Positions 1-64,000 of a stretch of DNA of 64,000 nt are shown piece by piece. This DNA is from Okamejei kenojei. Its lineage: Eukaryota. The notes beneath the pieces are model-generated. The model worked only from the letters and a program-made list of their open reading frames with translations. It was not told the DNA's origin and did no database searches. The DNA is taken from assembly GCA_035221665.1 (NCBI GenBank), contig CM069135.1, forward strand, positions 54,994,001-55,058,000, given 5' to 3'. Each line of letters starts with the position of its first letter. The stretch's first letter is position 1. The position numbers were made by a program, and so were the translations under genes.

Positions 1-462
1 CCACAGTTTTTACATTCAAAGGACAATTGCACTGGAAAATTTGGAGAAGAATGACTTGCAAAGGGAAATGAGTCGAAATGGCAATTATATGGGGAAGGTG
101 AGACAGCGCTCAGCTGGATGAGGATGGAGAGGTCTCTGGCTTTGGCTCTATCACAAGAGGGTGATGTGTTAGAATCGGCCCACCTTGCTGTTGTGGAATT
201 CTTATGCTGTCCAAACTCAGAGATGGAATCCACAGATATTCTCCCAACTCGTGTAGATGCAGGCAACCGTGAATGTGCCTGGAACTTGCTTCTGTGACAC
301 AATTGCCCCAGCATTTGCCTGCAACAGCATTGTAATGCTAGAAAAAATCATGAGGCAGGTACAGTATGGGATTGCTATGCCTTATTTGTGAAACTAGTTA
401 GGAATCGGCATAATAACAGGACAGCCTGAAATGTCTTCTGCAGAAGTAGGGTGTTTGAGTTG

Positions 463-675
463 GGTCATAAGGTCATAAGGAATAGGAGCACAATTGGTTA
501 ATTCGGCCCATCAAGTCTACTCCGCCATTCAATCATGGTTGATCTATCTCTCCCTCTCAACCCCATTCTAAGTTGTCCAACAACTTTAGGCTGTGCACGC
601 CACACGAAAGAAGAAGAAGAACCCCATTCTCCTGCCTTCTCCCCATAACCTCATACACCTGTACTAATCAAGAAG
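463..675 (-). mobile_element. CR1 LINE 3' end fragment
   Basis: Reverse complement of the CR1 3' UTR seen elsewhere (gatcagccatgattgaatggcgg...). Interrupted by a 50-bp insertion at 570-619. Confidence 0.75.
570..619 (+). mobile_element. 5'-truncated copy of the HDV-ribozyme/(AAG)n short retroposon
   Basis: aagttgtccaacaactttaggctgtgcacgccacacg followed by (aag)n. 11-bp TSD aaccccattct at 559-569 and 620-630. Matches the 3' end of the copies at 28963 and 36880. Confidence 0.85.
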
Positions 676-1364
676 GTTGGTGCTCTGTGTTTTATAAATG
701 CTGACAGTAACTTGGTTGGGAAATTTGGCAACAAAAGAAAATGGTCCCTGATTATGTTGGCTGCTTTCCCAAGGCAGTGTGAAGTGTAGATGGAGTAGGT
801 TGGAGAGAGGGTGGATGCTGCATTCCGTGAAAGGCTGCATCCACAATTCTGTAATTTCTTACTGTCCTGGGTAAAGTAGTCATTATATCAAGCTGTGATG
901 CTTTCTATGGTGTGTTAACTTGTGTATTCCTCTCAATCCACATGTACATCAGTTCTGTGTCACCCATAAACATGGATATGTTACGTTTTGGACTTTTATC
1001 CAAATGATTAAAACACATTGTAAATAGTTGAGTGTACAGGATTTTTTATAACCATTTGCCTGGCCGAAAAAGACCATTTACAATAAAACATTAGTCCAGC
1101 ATGCTCGGGACTTTAATGGTACCAGACACAGAATTTTACCGGAGACACAGAAAACTGCAGGTGCTGGAATCTTGGGGAACTCTGACAGTATCTGGGGAGG
1201 GAATGGCCAGGCGACTTTTTCTTTTTTTTTTTTTTACCCTCAATCCACTGAGTTCGTCAAAGTGCTTTGTTTTATTGGTATTACCATTGGTTTATTGTTG
1301 TCATGTGCACCCAGAAACGGTGAAAACACTTGTTTTGAAAGCTATCCATGCAGGAGTCGTGACC

Positions 1365-3392
1365 CCCTATTGATGACCTCTTCTCCCATCTCCAACTACC
1401 TGCTTAGACCATTTTATTTTAAACTGTCGGTGTGACATCAACCGCCTCAACATCTCCACTCCCCTTTCTCACTCTACCCTCTCCCCCCCTGAACGTACAG
1501 CCCTCCACTCACTCTGCAACAACCCAGACTTGGTGATCAAACCTGCAACTGATCTCTACAAGTCTGAGGGCCGGTGCCAATTCTCAGACACCTCCTCCAA
1601 CTTATCCTTGGACCATGACCCCACAGACGAGCACCAGGCCATTATATCAAACACTATCACTGGCTTTATCACTTCAAGCTCCCTACCCTCCCAAGCCTCC
1701 AACCTCATCGTTCCCCAAGCCCCGCACGGCCCGATTTTACTTTTTCCACAAAATCCACAAACCTGACTGTACTGGCAGACCCATTGTTTCTGCTTGTTCG
1801 TGTCCCACCAAACATATTTCCACACACCTCGACTCCAGCCTATCCCCCTTGGTTAAATCCCTCCCTACCTATGTCCAAGACACCTCACACTCTCTTCGTC
1901 TCCTCCATGACTTCCGTTTTCTAGGCCCCCATTCCCTCATCTTCACCATGGATGTCCAGTTACTCTACACCTCCATCCCCCACCAGGAGGGTCTTAAAGC
2001 CCTCCGTTTCTTCCTCGACCACAGAACCAACCAATCCCCATCTAGCGATACTCTCCTCTGCCTAGTGGAGCTGGTCCTTACCCTCAACAACTTTTTGTTT
2101 GACTCCTCCTATTTCCTCCAAATCCAAGGCGTAGCTATGGACATGCGCATGTGGCCCCTGCTATGTCTGCCTCTTCGTAGGGTACATCGAACAATCCTTG
2201 TTCGAGACGTACAATGGCCCTATCCCCGAACTCTACCTCCGCTACATCGATGACTGTATTGGTGCTACCTCCTGCACCCACACACAACTCACTGACTTCA
2301 TCTATTTCACCACTAGCTTCCATCTGGCACTCAAATTCACCTGGACCATCCCTGCTTCCCTCCCTGCTACCTGTAAGGACTATCTCCCCTACTCCCAATT
2401 CCTCTGTCTACACCGCATCTGCACCCAGGATGAGATGTTCCAAACCAGGGCATCGGAGATGTCCTCGTTCTTTAGGGAACGGGGGTTCCTCTCTTCGACT
2501 ATAGATGAGGCTCTCACCAGGGTCTCTTCTATATCCCGTAACTCTGCTCTCACTCCCCATCACCCCACTAGTAACAAGGGGAGAGTCCCCCTTGTCCTCG
2601 CCTTCCACCCTACCAACCATCACATACAACAGATAATTCTCTGACATTTTCGCCACCTCCAATGGGATCCCCCCCACTGGCCACATCTTCCCATCTCCTC
2701 CCCTTTTGGCTTTCTGCAGAGACCGCTCCCTCCGTAACTCCCTGGTCAATTAATTCCTTCCCACCCCAACCACCCCCTGCCCTGGTATTTTCACTTGCAA
2801 CCGCAGGACATGCTACACTTGTCGCTTTACCTGCCCCCTTGACTCCATCCAAGGACCTAAGCAGTCTTTCCAGGTGCTGCAGAGGTTCACCTGCACCTCC
2901 TCCAACCTCATCTATTGCATCCACTGCTCTAGGTGTCAGCTGCTCTACATCGGTGAGACCATGCATGGGCTTGGCGATCACTTCGCCCAACACCTTCGCT
3001 CAGTCCGCAATAACCAACCTGATCTCCCGGTGGCTCAGCACTTCAACTTCCCCTCCCATTCTGAATCCAACTTTTCTGTCCTGGGCCTCCACCATGGCCA
3101 GAGTGAGTCACACAGCAAATTGGAGCAGCAGCAATTCATGTATGCTTGGGTAGTTTACACCCCAGCGGCATGAACATTGACTTCTCCAATTTCAGGTAGT
3201 CCTTGATTTCTCCCTCTTTCCCCTCTCCTTCCCAGCTCTCCCACAGCCCACTGTCTCCACATCTTCCTTTCTTTTTTCAGCCCCCACCACCCCCACATCA
3301 GTCTGAAGAAGGATCTCCACCCGAAACGTCACCTATTCCGTCGCTCCATAAATGTTGCCTCACCCGCTGAGTTTCTCCAGCATTTTTGTCCA
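1365..3392 (+). mobile_element. Penelope-like retroelement (RT + GIY-YIG endonuclease, frameshifted) with 3' pLTR/hammerhead motif
   Basis: ORFs 1615-2253 (KIHKPDCTGRPIVS, FTMDVQLLYTSIPH), 2198-2644 (YLRYIDD) and 2874-3173 (FTCTSSNLIYCIHCSRCQLLYIGET). The terminal repeat carries ctgaagaa...gaaacgtc at about 3303-3330. Confidence 0.9.
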
Positions 3393-3938
3393 CAGGCAAA
3401 TGTTAGTATATGGCAGTACAACCAAGCCATATATGAGTACAACGGGATGTAATCATACGGCTGTTTTGAGAAGTATGTACTGGTTCCCAGTCACCCGACA
3501 TGCTAATTGCATCCGCGATGATTAATTACATTAACAAAGTACGCTTTCCATTGCATGAAACGATGTTGACTGGCTCATTTTATCCTGTTTTTTTCGAAGT
3601 TTCCTGATACTATGTCCTCAATGATAAATGCCAATGTTTTGCCAACAACTGATATCGACCTGATTGATCTCCGGAGCCTTCCCGTTGGGGATTTGCGTAT
3701 CTGGCCAGGGAATCTCTTCCTATTTTGTCCTCTCAATTTCCCCAGCACTTCCTCTTTGCTGCTATCGCCTACACTTCATATCCCTTTTTGCCATGAGACC
3801 CATCAGATAGCCTCTAAGCCTGGACTATTTATTGTTCTCCCACACTGCAAAATATTTGCCCATTGTCTCAGCCAATGTTTACAATTTCTCAACGTAATTT
3901 CTCCTGCCTGGATAGGAACACGCGCAAAATAGAATTCA

Positions 3939-4166
3939 CGGTAGACACAAAATGCTGGAGTAACTCAGCAGGACAGGCAGCAACTCTAGGGACAAGGAAT
4001 GGGTGGCGTTTCGGGTCGAGAGCCTTCTTCGGGTCTGAAGAAGGGTCTCGACCCGAAATGTTACCCATTCCTCCTCCGCAGAGATGCTGCCTGTCCTGCT
4101 GAGTTACTCTAGCATTCTGAGTCTATCTTCGATTTAAACCCGCAACTGCAGTTCTTTCAAACACAC
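3939..4166. mobile_element. Palindromic Penelope-pLTR/hammerhead short element
   Basis: Imperfect inverted repeat centred on cttcttc-ggg-tctgaagaag. 10-bp TSD atagaattca at 3929-3938 and 4167-4176. Confidence 0.85.
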
Positions 4167-4249
4167 ATAGAATTCATGATGTGCCATAGTAACCCCAATG
4201 CACCAGGAACCCCTTTCACCATGTATGTGTGCACATTGGAAATGTATTT

Positions 4250-4568
4250 GGAGCAACCCACACGCTGCATGTTCATGCCCCCCAACAGCTGGACTGACTT
4301 AACCGACGTCTGTTGCCGTTTGCAAATATTATTGTGGAACAGCCTTAATAAAAAAAAAATGTCAGCGATATCCGCTCTGTTAATGAATCTTCTGAATTAT
4401 TTAGGGATCCTAACACCACGCTGGATGCTCCGTGGTGAGTTGCCTAGAGGGGAGGAGACGCCGAGGGCTGCTCAGCGCTGTGTTGTTGTGAGCGAGGAAG
4501 GCGAGTCAGAGTGTAGAGGCACCTGCTCGGGGCCAGCATTGACCGCGCTCACCCACCTCCCGCTCAGC
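4250..4568 (+). promoter_or_regulatory. Probable otof proximal promoter / 5' UTR
   Basis: Locally GC- and CpG-richer, repeat-free sequence immediately upstream of the otof ATG. The TSS cannot be located from sequence. Confidence 0.5.
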
Positions 4569-4647
4569 ATGGCTCTCATAGTGCATCTGAAAACCGTCAC
4601 CGATCTCCGGGGGAAAGGAGACCGCATCGCAAAAGTAACCTTTCGAG
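4569..4647 (+). CDS. otof: Otoferlin coding exon 1 (start of C2A domain)
   Basis: ATG at 4569 translates [26 protein letters not shown](G), closely matching the vertebrate otoferlin N-terminus (human [27 protein letters not shown], from memory). 79 coding nt, then a GT donor (G|gtaaac) at 4648, phase 1. Confidence 0.95.
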
Positions 4648-4976
4648 GTAAACTGAGAGAATCTCTCTATGTTTTTTTACCGCGGATTGCAATTTACATG
4701 GCCGCATCTGGATGCGGTGGATTGGTTTTAATGCGATACCAGATTATTGGAGGTGGACTCCTCAAGAAATATCCAGGTGTGGGGCAGGCTGACTTGTACT
4801 GTGGTGTGATGTGACCCGGGCAAAATCCATTCAGTGATTGCACCAAAGAAAGTTATGATATCCAGAGAAGTGGACTCGGCTCCGGGGAACTAGATATCAG
4901 TCTGAATTACTATCAGTCTTGAATAACTATTCATTGCTAAGCCTGGTATATTTTGATAATCCATCCATCAACCTTG

Positions 4977-5396
4977 CACCCGCTAGAATTTAGACTATTG
5001 AGGGGGGATCTTATAGAAACTTACACAATTCTTAAGGGGTTGGACAGGCTAGATGCAGGAAGATTGTTCCCGATGTTGGGGAAGTCAAGAACAAGGGGTC
5101 ACAGTTTAAGGATAAGGGGGAATTCTTTTAGGACCGAGAGGAGAAAAACATTTTTCACACGGAGAGAGGTGAATCTGTGGAATTCTCTGCCACAGAAGGT
5201 AGTCGAAGCCAGTTCATTGGCTATATTTAAGAGGGAGTTAGATGTGGCTCTTGTGGCTAAAGGGATCAGGGGGTATGGAGAGAAGGCAGGTACAGGATAC
5301 TGAGTTGGATGACCAGCCATGATCATATTGAATGGCGGTGCAGGCTCGAAGGGCCGAATGACCTACTCCTGCACCTATTTTCTATGTTTCTATGTT
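4977..5396 (+). mobile_element. CR1 LINE 3' fragment
   Basis: LEFRLLRGDLIETY...TRGHSLRI...VNLWNSLP, the ORF2 C-terminus, followed by the 3' UTR and (tttctatg)n tail. Confidence 0.9.
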
Positions 5397-6624
5397 AACC
5401 TGGTTAAGATAACTGCATTGTTGTGGCATTGCATCCTTTACACAATGTGTTTAAAAAGTACTGTGGTAATTATTATTTATATATTGTGCATGTAATCTAT
5501 GGTAATAGTCAACATGAATGCAGGTTGTGTCTGTTTTTATATCTGTCACGGCAGTAGCTACCTGTTTCAGTCTATCATGCATGGCAACATGCAGAAAAAA
5601 AGCTTTAAAAAAAAATACCACCTGCTTCCGCGGCGATGGTGGTGGTTGCCGGCTGGACTGTGAGTGGAAGGGTGAGGAATGGGGGCTTGTCGCCAGTGGT
5701 GCTGGAGAAGCACCCGATCCTTTCCACTTACTTTCGTGTCTTCCGTTGTATCAGATGAGTGCAATCTGAAGGATGTGAGCGGCGCTCAGGGGAAATGTTC
5801 AAATCAACATCTTTCTGTGAATTGTTTTTTGCCTCTTCCAGATACAATAATAAAGTGTATGAAATTGTTTCTGGTAATATTTTTCAGCCTTGTATAAGTG
5901 CTTGGGGTGACATTCTTCAGCCTGTTAATTTAATGAAGCGTATTAAGCAAATGACTGGTTTAATATTGCCATTGAAATAGCGGAAAAAGATATTAAATCT
6001 GAAATCTGAAGGATTGACTCAGTAACGCGGCCAGTCATCATTTTGGTTTTATGAACGCCTAGAATGTTTGGATTTTCCTCCAAGAAATCAAAATACGGAA
6101 AACACTCAGTGGGTCGGGCGCATCTATGTAAAAGAGAGTTAACTTTCAGATCAATTAATTTTTTTATTCCCTTGATCACGGGTACAAGAAACATGGACAT
6201 TGTCACACCTACGAAATGTTATGGAATAACCTCTACAACAGTTCTTGGGTTACCGTTGACATTTTTAAGAAAATTGTGTCATCGACGGAACCCAGCAACT
6301 TTCCTCCCTCCGGTCTTAGCGAAGACCAGGGGTAAAGCAAAATTATACTTTTATCTAACTTTTAAATGCTTAAGTTATATTACATTACCCCTGGCCTCAG
6401 ATGGAAAGTTTTTATAGAAACCAGAGTTGTACGGTGTGCTGCTAGTTGAGGTGAGTACAGGACAACGTTTGGAGCTTCATTAGTCCCGTTGTTACATTTA
6501 ACTAGGGAATAGAATGGCTTACTAGGTCACCATATTATAAAGTTGAAATTGCAGTCATCGAAGCATCTTTGGAACCAAGGAGTTTCATAGGCAGTCAATG
6601 GAGCCAATAATAGAAATGAGATCC

Positions 6625-7291
6625 ACCATTGACCAAATGGGGCCAGCCCAATAACCTGGTTCTCAACACCAGCAAAACCAAGGAACTGATTGTGGACTTT
6701 GGAAGGGGTAGGATGGGGACCCACAGTCCTGTTTATATCAATGGGTCGATGATGGAAAGGGTCAAGAACTTCAAATTTTTGGGTGTGCATATTTCCAAAG
6801 ATCTCTCCTGGTCCCAGAACACTGATGCAATCACAAAGAAAGCACATCAGTGCCTCTACTTCCTTAGAAGATTACGGAGAGTTGGTATGTCAAGGAGGAC
6901 TCTCGAACATCTACAGGTGCACAGTAGAGAGCTTGCTGACCGGTTGCATTGTGGCTTGGTACGGCAACCTGAGCGTCCAGGAGCAGAAAAGGCTGCAAAA
7001 AGTTGTAACCACTGCCCAGTCCATCATCGGCTCTGACCTCCCTACCATCGAGGGGATCTATCGCAGTCGCTACCTCAAAAAGGCTGCCAAGGACCCACAC
7101 CATCCTGGCCACACACTCATCTCTCTGCTACCATCAGGTAGAAAGTACAGGAGCCTGAAATCTGCAACATCTAGGTTCAGGAACAGCTTCTACCCCACAG
7201 CCATCAGACTATTAGACACAACTTCAAACAAACTCTGAACTATAACAGCCTATTGCACTTTATCTTGTTTATTGATGAGTGTGTGTGTGTG

Positions 7292-7358
<67 letters not shown>

Positions 7359-7469
7359 TGATCTGATCTGTATTTATGACTACAATATCCTGATGTGCTT
7401 CAGCAATGCAAGAATTTCATTGTCCTATCTGGGACACATGACAATAAACTCTATTGACTTGACTTGACT
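6625..7469 (+). mobile_element. Rex1/Babar-like LINE 3' fragment
   Basis: NLVLNTSKTKELIVDF, FKFLGVHISKDLSW, LYFLRRLR, VESLLTGCIVAWYG, LLPSGRKYRS, RFRNSFYPTAIRLL. Ends in aataaa and a (ttgac)n tail at about 7455-7469. Confidence 0.85.
7279..7355. repeat. (TG)n(TA)n microsatellite
   Basis: Dinucleotide runs read directly from the sequence. Confidence 0.97.
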
Positions 7470-9439
7470 AATAGCTGCCAATTGACAAATAGCTTAACCA
7501 CAGTATGAGAGAGATAAATAACAATCTGCTTTAGTGATGCTGGTTGTTCAGTAAATATAATATGAGGAAAACACCTGCAGACATCTGCTGACATTGTCTT
7601 TTTGCCATTATATTGTCACCCAATTAATTGGAGGTAGGATTGCACATATGATTAACTGAACAACATAGTCAATTTACTCAGTAAACAATCTATTTAAAGG
7701 GCAGAGGAAACAAATTGCACCAAGTTCTCCCAGTAAAATTAGGAGAATTCACTTCTACTCCCTCCCAAAAAGACAGTCACTGCAGTGAAATCTACAGCAA
7801 AATCTTTCTTAATCACCTTCAACCAGCCATTTCGTGGGGAATCGCATTGGATCTGACGGAGACTTTTCACCTTCTCATCTGTGCCATTGTTAAGCTTGGT
7901 ATATTCTGCCTCCATATTACTAACTAACTACACCTATTGCCTGACCAGATATTCTCTAATAATACTTGAATAGCTTCCTTTGTACTCACTATGAACCAAG
8001 GTAGGGTGTATACAATCAAACTCTCATGCATATAACCAACTTTACAGTCATGCTTTTCACTCTTCATTCCATGCTTGCTGATGTACATTCATTGTTGATT
8101 AGGCAATGTTTCAATATCAAAATCTCACTTTTATTTCAAAACATTCCATAACTTGGCGCTCTATCTACGTAAACTTTATCATTCCTGTTGTCATCCAAGG
8201 TGCTTAAAATCGTTCAGTTCAATCCTCTTGATTATTCATACCTTTGATCCCTTCACCACTTGCAGTTGCGCCATTACCTGGTAAGGTCCTAAGTTCTGCA
8301 ACTCCCTTACTCAAGCACCTCACCTCTCCAACTCTCTTTCTACTTCTGAGGTACTATATAAAATGATCTCTTTTGATCAAATCTATCATTGTCTGCCCTA
8401 CTCTCGTACCAATTGTTTTGGGTATTCTACTGTGAATCATCTTGCATAGTTTACAGCATTAAAAATGCTACACAAATTCAAGTAGCTGGTGTTATTTTTG
8501 AATTATAGTAACTTGTACAGTGCTGCAGCCCATCTATACTGCACCAGGCAGCCCAAACTTAAAAAAGAGTTGTCACTGAAATTAATGCCAAGCTCCATTC
8601 AAAGTGAGGGGGGGGGGGGGCAGCAATTTGGAACCTAAATGATTTTGATTGATTCAACACTAAAAAAAAATCTTCCTGTGTTCCACCTAATGTTAAAAGT
8701 GGTCTGAAGTAACTTGCAATGCAAATATGTTGGTTTTATCATGGCTTTAAGATTATTATTACACCAAAATATTTCGTCAAAAATATTAACTAAGGTTGAA
8801 ATACCTCTGAAATTACTTTTGATTTTTAGTTCAATCTTTTTGGCACATAGGTACACTTGTAAATGCATCGGTGAATTACATGTACAAAGGCATATAAACA
8901 TAATTATGCAATTGTGTCAATATTCGTACCTTAGGAAATGTATTGAACAACAGCAAACCTTTCAATTGGGAAACTTTCTCAGCTGTTTATCAACGGGTTT
9001 AAAAACGACATAACCAGAATGATATTTTAATTATATCAAATAATTATGTGCCATTAGATAACCATTAAGAGAAATATCCAGCAATGTTGTGGAAGATGAT
9101 AGTCCTTCAATTGCCCACGGCTGTAATGCTACATAGTTTTGACACATTTTGTTGATGGGGGAAAATAAGATGATTGTGTGTGCATATCAGATTAACATAA
9201 CGCAGTTAAAGCACTTTTTGGAAGTTAAAACACAGATTGTAATAGATCCATTCCATTGAAATGAATTGTGGAGCAGGTTAGGTAAAAGTCACTTAATCGT
9301 ATACAGAAGTATATGAGACAAACAGAGCTGCTTGCACAAACTGCACACTGATGATGAAAGTCTTGAAGGTGCTTTTTTCCTGTTGTCTGTTGAATTATTA
9401 CAGAATATCTGAATGTCATCTTTATAATTGCAGTTCTTT

Positions 9440-10415
9440 TTTGCAGTGAAAAAAGCGAATGGTATGTTAGCTTTCATAGCAAAAGGATTTGAGTACAGGA
9501 GCAGGGAGGTTCTACTTCAGGATTTTAAGGATAAGGGGAAATCCTTTAAGACCGAGATGAGAAAGACTTTTTTCACACAGAGAGTGGTGAGTCTCTGGAA
9601 CTCTCTGCCACAGAGGGTAGTTGAGGCCAGTTCATTGGCTATATTTAAGAGTGAGTTGGATGTGGCCCTTGTGGCTAAGGGGATCAGAGGGTATGGAGAG
9701 AAGGCAGGTACGGGATACTGAGTTGGATGATCAGCCATGATCATATTGAATGGCGGTGCAGGCTCGAAGGGCTGAATGGCCTACCCCTGCACCTAATTTC
9801 TATGTTTCTATGTTTCTATGTTTCAGTTGTACAGGGTCTTGGTGAGACCACACCTGGAGTATTGCGTACAGTTTTGGTCTCCAAATCTGAGGAAGGACAT
9901 TATTGCCATAGAGGGAGTGCAGAGAAGGTTCACCAGACTGATTCCTGGGATGTCAGGACTGTCTTATGAAGAAAGACTGGATAGACTCGGTTTATACTCT
10001 CTGGAATTTAGGAGATTGAGAGGGGATCTTATAGAAACTTACAAAATTCTTAAGGGGTTGGACAGGCTAGATGCAGGAAGATTGTTCCCGATGTTGGGGA
10101 AGTCCAGGACAAGGGGTCACAGCTTAAGGATAAGGGGGAAATCCTTTAAGACCGAGATGAGAAAGACTTTTTTCACACAGAGAGTGGTGAGTCTCTGGAA
10201 CTCTCTGCCACAGAGGGTAGTTGAGGCCAGTTCATTGGCTATATTTAAGAGTGAGTTGGATGTGGCCCTTGTGGCTAAGGGGATCAGAGGGTATGGAGAG
10301 AAGGCAGGTACGGGATACTGAGTTGGATGATCAGCCATGATCATATTGAATGGCGGTGCAGGCTCGAAGGGCTGAATGGCCTACTCCTGCACCTAATTTC
10401 TATGTTTCTATGTTT
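9440..10415 (+). mobile_element. Young CR1 3' fragment containing a nested near-identical CR1 3' end (9521-9821)
   Basis: ORF 9818-10321 (LVRPHLEYCVQFWSP...RGDLIETYK). Segment 9525-9815 is repeated 600 bp downstream. TTCAG is duplicated at 9516-9520 and 9822-9826. Confidence 0.9.
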
Positions 10416-11107
10416 TTATAATTTCAATGAATAATGGCTGATGAGTGAGGCTTTCTATTTATTGGTAGCACTCATCTCAAAGCCGGTCTTTTTGCAGCAA
10501 TGTACTAGTGAAATACGAGATGCTGTTCTTCCAATTTCCGTTGGGCCTCACTCTGACATTGGAGGAGGCCCAGGCCAGAAAGGTCAGTGTGGGAATAAAA
10601 ATGTTTAGCAACTGGCCAAGTCTATGCCCATTGTGTTTCCTTCAACAACCACTGAGTCTAATTAAACTCATCTGCTTGATCCTTACAAATTATTTTTTTA
10701 AGCAATTTGAAAGAATACTTAGATTCTGAATAAATTTGCAAGAGGCAGTATAAATAAAATTTCCTAACCTCCGAGTCAATTATTTTGTGCTTCATGGGCA
10801 ACAAGATGGCATTGGAAGTAGCACACACGTCTCACAGCTCCAGTCACCTGACCTGACCTCCAGCGCTGTCTGTATGGAGTTTGCATATTCGCTCTGTGGC
10901 CACATCCTTCCTTCAGACTAGACTGGAACCAACTAGATATTATTACAAAAGTAATGATGATCAACAATACTTCATTCTTGATCTTCTTCCTCCATTCCAA
11001 AGATGCATTGATCATCATTGGCTGCTGCAAATCACCCTCACTTTAAGTGACTAATATAAATATTAGGGTCATGGTGAATGTTAACCAGCATGCATGAGAG
11101 TCATTTA

Positions 11108-11490
11108 CAGGGCGGCACAGTCTGAAGAAGGGTCTTGACCTGAAACATCACCTGTTCCTTCTCTCCAGAGATGCTGCCAGAGACAGCTTTTTGTGTCTAT
11201 CCACAGTGTTAGACCTGCTGCCTCACAGCGCCAGATACCTGGTTTCAATCCTGATTATGTGTGCTGTCTGTGTGGAGTATGTACATTCTACCTGTGACTG
11301 CCTTGTTTTTCTCTGGGTGCTCCGGTTTCCTCTCACATTCCAAAGACATGCAGGTTTGTTGGTTGATTGATTTCTGTGAATTGCCCTGGTGTGTAGGATA
11401 TTGGGGTGGTCTAACATGTAACTGGTGTGCAGCTAGTTGGGGTGGACTTGGTGGGCCAAGGGGATGTTTCTAGGCTGTATCTCTAAACTC
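11108..11490 (+). mobile_element. tRNA-type SINE interrupted by a Penelope/hammerhead fragment (about 11120-11200)
   Basis: SINE body (gctgcctcacagcgccaga, gctgtctgtgtggag, ctccggtttcctc, ctgtatctctaaact) with ctgaagaagggtcttgacctgaaacatc inserted near its 5' end. Confidence 0.7.
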
Positions 11491-12049
11491 TATACTAAGT
11501 TAAGGAATGGGATTGCTGCGATTTCTCTGAGGCAACAAAGAAGAGGGTAATCTGCCCGTTGAAGGTGGGTAATGAGGTGCTGCCAGAGTGACTGCAGTGT
11601 ATTTTGCAGATGACAGGCACCGCAGCTCATGTGCACCAATGGTGGGGGAAAAGAGTGGTCAATTGGATACCAATGGAGCAGGCTGCCATTTTGGATGGTG
11701 TTGAGCTCCATGACAATTGTTGACGTCGCATCTGGACAATATTCTGTCATATTCCTGACTGCAACCTTCCAGGTGGTGGAACGATTTTGGCATGTCCTCA
11801 ATATTACAGCAGTGACAAGACTTCACTAATTACATAATTAGGTGTAAGGTACTTTTTAGCACTTTGAGGTCATAAAGATGCTCTTTAAATGCAAGTCTTT
11901 CTTTATAGTTATAAAGTTGCTCGCCTTACAATTGATTTTATCAAGTTTGATTATTTATGTAGGTTATACTGTGACCTGAGCAGCTTTAGATAGCAGTGAT
12001 TTACCCCAGACCCTTGGTGAAAGAGACGTGGGAGTTATTGGGGGCATTG

Positions 12050-12447
12050 TATACTCTGGAGTTTAGAAGGATGAGAGGATATCTTATTGAAATATAAGAT
12101 TATTAAGGGTTTGGACACGCTAGAGGCAAGAACCATGTTCCCGATGTTGGTGGAGTCCAGAACCAGGGGCCAGAGTTTCAGAATAAGGGGTAAGTCATTT
12201 AGAACAGGGACGAGGAAACATTTTTTCTCACAGAATGTTGTGAGTCTGTGGAATTCTCTGCCTCAGAGGGCAGTGGAGGCCGGTTCTCTGGATACTTTCA
12301 AGAGAGAGCTAGATAGGGCTCTTAAAGATATGGGGAGAAGGCAGGAACGGGGTACTGATTGGGGATGATCAGCCATGATCACATTAAATGGCGGTGCTGG
12401 CTCAAAGGGCCGAATGGCCTACTCCTGCACCTATTGTATATTGTCAT
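12050..12447 (+). mobile_element. CR1 LINE 3' fragment
   Basis: KIIKGLDTLEA...VVSLWNSLPQRAVEA followed by the CR1 3' UTR. Confidence 0.85.
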
Positions 12448-13564
12448 TGGATACCATTAAGACTCTCACAAACCTCCTTCATTCATCAAACAAGGCTATG
12501 GTCTGATCTTCAATTGCTTGGATGTCTACTTTCTTTAAGCAGCTGGGGCATACGCTACCTTGACTCTAATAGTTTAAATGTTTCATCGTTGTACTTGGCA
12601 AGTACTCCTCCACATTAGTTCACATGACTCTCCACTGCACGGGCATTAGAGTGAATGTTTCAACACACCCACTCACACCAGTTAAAACATGTTAAATTGT
12701 TTTCTTTGTTCCCCTCAAAACCCCAGCTCGTTGGTGATCAGAGTAATTTCTAGCCTACAACTTTTTGTTTCATCCACAAAAGTAACTTCCACCTTTGTGA
12801 ATTTATAAATCACGTGGCATAGGACCTACCAAAGTGTCCAATGGCATATAGAATTAGAAATATTCATAGAAATGAATAATGCAGCAGCACAGGCAATAAT
12901 CCCCTGGGCTAAATTGTGTAGGCGTGTGACAATGCTTTCTGCTGACTTAAAGGAAGGGCCCACCAACAGGTCGATACCTGTTAATAAGGAGTTCCACGTG
13001 GAAAGTGGATCGTGGAGACTTGCCTGCTTGGTAATTTCGCTGATTAAGAGAGATTTTTAAAATTAAGTTAAGAAAGAAAGCAAAGGAATAAAGGTTTCTG
13101 GTGTGCACGATCAAATATAAAATCCTAGCTGACCTCTTCCAACTAAAGAGATTCATTTCTAATAGATTTGAAAAAATAATAGAAACTTTGGAAAACAAAT
13201 GACTTGCACTGATTTAAAAAAAGAAAATCTTAAATTTTGGACCTGGCCTCTGCTAGCAAGGCCTAATTTATTTCCTAATCCTTATTACCCCATGAATATA
13301 ACAGTGACTGCCGTCTTGAGCTGTTGTAGTCCTTTTCATGAAGGAGCACCCACAACACGTTTGGTGAAGGAGATGCAGGATTTAGATTCAAGGATGACAA
13401 AGCACCAATGATATATTTTCAAGTTAGGATAGTGTGCAACTTGGAGTGGAATCTGCTGGTGGATTGTGCTTAGAATACTCTGAGGAACTCCTCCAGTGTT
13501 TTCCTGGGGCTTGGATTATTGATTATTGACCTATGGCAAGCACAACAATCTCCCTTTGTGGGAC

Positions 13565-13765
13565 CAAAGATAGACACACAATGCTGGAGTACCTCAGCGG
13601 GACAGGCAGCATCTCTGGAGAGAAGGAATGGTTGATGTTTCCGGTCGAGACCCTTCTTCAGACTTTTGTCTTTGGAATTCTTCAGCATTTTGTGTACCTG
13701 TCCCGGTGAGTTACTCCAGCATGTTGTGTCTATCTTTGGTTTAAACCAGTTCCATCCTACACGTT
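13565..13765. mobile_element. Penelope-pLTR/hammerhead short element (rearranged inverted pair)
   Basis: agatagacacacaatgctggagt...gtcgagacccttcttcagac, followed by a reverse-oriented partial copy. Confidence 0.7.
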
Positions 13766-15796
13766 CCCTTTGTGAGACGTCTGACTCTAACCACTGATGT
13801 GTTTTTTTTATGTCCGTTGATTTCAGTTTGATCACATCACCTTAATGCCAATCACAGTCAAATGCTGCCCTGATGTTGAAGAAAGTCACTATTATCGTGC
13901 CACATGTTTGACCAAAGTTGTGAAGTAGTCTCCAGCAAAGTGGACCAGCCAAAATGTCACATGTTGACATCACTGATGACACAGATCTTCCATCATTTGT
14001 CAATGTTTAAGAGCAGACTGGACTGTCATTAGCTGGATTGGATTTGTCGTGAATTTTGCAATCAGTTCTCAGAGAAATTGCTGGAGAAATGCCGGCAATT
14101 GTACCGGAACAATTGGAGATGCAGCAAGTTATGGAGCACTTAAGCACTACGGTTAAAACGTTGCCTGAACCCACAATCTTTATTTTATCTAGCATTCTCA
14201 GCTATTTCTTGCTATCACATGCAGTGAACTGAAATGGCTGAAGACTATCTTCTGTGCTGGAGGGGTCTCGGAGATAGAATTTCAACAATATGCCTCTCCT
14301 CAGGACATATCAGGACAAAGAGTTGAGTGGGAAGAGCCAGTTCAAAGAAGAGAGGAGGAGGGGTGAGACACCTTACCCTCTAACTCACTATGATCATTTC
14401 TGTAGTGATCAGATCGGACTGTTTGTCCTGTTGGGAAATGTTGGAGGCCTCAACAATGTGTCCTGTTTAAGCGATTACATTGGAAAATAAATGCAAGAAC
14501 AATCCATCATCGTGAAAAAAGTACTGTAAATTGTTGCTTCCCCTGTCATTTCTAAGCCTCCACTGCTGGATATGTGTTCCAGAAACTTTTACGTTAAGTT
14601 TGGCCAAATCAATTCATGAATATTTACTTATTTACTTAAAAGGGGTGCACAAAAAGAAACGGGCATATTGGTTTATGCTAACCACCGCAGATTATTGGTA
14701 TGCCATTGGAGCCCATGCACTGTGCTGATTCTTAAAATAAAACAAATTGGATTTCACAAATCACCTGGATATGCTCTGACTGCTTATTAATCCATACCTA
14801 TAAAAATGATACCCATACCTTTCCAGTTTCAAATACGTGCTTGAAAATGTTTTAACAGAAAAGGTAAAGAGACTTATTTGTTTTGTGTTACACCACTGAA
14901 ATATGTCAAATTGGTTTGTATATTCTGCTCCATTGTTCAGTGCTAACCAAATGTTTTAAGTCTAAGTACCTGTACTAGAAACTCATAACTGGTGGTTCCA
15001 AACTCTATCTATCTAGATATTATGAACACATAATAACAAAATTGTTTCCTGTTGCTGAGATTCCTCCAAATATACTTTAAAAAATGTTTCAAGGCACAAT
15101 AATAATGTTAATGTAATTGGAGTCTGTTAGGAAGATCTGATTCTTAATCTAATTCTTCCCTCAGGTCTTTATTTTTCAATTGAAGCAAGTAAGGTGTTCC
15201 ATTACTAATTCCTGCTAAAGGGCAAACCAAATTTTTCATGTTATATATGGAACAGGTTACAAAACCCTATATATTGAATTAATGTAGCCACTAACTGCCA
15301 TGACAGCAGCACCTCAATCCTCTTTGATTGGAAATAGAGGAAGGATTAAGATGGATGGTAGGTAGGTCAGCATGAGTAAATGCAATGTTTAAATTGATTG
15401 CAGAAATAAACCTATAAAAGTCAAAGGGTTGAGAAAGAGGAATTAAAAAGAGACTGAAATGAAAACGCATTCAAAATTAAATTAAAAATTTGACATTTTA
15501 AAATTTGCAAATACAGCTGTCAGCCTGATGTCTCAATTGTTGACTTACTAGGGAAGAGGTGTTGAATGGTCCATTGATTATCATGATTGTTTAAGCTGTT
15601 GATTCCAAGCTCATTTTAACTTAGCTGCACTAAAAATTATTCCTGAAATTATTCCTCCATTGTTTTGCTACTTCCAGTATAATATAAAATAAATGCTGCC
15701 CTATTCAAATATGTTCCAAATGTACATGATTTGGAACCTTTGACTGTTGTCACTCATTTATCCGCTAAGAATATTCCAATCCAAATTAATTAACTG

Positions 15797-15886
15797 AAGA
15801 AGGGTCTCGACCCGAAACGTCGCCTATCTCCTTCGCTCCTTAGATGCTGCTGCACCTGCTGAATTTCTCCAGCCTTTTGTGTAACC
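15797..15886 (+). mobile_element. 90-bp Penelope-derived hammerhead unit with 16-bp TSD
   Basis: (ctg)aagaagggtctcgacccgaaacgtc...gtgtaacc flanked by ccaaattaattaactg at 15781-15796 and 15887-15902. Confidence 0.9.
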
Positions 15887-16181
15887 CCAAATTAATTAAC
15901 TGTTAAGAGTCAGTACAGATGACTACAGTTCAGTTTGGACAGAATTGTGATGCTGAAAAATCTGTGAATGCTGAATATCTTAAACAGAAATTGCTGAAAA
16001 CACTCAGAAGGCCAAGCAGCATTTGCAGAAAAAATGTTTCCTGTGTTGCTGAGTGTTATGCCGATATTGTTTATTTCAAGTGATTGTGAAAAATACAACT
16101 GAAGCCAGCTTGTAAAAGCATTGGCTAATTCTGTGTTGATTGTCTTTTCTTTCTGACATTTTTTTTCTGCTAAATTTCAAG

Positions 16182-16240
16182 GGCTCTCATTTTATACAAG
16201 AGTTCTGGAAAACTGTGAAGATGAAGCACAATTTGATGAG
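16182..16240 (+). CDS. otof: Otoferlin coding exon 2
   Basis: Polypyrimidine tract and AG at 16180-16181, then a 59-nt exon (G)[19 protein letters not shown] and donor GAG|gtaaaa at 16241. Phase joins exon 1 in frame and the peptide matches otoferlin [20 protein letters not shown]. Confidence 0.95.
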
Positions 16241-17959
16241 GTAAAATTATTTTGTCATTTGCTTTCTGATTTAAACAGCAGTGAAGCTTTAATAAATGTT
16301 CTAGCCAGCAAGAGATTCACCTGAATTGTTTGGTTTAATCCACAAGCTGCATATATTTGGTTTTGGATTTATTTAATTATTGTTCATCTCTTTTTTTGAA
16401 GGTGTCATAATTTTTTTCTGTTTTACTTTAAGGGATGATAATATGCATTTTCATGATATAATATATTTCATAGTAATTTATTTTGCTAATTAAAGATAAG
16501 TATGTTTGAAATGTTTTGTTCACATAGACATGAAGATGGTACTGAATATTAATAATAAATTTATAGTTGAAAGATTATGATGTTTATTGTTCTCTCTTGG
16601 ATAGTTATGCTTGAGATTAAACAATCATATGCATGAGATTAAATAATCATAGAGTACACAGAAATGGCAAAAATTATATTCTGGAGGAATTTTCTTTTGT
16701 AAATGCACATTTGTATGTTTCAGCAGCTATCACAAATATTAAGTTTCATATTAACTGCTAGAGTAACTCAGAAGATCAGGCAGCATTCGTGGAGGGCATT
16801 GACAGATGACCTTTCAGGTTGCTTATCCTTTCTCTCTGCAGATGCTGCTCGACGTGCAGAGTTGCCCCAGCACTTTGTGTTTGGCTCAGGATTCCAGCAT
16901 CTACAGTTCCTTGTATATCTAGTTTCATATTAAACTGTGTAAATAGCTAAATTAATTGCCCAATGATAGAACAAAGTATTTGTTTTTAATTACCTAATCA
17001 TAGGTAACTATAACCCAACTTGGAAATTAACGTGGGCACAAAGTGCTAGAGCAATTCAGCGGGCCAGGCAGCATCCCTGGAGAACATGGATAGGTGATGT
17101 TTCATGTTGGAACCCTTCTTTGGACTTCATATAAATGTGCAGATCTAGCCTCAGTGGTTATCGTGAATACACCCGATTGTTTTATGCCACAGATTTATTA
17201 ACGTGCAATTTTATGTGCTGGAATAGAACTTGCTGAGGTATAAATAACAGAGATGTGGACATTTGAAATGGCTAATGTAATTGGAAATTGTCCTCAACTG
17301 GATGAAGCCAAAAGTGTTTGCCTTGCAGTGTCAAGGCTGTGACTTCTGCATGAGGAACCAAACTCAAGAAGGATGTTTTTTTTCAAGCTCTTTAAGGTCC
17401 TTGCGTCAAACCTTCAATTACCCCGTCATAATATTATAGCTACACAGCTATTGATGAACGATAACATTTAAAATCTGTTAAATGGTGATGGTGAATGAAA
17501 GATGAAAGAAATCCCGTTAAAAGCTGCAAACCTTAAACCAAATCCAACAGATTTAATTCAAAATAACAATAGCATCACAATTTTAATATCTTCCATTGGG
17601 AAAAAAAAGTTATTCATTTTGCATTATATGCTTTTATAATAGTCATTATGGAAAATAACAATTGCCATGCTCTTATTCTGTCTGACAACTAAATGTTTGG
17701 TCTGGAAATTCCAGTTAACATTCTGTGTGAAAACCTCAGTAATTCTTTGTTTATTGAAACAGGAAGACATTTTGTCTTTTCAGTTAATGATAGAAAACTG
17801 AGTTTAACATACATTCAGCTGTTGATGACATTTTGATTTGTATTTGTTTAATTGGCAAAGAAACCAAATCAATTTGATATTCCAAAAACTTTGGAAATCT
17901 TTAAATGGTAGAATATCTTTGATAACTTGCTCACCGGCTTTCAAAAATTTAGTCAGGAA

Positions 17960-18275
17960 CTCATAACGCAAATTTATAGGACTTTGGTTATGCCATATTT
18001 GGAGTATTGCAGACTTCTGGTTGCACCAATACAGGAAGGATGTGGAGTCCTTGGAAAGGGTGCAGAGGAAGTTTACCAGAATTATGCCTGGATTAGGGGG
18101 TTTTAGCTACACTGCGAGGATGGACAGACTTGGATTGTTTTCTCTGGAATGCGCGGAGGGCAGATCTGATAGAAGTTTATAAAATTATGAGAGTTACTTA
18201 GAGTTACTTATAGGTAGACAGTCGGAGCCTTTTTCTCAGGTTGGAAGTATCAAATATTAGAACAGCTTTACTGTT
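17960..18275 (+). mobile_element. Degenerate CR1 3' fragment
   Basis: ggagtattgc...ggaaggatgtgg...gtgcagaggaagtttaccagaat, matching the CR1 ORF2 end. Confidence 0.7.
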
Positions 18276-20699
18276 CTATGTTCCATACAACTGATAATCT
18301 GTGTAGGCTGCCCCTTTGTCAATACTACTACTACGTTATGAGCAGTAATTTTCCAGTAACAGTAATTAGTAAAAGTACAGTGCCTACCAGATTTTCAGCT
18401 CGCATGTAAAATATCATCGCACAGTATAATCCCTCGCTCTACGCTGCCACGTTTTGAGAGTACTGTCTCTCTGGTCAGTACTGTCAGTTTTCCCAAATCT
18501 GCCTCTTTCCTTTCAGAAAGGTTTTCCATGAAGATACTCCTTCTCCCAGAACTGGTTACAGTGAGTTAATCAGTCTGGAAGTGCAGGATCTCATCAAAGA
18601 TGGGCACTCAGTCAAAGAGGAAAGAGAGCTTGAGGTCAGTCAGATGGATCCCATGGCATCCAGACCTCCAGTTACTTTCACCCCTTCCCTTCTGATCAAT
18701 ATAAGTATTTAATGAGTACATTAGTATTTAAGGTGGAGATAGGTAAATATTTGAAAAATATTGTGGGTAACTTGCACTGAAGAGGAATTGGGGCCAGCGT
18801 AGATCAACTATGGTCATATTGAATGGCGGGGCAGGCTTAAGGTGCCTTGTGGCCTTCTCCCACTGAAATATTAATGGTCATATGTGATCCCAAGCACTAC
18901 ATAGAAAATTGCAAGTAGGCTTGAATGAGGCTTGTGCAAAAGCAGAATAATATACCTCCTTGTGCTCAAGCTTCCTATGAATTTATCCAAAAATACATAC
19001 AGCTTCAGCAGTAACTTTGTGCCTCTGCTCCCTTATATTTGGAGATGCACACAAACCTGTCTTTCTCCACATTATTTGCCATTTCTTTTGAGGCTATGCG
19101 ATCGTTGACTAGTCCCTCTCCCAACGTGAAAATTATTGTGCTTATCCAGAATGGGCTTCCAGTTCTGAGCCTAATCTCCCAATACATGAATATCCATCCA
19201 AAGTAATCTGCACTGTCTGTTGAACTTGCATCTACGCATTTGCATCATCTGCAAATTTACACATCATAAAACCGCCTAAATCTAGATAATTGAAACTGGA
19301 GCAATGTATTCACATCCACCTACGGTTACTTGATGCCAAGTCAGTTTTCAACCCAGCTTGATTTAGTGTCATTAATACCAGGGGCTCAAAAGTTAGTGAA
19401 TCTGCTATATTATTATTGAAAGACTGAATTGCATTTGTTCTAGTAGAGTGGGTTTACCTCCCACTATCTGTGTAACATCTTCAAAATATGCAGTTAGATT
19501 TTTAAAACGTTGCTCACTTTTTATCAGCCTGATCTGACTGCCTGATTCCGTTTAAGAACTTATCCCAAAGATCTTCAATCTTTTTCCTATTACCATAGTC
19601 AAACTACTGGGCCCATAATTATTGCACCTGACTCTCTATCTGCATTGTTCTATACTCATTCTGACCCCCATTTCAAAGCTGGGAAAAACAGTCCCTGGAG
19701 GCAAACATTTGCCTTGATTTGGTGACTGCTGCCAATCCCTGAGAGATCAATAATGATGAAGGTATTCAGACAACTAATAAATATTAAACTTCTGCTTTGT
19801 AGTTTAGTTAATTAATTAATTTTGGTCCTTCATATTAATACTCATATTACAGAAACTGGTACTTTTATTGTCTGTTTGTGTGCATATCATTCAAGGAAGC
19901 AATTTAACATAGGCTAGGTTGCATTAGTGATAAATTTGTGCTCAGCGGGGATTGGGCCTGGCATTTCAGTGCACAACTGGCTTTGTTTCTCAAACATCAG
20001 TCCTGTACTGCCTGCTACCTTCCTTACTTGCTTAAATTGCAGCTATAATTTTTTTTTGTGAACAGTTACACAAATAGGAGTAGTGTGTTGTCCTGGCATT
20101 GCCAATGAAACTCAAGTCAGAGAGTCTAAACTTAATCTTGCACTTAACCAGCTTCTGTGTTTAGTGTATGTGAAATAGTGTATAGTGTAGTGAGTGTATG
20201 TGAAATCTTATGACTGGTTGTTCCGCCACTGATTTTATCCTTTTAGTACTTTTGCATAATACCTACAAGTGACCGAAGGGAGGGGGGGGGGGGGGGGGGT
20301 GGTAGGGAGCTTTTGCAAATTTCAGCTTGAAATTGTACAATCTGGTGCATACTGTAGCGAGTCTTTTAACTTACACTTAAATGAAACATTTATGCTTTAA
20401 ATCGGATTAGGTATGAATAAGTATAGGCTAAATTAGGCTAAATTACAGTACTAATTACATTCCACAGTAGCCAGGCTTTAACAGGCGCAGCGCATAAATG
20501 ACCTTAGTAAGGAAATCAGATTATAATTCATATATATATATATATATATATATATCTCATAGAAACAAGGCAAGAGGTCGGACTTCCCTCACTGTTCTGC
20601 ACAAATAAATTAATCTTACCCTTTGACTATAGAAATAAGACAAAAATAATGCCTCATATTCAACCAAGTATATGGTTCAATGAAATTAAGATATATATG

Positions 20700-21360
20700 T
20701 AAAACATATAAATGGAAACAGGCCCTTTGGCCCACAAGTCCACACCGACCAGCAATCTACCGTACACCAGTTCTATCCTACACGCTAGGGAAAATTTACA
20801 GAAGCCAATTCATCTACAAACCTGCACTTCTTTTGGGTGTGGGAGAAACCAGAATATCCGGAGAAAACCCATGTGTTCATAGGAAGAATGTACGAATTCT
20901 GTACAGACAGCACCCGTAATCAGGATCAAATCTGGGTCTGTGGTGCTGTAATGCTCCTGTCCCACTTAGGAAACCTGAACGGAAACCTCTAGAGACCGTG
21001 TGCCCCACCCAAGGTTCCCAGGGGTTCCCGTGAGGTTCCCAGGGGTTCCCGCGGGTTCCGGTCACTCCATGAGTCACCAGAGGTTCTGGTCAATTGCGAT
21101 GTGTGTGTGTGCGCGGTCAGCAGCAAAGATCCTATAGGATCTTTGGTCAGTAGATGCAGCTCACGCTGCGGTTGAGGCTTTCCAGGCAATTGACCAGAAC
21201 CTCTGGTGACTCATGGAGAGTGACCGGAACCCCCGGGAACCTCTGGGAACCTCACGGAAACCTTGGGTGGGGCACACGGTCTCCAGAGGTTTCCGTTCAG
21301 GTTTCCTAAGTGGGACAGGGGCTTAAAGCAGCAACTCCACCGCTGCGCCTCCATGCCACC
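20700..21360 (-). mobile_element. tRNA-type SINE split by a Harbinger-like MITE
   Basis: The SINE consensus ...gctgtaa|gcagcaactc... is interrupted exactly at a duplicated TAA. Confidence 0.8.
20952..21323. mobile_element. PIF/Harbinger-like MITE with ~140-bp TIRs
   Basis: Termini tgctcctgtcccacttagg and cctaagtgggacaggggct. Arms at 20952-21097 and 21186-21323. TAA TSD at 20949-20951 and 21324-21326. Confidence 0.9.
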
Positions 21361-21504
21361 CCATTAAATTATTTTTTTCTGTAATATATATATTATGGTG
21401 TCATGTCAATAAAGATGAACGCATGATTCTGATTTCTGCCCTTAGTTGGATAACACACATCTCCAGTCCTTGTGTTTTACATCTATATGGCTGTTTTTTA
21501 ACCT

Positions 21505-21630
21505 CTTCAGTCTGAAGGTCTCGACCCGAAACATCACCCATTCTTTCTCTCTAGAAATGCTGCCTGTCCTGCTGAGTTATTTCTGTGTCTATCTTCAGTT
21601 TAAACCAGCATCTGCAGTTCCTTCCTACAC
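21505..21630 (+). mobile_element. Penelope-pLTR/hammerhead fragment
   Basis: cttcagtctgaaggtctcgacccgaaacatc...ccagcatctgcagttccttcctacac. Confidence 0.75.
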
Positions 21631-21859
21631 TCTTTGTTAAACAAAACGGATCCTAGTCTCATAATATTCACCTCAACTAAGCATTTTCTTCACCTCCGCT
21701 GCTGCAGAGAATACAATCCCAGTTATCAAATCTTTCTTCAAAGTGAAAACAAAATTCCAGCCCTACCAGCATCCTCATAAATTGCCCTGGATCCTCTCCA
21801 GATCAGTTGCACCCCTTCTACGTGTCATAGTCTTACAGCATGGGAACAGGCCCTTCAGA

Positions 21860-22108
21860 ATTTGCCATTTTAAATAGTGTGCGATGGGCTTAAGCCAATC
21901 AAATTTTTCGTTATTTACGGGCAACCCACTGACAAAAAGTTATTCTCATTGTGAGTGTGGAGGAATGTGGAAGCCTTGGGCGAATTGAATTTTTCGTGAC
22001 TTTCTTAATTAAAAAAAAAAAATTTGAGCGTGAGAATACTGTGATCAACGTGAGAATCGGGTGAAATGCGTGATTTTCACGCTCAATGCATGAGAGTTGG
22101 CAGCCCTG
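21860..22108 (-). mobile_element. hAT-like DNA transposon end fragment
   Basis: The minus strand begins CAGGGCTGCCAAC (a CAGGGTTGCCA-type hAT terminus) with cgtgagaat subterminal repeats. The other end was not found. Confidence 0.5.
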
Positions 22109-22140
22109 ATAATGCACCCAAAAAAAAATCTAAATCGTTT

Positions 22141-22553
22141 AGGGCCTATCCCACGGGCTATTTTTAGGCGTAGTCATAGTCGTAGCAGGTCGCTGATAAA
22201 CGGCGACTGGACCTCCCTTAGTCATAAAATTTGAAATAGAATCACTAATTTAACAACAACAAAAAACAAAGTCAGTACTGGCGACAACCTACGTCACATG
22301 GCTACAACCTACGTTAACCTGGCGATAACTACGATAGCATCTACATCAGGAGAAGGCGAGCTACGCTCATTGGCATCAAACCCACTGTCGTCGACTGTCT
22401 CCGAAAACATGTTGAAAATCCAGCAGCGACCAGAAAGACGCTACGCCTCTTTGGGCAACTGAGGAAACTACTCATGACATTACAGGCGACACCCCGGTGA
22501 CCATGTGGCGATAGCCTAGTCGCCTAAAAAATAGCCTAAATGGGACAGGCCCT
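22141..22553. mobile_element. Second PIF/Harbinger-like MITE
   Basis: TIRs agggcctatccca..ggctatttttaggcg and cgcctaaaaaatagcc..tgggacaggccct. Flanked by ttt and tta. Confidence 0.8.
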
Positions 22554-23880
22554 TTAGTCTTTATATCATATTTTTTATTTTCAGATGCTGAATCTGCTCA
22601 AGGCATTTCATAGTGCAGGCTAGGCATTTTTACATTGCAGTTCCCCACACATGTATTTCAATCCTTTCAGTGTTCTATTATAGATATAAACATCAGTGAT
22701 CTTCAGTGTGAAATGTTACTGGACAAGGGTAATTTAACTCTGCTATGTGGAGCATACTGATATCTGGAGAAGTTGTATTATGTTACTAATCCAATTTTTG
22801 TGGCACGATTAATAATTTTTAATAAATCTTCAGAGTGTATTCTGTTGTCTCAGACCAAATCTTAATAACGAATGGGTAATTGATGAGCTGTATGAATCTG
22901 TTCTCTCCTAAAATCTGACAAGATAATGTGGTTGAAATATGTAGTTGAGGAATTTCACAAGGAAGTGGGAGAGCAGAGCATCACGTTTTGCACATTATAT
23001 AATTCAATGTCACTGAAAAAATAATCCAAAAGGGAAATTGTGAATTTGGTCTGAATTCCATGATCCTTGTTTTTCTTCAGGATCTCTATCCAGCCTCTGC
23101 TATGTGGTGGAGTCCAGGCACTGATAGGCTCCACGTGCTGTTTCTGTCATTTTGTATTATACCTGTGTGGGATGTGGCCCTTCAATTAAATTTGTGCCTT
23201 TTGTGATACCTGCCCCTTGGACACACCTCCGGTCACCGCCCCAGCCCAGACCTCTTGATCCTTGCCAAACCTCGCCGCACCTCTGACACCATCTGCACCT
23301 TAACACTCCACCCACAGTGATGGTATCCGTTATTGCCTATTGTTCGCTATATCCGAGTAACTTGTTATCATTGTATGTAGTTAGAACTGCAATGATGGAC
23401 AATACATCAAATGACAAAAAGTTCTGGAGTACCTCAGTGGGTCAGGCAGCATCGTTGGAGAACACGGATAGGTGACATCGGGACCGTTCTTCAGACTGAT
23501 TCATTTTGCTGAGTTACTCCTGCACTTTGTGCCATTTCACCTTAAAACTAGGTACCAATGCCGCTGGTCTGCACCAGCGAGCCCTTCACTTCACCAGTTG
23601 ACGCACCTGTTATTGTGGCTCACATTGTAGCCCCCGACAGGGAGAGCTTTCTTCAGGTCACCACTAACGATAGGATGTGCTTGGTCTCTGTAGGGCTCTC
23701 TCCCCTCTCTCCCATCGCTTTGTCTGCTCCACAGCTGTATTCCCCTCCTCCTCCCCCACAATCGTCGACATCTTCCAAAGTGGAACATGTCGGGAACTCC
23801 CGGGGAGAAGGAGGTGGAGGGGGGAGAGGTTGAGTGGGCAGAGCAATGGGAAATGCAGAAGGAGATGGCGGAAGTGGGGG

Positions 23881-26693
23881 AAACATAGAAAATAAGTGCA
23901 GGAGGGGGCCATTTGGCCCTTCGAGCCAGCACCGCCATTCATTGTGATCATGGCTGATCGTCCGCTATCAATAACCGGTGCCTACCTTCTCCCCATATCC
24001 CTTGACTCCACTAGCCCCTAGAGCTCTATCTTACTCTCCCATAAATCCGTCCAGTAACTTGGCCTCCACTGCCCTCTGTGGCAGGGAATTCCATAAATTC
24101 ACAACTCTCTGGGTGAAAACGTTTTTTCTCACCTAACCTAACCTAACCCTATTGAGATAAAAATCTACCCCCTTGTTTTTGCCACCAAAGTGGATAACCT
24201 CACATTTATCTATATTATACTGCATCTGCCCACTCACTCAACCTGTCCAGGTCACCCTGCAACTTCCTAACATCCTCTTCACAGTTCACACTGCCACCCA
24301 GCTTTGTGTCATCCGCAAACTTGCTAGTGTTGCTCCTAATTCCCTCTTCCAAATTATTAATATATATGGTAAACAGTAGTGGCCCCAACACCGAGCCTTG
24401 CGGCACTCCACTCGCCACTGCCTGCCATTCTGAAAAGGACCCGTTCACTCCTACTCTTTGCTTCCGGTCTGCCAACCAATTTTCTATCCATATCAACACC
24501 CTAACCCCAATACTATCTGCTCTAATTTTAGTCACCAGTCTTCCGTGTGGGACACTATCAAAGGTTTTCTGAAAGTCTAGATACACTACATCCACTGGCA
24601 CCCCTTCATCTGTTTTACTTGTCACATCCTCAAAAAATTGAAGATTAGTCAAGCATGATTTCCCTTTCATAAATCCATGTTGACTTGGACTAATCCTTTT
24701 ACTGCAATCCAAATGCTCCATTATTACCTCTTAATAATTGACTCCAGCATCTTTCCCACCACCGGTCAGACTAACTGCTCTGTAATTCCCTGTTTTCACT
24801 CTCGCTCCTTTCTTGAAAAGTGGGATAACATTAACTATCCTCCAATCCACAGGAACTGATCCTGAATCTGTTGAACATTGGAAAATTATCACCAATGCGT
24901 CCACTATTTCTAGAACCACCTCCCTGAGGACCCTGGGATGCAGACCATCAGGCCCAGGGGATTTATCATCCTTCAGTACCATTAGCCTACCCAATACTAT
25001 TTCTCGCCTAATGAAAATTTATTTCAGTTCCTCTACCCCCTTAGATCCTCTGTCCTCCAGTACATCTGGGAGACTGTTTGTGTCTTCTTTAGTGAAGACA
25101 GATCCGAAGTACCTATTCAACTCTTCTGCAATTTCCTTTTTGCCCATAATAATTTCACCCGTGTCAACCTTCAAGGGACCCACATTTGCCTTTGCTACTC
25201 TTCTCCCCTTAACATATCTAAAGAAGCTTTTACTGTCCTTCTTTATATTCCTGGCCAGCTTCCCTTCGTACTTCATCTTTTCAGCCCGTGTTGCCCGTTT
25301 TGTTTCCTTCTGTTGTCCTATGACAATCCTCTGGCTTCCAGCTACTCTTTGCTGTGTTATACATCTTTTCTTTTAGTTTTATTCTATCCCTAACTTCTCG
25401 TGTCAGCCACGGTTGCCTCCTACTCCCCTTAGAATCTTTCTTCCTTTTTGGAATGAAATGATCCTGCGTCTTCCGGATTATGCCCAGAAATTTCTGCCAT
25501 TGCTGTTCCACCGTCATTCCTGCTAGGATCCCGTTCCAGTCTACCTTGGCCAGCTCCCCTCTCATGCCTTCATAGTCCCCTTTATTCAACTGCATCACTG
25601 ACACTTCCGATTTAATCTTCTCCTTCTCAAATTGCAGATTAAAACTAATCATATTATGATGACTACCTCCAAGCGGTTCCTTTACCTCGAGTTCTCTTAT
25701 GCTATCTGGTTCATTGGACAACACTAAACCCAGAATTGCCTTTTCTCTGGTCGGCTCCATTACAAGTTGCTCTAAGAATCCATCTCGGAGGCATTCTACA
25801 AACTCCCTTTCTTGGGGTCCTGAACCAACCTGATTGTCCAGTCCACCTGCATATTGAAATCCCCCATCACCACAGTGGCATTACCTTTGTTACATGCCAG
25901 TTTTAACTCGCAGCAGCAACTTACATCCTACATCCGGGCTACTATTTGGGGGTCTGTAAATAACACGAATTAGTGCCTTCTTGCCTTTACAATTCCTCAA
26001 CTCAATCCACAGTGACTCTACCTCATCAGTCCCTATGTCTTCCCTCGCAAGGGACTGAATTCCATCCCTCATAGCAGAGCTACTCCCCCTCCTCTGCCCA
26101 CCTGCCTGTCCTTTCTATAGGATGTATAAACCTGAATGTTAAGTTCCTCCTGCAGCCACGTCTCGGTAATCCCCACAATGTCATATCTACCAACCTCTAA
26201 CTGAGCCTCAAGCTCATCCACTTTACTTCTTATACTTTGCGCATTCATATACAATACTTTTAATTCTTTACGCATCTCACCTTTCACATCTATACCTATT
26301 ACACTTGGCCATACTCTCCTATTCCTTCGTGAGCTTCCTTTCCCGTTAATTCTGGGGTCATTAACCATCCCTTTACTCTCTTTCCCTTTAACTCCGTCCT
26401 CGACTATCCCATTTGCTACCCCACCCCCCTCATTCAGTTAAAAACCACCCGTGTAGCAGTGGCAAACCTGCCTGCCAGAATGCTGGTCCCCCACCTGTTA
26501 AGATGCAATCCGTCCCTTTTGTACAGTTCCCCCTTACTCCAAAACAGATCCCAGTGATCTAAGAATCTAATTCCCTGCCCCCTGCACCAGTTCCTCAGCC
26601 ACACATTCAGGTCCCGTATCTCCCTGTTCCTGCTCTCGCCAGCACGAGGAACTGGAAGCAAACTGGAGATAACAACCGTGGAGGTCCTGCTCT
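23881..26693 (-). mobile_element. Long CR1 LINE: ORF1 SGNH esterase end, APE endonuclease, RT, 3' UTR; internally deleted and frameshifted
   Basis: 26434-26844 RFLDHWDLFW...DGLHLN (SGNH-type); 26069-26368 YMNAQSIRSK/GITETW/GGGVALL; 25890-26072 YRPPNS; 24215-24721 QHGFMKGKSCLTN, GVPQGSVLGPLLF, KFADDTKL. The 3' UTR is at 23881-24130. Confidence 0.93.
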
Positions 26694-27059
26694 CATATGC
26701 AGCAAAGGCGGCAGAGTGGACAAAGTGCCAGGAAACGGAGGAGGAGGAGGCGACTGTGAAGGGTTGGAGAGGCTGAGTGGACAAAGTGATGGCTGATAGA
26801 AAGAAGCAATAGGCGGTGAGGACAGAGAGCCCCACTATAACCAAGCTTGTACTGTTGGTGGCAGCGGCCTGAAGAAAACGCTTTCCCCAGTGGCTACAAC
26901 ATGAGCTGCAACAACAGCCATATCAAGAGGGCCATGTGGTGGGTGAAGAAGGGCTCACAGGTGTAAGCTGGGTGTAGCATTGGAAACTGGGGCTGGGGAG
27001 GCAGGGTGGTGTCGGATGGTCTGTTCACTATAACCAAAATCCACTATAAAGGGGTCCAC

Positions 27060-27153
27060 CTGATGAAGGGTCTCGACCCGAAACATCACCATTCCTTCTC
27101 TCCAGAGATGCTGCCTGTCCCGCTGAGTTACTCCAGCTTTTTGTGTCTATCTT
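27060..27153 (+). mobile_element. Penelope-derived hammerhead unit (CTGATGA variant)
   Basis: ctgatgaagggtctcgacccgaaacatc...gagttactccagctttttgtgtctatc. Confidence 0.8.
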
Positions 27154-28199
27154 CCGTTACAAAGAAGGTTTACTGTATTACCTAGCATTCAAGTACCAAT
27201 TCCCAATCACTCCCATTTATCTTATTCTCTGTTCCGATCTTGGCCCAACTACTAATATTCTACCTGGTTATCCAGAAATGGATGGCTGGTTGCAATGCTT
27301 TGGTCTTGACTGATACTGAACTTTGCAGCAGGCTTCAAACAAAACATTTATTGGTCTATCCTGCACAAACATTGTAATGCACCTAAGTACGTGTTATTCA
27401 ATTTCCAGACAGCTGTCTTACTGTGGAAGTATTATTTTATATTTGGGAAGGACTGACAACACTTGTGTTGTGGCTACATCAGCTCCAGCTGAGATAATGG
27501 CAATTTGGTTTATCCCAATATTCCTCATTGGCCAAGAATTTGATGTTGACAGTGAATAAGTGTATATCTGCATATGAGAGCAGGTCCAGAAGCTGCTGTA
27601 ATTTTCACAGTGTTGAAAATAGAACAGTACAGCACTGTAACAGGCACTGTGGCCTGCAATGTCTCTGCTGAACATGATGCCAAATTAAACAAATCCATTT
27701 TGACTAAATTCGCAACCTTTTTGGTCATCCGAGACTCTATTACTTTGCCATTCTTTATCCCTATTCCTTACTGGAACATGCCATCCTGAACTCTGATCAG
27801 CTGGTCTTTAAATGACTCCCACATGTCAGATATGCACTTACCCAATAACACTTTTTCTCTCTCTACCGTTGCTGTGAGATTTGCACAGTATTTCACTCAG
27901 TTTCAGTTCCATTTTGTTATTTCCAACATCTTCAGTATTTTGCCCATGGGTCTGTTATTATTGGTTCTGGACATGCACCTCCATTATGGGGAATATGCTG
28001 ACAGCTGACATATTAACCTGCCAGTGGATTGTTTCTGATGCCATGCTCTGGGCATAAGCAGAGCCCCCAGACTGAAAGAACCAGTGAAGCCTAGCTGCCT
28101 TCCCAGCCAGTCATCCAATGTTAAAAGCTGACCATCTTTTAGTTTTTAGTTTTAGTCTTTGGCTGCTCTATTACAAGTATGTTAAGGCTTTAGAAAGTG

Positions 28200-28612
28200 T
28201 GCAGTGATGCCTGGATTAGGTGTTATTAATGTGTCCAGGGAGAGGTTGGGCACACTTGGATTGTTTTCTCTGTAATGTCAGAATTTGAGTGGAGACCAGA
28301 TAGAAATATATAACATTATGAAATAGATAGAGTAGGCAGTCAGGAACATTTTTCCCAGAGGGAAATATATCAAATACTAGAGGGAATAGCTTTAAAGTGA
28401 GAGGGGTAAAGTTTAAAGGACTATATTACACAGAGAGAGTAAGGTGCTGCCTGGGGTGGTGGTCGAGGCAGAAACAATTTAAGAGACATGGATGGGCATG
28501 TGGATGTATAGGGAATAGAGGTTCATGGATTACCTGCAGGCAGATAGATTTCAGCATCATGTTCAGCAGGCATTGAGGGCCAAGGGATCTGTTCCTTGCT
28601 CTATGTTCTATA
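28200..28612 (+). mobile_element. Degenerate CR1 3' fragment
   Basis: gatgcctggattag...tactagagggaatagctttaaagtgagagg..., ending in a tatgttctat tail. Confidence 0.65.
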
Positions 28613-28962
28613 TGGTCTCTTGTACTGATAACCAACAGGCTAAAATAGACTGCTATATTTACTGGAGTTAACTTGTCTGGATGATGACCTAACAAGTGCA
28701 ATGGAATATTTTCATCCCTCCAGTGCTGAAGTTATTAGTTCACGAGGGCTGGGGAAAGAGTAACTGCTGCTGTTGGCTGCACATGAATCATTTGCAGTAA
28801 TACCAGAGAACTGGTCCTTTCAGAAATAACACCAAGGAAACAATACCATCGAGCACATTCATAGAAAGCTCTGCTCAAGTGATTTTGTGTTGCTGCATCA
28901 ATTTTTGAAACCACTGTGCTCCTTGTCAGAGTAGAAAAAGATTAATGTGTGCTTTTGAGACT

Positions 28963-29153
28963 TCTTCTTCTTTCGTGTGGTGTGCACAGCCTAAAGTTTT
29001 TGGACAACTTGTTCTATTTAATATTTCCTCACCCAGACTCGATACCACAGCATCCTCACCCTTGTTCTATTTAATCTTCCGTTTGTGCATGTCGAGTTGA
29101 TTGCATTAGTCGAAACAAGGCGGACCACGTGATGGTTGCAATCTTCCACTCCC
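28963..29153 (-). mobile_element. HDV-ribozyme-headed short retroposon, copy 1
   Basis: The minus strand reads ribozyme fold, 3' stem-loop, then (AAG)n tail. TSD ttgagact at 28955-28962 and 29154-29161. Confidence 0.85.
29099..29152 (-). ncRNA. Minimal HDV-like ribozyme (predicted); catalytic C retained
   Basis: P1 GGAGTGG, AA, P2 GATTGCA, P3 ACC, L3 ATCACGT, P3' GGT, P1' CCGCCTT, G, TTTCGA, CTAA, P2' TGCAATC. There is one A-C mismatch in P1. Confidence 0.7.
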
Positions 29154-29416
29154 TTGAGACTGTTGTATCTGTAGGATAGGATGTTAAATGGTACTAACTT
29201 GAAATGTTGTGATTTATATTTATGCAGCCTTTTACATGTAAAGTTAAAAAAAACTTTCATTGATGCTGGAATGGAGTTTCTATCCTCATGTATATGCACA
29301 TCCGGAACAAGAATCGTTTTGTTAAGAAATTTCTATAGCACCGTTTTCTTTTAAAATATGCTCCTTTATCAAAAAGCCCTTACACTTTTGAATGTGGAAA
29401 AAATTTCAACAAGCTG

Positions 29417-29721
29417 GGGGCGGACAGTGGCGAAGCGGTAGAGTTGCTGCCTTACAGCGCTTGCAGCACCAGAGATCCCGATTACAGGTACTGTCTGTAT
29501 AGAGTTTATATGTTCTCCCCGAGACCAGTGGGTATTCTCCGAGATAATCGGTTTCCTCCCACACTCCAAAGACGTATATGTTTGTAGGTTAATTGGCTTG
29601 GGTTTGTATACTTGGTATAAGTGTAAATTGTATAAGTTTGTGTTAATATGCAGGGATCACTGGTCAGTGCGGACTCGGTGGGCCAAAGAGCCTGTTTCCG
29701 CACTGTATCTCTAAACTAAAC
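29417..29721 (+). mobile_element. tRNA-type SINE
   Basis: ggcggacagtggcgaagcggtagagttgctgcc head (A-box-like), conserved core, and ctgtatctctaaactaaa tail. Confidence 0.85.
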
Positions 29722-29899
29722 AAAATCTGAGGGAAAAAAGTATGATTTTTAACCATTTTAAATGTTCCACAGATAGTGAAATGGGGGCACACCCAGTCCT
29801 GTTGCCAGATTTTAACCAAAAACATTGGCCATTCCTTTCCATCCACAGATGATGCTCGACACACTGTTCTGCTAGTTTGTACTAGTATTGTTCACCAGT

Positions 29900-31790
29900 G
29901 ATGTAACCGTAGACCGGATGGTGGCAAATGTGCCTTTATTTAAGAAGGATTGCAAAAACATGCTAGAACACTACAGACCAGTGAGCCTAACATCAGTTGT
30001 TGGGAAAGTTACTGGAGGGGATTCTGAGAGACAGGATCTATCTGCATTTGGAACAATAGGACTGGTTATGGATAGCTCATGACAGATCGTGTCTCACAAA
30101 TTTGATTTGAGATTTTTAAAGAGTGACCAAGAGGATTGATTAGGGCAAGGTAATGGACATTGTTTACATGGATTTTAGCAAGGTCTTAGACAAGATTGCA
30201 CAAGGTAGGCTGGTCTAAAAGGTCAGATCGCATGGACTCCAGGGTGAACTAGCCAATTGGATATAAAATTGACTTGATGGAAGGAGAAGCTGATAGAATA
30301 GGGTTGTTCCTCGTATATATTGAAAGACTGTGATCAGAGATGTGCTACAGGGATCGATGTTGGGTTTGTTGTTGTTTGTCATCTATTTTATTAATTTGGG
30401 TTAGAATGTAGTTAGCATGGTTAGTATGTTTGTGGAAGACACCAAAACTGGGGGTAGAATGAGGAGTGAAGAGTTACTGAGATTATAGCAAGATCAACTG
30501 GGAAAGTGTGCCAAGAACTGGCAGATGGAATTTAATTTGGACTTATGTGAAGTGTGGTGTTTTGGTAAGTTGAACCCATGCAGGACAGACAGTAAATGTC
30601 AAGGCCCTTGGAGAGAGTGTTGTAGAACAGAGTGACCTTGGGTTACAAAATTGTTCCCTAAAGGTGGCGACAAATAGACAGGATGGTGAAGAAGGCATTT
30701 GGCATGTTTGCCTTCATCAGTCAGAGCACTAACTGCAAAAGTTGACATTATATTATAAATGTGTATGATGTTGGTGTCACACTTACAGTCATGTGTGCAG
30801 TCCAGTTCTGGTGTAAGAAAGGCATCATTAAGCTGTAAAGAGTGGAGAAAAGATTCACAAGGATGTTACTGGAACTAAAAGCTTTGAATTATAAGGGGAG
30901 ACTGAAAGATTAGGGCTTTCTTTGGAGCGTTGAAAGTTGACAGATGATCTTATTGAGGTTTATAAAATCGTGAGGGCATAGATACAGTGAATGTCCGGTC
31001 TTTTCCTAGGAAGGGATGTCTCAAACTTGAGGGCATAGATTTAATGTGAGTGGGACATGAGGGACAATCTTTCCTCACAGGATGGTGAGAATGTGATATG
31101 AGCTGCCACAGGAGGTGGTAGCGGTGAGTGGCAAATCCCATGGACAGGTACTTCAATATTGGCCTAATGCAGACAAATTGGACTAATTTAGTTGGGCAAC
31201 TTGGTCAGAGGCTCTAAAAGAAGGGAGGTTATACTTCAGTTGTAAAGAACGTCGGGAAATCATTTCTGGAATAATGCATACATAATTAGTTTCAGTTTAG
31301 TTTATTGTCACATGTACCGAGGTGCAATGAAAATATTTTGTTATGTGCTAACCAGTCAGCAGAAAGACAATACATGTTTACAAGCAATCCATTTGGATGC
31401 ACGATAAGGGAATAACGTTTAGTCTCTTTATTTAAGGACAAATACCAATACGTCGGTAGTTCAGTGAGAGTCCACTTGGAAAACAGTTAGAATGGGCTGG
31501 TTGTCTTATGAGGAAAGATTGGACAAAGTAGGTTTCTATTTGCTGGAGTTTAGAAGAGACAACAGGAACTTGTAATATAAAAGATCCTGATGGGTCTTCA
31601 CAGGATGGATATGGAGCATTTCCTCTTGTGACAAACTCTAGGTCACATCATAAGGCATCATGTTCCATCAAAGATGACTGAATCTTTTCTTTTTCCAAAA
31701 GATTTGTACATCTTTGAAGTCACTTGGAAGGAAGATTTGTGAATGTTTTTGAGGTTAATAGATTCCTAATCAAAATTGGGTTGAAAGGCT
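29900..31790 (+). mobile_element. Old degenerate CR1 RT fragments
   Basis: VANVPLFKK..YRPVSLTSVVGK, then decayed RT and 3' regions. At least two copies. Confidence 0.75.
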
Positions 31791-33399
31791 GCTGCAATCC
31801 TCTATGCAAAATCAGTGCATTATGAAATGTTCTTAAACTATTGTTGCAAAACATCTGAATTATCACAAATATTTGGTGCAAACAATTGTCCGATTTGGAT
31901 AACACATTTGGTTTCCAATTTGATCAGAGATTCTATTCCAAGCTGAACATAATACAATTAATTATTGCTGAAAATCCACATCCTTTATTTCATTATTAAA
32001 ATTAATGATTTGCATATGGTTGTTGTACATCTCCTTCAACCTGTAAGTGTCACAAAAGTGGCAATCACCGCTGGGCCATATTATCAGCTTCAAGCAACGG
32101 ATTTTTTGATTGCAAATGCGCAAAGTGTGGCATAAGTAGATCCCACCTTGAAAATGGTACCAGTTCCATGAGGTGATCATGACCCACTTGAGTCAGTAAC
32201 AAGGCCACATTCCTTGCTAGTGTGGCTGAGGAATTTTGTTTTCATGGTACAATGTGCACACTTTGTTATTGCACATGTGACTTTCATATGACTCTGTTCA
32301 CTTGGTTTTATGACCTCATTGTGTTTTGAAATAGTTTTGAGAGTTAGAGTTGACCAGATGCGAAAAACGCTTATATTGTCAATATATCTTGCATTTATCC
32401 AGAAATGGCCATTCAATGACACACAATTCCTCATGCAAGATTATAATCGCTGAACAAATCTTGAAATCAAATGATCTCTATATTTGATGTGTTTCTTCTG
32501 ATAATGCATTTGTATTACAGGGACATCAAAGAGGAGGTTGAAGCTTGAAAGCTTTAATAAATCGTTTGTGAAAATATATCCCTGTAACAGTGTACAGTTC
32601 TATAAGAGTTAGCCAAATGATCTGACATGTTCCAGCCGAGATGAGACGAGCTTTATTCCTCTGCATTTAATATATTCCTATCCGCGGCTTGAAAAGAAAG
32701 TGTCATCTATAATTCATTCAGTTGCTGATTTCACGCTGTGCAATACTGTCTGATGACTTCACCATTCAGTGCTGAAAAGATATACTTCAGGCTTGCTGAT
32801 AGGATCAAAGTTTGTAAATGCACACACATTTAGGAAATCCAATTTGATGTTCATAGATAATAAATGTTGTTAATTTAAACATTGCAAGTGTTTCTAAGAC
32901 TTAAAATGATATATAAATTAAAGTAACAGGAAAAACCAAGCAAGACAGCAAACAACAACAGTTTGCTATAATAAGAGAAGGAGTAGATTTAAGATTGAGC
33001 AGTTTGCTGCCTTAAATTGGTGGTAACTGCATTAAAAATGACAAAGCCACAATCCGCAAGTAAAGTGATTGTGGAAGCTGTTTTGTCAAGAGTTCAAGGC
33101 AAATAAATCTTGGCAGGGCTGTGTACACTAGCGTTGAAAACAATTTAGATGTAACTAGATGTTTATCTCCATTAATCAATTATCGTAAGGTCCTATTAGA
33201 GGTCTCTGCAATCTCTTTTAACATGAAATGGGAAGCCTCCTACAAATTTATGTACTATGAATGGAACTTATTATTTAAAGAGGTCAATCAAATCAAATTT
33301 GTTTTCCCAAATTAATTTTTTCAAGGGAATTGCAGCTACTAATTTACCAAACTTCTGTTAATTTCATTGTAAGTACGTTGTAACTGTACAACTGCCATT

Positions 33400-35070
33400 A
33401 ATGCTCTTGCATTTGACCTCCCAAGTGGGACATCTGGCACTTGCTCAGGTTAAACTATATCTGCCCTGTCCATTTCTGTAGCAGATTTATATTCTGTTGT
33501 ATTCTTTGATAGCCTTCCTCAGTCTATGACCCTAGCAATCTTGATGTAATCCTCAAACTTACTAACCAACCCATGTAAACATAGAAACATAGAACATAGG
33601 AAAATAGGTGCAGGAGTAGGCAATTTGGCCCTTCGAGCCAGCACCACCATTCAATATGATCATGGCTGATCATCCAAAATCAGTACCTCGTTCCTGCTTT
33701 TTACCCTTATCACATGATTCCGTTAGCCCTAAGAGATAAATCTAACTCTCTTGAAAACATCCAGTGAATTGGCTTCCACTGCTTTCTGTGGCAGAGAATT
33801 CCACAGATTCACAACTCTCTGGGTGAAAACGATTTTTCTCATCTCAGTCTGAAATGGCCTACCCCTTATTCTTAAATTGTGACCCCTGGTCTGGACTCCC
33901 CCCAACATTGGGAACATTTTTCCTGCATCTAGCCTGTCCAATCCCTTAAGAATTTTATATGTTTCTATGATGCCCTCTCATTCTTCTAAATTCCAGTGAA
34001 TAGAAGCCCAGTTGACCCTATTTACAACCAAGTCATTTGTATATATATCACAAACAGCAGAGGTCTCAGCACAGATCCCCGCAGAACTCCATTGGGCACA
34101 GACCTTCAGCATGAATATTGTCATTTCACCACAACTCTGTCTTCTATCAATAGGCTATTCTGAATCCACACAACAAAATCATTGTTAATTCTGTGCACCG
34201 TAATCTTCGAGATTAGCCGACCATGGGATACTTTGTCAAATGATTTGCGAAAATCCATGTAAAGAACATCCACTATCCTCATCAATCGTCATCTCCGCAA
34301 AAAAAAACAATCGTTAGTAGGACATGACCTGTCATGTACAATGCCATGTTGATTGCCCCTAATTAGACCATTCTCTTCCAAATGGGAGTAACTCCTATCC
34401 CATAGAATCCTCTCCAATAGCCTCACTACCACTGACGTGAGACGTCTGCTGATAATTCCCTGATTTCTCTCTACTTCTTAAAAAAACCTAGCAACATTGG
34501 CTATTCTCCAGTCCTCCAGGACCTCGCTTGTGCCAAGAGAAGATGCAAAGATTGCTCCTGCAATCTCCTCTCTAGCCTCTCTAGGTAATCTAGGATAAAC
34601 CCATCTCGTCAGGGGGATTTATTCACTTAATGCTCTTCAAAAGCCCCAACACCACCACCTCCTTAGTCTTGAACTGCCCTTTACGTACTCTCCACACTGA
34701 TCTCACTGTCCTCCATGACCTTCTCCTTGGTGAAGATAGATGCAAAGTACTTGTTTTGTAACATGCCTACATTCCCAGACTCCAAGCAGAAATTCCTTCC
34801 TTGATCCTCGAGCTGCCCTACCGTCTCCCTGATTATCCTCTTGTTTTTATTATAGGTATAAAAAGCTTTGGGATATTCCTTAATCCAACTCACCTAAGCC
34901 ATTTCACAGCCTCTTGGCCCTTTTAATTGCCACCTTGAGTTCTTTCTTCCTTTCTTTATATTCCTCAGTGCCCCCTGTCTGATTCAATCCTCTTAACCCT
35001 TGCAAGTCCTTACTTTTCTCTTTTTGACCAAATTAACAGCCTCTGGTCATCCAAGGTTCCCTTAGTTTAC
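33400..35070 (-). mobile_element. Old CR1 (RT/tether) with a younger CR1 3' end nested at about 33577-34015
   Basis: ORF 33729-33941 (TRGHNLRIRG..VVNLWNSLP) with an (aacataga)n tail at 33577. Host ORF 34681-34893 (IKEYPKAFYTY..NKYFASIFTKE). Confidence 0.8.
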
Positions 35071-35299
35071 CATCCATGCCTACGTCTTTGCCAATATACT
35101 TTTGACCATCACAATGTTGAATTAAAGTGTTAATTATTTAAATATTCAAACAAGCCATTAGATATACTTAGGTGCATTTGTGTCATCACCAGTAATGAAA
35201 TAATTCCACAGTGTTGGAATATAAGACTTTGTTGCACAAGAAGTCACTCATTCAGTTCATAACTAACTCGAATGTTAACTCAATACAGTTGGCTCAGTA

Positions 35300-36798
35300 T
35301 GCTTAGAAGTATGGGAAACAGTGAAGAATCCTGCAAAAAGAAATGGGTTATTCGAAAGGCAGATAAATGGCAGATGAAAATTAATATGAAGAAATGTCAA
35401 GCAATACAGTTGGCAGAAAGAAAATTATACTTTTACAAGAGTGCGCGGAATCGGAAAATAATCACTAAAAGCCTTAAAGATGGAAGAGCATTTTAAGAGA
35501 TTGGTTAGAAAAGCTTCTTATATCCTGGGATTCACACATACAGATGTTAAGATCAAAGAAACTAGTGTCTATAGCAGAGATCAGTGCAATCCTGTGAATT
35601 ATCTACATTAACAACCTGATTGTGGATGTTGGAGGTATGTCTTGTAAGTTTGCTTATGACACAATGTTTGGTAGTGAGAATGGTAGTTTTTTGGCAACAG
35701 AACATTATTGATGAGTTATTAAGATAGGCAGAAAAATGGATGATGGAACATGATCCAAAAAAATGTATGATGATGCATTTTGTGGGCACTAATAAGACTA
35801 AGACACAATGAAAAGTTGGACCCGAAGAAGTACCGAGGAACAGATGGACCTTGACATACATGTCCATAGATTCTCAAAGGCAGCAGCACAGTAGGCAAGG
35901 TGGTAAAGGATGTATACAGGATACTTACCTTTATTAACCCGGGCATAAAATATAAGGTCAAGAAACTTTTAGCAGAACTATATAATGCATTCGTGAGGTT
36001 GCAGCTAGAGTACAGTGTGCTGTTCTAATCATCACAGTGGTAACAATCAGAACAGACACCGGGGAAGGATATGATTGAACTATCAAGGTGCAAAGATATT
36101 CACCATGTTATTGTCTGGGTTAGAGTCTTTCAGCAATGATGTGACACCTTTTAGGCTGGGTTTATTTTCTTTGGAGCAGAGAAGGCTGAGGGTTTGCCTG
36201 ATTGATCCCTCCAAAATCACAAGAACAATACATATGGTAGATATTGAGAAATGAACTGCATCTACCAGAGATGCAATGTATTCAATACGCTTGTGCATGC
36301 AAAACAAACAATTTCACTGTGACATGTCACATGTGATAATAAAGTATTATTCAGTCATCGTTCATTCATTCAGGTTTAAGGCTAGGGTAGTAGATTTGAC
36401 AAGAGGTTGGGGGACAATTTTGTTTAACCTATAAGGTGCTGGAAATAATGCATTTCCTGAATGGATTTTGGAGGCAAATTTTCTCATAATATTTATTTAG
36501 ATTAAGCTCTTGAAGTATAGCAGGCTTCAGGCAGTTAGCTGGAAAATAGGATTGATATGGATGAGTATTTGACAGCTGTCATGCACACAGTGGTGTGTGG
36601 GTCCATGATTCTGAGTACCAAAAGCAGAAAAGTTGAACAGCATAGCTTAGATCTCAACATGAGTATTTTATCCAATTCTAGAAGCCATGCTTTAGATGCG
36701 AGGATGGATGTAGAAAGTATTTATTAGAATGATTCCAGGAATGAGGGATTTTAATTTTCTGGAGGATGAGGAATGAACAAGGTGGAGAGGAGATTTGA
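35300..36798 (+). mobile_element. Old degenerate CR1 fragments
   Basis: ADKWQMKINMKKC motif and decayed aagtttgcttatgacac (FADDT) and 3' regions. Confidence 0.6.
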
Positions 36799-36879
36799 TC
36801 ACAATCACAATCTCACCATCACAATCACAATAATACTTTATTAGCCAACATACGAGGAATTTCATTTGCCAAGTCGGTC

Positions 36880-37022
36880 TTCTTCTTCTTCTTGCGTATG
36901 GCATCAACAACCTAAAGTTGTAGGACAACTTGTTCTATTTGATCTTATTTGATTGCGCACACCAGGTTGATTGCATTCATCGAAACAGGGCGGACCATGT
37001 GAAGGTTGCAATCTCCCACCCC
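36880..37022 (-). mobile_element. HDV-ribozyme-headed short retroposon, copy 2 (143 bp)
   Basis: The 5' end coincides with ribozyme G1 and the element ends in an (AAG)n tail. Imperfect 12-bp TSD gccaagtcggtc (36868-36879) and gccaagccagtc (37023-37034). Confidence 0.88.
36969..37022 (-). ncRNA. Minimal HDV-like ribozyme (predicted); catalytic position is T
   Basis: P1 GGGGTGG, GA, P2 GATTGCA, P3 ACC, L3 TTCACAT, P3' GGT, P1' CCGCCCT (G1-U wobble), G, TTTCGA, TGAA, P2' TGCAATC. All helices pair. Confidence 0.75.
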
Positions 37023-37634
37023 GCCAAGCCAGTCATACAAATAAAAAGCAACTGAACACACAAAATACATGTTAACATAAACATCCACCACAGTGACTCC
37101 TCCACATTCCTCACCGTGATGGAAGGCGAAAACAAAGTTCAAATCACTTCTCTTCTCTCCCGCGGTCGGGGGCTTCGAGCTCTCCGTTGATGGGACGATC
37201 TTGACTCCCTTAGCCGGCGGCGTTTTGGCCCTCTGCATCGGGGCAATCACTCCCACATCGAGGGGGATGTCAGCTCCCCCTGCGCTGGGTGATCGAACCC
37301 CGCGTCGGGGCTGGACAAACCTCTGAGACGTTGGAGCTCCCGACCAGCCTCTCCCGAGACTGTGAGCTCTCGATGTAAAGTCTGCAGGTCGCGGTTGGAG
37401 TGATCCAAGGCAAAGGATCGACTCCAATGTTAAGTCCAAGCCCCGCGGTGGGGCTCAATGTCAGTCCGAGGAGGCATCCAGCTCCATCGATGGTAGGCCG
37501 CAGAATGACCGGAGATGCGACCCAGAAAACAATCGCATCACCGGCAAGGTAAGAAACTGAAAATAATTTCCCCCGACCCCCTCCCCCTCCCCCCACATTA
37601 AAAAAAAAAACTGGAGAACATTTACACAAACTTT

Positions 37635-40150
37635 ATAACCATATAACAATTACAGCACGGAGACAGGCCCTCTCGGCCCTTCCAGTCCGTGCCGACCATT
37701 TGTTTTCCCCTAGTCCCATCTACCTGCACTCAGACCATACCCCTCCATTCCCTTCACGTCCATATACCTATCCACTTTACTTTTAAATGTTAAAATCGAT
37801 CCTGCCTCCACCACCTCTGCTGGAAGCTCATTCCACACAGCCACCACCCTCTGAGTAAAGAGGTTCCCCCTCATGTTACCCCTAAACTTCTGTCCCTTAA
37901 TTCTCATGTCATGCCCTCTTGTTTGAATCTTCCCTACCCTCAATGGGAAAAGCTTATCCACGTCAACTCTGTCTATCCCTTTCATCATTTTAAAGACCTC
38001 AATCAAGTCACCCCTTAACCTTCTGCGCTCCAAAGAATAAAGACCTAACTTGTTCAACCTTTCTCTGTAACATAGTTGCTGGAACCCTGGCAACATTCTA
38101 GTAAATCTCCTCTGTACTCTCTCTATTTTGTTGACATCCTTCCTATAACTAGGCGACCAAAATTGTACACCATACTCCAGAATTGGTCTTACCAATGCCT
38201 TGTACAATTTTAACATTACTTCCCTACTCCTATATTCAATGCTCTGATTTATAAAGGCCAGCACACCAAAGGCTTTCTTTACCACCCTATCTACATGCGA
38301 TTCCACCTTCAGGGAACTATGCACAGTTATTCCTATGTTCCACAGCATTCCTCAATTCCCTACCATTTACCATGTACGTCCTATTTTGATTTGTCCTGCC
38401 AAGATGTAGCACTTCACACTTATCAGCATTAAATTCCATCTGCCATCTTTCAGCCCACTTTTCCAAATGGCCCAAATCTCTCTGTAGACTTTGAGAATCT
38501 ACTTCATTATCCACAATACCACCTATCTTAGTATCATCTGCATACTTACTTATCCAATTTTCCACCCCATCATCCAGATCATTGATGTACATGACAAACA
38601 ACAGTGGACCCAACACAGATCCCTGAGGCACCCCACTGGTCACCGGCTTCCAACCTGACAAACAGCCATCCACCATTACTCTCTGACATCTCCCATTCAG
38701 CCACTGTTGAATCCATCTTGCTACTCCGCCATTAACACCCAAAGATTGAACCTTCTGAACCAACCTTCCATGGGGAACCTTGTCAAAGGCCTTACTGAAA
38801 TCCATATAGACAACATCCACTGCTTTACCCTCATCAATTTCCCTAGTTACCGCTTCAAAAAAAATTCAAGAAGGTTTGTCAAACATGACCTTCCAGGCAC
38901 AAATCCATGTTGACTGTTCCTGATCAGACCCTGTTTATCCAGATGCTTATATATATTATCTCTAAGTATCCTTTCCATTAATTTGCCCACCACTGACGTC
39001 AAACTAATAGGTCTATAATTGCTAGGTTTATTCTTTGAACCCTTTTTAAACAATGGAACAACATGCGCAGTACGCCAATCCTCCGGCACTATTCCCGTTT
39101 CTAATGACATTTGAAATATTTCTGTCATAGCTCCTGCTATTTCTACACTAACTTCCCTCAATGTCCTAGGGAATATCCTGTCAGGACCTGGAGACTTATC
39201 CACCTTTATATTTTTCAAAAGTGTCAGTACTTCCTCCTCTTTGAATCTCATAGTTTCCATAGCTACTCTACTTTTTTCCCTTACCTCACAGAGTTCAATA
39301 TCCTTCTCCTTGGTGAATACCGAAGAAAAGAATTGTTCAATATCTCCCCCATCTCTTTTGGCTCTGCAGATAGCTGTCCATTCTGGTTCTCTAATGGTCC
39401 AATTTTATCCCTCGTTATCCTTTTGCTATTAATATAGCTGTAGAAACCCTTTGGATTTACTTTCACCTTTCTTGCCAGAGCAACCTCATATCTTCTTTTA
39501 GCCTTCCTAATTTCTTTCTTAAGATTCTTTTTACATTCTTTATACTCCTCTAGCACCTCATTTACTCCATGCCTCCTATAATTATTGTAGATATCTCTCT
39601 TTTTTCGAAACAAGTGTCTAATTTCCCTTGAAAACCATGGCTCTTTCCAATTTTTACTATTTCCTTTCAACCTAACAGGGACATAAAGATTCTGTACTCT
39701 TACAATTTCCCCTTTAAATGTCCTCCATTTCTCTTCTACATCCTTCCCATGAAACAAAGTGTCCCAATTCACTCCTTTAAAATCCTCACGCATTCCCTCA
39801 AAGTTAGCCTTTCTCCAATCAAAAATCTCCACTCTAGGTCTTGTTCTGACTCGCTCCATAATTATATTGAAACTAATGGTATTGTGATCACTGGTCCCGA
39901 AGTGCTCACCAACGCATACCTCCGTCACCTGTCCTGCCTCATTTCCTAACAGGAGGTCCAGCACTGCCCCTTCTCTGGTCGGTACCTCTATGTACTGCTG
40001 CAAAAAACTATCCTGCACACATTTTACAAACTCCAAACCATCCAGCCCATTTACAGAATGTGTTTCCCAGTCTATTTTTGGGAAATTGAAATCTCCCACA
40101 ATCACTACCTTGTGCTTACTACTAATATCTGCTATCTCCTTACATATTTG
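37635..40150 (-). mobile_element. Young 5'-truncated CR1 LINE (APE end, RT, 3' UTR)
   Basis: ORFs 39281-40153 (VGDFNFP, GTSDHN), 38847-39260 (KSPGPD, NYRPISLTS), 38317-38820 (GVPQGSVLGP, KYADDTK) and 37710-38348. Only a few frameshifts; ataaccatata tail. Confidence 0.95.
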
Positions 40151-40478
40151 CACTTTTAAAATGCACTAAACATAAAAAGAAGACGAAAAAACAGACAGAC
40201 TGTTGGCGGTGCTGCCAATCGTGCGGCACCCCTGGTGGTGTCATGACATGTTTAGATAGGGTAAGTGAAGGGAACTTGGTCAACAGACGGTTGAAGGGGT
40301 GAATGATGATTTCAAATTTGGTGTAATAGGCATGAGATAGTTATGGAGAAATTTCAATAAATGGTAGACTATGGAAATTGAAGCAAAAACAGAAAATGCT
40401 GGAACAAAGCAATTCTGGTGCGGGCTCACAAACCTGAAACATTGGCAGTTTCTCTTTCCATAGTTGCTGCTTGACATT

Positions 40479-40570
40479 CAGTCTGAAGAAGGGTCTCGAC
40501 CCGAAACATCACCCATGCCTTCTCTCCAGAGATGCTGCCTGTCCCGCTGAGTTACTCCAGCATTTTGTGA
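40479..40570 (+). mobile_element. Penelope-derived hammerhead unit
   Basis: cagtctgaagaagggtctcgacccgaaacatc...ccagcattttg, with tgacatt on both sides. Confidence 0.8.
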
Positions 40571-43500
40571 CATTAGCTGACATTTTTAAACTTATTTTAT
40601 TTCTGTCTGTGATGAGAGTTATTTGCTTTATCAAAGCTAATTGATTCTTCTACTGTTATTTGATAATTCAGTGGCTGGAAGCTTCATCTCATAGACAGAT
40701 TGCAGAAAGAATCAATTAATATAAATATTGTTGGTTATCCATCCAGTAGCAATTTTAATTGAAATAAATTAGCATAGTCTTCCACCTTTTCAAATGGGGC
40801 TTCTGTGGTGCCTGCTGAGGTTTCTTTCTCTCACGATAAATAGAGGAATTGCATCCATTATGACCAGAAGTGCTCCCAGATCTCAAAGTCCTTGGATAAG
40901 CTAACTCATTCTCAAAACTGCAAAATGTTTTAGTATTAAAGGTCCTTGGATGTTTGAGTAATAGGGTCTGTCTAAACTCATTATACTGTCTAAACAAGTA
41001 GAAAACATTGATATTTTGGACTGCATTTAGAGTGAACACAAGCTCTGTCTTGGAATATAGTCCATTGGGTGTAATTGTATCCTCATTGTTTACATATTTT
41101 ATGTCAACAAAAATCTATAATTGGTTCAGGCCTTTATTTTGATCCCGTGAGTCATTGTAGTAGCTTGTCACAGAAAAAGTAAATTATGCATGTTACCATT
41201 TAATTAATTACAAGTGAATAGGGTTATTTAAACAACATTTCAATATATTTGAGTTTGGACAAATGCTGGAAAAATTAAGAAAGCTTAAAAGTCTAGGTGG
41301 TGACAATTGAGCGCAAGAAAGTTTTGAAGATGTGAAAGCTTGCTGGTGCTCTATATCTGGAACATGTGAAGCTGTTTATAGTCGAATGAATTATTTAAAG
41401 ATGCAATCGGCACACTTCCTTGCATGGTTGTGCGGACTCCTGACCGAGTCCGGTGACTGGTAAAGGCATTTTCTGGCAAATTCAAATGCCTGACCGTCAC
41501 AATCACCAACATGGCAAGCACTACAGCCACATGATGAATATTTCCACACTAAGTGAAATGGAAGTTTTCATCTCTGTACGTTGTGGCGAGGTGAATTTAT
41601 ATTAATGGAAGAAATAAGACCTGGAAAGGTCAGGCAATTTAAATCCTTCATTTTATTTGTGAAAGAATTGTAAGCTTTGTAAGAATTGTATTTTAACGGG
41701 AATTTACAGTTAAATATTTTGGAAAATGCACCTAGACTGTACACTGGGGTAGACTAAATGTTCCACCATGGTATAGGATTGGCAGCAGTGGATCTATGGA
41801 TATCCCATTTCATTAGTTTAATGGAAATTGCATATATGGCTCAGTGGTGAGGAGTGCTGCTGTGTCACAGAACCAGCAGCCCCGGTTCAATACCATGTGC
41901 TGCCTGTGCATGGTTTTCTCCGGGTGCTCTGTATATCGTCCCACAGATGCATTGTTTGGTAAAACACACAAGTGCTATAGTCACTCAGTAAGTCAAGCAG
42001 CATCTTTGGAGGACAGGGATCGGTGACGTTTCTAGTTGGGACTCTGTGATTTGTTGACCTCCGTAGATCACTTCTTCTGTGTAGGTCAGTAATAGAATCT
42101 GGAGAAAGTTCCAGAAATGTGGAAAAATAAAATGTGACTACTGTATAATTATTTCCAATAGATGTTTGATTCATGGCAGAAACTTGATGGGCTGAAAGGC
42201 CTGCTTGCAGGCTACATAAATGTATAACTGTGACTTCACCTGCCATTGATGTTTATCAGACTGGCAGAAACTCCAATGTTCACAGAAAGCAGATAAAGTA
42301 TCTCACCCTGGATGAAATCTCATAATATTTATCCTCTGTATTGCACTTTTGTTTTCTCTTACTTACAACATAAATAATCTTTCTACGTTCTTGCAGTCCT
42401 AAAACAATTACATTGTGTGCTCTAATGGAGCCAGATTTAACTGAGAAAACTATTTACAGGAAGGAAGTAGGGTTCTTTGAACTAAATACATTGTTTTATC
42501 ATTATCTCATTACTCACAATCGTAGCTTATTTGGAAAGGAATACTTAATAAACTTGGTAACACTGATCCTGGATACCACAAGCCCTTTCTGATTTCTGAC
42601 TTTACAAGCGAACTGCCTGAATGCTGCAAAATGTTGTCAAATTGCTAGATAGTAACTAAATTCAGTCAGTACGTAGTCCTAAATACATGCCAAACAAAAA
42701 TATCTGAATTACAACATTATACTTCTGTTTCAAGTTGCCCAATAATTCTTACTAAATTTCATTGGCATTAAAATACTGACTCCCTGCACACTATTGCTGC
42801 TGTGATTGGGTGTTGATTTGGTGCACATTGGCAACTGCATTGCCTACATTGTAACAATAAAGTGCTTGAGGAGGTCCCGAGATGATTAAGGGGTGTATTG
42901 TAACAAGGCCTCCTTTCCTGCATTCAGAACAAGCATAACTAACTATAATGAACATAGAACATAGAACAGGCCCTTCAGCCTAAAATATAATGCCAAGACC
43001 TACTCTTACCTGCCTGCACATAATCTATTCCCCTCCACTCCCTGCATATCCATGTGATTGTTTTCAAAGTATTTATAATGGAGTAAAGAATAATACATTT
43101 AAAAGAAATATCGCAACACTAAACTAAAGGTCATCTCCACCAAAACTAAACATCTAACCAAAACTAAAGGTCATCTCCACAGGCAAGCCCAACCGTTTTA
43201 TGGTCTGAAACCGGATCATATGAACTAGTAACTGGGGAAGTGCTGTGCACAGGGTGAACAGTAAATCAATTTACTGTCAAGTTTTAACCAGAAGAGATAC
43301 TAAACACAATAAGGTTTGGATTGAGCACAAAATTATGTTTTTTTAAGTTATTGTAGTCAGTCCATCTCTTAGAATTTCAATAAAGACAGGATGGGAGCCA
43401 AGAAGAAGGTAGCCTCTGAATGGTTTAGCAAGGATGCTGATGAAGAGTTGCCCAACCAACCAGATACCACTAATCCAACAGCTAGAGGGAGACTTTGTGA

Positions 43501-44964
43501 CCCTAAAACAGCTTGGAGGTCAGGAGGAGAAAGTGTTCCACAGCCCAATGCAAACCCTACCCTCCCTTCCCCCTAATAGAGGCATGCTTCACACCCATCA
43601 TGAATAGTGGAAGTGCTCGAAACCATGCAACTCTTCTCCCTGTGTCTCAACACGTTAGGATGAGTACAGGTATTTGCTAAGCACTTGTTATTCATCTCCC
43701 AATTTCCTCCTCTTTCCTCTCACCTGTTTCCTTTGTGTTCCCTACAGTCTTTACACCACCCTCTCCAATTTTCTGAATCATTCCTTTCCCCTGGGGAATC
43801 ATTCCTTTCCCCTTTGGACCTCCAAACTATCCAAACTATTGATATTTCCTCCCCCCACCTAGTTTGATTGACTTGTAGATGTGGGGTAACCCTGTTTGAA
43901 CAGTTTTCCGTTCTGGGGATGCCATCCCTGGAAATACAGAGGATCAGAGGTGCATGACTAGTAATCTCCACAATTTTCATTCTTGCTTTCTTACAATAAT
44001 TTAGCCTGCAAATTATTTCTTCGTATGTTCCATTCAGCAATTTCACACCCGTGCTGGCTCACAATCTAACACTAAATGCTAAATGAAATAAAAGTTCCTT
44101 CCTTATTCCTTTCATAAATCATCTTTGTTTCTTTGTGGTCATTTATATTAGCTAACTTTCTACAAAATGTGCCTTTTCCCAAATTCTCAGATTGCTTATT
44201 AAAGGCAAAATTATTGAACAATTCAGTAACATTGACATTGATTTTATTTTTATTAACATCAATATTGGAGGTCCTTTAATAATCACATCATCTGTGATTT
44301 AAAATGATGGCTACACTACATCAGGAAGTCAAAGCCTTTATTGTAGATGTGGCAAGGACTGGAGGAGATGCATTATTCTGCATTTGCAATGGAATGTGAA
44401 CAAACCATTGTTAGCTACCCTGCAATATTGTCCTTCCACTCTTTTCAGTGATATTTTCTCATTGAAATGTATAAGAATGTTATTTGTTTTCCTTGAGATA
44501 TTAATGTACCAGGGCCAGGTGCAGTAAGGGCTGGGTTCCATTACCTATTCTTGAAGATGTTTGTGAACTTTTACTTTAAGCTAACCAAGGATTTATGTAG
44601 TAGAGTTAAAATGTTTTCAAGCTGCCACTCTTCATATAATAATATTGCCGACTAGTATGATTTAGTGCAGTATTTATTTCCAGAAATACCTACTAGGAAC
44701 CAACTAGTTAATTGTCTGATTTAATAAGGAGCTGGATGTCAAAACATAGGAGCGCTGAGAACAAATAATTTCAGTGCCTTTAGAAAGATTAACCAATGAT
44801 GCAGCATGCAGTTAACTGATGTTAACGTTTCCACCCCCAAATTCTCTCTTTAACCACAAACAATTGAAGCAGTTTAGAGCAATTATTGGATACTATGGTA
44901 ACAGTGCAAAAACAGTAGTTCATGTTTAAAGGTAGAATATAATTCATGTTTAAAGGTAGAATAC

Positions 44965-45442
44965 GTTCACAAGATTGATCCCTGGGATGGCGGGACTGTC
45001 ATATGAGGAAAGATTGAAAAGACTAGGCTTGTATTCACTGGAGTTTAGAAGGGTGAGAGGTTATCTTATAGAAACATATACAATTAAAAAAGGACTGGAC
45101 AAGCTAGATGCAGGAAAAATGTTCCCAATGTTGGGCGAGTACAGAACCAGGGGCCACAATCTTAGAATAAAGGGGAAGCCATTTAAGATTGAGGTGAGAA
45201 AAAACTTTTTCACCCAGAGAGTTGTGAATCTGTGGAATTCCCTACCACAGAGGGTAGTGGAGGCCAAGTCACTGAATGGATTTAAGAGAGAGTTAGATAG
45301 AGCTCTAGGGGCTAGTGTAATCAAGGGATATGGGGAGAAAGCAGGCACGGGTTATTGATAGGGGACGATCAGCCATAATCACAATGAATGGCGATGCTGG
45401 CTTGAAGGGCTGAATGGCCTCCTCCTGCACCCATTTTCTATG
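44965..45442 (+). mobile_element. CR1 LINE 3' fragment
   Basis: ORF 44975-45358 (IPGMAGLSYEERLKRLGLYSLE...) followed by the 3' UTR. Confidence 0.9.
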
Positions 45443-46402
45443 TAACTCTATATAGGATAGACACTGCACTGATGGAGTGAATTTGATGGGCCGAATGGCC
45501 TTATTCTGCTCATGGAACTTATGAATGGGCTCTTCGGGCCACAATGTTTGTGCCAAACATGATGCCTAACTGAACTACTCTCATCTGCCTGCACATGATC
45601 CATATCCATCTACTCCCTGTATTTCCATGTACCTATGCCAAATCTTCATGTTGCTGATGGTGGATGATCTACAGCAAGACTGCCTAGTTCAGGTGCTAAC
45701 TGAGAAAGTAAGTTACCTGACATTGTTGAATTTGATTTTGAGTCTGGAAGCAAATCTTGAGGTTGAGCAGCAAGGAGTAGACTTGATGGGTTTAACGGCC
45801 TAATTCTGCTCTTATGAACTGATGAAGCTATTCCTCAAGCTTATGTTGAACCTCGTTATGACAGTGCAGGATATGTTGGATTAGGAGTGGGACTGCACTG
45901 GTTTTGTGAAATTGTTGCATCGACACAAGGCAGGTGTAATATTTTTCTCGTGATCATTTTATTATTGCGCCTAAATGTACCCGATACCTAAAAAATATTT
46001 GTGCCACCTTCTCAAGGTTTACATGTGAGGTATACAGGTTGTTCTGAGTCATAGGGCTTCGTGAACTAAATATCTGGGCTCGTCGGCCACAAGTGAGAGC
46101 TTGAAGCTCTCTGATCTAGAACGGCCTGCAAGGATTGATTTCAATGGAGCCAAATGCAAGGAGTGAGTGTAATTGCAGCCATTCTGCATTGCGTTCAGTC
46201 CTCACAGATATGTTTAGCGCAACCAAATTTCTCTGTGCCTTCATCTTTCCACATCAACATTTCTTTCTCCATCCCTTTTGTGGAGATTATGCTTTTAACA
46301 ATTTTTGTTCTTGACTTTGAAAATGAATGACACATGATTGTAATGTTTTGATGGTGATTTTAGCTGGAGGCAGAGTCATGGAAATTTTCTAAAATAATTT
46401 AG

Positions 46403-46722
46403 AGTGGCACAGCGGTAGATTTGCTGCCTTGCAGCATAAGACACACTGATTTGCTGCCTTACAGCACAAGACACAAGATCCTGATTACAGGTGTAATCTG
46501 TACGAAGTTTGCATGTTCTCCCTGTGGCTTGTGTGGGTTTTCTCCAGGTGCTCTGGTTTCTTCCCACATTCTAATGACATGCAGGTTTGCAGAGTAACTG
46601 GGTTCTGTAAATTGTCCCTAGTGTGTAGGATAGAGCTAGTGGGTGACTGATTGTTGGTTAGCGCGGACACGTGGGCTGAAGGGCCTGTTTCTACACTCTG
46701 CCTCTAAACTAAAATAAATTAA
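46403..46722 (+). mobile_element. tRNA-type SINE with an internal ~30-bp duplication
   Basis: gtggcacagcggtaga head, gatttgctgccttrcagcayaagacac twice, and ctctaaactaaa tail. Confidence 0.8.
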
Positions 46723-46825
46723 ACTTTTGAGTTGCTGCATCAATGACCAAGCGTAGCAGCACAAGAGATTCTGTGAAAACAGTTGTGAAATCCATCAGCA
46801 AATTACCCGTGCAAAACTCTGATTG

Positions 46826-47000
46826 CACTTACGAATTCTAAAAGAATAATCATGGTGCTATGAAAATGTAACATGCTGAAGCATGTCTTGCGAATGAATC
46901 CGGAAGAATACACTTACGAATTCTAAAAGAATAATCATGGTGTTATGAAAATGTAACATGCTCGAGCATGTCTTGAGAATGAATCCAGAAGAATACACTT
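46826..47000. repeat. 85-bp tandem duplication
   Basis: cacttacgaattctaaaagaataatcatgg... starts at 46826 and again at 46911, with a few mismatches. Confidence 0.92.
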
Positions 47001-47089
47001 TCAGCCCAATCAAATTCAATAACAACAAGTTACATTTGAAGAGCTCCTTTCAGACAATGAAACATTCCAGGATACTTGCTTTACCATGT

Positions 47090-47312
47090 GTTAACGAAGA
47101 AACTGCAGATGCTGGAGAATCGAGGGTTACACAAAATGCTGGAGAAACTCAGCGGGTGCAGCAGCATCTAAGGAGCGAAGGAGATAGGCGACGTTTCGGG
47201 TCGAGACCCTTCTTCAGTCTGAAGAAGGGTCTCGACCCGAAACGTCGCCTATCTCCTTCGCTCCTTAGATGCTGCTGCACCCGCTGAGTTTCTCCAGCAT
47301 TTTGTGTAACCC
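47090..47312. mobile_element. Penelope-derived hammerhead element containing a perfect 189-bp palindrome
   Basis: Arms 47124-47217 and 47219-47312 are exact reverse complements. 17-bp TSD tacttgctttaccatgt at 47073-47089 and 47313-47329. Confidence 0.95.
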
Positions 47313-47709
47313 TACTTGCTTTACCATGTCTATTTGTGTATTTAATAAATATTCAGCTGCACTTAAATGCCTGTAAAATAATATTTAAAAAGATCTTAAA
47401 GTTTCCAGTCTCCTTTTACTCCAGTCAGCAATTATGTTGACAGTTTAAAATTAACATGTATGTCCCCCTATACATGAAATTAAATATTAAATAACTTGCA
47501 AATAACTAAACATTTATTGCAATTTAGTATTTTCCATTGTGAATTAAGGTTTAAATACCATGGGTTAGACTGTTGGGTTCTGGAGTTTCATTCACTTTAC
47601 CTTGGAAATGGGATAAATTTCATCGAGTGCACCTTTTATGGAATATTTTCAGAAACATATAGCACAGAAACAGATATTTGGCCCACGGTGTTCATGCAAC
47701 TACCAAGCA

Positions 47710-48343
47710 CCCATTGGAGTATGGTGTACAATTTTGGTCGCCTAGTTATAGGAAGGATGTCAACAAAATATTGTTTGTTGTTGTTTTTAGAGAGTACAGA
47801 CAGGTATGATTGTCCTAGAATGTTGCCAGGGTTCCAGACAACTATGTTTAAGATATAAGAAATTGGTTGAAACAAGTTAGGTCTTTATTCTTTGGAGCGC
47901 AGAAGGTTAAGGGGGGACTTGATTGAGGTCTTTAAAATGATGAAAAATAGACCAGAGTTAACGTGGAATACGTTTTTCCAAATCATATGAGGGTAGGGAA
48001 GATTCAAACAAAGAGGGCATGACATGAGAAATAAGGGACAGAAGTTTCGGGGTAACGTGAGGGTGAACTTCTTTACTCAGAGGGTGGTGGCTGTGTGGAA
48101 TGAGCTTCCAGCAGAAGTGGTGGAGGCAGGATCGATTTTAAACATTTAAGAGTAAAGTGGATAGGTATATGGACGTGAAAGGACTAAATTTAATTGTTCC
48201 TCTTGCAGTCTGCAGTTAGATGGACTAGAAAACAAATTCGGCACGGACTGGAAGGGCCAGAGGGCCTGTTAATTGATCCAATTTCTGCTGTGAAATTGTT
48301 ATATAAGCTTTCTATCATGTTTGAGTTATTGATATATGGTTAT
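47710..48343 (+). mobile_element. CR1 3' fragment (same subfamily as 37635-40150), indel-rich
   Basis: Long exact stretches shared with the young CR1 (ttctttactcagagggtggtggctgtgtggaatgagcttccagcagaagtgg), interspersed with garbled segments. Confidence 0.8.
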
Positions 48344-50479
48344 TCCTTACTACAAACTCCCAGCGTAACAGTAACTGTCAGCCTGAACATTTATTATCTT
48401 TGGTAGCCAGGTGCATTTAAACCATACACACACAAACAAACCTTGTTGCATGGTGATCATTCCTCACAGATGTTTTTTGCTCATCTTTAGCGTACTTTAA
48501 TATTTGAAACTGACTGCCATATTGTTAGTCTGGAGTCTCTTAACTCCCCTTATTCTAAATCTATTCCTTCAGTATATGTGTAACTTGCTCATCTTGTATT
48601 TTGTATTTGTTATTTTTCTGCCCTACCACAAAATGTTATGAATCATTCTACCTAACTGGCCGAGATTTCTTCTTCCTACTCTTCTTCCAAACTCAACATT
48701 GAAAAATTCTCAACTTCTTTTGGCATCCAGGTCATTCATGGGGAAAAATGAAACGGTGAACTTCAAATACCTAATGATGCTCCATTCAGTTCAAATCAAA
48801 AGTATTCTCTTGCCCAATTTTAAAACATCTTACTAATTTTCCAATTGTTGGATTTCTTGTATTAACTAGTATTCATTTCTAGGATCATGACAAAGCCTTT
48901 CTGGATTTCCAGATAAATGAAAGAATATCAATATTCATTTGATTTTCTTATTCTTAGAATAGATCAGGTTAAGTTTACCCGGGGCTAGTTTTTAAATATG
49001 AAGGAAAAGTTTGTTGCTTATAATCTTGAATTTTCCAATTAATTTTCACCACTGACGATCAGTGTCCAGTAATCCTTAATTGGTCTCCAACGTCACCCAA
49101 GATGAATGTCATTAACTCCAAAAAGTATTTTGATTTGCTCTCCTTAATACTCAAGGTACCTGTTCCTTACTGTCATGTTATAAAAACTTGTAATTAATAA
49201 CAATGCAAACTGATAAGTTCCTCACTGAAGAACTGTTCAAGAAAGTGATCATTAGAATTTACCTTTTCCTTTCAATAAATCCACTATGTTTAAAGAAATA
49301 CAAACATCCTCCCTAACATTTAAATTAAAAAAATAATGTGATTAACATTATGTTCGTTCATTCACATTTTCAAATCCCATTATATTATTGCATTCTTATC
49401 TTTCTCCTGTACATTTTGCATATAGTTTATACTTCCTCCACATCATGTTAATTTCTTTGGACAGAATAAAGATGACCACTTGTTTACATTTACTCTCAGA
49501 TACATAACTATGATTATAAAGCCCTTCGAGACACCATGAGGTTGTGCAGGATCAAATTATTTCCAACACTTCTATCCTTATGCAAGTTCAGGTTTGTAGT
49601 GTATAACAGCACAGTTAAATTTATTACGTTGCAGCCCATATTACATCACTTAAACAGCCTCTGCTCCCAGATCCAAGCTTAACAAATAGATGTGGCATGC
49701 AACCATTTATTTAGTCTATCTGGGTCGAGTTTGACTTGTTCATATAGGTTGACTCTTCCTCTAACTGTATAATTGTTGTTCCCATACCCTTTTTTTAAAA
49801 TCCTTTGTGCACACCAGAGCAGCTGTGTACTCAACTGCACAATCAATAGGTCCTTGAGCATTGTTATCCTTTGTCTATTATTAAATTGTCTTTGTATTGT
49901 TATCTGGTCTGGACTGCTAGGCTTCTCAGGTTTAGCATGTCGAACTTGGTAAGGGTTATGATAGTGTGCATCTTCCTTCTGAATTGTAAATCAGGCTTAA
50001 AGCTGTTAAGAGTTTCCGTCAATAAATTCTACAGTCATCTTGACCAGACGAGTTCAATGTAGCATCCTTGTCTGCCAGTAATTCACAGTTGTACTTTTTA
50101 TTTTTAGTGTTTTCAGTTATTTAACCATATCTGGGTCAGGAGAAGAATTCTACAATTGTTTAAAAAATTGTAGAAGTGCAGGCCTGACCTGACCCGAAAC
50201 GTCGCCTGTCCATGTCCTCCACAGATGCTGCCTGACCCGCTGAGTAACTACAGCACTTTGTTTTGTACAAGTACAAGTTTCATTTTTTCTTCTTCGTGTA
50301 GAAACATTGTTGACTATGACGACTTCTGTCCTAAAGCACTTTGGAGAAAAAAAACTCTGCTGTATGTTTCTTGTACTGCAGCAATTTCACAGCCAATTTC
50401 TTCCTTCCTAAACATTCACTCCTGGATCTCCAAAAAAAAGAGAATAAGAATACTATAAATCTGACCATAGTCTTGCACT

Positions 50480-50712
50480 GTAGTGTAGTTGGTAGAGCTG
50501 CTACCCCACTGAGCCAGAGACACTGGTTTATTCTTAACCTCGAGTACTGCCTGTGTGGAGTATGCAAGTTTTTCCCTGTGACTGAATGGGTTTCTTCTGG
50601 GTACTCCCGTTTCCTCGGAGAAAGTGAGGATAACATAGTTAGTGTGAACAGGTCATTGATGGTTGGTGTGGTCGGCGGGCCAAAGAGCCTGTTTCCATGC
50701 TGTATTTCTTAA
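50480..50712 (+). mobile_element. Degenerate tRNA-type SINE
   Basis: ggtagagctgct head and gggccaaagagcctgtttccatgctgtatttc tail. Confidence 0.7.
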
Positions 50713-50739
50713 CACAGAAACAAACAATTACATTCCTAT

Positions 50740-51410
50740 CAGTGTAGTCATCCTCTCCATCTCTGCTGCACCTGTTCTTGTGATGAGGCTTTCCACTCCA
50801 GATCATATGAAATTAACTTTTGTTTACAGAAAATACATATTCCTCCCAACTGTGGTTGACCAAGCCCTCACCCTTATCTCCTCTACATCCTGTACAGCTG
50901 TTCTCAACCCACCTGTCCCCAGGCATAACAGGGTTCCTTTGGTTCTTGCCTTTCACTCCACCAGTCTCTGTATAATTCTTCAACATTTCCATCAGCTACA
51001 GTGTGATCCCATCTCTAGTATATCTTCCCCTTCCCACCCCTGTCTGATTCTGCAGTCACCGCTCTTTCCATGTGTCCCTGGTTGGCTCATCCCTCCCCTT
51101 CCCCAGACATTTTCCCCTGCAACTACAGGAGTTCTAACACCTGTATCCAAGGACTTAAACTGCTGGAGATTCACCTGCACCTCCTCCAATCTTGTCGAAT
51201 GTTTTGGTACTCTTGGTGTGCACTTCTCTATATCGGTGAATCCAAACTCAGAATAAACAACCACTTTGCCGAGCACTTGCGCTCTGTCTGGAACTCCCCA
51301 ATTGCCAGCCATTTCAATTCCTCTGCCTATCCAAACACCAACCTGACTGTTTACGAGTAGGAACTGGAGGAACAGCATTTCATATTCTGACTGTGCAGTC
51401 CCCAACCCAA
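50740..51410 (+). mobile_element. Degenerate Penelope-like fragment (RT C-terminus/GIY-YIG)
   Basis: RVPLVLAFH, RFTCTSSNL and LLYIGESK..NNHFAEHLRSV, homologous to the element at 1365-3392. Confidence 0.8.
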
Positions 51411-51414
51411 AAAC

Positions 51415-53130
51415 ATAGTCATACAACAGGGAAATGGCCCCTTCGGCCCAAGTCATCCTTGCTGACCAAGATACCCCATCTAAACTAATCCCATTTGCCG
51501 GTATTTGGTCCATATCCCTCTAAACCTTTCCCATCTATGTACCTGTCCAAGTGTGTTTTAAATGTTGTTGTACCGACCTCTACTACTTCCTCTGGCAGCT
51601 CCTTCCATGAACCTACCAACCTCAGTGTGACAAAATTGCCCATCAGGTTCCACAAGACTTTGTGCATTCACTCTACTTAGGTATGTTACAAAACTTACCT
51701 TCAGCGGCGCTGCAGTTCTGTCACTGGGCATGTGCACGACTTTGGCGCCTTTGAGAGGGTGGCTGGTTTAAAATGCCCTTTTCTCCAGCCTGTTAAAATC
51801 GATCTTTGTCAGGCTGTTTAGCTGCTGAAAAGAATAATCGCTCCAACATCCGTTTTATCAAGTTTTTTTAAAATAGCGCTGGATAATTTAATAGCAGGAG
51901 TAAAATAAAAATCATCTTCTAAAGTTGTCAATGCTGACAATGGAACGGATATCACGTACGGGACAAAGCAAGGTACACCATTTATTTTTACATATAAATG
52001 TGCTTCTTAGGATGCCTTTAATCAAAATTTCACGTTGTGAAAAGGTGATTTAGGCCCCATACGAACCGGCAGTGTTTTTCTTGCCGATATGGGGTTGAAA
52101 TTCACCGCAAATGCAATGTTCCAATCGATCGCGTTCCCCAAAATCTCACTCGCAAGATGATTTAAATGGCCATTAATTTACGGGAATTAAACACTAAATT
52201 CCTATAAATTCATGACAATGAGATTTAAAAATCATGTTATATTGTGAATTCTTGTGTGAATGTTATTTGGACACTTAGGCTATTTAAAAATGTTAACCTT
52301 TCCTTAAGAAATGGATAGATGTTTAGATCTAGTAATTGAATTTTGTAATTAGCTACAATTAGGTAACTAACTAATTATATGCTTTAATTTCAGGTCATCT
52401 AAGTAAGATTGTTTCATATTTGTTTCACAATGCTTCAATCTATAACTGAAAATTTCATTCAGTTCTCTTAATTTTTAAGAAAGTTATGGGCTTTTGACTG
52501 TCCTTGATCACAGCTTTTAAGTTAAGTCAATGGAAACGCAATAGGGAACAAGATGCTAATTTCCGAGTATGAAAATGGCCATAACTTTTTTAATACTGAA
52601 GATATGAGAGTGAATTAGGTCAAATTAAACTTATTTGTATGCTTTATCTGATGGGATAAATTGCAGACTTGATTTTTAAAATCTCAAAATTTTGTAACAT
52701 TGCTACTCTACTCGACCTCACATGATTTTATACTCTCTCTCAGATTACCCCTCAACCTCCTGTGCTCCAAGCAATAAACTCCTAACTTGCCCAATCTCTC
52801 CCTATAGCTCAGCCCCCCAAGTTCTGGCAACATCTTTGTAAATCATTTTTGAATTTGTTTCCAGCTTAATGGCACCTTTTTACAGAAGGATTACCTAGAC
52901 TAAACACAATGCTCTAAGTGCGGCCTCGCCACGTCTTGTACAAGTATAACATAATGTCCCGATTTCTATACTCAATCCCCTGACTGATGACGGCCTGCAT
53001 GCCATAAAACCGTCTTGACAAGCCGATGTACTGCGATGCCACTTTCAGGAAACTATGTACGTGCACTCTCAGATCCCTCTGTTATTCACTGTGAAGGTCC
53101 TGCCCTGGTTTGACTTCCCAAAATACAACA
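51415..53130 (-). mobile_element. CR1 3' fragment split by a DNA transposon
   Basis: WKELPEEVVEVGT..FKTHLDRY..GYGPNTGKWD on the minus strand. The CR1 sequence resumes after 52706. Confidence 0.8.
51678..52705. mobile_element. Non-autonomous DNA transposon, 16-bp TIRs, 7-bp TSD
   Basis: Left end taggtatgttacaaaa, right end ttttgtaacattgcta (14/16 match). ctctact is duplicated at 51671-51677 and 52706-52712. No long ORF inside. Confidence 0.85.
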
Positions 53131-53559
53131 CTGCATACTGATCAAGATCATGCTGTAATTCTTGATGACTATCTTCAATGCCACCTTTTTAGAGTCAATG
53201 CATTGTACATACTCATCCAAATTGCCGGTATCGAAAACAAACAGGAATCGATAGACCCTCTTTTCTACCGGCCGTTGCAATCGTTGCCGAATGCCTCTCC
53301 CTCCCCATCATGAACCTGCCGAGGAGCTGTTCCTTAATGCTATGATGAGCTTTACTGTAAATGATTGAAATCAAATAAGTCGGTGTGGAAGGGGGATAGA
53401 GAATTAATAACCAGAAGCTCGGCATCAAGCGTGAAGACAGAACATAAGTGTTCTGCGCTTTACATTTCCGATGTAGAGGAAGACACCTAGTAAGAACTGA
53501 ATGCAGTTTAATAGATTGGAAGAAATAGAGTTGAACCACTCTATTACCAGGATGAAGTG

Positions 53560-54100
53560 AGCAGTCCCTATTTGGAGTATTGTGAGCAGTTTTGGGCCCC
53601 ATACCTGAGTAGGGATGTACTGGTGTTGGAGATAGTCCAGAGGAGGTTTACAAGAATATTCCTGGGGATAATTGGGTTAACGTTTGATGATAATTTGATG
53701 GTTCTGGGCCTGTACTTGCTGGAGTTTCGAAAAATGATGGCTGATCTCAATGAAGCTTATCGAATAATGAAAGGTCTGGATAGAATGGACGTGAAGAGGA
53801 TATTTCCACTAGTGGGAGAGTCTAGGAGTAGAGGGCACACTCAGAATAAAATAAAAGACCATAAGAAGGGAGATAAGGGGGAATTTGTTTTAGACAGAAG
53901 GTGGTGACTCTGTGGAATTCATTGCCACAGATGGCTGTGGAGGTCAAGTCTTTGGGTATTTTTAAAGCGAAGATTTATAGGTTCTTGATTAATGAGAATG
54001 TCAAAGGTTACAGGGAGAAGGGGTTGAGAGGGAATAGGAGATCAGCCATGATTGAATGGCGGAGTAGATTTGTGGGGCCAAATGGCCTAATTATGCTCCT
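53560..54100 (+). mobile_element. CR1 3' fragment
   Basis: PYLEYCEQFWAPYL..VQRRFTR..SRSRGH and VTLWNSLPQ. Confidence 0.85.
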
Positions 54101-56230
54101 TTGACATAAACATGGTAGGAACCGAAGATGGCAAATGGCAGATATTGCAACTGTTATGGATGCATGTAAAGCTGCTATGAGAATGGGAGTGGGTATTGGT
54201 GGAGATGCAAGAGTGAACCTTGCAGCTGTAGGATGCTGAAAGGTGAGGTGACAAAAATCTGTACCTGATGATGGCAGTCTAGTGAAGATGACGGAAATTG
54301 CAGTGGTTGACACTTGGACGGGGCAGTTGGTGAGATGAAAGGTGAGGGCAATAGTGTTATGTGCTTGAAAGCTTCTGTATTTTCAACCAGATGTGTGACC
54401 AGGGTGGGACAAGTCTTTGATTACGTTGGTTGCATTCCCATGGCACTGTGAAGTGCAGATGGAGTCAATGGTGGGAATTTGGTTAGTGTGATGGACTGGG
54501 GTACATCCATATCTCTACAATGTCTTGAAATCTATCAGTATTTAACATGGAATGGCAACATGACATGGTTTTGCTAGCTCTCTGCTCCATTTGTCTTATG
54601 TTTCAGGGATGGGAAAGTATGCATGAGTGATTGCTAAAACCTTCTCCACTGAGGTGGGTTTCACAGGAAAATGTTACCTTCAGAAATTCCCCCTCTTCAG
54701 TTTATTGCATATTCTTCAGACAAATATGTTCATATCTTGTTGGATTAAATTATATATCTGTAGTCGTGTGGCAGCATACAGCAGGGAAACAAACTCTTTG
54801 ACCAACCAATATTCTTTCCTTTTGTTCCAAAAGTTCATTTTCTTGCTTTTCATGAATGGATCTCCAAGATTCTTCTCCTGCAGCTGGGTAAGGGCAATGC
54901 AGATTTGCATCCTATTTGTGCCAGTGCTTGCTGGCTTTATTAAAAAACAGACATTCTGATGGGACCAACGTATAAATATTAAAGATGAGGTATTCTTGCG
55001 CTACTAGTGTGACTTCAGTACAGGGATTTAAGGATCTTCAACCCATAACCTTATTCCAAGCTTTAGTTGATTGCTTTAATTCCCTGTAGCCCAACTAAGG
55101 TGCTTCATAAAATAAAAATGACAGTGCATCTCCTGAGTAGCAAGAGAGAGAAGTAAAGCATATATGTAACAAGTTCCACTGTGCAAATTTACTGCATATT
55201 CTCCAAATATGTTCACATTTTATGGGATTAAATTCATTTATGTGCTCTAAAGTCAAAATATATCATTTGAATACCTAAGATCTGTCATTTTTCCAATGTT
55301 TAGATAGCCTTTAAAATTACAACTCTTCAAAATGCCTTTAAATGTATTGTGGGAATATATCATGTACTGTAAATCTGCAGTGACACACAGCAATATCAAA
55401 TTATATGCATTTATAACACAGTAAAAACCCAGATCATTTCTCCAATTACAAACCAGAAAATATTTTCAGAGTCCAAGTGGAGTCAGAAACTGTGGAACTT
55501 TGTCAATCTTCTCATTGCCCACTCATGACCACTATCAAACTGCTTATCTGAACATCTTCCTGGCCAGCCTCATCTCAATCTTTCCAACTGCTCTTCATCC
55601 TTTGCTCATCAGAAAAATTTTGCACATGAAGTCGATCACGACAACAACGTGGGTGTCGTCACAGTGCATCTTTTATGCTGTTATGTATTTGTGTATCTAG
55701 AACTGACTGCAGGCTGTAGGAAGTACCTTCACAGAGAGTTTAGGACATCATCAGCACTTGGGTATATCTGGACTGGATTTAATTGACACTCAAAAAATTT
55801 GGTTTTCAGTCTACTTTTATGTTAGAAACCAATGATTCCCAATTACAGCACCTAATGTCTTTAATGATGCCAATTTTGTTTATCCCCCATTACCAGCAAA
55901 TCCTTTATGTCCATGAATCATATCATTCTGGAGCTTTTGTGCTTTCTACATACCCAAAAAAAACCCAGAGCAAAGCACTATATTAGTGCAGCTGTATCCC
56001 ATCTGTTTCAATTGCACGAATCACTCCCAGAGGCTAATGTTTATTAACCTGCCTTTTCAATGATGTCCACTGCATTTCCCCTTTTGCTAATGCTGGAGAA
56101 GATTGTTACACCAGTTAAACATTGAGCCAAACAATATAGGAAACATTACTGAGAACCAATTCAGTAATTTCTCATTACAGATGATAAATAGCTGATATAT
56201 CTTTCGTATTAAAATAAGGCAGCAGGAATA

Positions 56231-56547
56231 TTAGTTTAGTTTAGAGATACAGTACGGAAACGGCCCTTCTGCGCACTGGGTCCGCGCCGACCAGCGATCC
56301 CCACACATTAACACTATCCTACACCCTACTAGGGACAATTTTACTTTTACCAAGCCAATTAACCTACAAACCTGTATGTCTTTGGAGTGTGGGAGGAAAC
56401 GGAAGATCTCGGAGAAAACCCACACCTGTCACGGGGAGAACGTACAAACTCCGTACAGACAGCACCCATAATCGGATCGAACCCGGGTTTCCGGCACTGC
56501 ATTCGCTGTAAGGCAGCAATGCTACCACTGCGCTACTGTGACTGCCC
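56231..56547 (-). mobile_element. tRNA-type SINE
   Basis: Reverse complement of the 29417 SINE, with a (ttagt)n tail and a ggttcgatcc B-box-like motif on the minus strand. Confidence 0.85.
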
Positions 56548-57909
56548 AATATTGACAAGTAAATTTGATTCTTAAATTCCAGAATTTGATGTCCGCAGGG
56601 AATTTAATCCATTGCTAATTGGCTTGACTATTATATTTTTTTCAGAAATTAAGCAGATTTAACCCTGTAGCATTTTAATCCACACAAAATATAATTTGGA
56701 TAAGCTCTGCATGTGCATCAAGGAAGGGAAATGAAACAGATGCTGCCCATTCATGGCAAAGATAATTTTTGTGCTAATTACATTTTCATGGTGCTTTGAT
56801 TTCTCAAGATTGGTTGTGATAACAAATAATTAAGTAGTTCTCTTACAGAGCAGGAAATTGCAGAATAGCACAAGAAGGATACCCGGGTGATTAAGTATAA
56901 ACAAAAACTGAAAGTATTGTGACCAGTGTTATTTTGTTCTTTTGAAGGTAACTTATTGGGTCAAATCCTGCTGGCTGTGGATAGCTTGCAGTTTCCTTGG
57001 AACTACTATCTGATGCTTACACCTCGGGCACATGTGAGGAGATGCCGAAGTCAAAGACTTCCTGAAGATCAGATATCTCCAACTCGTGCTGTTTACTCCT
57101 TTGCAGGATTCTCAATTTTATCCAGTGACTGTCAGTGATGCCTTGTTTATTTACAAGATGTACTTTATTCATAAAACATATAGGAAGTACAAACAGCATG
57201 TGCCTTTTTCTACATTAGTTGACCCGTTAAATTTCCATCAATGCCAATCATGTTATCTTAAGACACACATTAAGTATTTCGGAGACGTTTACCCAGAACC
57301 CACTTCCTCAGTGTCCAGTGGGTTTAGACTAGAATGGCAGCGGTGAATGAATCCAATACAGTAGTGAGGCACGTGGGCGGCTGGAAGTCAATACAGAAGT
57401 CAATGACAGCAAGTTAATTCGACTGGCAAGGAGAGGTGGTTGCATGAGGCCTGACGGGTTGGACAGATAAACCCTAGGCGTGTGCAACTGGGATGTTATA
57501 GCCATCATGGAAACCTGGCAAAGGGAGAGACAGGATTATCAGCTTAATGTTCAGGGATGCAGGTGTCACAGGTGTGGATGAGGAAGGAATAAAAGAGCAG
57601 GGGTGTTGCATTATTGATTAAGGAGAACATCATAGCAGTGGTCTGAGATGACACAGAAGGATCGTTAAGTAAGGCTATACGGGTGTAGGGGAGAAATAAA
57701 AAGTGGATGATTCCTATATATTTTATAATCCCACCTTGTTGGGATTGTGCTGTTGGCCCCCAAAAAGTTAATGGAAAGTAGAAGGAGATTGCAGCCCGCT
57801 GCAGGACTAACAGGTTTTAATAGGGAATTTTAACTTTCCCAATATAGACTTGTATTGCCGATGGGGAGAGGTGCATTTTTCAAGTGCATTCAGAAAAGTT
57901 TCCTCGGAT

Positions 57910-58217
57910 TTAGTTTGGAGATACAGCATGGAAACGGGTCCTTTGGCCCACCCAGTCTGCATGGGCCAGCGATCCCCGTACATTAACACTATCCCACACA
58001 CACTAGGGACAATTTACACATAACACCAAGCCAATTAATCTACAAACCTGTACGTCTTTGGAGTGTGGGAGGAAGCCAAAGATTTCAGAGAAAACCCATG
58101 CGGTTCATGGGGAGAACGTACAAACTCTGTGCAGACAGCACCGATAGTCAGGATCGAACCTGGATCTCCGGAGCTGCAAGCGCTGTAAGGGAGCAACTCT
58201 ACCGCTGCACCACCGCA
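57910..58217 (-). mobile_element. tRNA-type SINE
   Basis: Same family as 56231-56547. Confidence 0.85.
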
Positions 58218-58863
58218 ATTTGTAGAGGGATCGATATAGGAGAGGGCAAAGTTTGACCAACTCTTGGGTAGTTAGTTTAGGCCAATGACTGAAGTGTAAG
58301 TGGGTGTGCACTTTGCGATCAGCAACCACAGTTCTATTACTCTTAAAATAGTTATCGATAGGGATAGGGTTGGTCCTCAAATTTAAGTTCTTTGAAGAGC
58401 GAAGCCATCTTTGTTAGTATTAGGCAGGAGCTTGCAAAATATGATTGATGTAGGTTGTGCGAGAGCAAAGGGACTTCTGGAAAGAGGGATGCTTTTCAAA
58501 ATGTGATAATGAGAATTCAAGGTATGCATGTTAGAGTGAAGGGCAATTCAGTTGGGAGTAAGGAACCCTGGATGATGAGAGAAATTGAGGTGCTGGTCAG
58601 GAAAAAGGAGGCATGTGACAGATATATTCAGTTGGGATCAAGTGTAGTCTGGAGGAGTTTTGGGAATTGATGAGCATACTAGAGACAGAGATCAGGAGGG
58701 CAGAGTGGGGGTGGGGGGGGTCTTGAGATTGTTCTGGCAGGTAAGATTAAAGAGAAACCAAAGAGATGTTTTGTATACTAAGGGAAACGGGGTAACTATG
58801 AGGTAATAGGGCATTATGGCAGGATCTTTATCAGCTGGGCTATTGGACTGAGGAATGGCAAAT

Positions 58864-59778
58864 TATTATTAAAACTTTATTTCAGACTCAAGGTCCAGAC
58901 AAGTGATGACATTACATAAAATACATTGCAGATAAAACACCACAAAATACATATAAAAGCTTAGTAAATTACATGAGAGCATCATAAATTATATACAAAA
59001 ACACAATATGATTTAAAATCCAGAATAAAAAGAAAGATCAATGTCCTACAGCGAGACAACTATACCAATGTCTCCACAACTGGGACTGGTAGCGTGTAGT
59101 GCTAAACCTTATGTTTGATAAGACCTCGATAATTACATTTTCAGAGTCATTAATCCTGCAAATAAATTCATACATATGATTTCTTAGGATAGCTTCTAAA
59201 GTACTGCAGCCACAAACATTTCACTAGCACTACACCATCTAGGTTTCCTTAGCAGTATTCTATGGCATTATTATAAGCCACCTTTAGTCTCTGTAAAGTT
59301 GTCTTTCTGTAATTTGACCACAGATGTGCAGTATAGAATGGTGTGCAATATGCTCTAAACAGAGACATCTTCACCACATCTGTACATGCACCAAACATAT
59401 GTAAGATAATATTTGCCTGTACATACAGCATACGTCGTTGCCTATAAATATCGTCATCATCTGTCATTTGTTCTGTAATAAAATGTCCAAGATATTTTAC
59501 CTTATTACAGACACTAAGATTATTGTCAGACAATTTAAAATCAGGACATTTTAGACATTTATCCCCTTTGGTTCAACAGATCATAACAACACTCTTACCA
59601 GCATGATATTTGATATCATGTTCCACACCATGCACAGAACATATAGCAAGGAGCTGCTGGAGACCAGCGCTAGATGGACTAAAGACCACAAGATCATTTG
59701 CATACATAATACGGTTCACTAAAGTATTACCAATCATGCACCTAGTATTACAGGCTTTCAATTGCTTGGACAAATGGA
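58864..59778 (-). mobile_element. Non-LTR retrotransposon 3' fragment, probably RTE-X clade
   Basis: CMIGNTLVNRIMYANDLVVFSPSSAGLQQLL, VKYLGHFI and LFRAYCTPFYTAHLW..LKVAYNNA. (AAT)n tail. TSD ggcaaat at 58857-58863 and 59779-59785. The clade assignment is from memory of motifs. Confidence 0.7.
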
Positions 59779-61543
59779 GGCAAATGAGGTTTAATGCAGA
59801 TAAGTGTGAGGTGTTGCATTTGAAAGTCAAACCAGAGCTGAAACATTACCAGTGAATGGGAGAGCCCAGGAATGTGTTGTACAGCAGAGGGATCCAGAAG
59901 TACATAATACTCTAAAAGTGGAATAGCAAACAGATAAGGTGGTGAATAATGTTTTTGGCATGCTGCCTTCATCAGTCAGGGAACAGAGTGTAGGGGTTGG
60001 AACGTTATGTTATAGTTGTACAAGATGTTGATGGGGTTGCACTTGGAATACAGTGTTTATTTTTGGTCACCCTGCTGTAGGGAAGATGGAAAGGGTGCAG
60101 AGAACATTTATGAGGATATTGCCAGGAATCAAAGCCCTGAGCTTGTAGAGAGAGATTGGGCACATTGAGACATTATTCCTTGGAGTGCAGGAGGCTGACA
60201 GGAGATCTATAGCGGTACAATGTTATTCACACAGAGGTTGGTGGGTATATGGAACACATTTCTGGAGGGAACAGTTGATGCAGGTACAATAACAATTAAA
60301 ATAGTAAGATTAAATGAGAACTTACCAGTTCGAAGTTTGATCCTTATTTTATGAGGAGTTACGATGAGGGATTATGTGAAGAAGTCCAGCCAGGCGCATG
60401 CGCGTCATACTTCAAAGCAGCGGCGTGAAAACACAGAAACCAATAGCCGAAGTAACATAGTAAGGCTTTAGAAGACTCGAACTACCAGATATGAGGGCCG
60501 GGAGCGGAGGGCACGTAATCCCTCATCGTAACTCCTCATAAAATAAGGATCAAACTTTGAACTGGTAAGTTCTCGTTTAATCTTACTATTTTACTTTGAT
60601 GTCACGTGAGTGACTATGTGAAGATTTCAAAGCTCTGTGATATCATGCCGTAGATGCACTCCATATGACGCACTGCTTCAGTTGACACAGTAGTGAATAA
60701 ATAATATATTGAACATTGCTTCGAATTATCTAATAATCATTTTTTTTAAATAACAATACAGTAATAACCCCTCTATCCAGGGGAAATTACAAATGAAATT
60801 TATGAAGACAAAGCAAATCAAATCAACCAGAACCCAAAACAGCATGTCCAAACCCTGGCACTGTCAGGACACGTTTATCATAATTTTTGAAAAGTTGATT
60901 CCTTAGACCATCCTGTGGCCTTGCTGCGGATGTTGATGCCGCCCTGGTGGAGTGAGATTTAAACACATGAGTGTCTACTCCAGCGGAATCCAAAACCTGT
61001 TTTACCATCTAGAAATAGTTTGTACTGACACCTCTTATGAGGTTTTTTGTGACTGATGAGCATTGCTGTCTCGGAGCCTCTGAGACTAAGTTACCTCGAT
61101 ATATTGACTCAGGTGCTGAACTAAACATAACCTTTGGTCAACAGGGTATGCTTTAAACTTACTTTGGTTCCGGCCATTCCTGGCCTGCTCTGTTAGATTA
61201 TACACATAAAACGTAATTTTATCTGCAGAAGAATACATGCTATCTAGTCGTAGCTTTGCAATGTTTGCACTCTTTGCGCTGATACTTGTGCCATGAGCTT
61301 AACGACTTTAAATGTTAACTTCTGAAAAGACAATGACGTAATTGGAGCCCATTGCCAAAGCAGTGTGAGAACTATACTGACATTTGTATTACAAAATTCC
61401 TCTCATGATTCGGGACACTAATGGGTGAGACCCAATAGGTTGTTGTTCTGAAACTGCCCTAAATAGGAGGACAAAACACTCCGAGTACTATTAATGGCAG
61501 TATAACTTAAGTGTTCATCAAAAATGCAACATTGCAAGGAACT

Positions 61544-61823
61544 GAGGGACAGAGGTTTCGGGGTAACGTGAGGGGGAACTTCTTTACTCAGAGGGTGGTG
61601 GCTGTGTGGAATCAGCTTCCAGCAGAAGTGGTGGAGGCAGGATCGATTTTAACATTTAAGAGTAAAGTGGATAGGTATATGGACGTGAAGGGAATGGAGG
61701 GGTATGGTCTGAGTGCAGGTAGATGGGACTAGGGGAAAACAAATGGTCGGCATGGACTGGAAGGGCCGAGAGGGCCTGTTTCCGTGCTGTAATTGTTATA
61801 TGGTTATATGGTTATATGGTTAT
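61544..61823 (+). mobile_element. Young CR1 3' end inserted in the DIRS element
   Basis: FRGNVRGNFFTQRVVAVWNQLP with a (gttatatg)n tail and aact on both flanks. Confidence 0.9.
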
Positions 61824-63175
61824 AACTCCAATACATCCGGTATGCTTGCAGTATGATCAAATATATCTGACTGTAAACAAACATCTCCCATTTCTTAATA
61901 TGAGACACATATAGTTTCTTAGTGCTATCTCTCCAAGCTGCAGTTATGGCATCCATGGTCCTATTCGACAGTCCAAAGCCTTGGAATGGTCTGGTCAGAA
62001 CCTGCAGATCAACAAATTAATATGATCATGTAACGGATGACTTTCTTCTTTTACTGGATGCACCAGCAATTACTGCAGTTGGGGACAGTCATGAATGGCT
62101 GAGTCATCATTCTGAGCACCAATGGGAACCATGGCTCTGTAGTCCAGTCTGGAACCACCAAAATGCCTGAGGCGGAGTCCTGCTCTATTTTGGTGAGACA
62201 CTGCCTAATCAGGCAGAATGGAGAAAGCATAAAAGAAGTACGTCCCCAATGTAGCAAGAATGCATCCACCGCTACTGCTCCTGGACCCGGTTTCCATGAA
62301 ATATATTTAGGCAATTGGTGATTTACCCTGGATGCAACAGATCAATATCTGGCAACCCATAGCGGCTGACAATCATTTTAAAACTTCAGGATTTATTCAT
62401 CCATTCTATGTTGTCGTTGAACTTTCGTGACCTGTTTGCTGCACCACATTGTGTTTACTTGCTAGGTAGATAGCTGAGACCCAGATGTTTCTGGAAATAC
62501 ACCAGTGCCACATGAGGTTAGCCAGATTATCACATGATACTGATATTACTGCCATGGGATTGATATATGGCACAGCTGTGGTATTATCAATCTGGAGTTG
62601 AACATATAAATTATTCATTGTTAAACAATAAACTTTTAATCCATAGAATGCACCCAGCAATTCTAAGTAATTTATACCATGCCTGTGCAGGATCAAATCC
62701 TCTTGCACACTCCATCTACCACCACAGCTAGACTCGCTGTCCATAGCTCCCCATCCGGTAGCACTCACATATGTCTGTAAAAGCACTGAAGGTTGCTGAA
62801 CCAAAATGTTTTTGATAGTTTGTAATTGAGCTATGGCTCTGGTTGGTAACTGCATAGGTCTATCAAAATGACCTGCATGTTCTTTAAGTGCTAGTTCGCT
62901 AGCTTGTTGCAGACTTGGATAGTGCAGTGGTACAAACTGCACTGCAGGGAAAGCTGCCACCAATTTACCAATAACAGTAGCTACTTCCCGGATGGAGGGA
63001 TATTGTTTTTCAGCGAGACTAGTAGAGAGCTCTCTGATCTCCACAGCCTTGGCTGTAGGCAAAGTCACTGACATAGCAACTGAATCATGACAAATCCCAA
63101 ATGAACAATTTTTTAGGATGGCTCTAACTTGGATTTGGTTGGATGGACAAGGAACCCTACCCTTTCAAACAGGTG

Positions 63176-63392
63176 GGTACACAAAAAGCTGGAAAAACTC
63201 AGCGGGTGCAGCAGCATCTAAGGAGTGAAGGAGATAGGCAACGTTTCGGGCCGAAACCCTTCTTCAGACTGATGGGAGGTGGGGGGGGGGGGGGGGGGGA
63301 GAGCGCGAGGAGAAGAAAGGAAAAAGGAGGTGGAGAAGCCAGAGGGCTGAGGGAGAGGTGTGAAGGGGAGGAGACAACAAGGGTTAGGAGGT
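63176..63392 (-). mobile_element. Penelope pLTR/hammerhead fragment inserted in the DIRS element
   Basis: acacaaaaagctggaaaaactcagcgggtgc...gaaacccttcttcagactgatg plus a G/purine-rich tract, matching the reverse complement of about 3200-3390. Confidence 0.8.
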
Positions 63393-63660
63393 TGTGAAAC
63401 TGTCTCCTCCGATTCCTCAGCTGTCTGCTGAGTGTTGCTTATGATTAAATATCATCTAGATAAGCCATTACCATGTGATTCTGGGCCCAAAGTAGCGCCA
63501 GTACTGGTTTCCACTATTTCTTGAATAGCCTCGGAACTGAGGTTAACTCATTGGGTAATGCTTTAAATTGCCCCAGCTGTCCCATCCAGCTAAATTTCAA
63601 ATATCTCCAATACTGATGATGAATTGGTACTGAATAATATGCATCTTTCAGATCGATTTC

Positions 63661-64000
63661 AGGATTACTGCCTGTGCCGCGTGACAGTGAAGTAGAATGA
63701 AAGGAGGTGGAGGCTAAATGCGTGGCTGAGGGACTGGTGCAGTGGGCAGCGATTCAAGATTCTTGATCACTGGGACCTCTTTTGGGGAAGGCATGATCTG
63801 TACGCAGAGGACGGGTTGCACTTGAACCCGAAGGGGACCAATATCCTGGCAGGGAGATTTGCAAAGGCTACTGGGGAGACTTTAAACTAGAAAGGCTGGG
63901 GGGGAGGGACTCAGGTAGAGGGGGCTAGGGGACAGGGTGTGGGGCAAGAGGCAGAGAAGGGAAGCACTCGGACCCAAAATGTAGGCGAGAAAGATGAAAA
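63661..64000 (+). mobile_element. CR1 ORF1 (SGNH esterase) end; element continues beyond the window
   Basis: RFLDHWDLFWGRHDLYAEDGLHLNPKGTNILAGRFAKATGETLN*, homologous to 26434-26844. Confidence 0.85.

Follow-up and report, generated by a model that had tools for sequence, protein, structure and literature searches.

The window, the whole stretch of 64,000 nucleotides analysed here, comes from Okamejei kenojei (GenBank assembly GCA_035221665.1, contig CM069135.1, positions 54,994,001 to 55,058,000 of the forward strand) and carries otof on the + strand. Exon 1, which starts at 4569, matches the PDB otoferlin entry 3l9b (E 1e-8), and exons 3 and 4 lie outside the window, exon 3 about 15 kb past its end. 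Two full copies of a short retroposon are located in intron 2 on the − strand, antisense to the gene as the preliminary description of this DNA had claimed, and a 5′-truncated copy lies upstream of the start codon. The features of the gene and of the copies are as follows.

570..621, + strand, 5′-truncated copy that lacks the ribozyme, located upstream of the start codon of otof
4569..4647, + strand, otof coding exon 1
16182..16240, + strand, otof coding exon 2, ends approximate
28963..29153, − strand, whole insertion of 191 nt: a 138-nt mini-retroposon (including an extra 5′ G) plus a 53-nt secondary insertion
28955..28962, target-site duplication ttgagact (as read on the + strand) on the element's 3′ side, empty site in three other organisms
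29154..29161, target-site duplication on the element's 5′ side, from the same empty-site comparison
29153, − strand, one extra G between the duplication and G1
28963..29007, − strand, 3′ portion, comprising a short hairpin and the (GAA)n tail; its final bases resemble the 3′ ends of this genome's Vingi-like LINEs
36878..37022, − strand, other full copy, an older variant with the catalytic C changed to U and with G25A, antisense in otof intron 2

The copy at 28963..29153 had been described as an independent insertion flanked by ttgagact, and this was borne out: the 8-nt duplication is exact, and 199 nt (191 + 8) are absent from the contigs that join the two flanks in three other organisms, with 28957 joined to 29157 in X10 and 28954 to 29154 in both X5 and X9. 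Flanking sequence in these three organisms is about 4% diverged from that of the window, so that the element was inserted recently or in one lineage only. The empty-site comparison covers this copy, the relatives' contigs ending before the second full copy (36878..37022). As a separate observation, the + strand of 28963-28990, where the element's tail is read antisense, presents a pyrimidine run followed by CAG and could serve as a 3′ splice site on the otof strand.

The copy at 28963..29153 is an ordinary decayed member of an abundant retroposon family, differing from an intact family copy at 8 of 137 positions, 3 of them within the ribozyme (G3A, U20A and C35U). A 25-nt core pattern had 7,673 exact matches in the genome (3,797 + 3,876) and a 3′ motif had 8,147 (4,052 + 4,095), with 0 matches for either reversed control. 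Because no more than 9 of the 29 copies found through the 3′ motif contain the core pattern exactly, the true copy number is probably several times greater than 7,673. Family copies are about 135-145 nt long, end in (GAA)n and are flanked by duplications mostly of 10-13 nt as scored. Their 5′ end is sharply defined: among 78 distinct loci, 16 of them without a scorable duplication, the duplication ended within 1 nt of G1 in 55 of the 62 scorable copies, and of the 29 copies for which the 3′ motif was the sole selection criterion, 28 extend to G1. The target-site duplication, the simple-repeat tail and the lack of a tRNA head are traits of bipartite LINEs, and from its sequence the family appears to be a bipartite non-autonomous LINE with an HDV-like head, whose P4-less fold would be unusual for a vertebrate. 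A literature search returned no report on this retroposon family, which is possibly catalogued in Repbase or Dfam.

The family's 5′ head is a predicted minimal HDV-like ribozyme, presumably self-cleaving, and in the copy at 28963..29153 its parts are placed as follows.

29099..29152, − strand, predicted 54-nt minimal P4-less HDV-like fold, with G1 at 29152
29152-29146 with 29123-29117, − strand, P1
29143-29137 with 29105-29099, − strand, P2
29136-29134 with 29126-29124, − strand, P3
29133-29127, − strand, L3, AUCACGU
C22 (29131) with G37 (29116), − strand, P1.1, a single pair
29109-29106, − strand, J4/2, CUAA

The letters of the fold given previously (the extra G at 29153, the C at 29109, J4/2 as CUAA, L3 as AUCACGU and the A3·C34 mismatch) were all confirmed, and the consensus drawn up earlier from two copies agreed with the majority letters of 29 independently picked copies. 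In a nested double pseudoknot of P1, P1.1, P2 and P3, the family forms 18 of 18 pairs. A search with RF00622 led to a sister mini family, about 165 nt long, whose head also measures 54 nt and is identical to the family head at 30 positions. Despite this divergence, 17 of the 18 pairs are kept, 10 of them through two-sided changes, and L3, G37, the catalytic C and the following AA are unchanged (L102, L105); pairing conservation of this degree was reached by 0 of 100,000 shuffles. Pairs were counted by position in a script, the MAFFT alignment of the two families being unreliable. P4 is absent from both mini families, which have six bases between G37 and the catalytic C, and position 1 of the sister family is usually U, not G. 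Compensatory changes between the two P4-less families constitute the best evidence that the fold is likely to have been under selection. Copies of the sister family were observed at L102-L105, L107, L109, L021, L324, L345, L355 and L367, with a further one (L120) lying some 1.4 kb before the window starts.

General searches for the fold gave little. Rfam returned no match for the copy at 28963..29153 and no family reached its threshold; the intact copy scored 16 bits against RF02682 (gathering threshold 44; E 0.88), in a full-length match. Nested folding of the element gave no signal (z ~0), as expected of a pseudoknot. In the 3′-motif sample of 29 copies, 28 have U20, 26 have G25 and 10 retain a fully intact ribozyme. 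U29C, which breaks the first P3 pair, occurs in 7 of 29 full-length copies in one sample and in 2 of 100 in another. Loci with this change (L061, L063, L064, L069, L071, L073, L078, L368 and L002) often carry further changes nearby, and in L078 the pair is restored by A17G.

The recurrence of full-length copies with the P3-breaking U29C would also be expected if an internal promoter at +1 set the 5′ end and the fold, inherited from a parent LINE, were dispensable or slow, like trypanosome Pr77. The absence of P4 fits such an account, and the extra 5′ G of the copy at 28963..29153 could be a copied cap; in L1, a copied cap can leave an extra 5′ G. Pr77 is itself both promoter and ribozyme, according to the available text of PMC3383444. 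Against this stand the ten two-sided pair changes around an unchanged catalytic core in two P4-less families, and P4-less ribozymes are active in vitro, as stated in the accessible part of PMC10879173. In addition, the base before G1 in 110 distinct copies is enriched for T (0.41 against a background of 0.31) more than for G (0.25 against 0.19), with A at 15% (background 28%). This skew could reflect untemplated addition or a cleavage preference. On balance we regard the internal promoter as unlikely and retain cleavage just before G1 as the probable source of the 5′ end.

Within the copy at 28963..29153, four positions describe the state of the ribozyme.

29150, − strand, G3A, giving the A3·C34 mismatch in P1, found in 3 of 100 copies
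29133, − strand, U20A, by which the U of the U20·G25 active-site pair is lost; two samples of the family have U here in 28 of 29 and in 98 of 100 copies
29118, − strand, C35U, turning G2-C35 into a G·U wobble
29109, − strand, catalytic C (C44; C75 by HDV numbering), kept here and in all 29 copies that were chosen through the 3′ motif

By its stress on the retained catalytic C, the preliminary description hinted at activity of this copy. This reading was not upheld, since the C is present in all 29 copies chosen by their 3′ end regardless of the ribozyme and is therefore uninformative, while U20 is lost and P1 is weak. Neither C35U nor the role of U20, the first base of L3, as a core position had been noted before, and the same is true of the 53 nt of excess length. 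The copy forms 17 of the 18 pairs, the broken one being A3·C34, and keeps the G1·U36 wobble. Its P1 and P3 together amount to −2.4 kcal/mol, compared with −12.4 for the family; the predicted pairing of P1 is 0.08 here, whereas five intact copies have values of 0.6-0.99. At the metal site, U20 is paired with G25 (PMC13635239, in the text available), and U23A of the antigenomic HDV ribozyme, the equivalent of U20A, is inactive as far as the accessible portion of PMC3386971 describes it.

From the modelled fold and these core changes, the copy is probably inactive or nearly so. That it still cleaves at a useful rate is hardly to be expected: G1·U36, P2, P3, P1.1, G25 and the catalytic C are all intact, but U20A removes an active-site base whose loss inactivates the HDV counterpart (PMC3386971, same portion), two P1 pairs are weakened, P1 is unformed in the predicted fold, and the copy lies antisense to otof with no known transcript. 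Repair of P1 alone is likewise predicted not to rescue it, and the proposed cleavage assay after P1 repair would consequently mislead as a refutation. A3 was considered as an inherited subfamily mark, being present in 9 of the 30 best matches to this copy; these were selected by likeness, and the share in the wider sample is only 3 of 100, so this idea was dropped. In the other full copy (36878..37022), both the catalytic C and G25 are lost.

Concerning the enzyme that would mobilise the family, several related LINE families in the genome have a reverse transcriptase, a C-terminal Cys/His motif and ends like those of the element (a similar motif followed by (GAA)n). We take these LINEs to be Vingi from their C-terminal motifs; the sole Pfam match of a 776-aa piece was RVT_1. 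One LINE family is headed by RF00622-positive folds, followed by the ORF, and the 3′ 73 nt of the sister family match the LINE end in L209 at 92%. Heads scoring 35-67 bits (up to 66.8) on RF00622 were seen at L081-L101, L106, L108 and L110, and a LINE ORF follows in L081, L084, L086 and L106. By analogy, a Vingi-type LINE would be the mobilising partner. The assignment is one of analogy because none of the fetched LINEs bears either end of this family: BLAST of the intact copy against 30 + 40 LINE C-terminal loci, 35 CPEB3-hit loci and 20 longer stretches returned only separate mini copies, and of the 51 places where the 3′ end follows a different upstream sequence, the 30 fetched were 5′-truncated or internally deleted copies with no LINE ORF.

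The lack of a parent among about 70 LINE 3′ ends, the 20 longer stretches and 30 of the 51 unusual 3′-motif loci would equally suit an RTE-clade LINE or an extinct element, rather than a Vingi element now in the genome, and RTE elements make bipartite derivatives too (PMC5786205, available text). We consider such a partner improbable, because this family has its 54-nt architecture and L3 in common with the sister family, which agrees at its 3′ end with that of a Vingi-like LINE, and the terminal motif is shared with LINE families; a Vingi-type LINE thus remains our preferred candidate. A separate observation concerns the copy at 570..621, which together with loci L257 and L264 forms a set of three 5′-truncated copies with nearly equal start points, all inserted into a CR1-like 3′ repeat at one and the same position; the shared site suggests that the mobilising enzyme prefers certain targets or microhomology.

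The 53 nt by which the copy at 28963..29153 exceeds the family length comprise a 39-nt insert and a 14-nt duplication, arranged as follows.

29061..29074, − strand, first copy of the 14-nt internal duplication, with the hot-spot junction between 29061 and 29060
29022..29060, − strand, 39-nt insert, in the orientation of most hot-spot insertions
29008..29021, − strand, second copy of the 14-nt internal duplication, carrying this copy's minority T

A 26-nt portion of the insert is identical to part of the 5′ ORF region of an element that we take to be Penelope-like. The end of this identical portion recurs in the first 9-10 nt of the insert, as slippage during copying would leave it. The possibility that the insert is unique sequence, which a DNA search matching only itself had raised, was rejected, because a pattern search with its 25-mer gave 292 genome matches; in 7 of 12 fetched source loci the match lies about 195 nt from the Penelope-like terminal repeat that also appears in most hot-spot insertions. 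Three partial Penelope-like sequences aligned with the insert no better than shuffles did, which is explained by the lack of the 5′ ORF region in those three.

The same site in the body of the element is interrupted at 43 places in the genome, recognised by GG where the family continues TT. Among the 30 places fetched, two of which are one locus, 26 run into a Penelope-like terminal repeat (23 in one orientation and 3 in the other); the remaining four are the 28963..29153 copy itself, one place with the repeat further on, one with a purine-rich insert and one point variant. In 22 of the 30, the interruption is accompanied by a duplication of 9-18 nt when one mismatch is allowed. As a control, the Penelope-like end was allowed at 31 distances after the ribozyme, and 22 of 25 junctions fell at a single site (p ~3e-30). 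Tandem and inverted ends also occur among the Penelope-like insertions. Since the Penelope-like element was also found inserted at unrelated sequences, the site is a hot spot and not a strict target. The purine-rich insert at the junction, in L136 at 1500-1800, is unexplained.

One or a few composite source copies, amplified afterwards, might produce the same picture, given that most inserts start with the same few bases and that two pairs are of equal length (397 nt and 99 nt). The insert and duplication together, however, range from 53 to more than 1,000 nt, the insertions occur in both orientations and in both body variants with differing duplication lengths, and in the 28963..29153 copy both repeats bear its own minority T. 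Amplification of composites is therefore very improbable, and repeated Penelope-like insertion is the reading we adopt. The bases before the hot-spot junction resemble those before the Penelope-like element's own repeat end. The Drosophila Penelope endonuclease requires its own tail sequence for recognition, whereas a lizard element primes without homology, as given in the available text of PMC11167929. Together, the likeness of the junction flank and the Drosophila tail recognition point to mimicry of a recognition site, with a Penelope endonuclease as the likely cause of the hot spot. A literature search found no report of a precise Penelope-like target site inside another retroposon.

By eye, the Penelope-like source contains what we take to be GIY-YIG-like and hammerhead-like motifs, and one long insert ends in a presumed GIY-YIG-like ORF. 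Pfam gave no GIY-YIG match for this ORF and a weak match to RVT_1 (E 0.038).

It had been proposed, from the two copies in otof, that antisense orientation would spare the pre-mRNA from cleavage. Orientation was examined in 1 Mb (920 kb between Laminin G matches in five spans, and 80 kb further into otof), with genes placed, and the spans inferred, from clusters of same-strand Laminin G exon matches. New intronic copies of the family were 10 antisense and 3 sense (p=0.09), and the sister ribozyme family in the same introns gave 4 antisense and 0 sense. Pooled, the two families stand at 14:3 antisense to sense (p=0.013; Fisher test against pooled controls, p=0.007), or 16:3 with the two window copies added. 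Four control queries in the same DNA, named here on our own assumption as CR1-like, HE1-like SINE and Penelope-like, showed no bias in any case (antisense:sense, CR1-like 3′ end 134:152, HE1-like SINE 102:90, Penelope-like end 172:182, CR1-like RT 58:76). The antisense idea thus gained modest independent support from the 10:3 and 14:3 ratios and the unbiased controls, but with p=0.09 for the family alone it is supported rather than established. The first 800 kb contributed 10:1 and the last 200 kb 0:2 to the total of 10:3, and 8 of the 13 new copies (5:3) lie in one gene; few genes were sampled.

As to the related expectation, that intact and mutated intronic copies differ in orientation, intactness does not separate the orientations in the 1 Mb. 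Three of the 10 antisense copies are intact or have one break, compared with 0 of 3 sense copies, and damaged cores were found in 7 of 10 antisense and in 3 of 3 sense copies. Two antisense copies lack the 5′ end and were thus never able to cut, and the copy at locus L283 has a 3-nt insertion in L3. On the sense strand of the element, neither a poly(A) signal nor a splice donor was seen that might explain purging in a different way. Fast intronic ribozymes reduce splicing (Fong 2009, as cited in the available text of PMC10919898), and selection against intronic cleavage would account for the antisense excess. A literature search returned no report of a ribozyme-linked orientation bias of transposable elements in introns.

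The excess may instead arise at the insertion step, if Vingi-type machinery favours one strand in transcribed genes, or be a small-sample effect. We rate this as the less probable account, though one of some weight. Both ribozyme-less Vingi-like LINE fragments in the sample and both 5′-truncated mini copies are antisense, the family alone reaches p=0.09, and the last 200 kb ran 0:2. Set against these points, four other retroelement queries in the same DNA were unbiased, all three sense copies have a damaged core, and the Vingi-like control, counted with protein and short-end queries, consists of two fragments only. Selection against intronic cleavage therefore remains the reading that we favour.

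R2 SIDEs are reportedly the non-autonomous counterparts within the R2 clade. Among bipartite non-autonomous LINEs of the RTE, Ingi, Vingi and R2 clades, the available text of Kojima 2018 (PMC5786205) describes elements that share with this family two LINE ends only, the lack of a tRNA head, a target-site duplication and a microsatellite tail; unlike them, this family had no parent among the LINEs fetched. NARTc, RIME and SIDER of trypanosomatids (L1Tc/ingi clade, Pr77) are likewise short non-coding LINE derivatives, and their first bases form an HDV-like ribozyme that cuts just before +1, with many copies degenerate (PMC3383444 and PMC4035085, in the accessible portions). Here the fold is predicted and, in contrast to those elements, the host is a vertebrate, the head has 54 nt without P4, the element measures about 140 nt and the tail is (GAA)n.

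Minimal HDV-like and theta ribozymes share the absence of P4, the nested double pseudoknot and the catalytic C. They were described from metagenomes and gut phages, beside tRNAs, whereas here the fold heads a vertebrate retroposon with thousands of copies; the search reported in PMC10879173, as far as its available text extends, found no minimal HDV-like ribozymes in its eukaryotic set. The CPEB3 ribozyme (RF00622; PMC10919898, available text) has the same single-pair type of P1.1, and LINE heads of this genome that share the family's L3 score up to 66.8 bits on RF00622. CPEB3 lies sense in an intron and tunes splicing, whereas the 28963..29153 copy is antisense, lacks P4 and has no RF00622 match. 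With Penelope-like elements, the insertions seen here share variable-length duplications, tandem or inverted ends and a moderate target preference, and a Penelope-like endonuclease can recognise the element's own tail; the preferences described are for microsatellites, AT-rich DNA, telomeres and 28S rDNA, in contrast to the present site inside another retroposon (PMC8557442 and PMC11167929, parts available). What is new is the antisense excess, along with the Penelope hot spot.

A life cycle can be proposed on these grounds. A source copy would be read within a longer transcript, and its ribozyme would cut just before G1 to free a unit-length RNA, whose 3′ end a Vingi-type LINE protein would bind and copy into DNA, leaving a short duplication. 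An intact copy lying sense in an intron would cut the pre-mRNA and tend to be purged; surviving intronic copies would be mostly antisense and could then decay freely, as the 28963..29153 copy may have done. The middle of the element, resembling the sequence beside the Penelope-like element's own end, would be a likely preferred nicking or priming site, and this copy would later have received a short Penelope-like insertion at that repeatedly struck position. Taken together, this explanation (a decayed, likely inactive copy, the proposed life cycle, antisense survival and the Penelope hot spot) seems to us probably right, with appreciable room for error. We are more hesitant about the stronger proposal that tens of thousands of P4-less ribozymes are active enough in vivo to be purged from sense introns, and that the element is a sequence-specific Penelope-like landing pad by mimicking its end, and would put it at somewhat below even chances. 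If it were true, a genome-wide footprint of intronic self-cleavage and an endonuclease target rule would be revealed.

By itself, the single copy at 28963..29153 matters little. The family, on the other hand, offers thousands of natural variants of a 54-nt predicted ribozyme fold of a kind so far known from metagenomes and phages. An antisense excess that held genome-wide would measure the cost of intronic self-cleaving RNA, now studied mainly in CPEB3, and the hot spot is a natural, precisely defined site for Penelope-type insertion, a process whose choice of target is little understood.

Further repeats were observed in the window. A broken Penelope-like ORF lies upstream of otof at 1537-3173 (+), and an inverted pair of terminal repeats of the Penelope-like element at 47086-47350. 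Intron 2 of otof contains CR1-like LINE remnants at 37270-40165 (−) and 24215-25880 (−), the former with a 95% identical inverted partner from 61539. A 252-aa open frame at 62406-63164 (−) shows a likeness, by eye, to what we take to be the RNase H region of a DIRS-type element.
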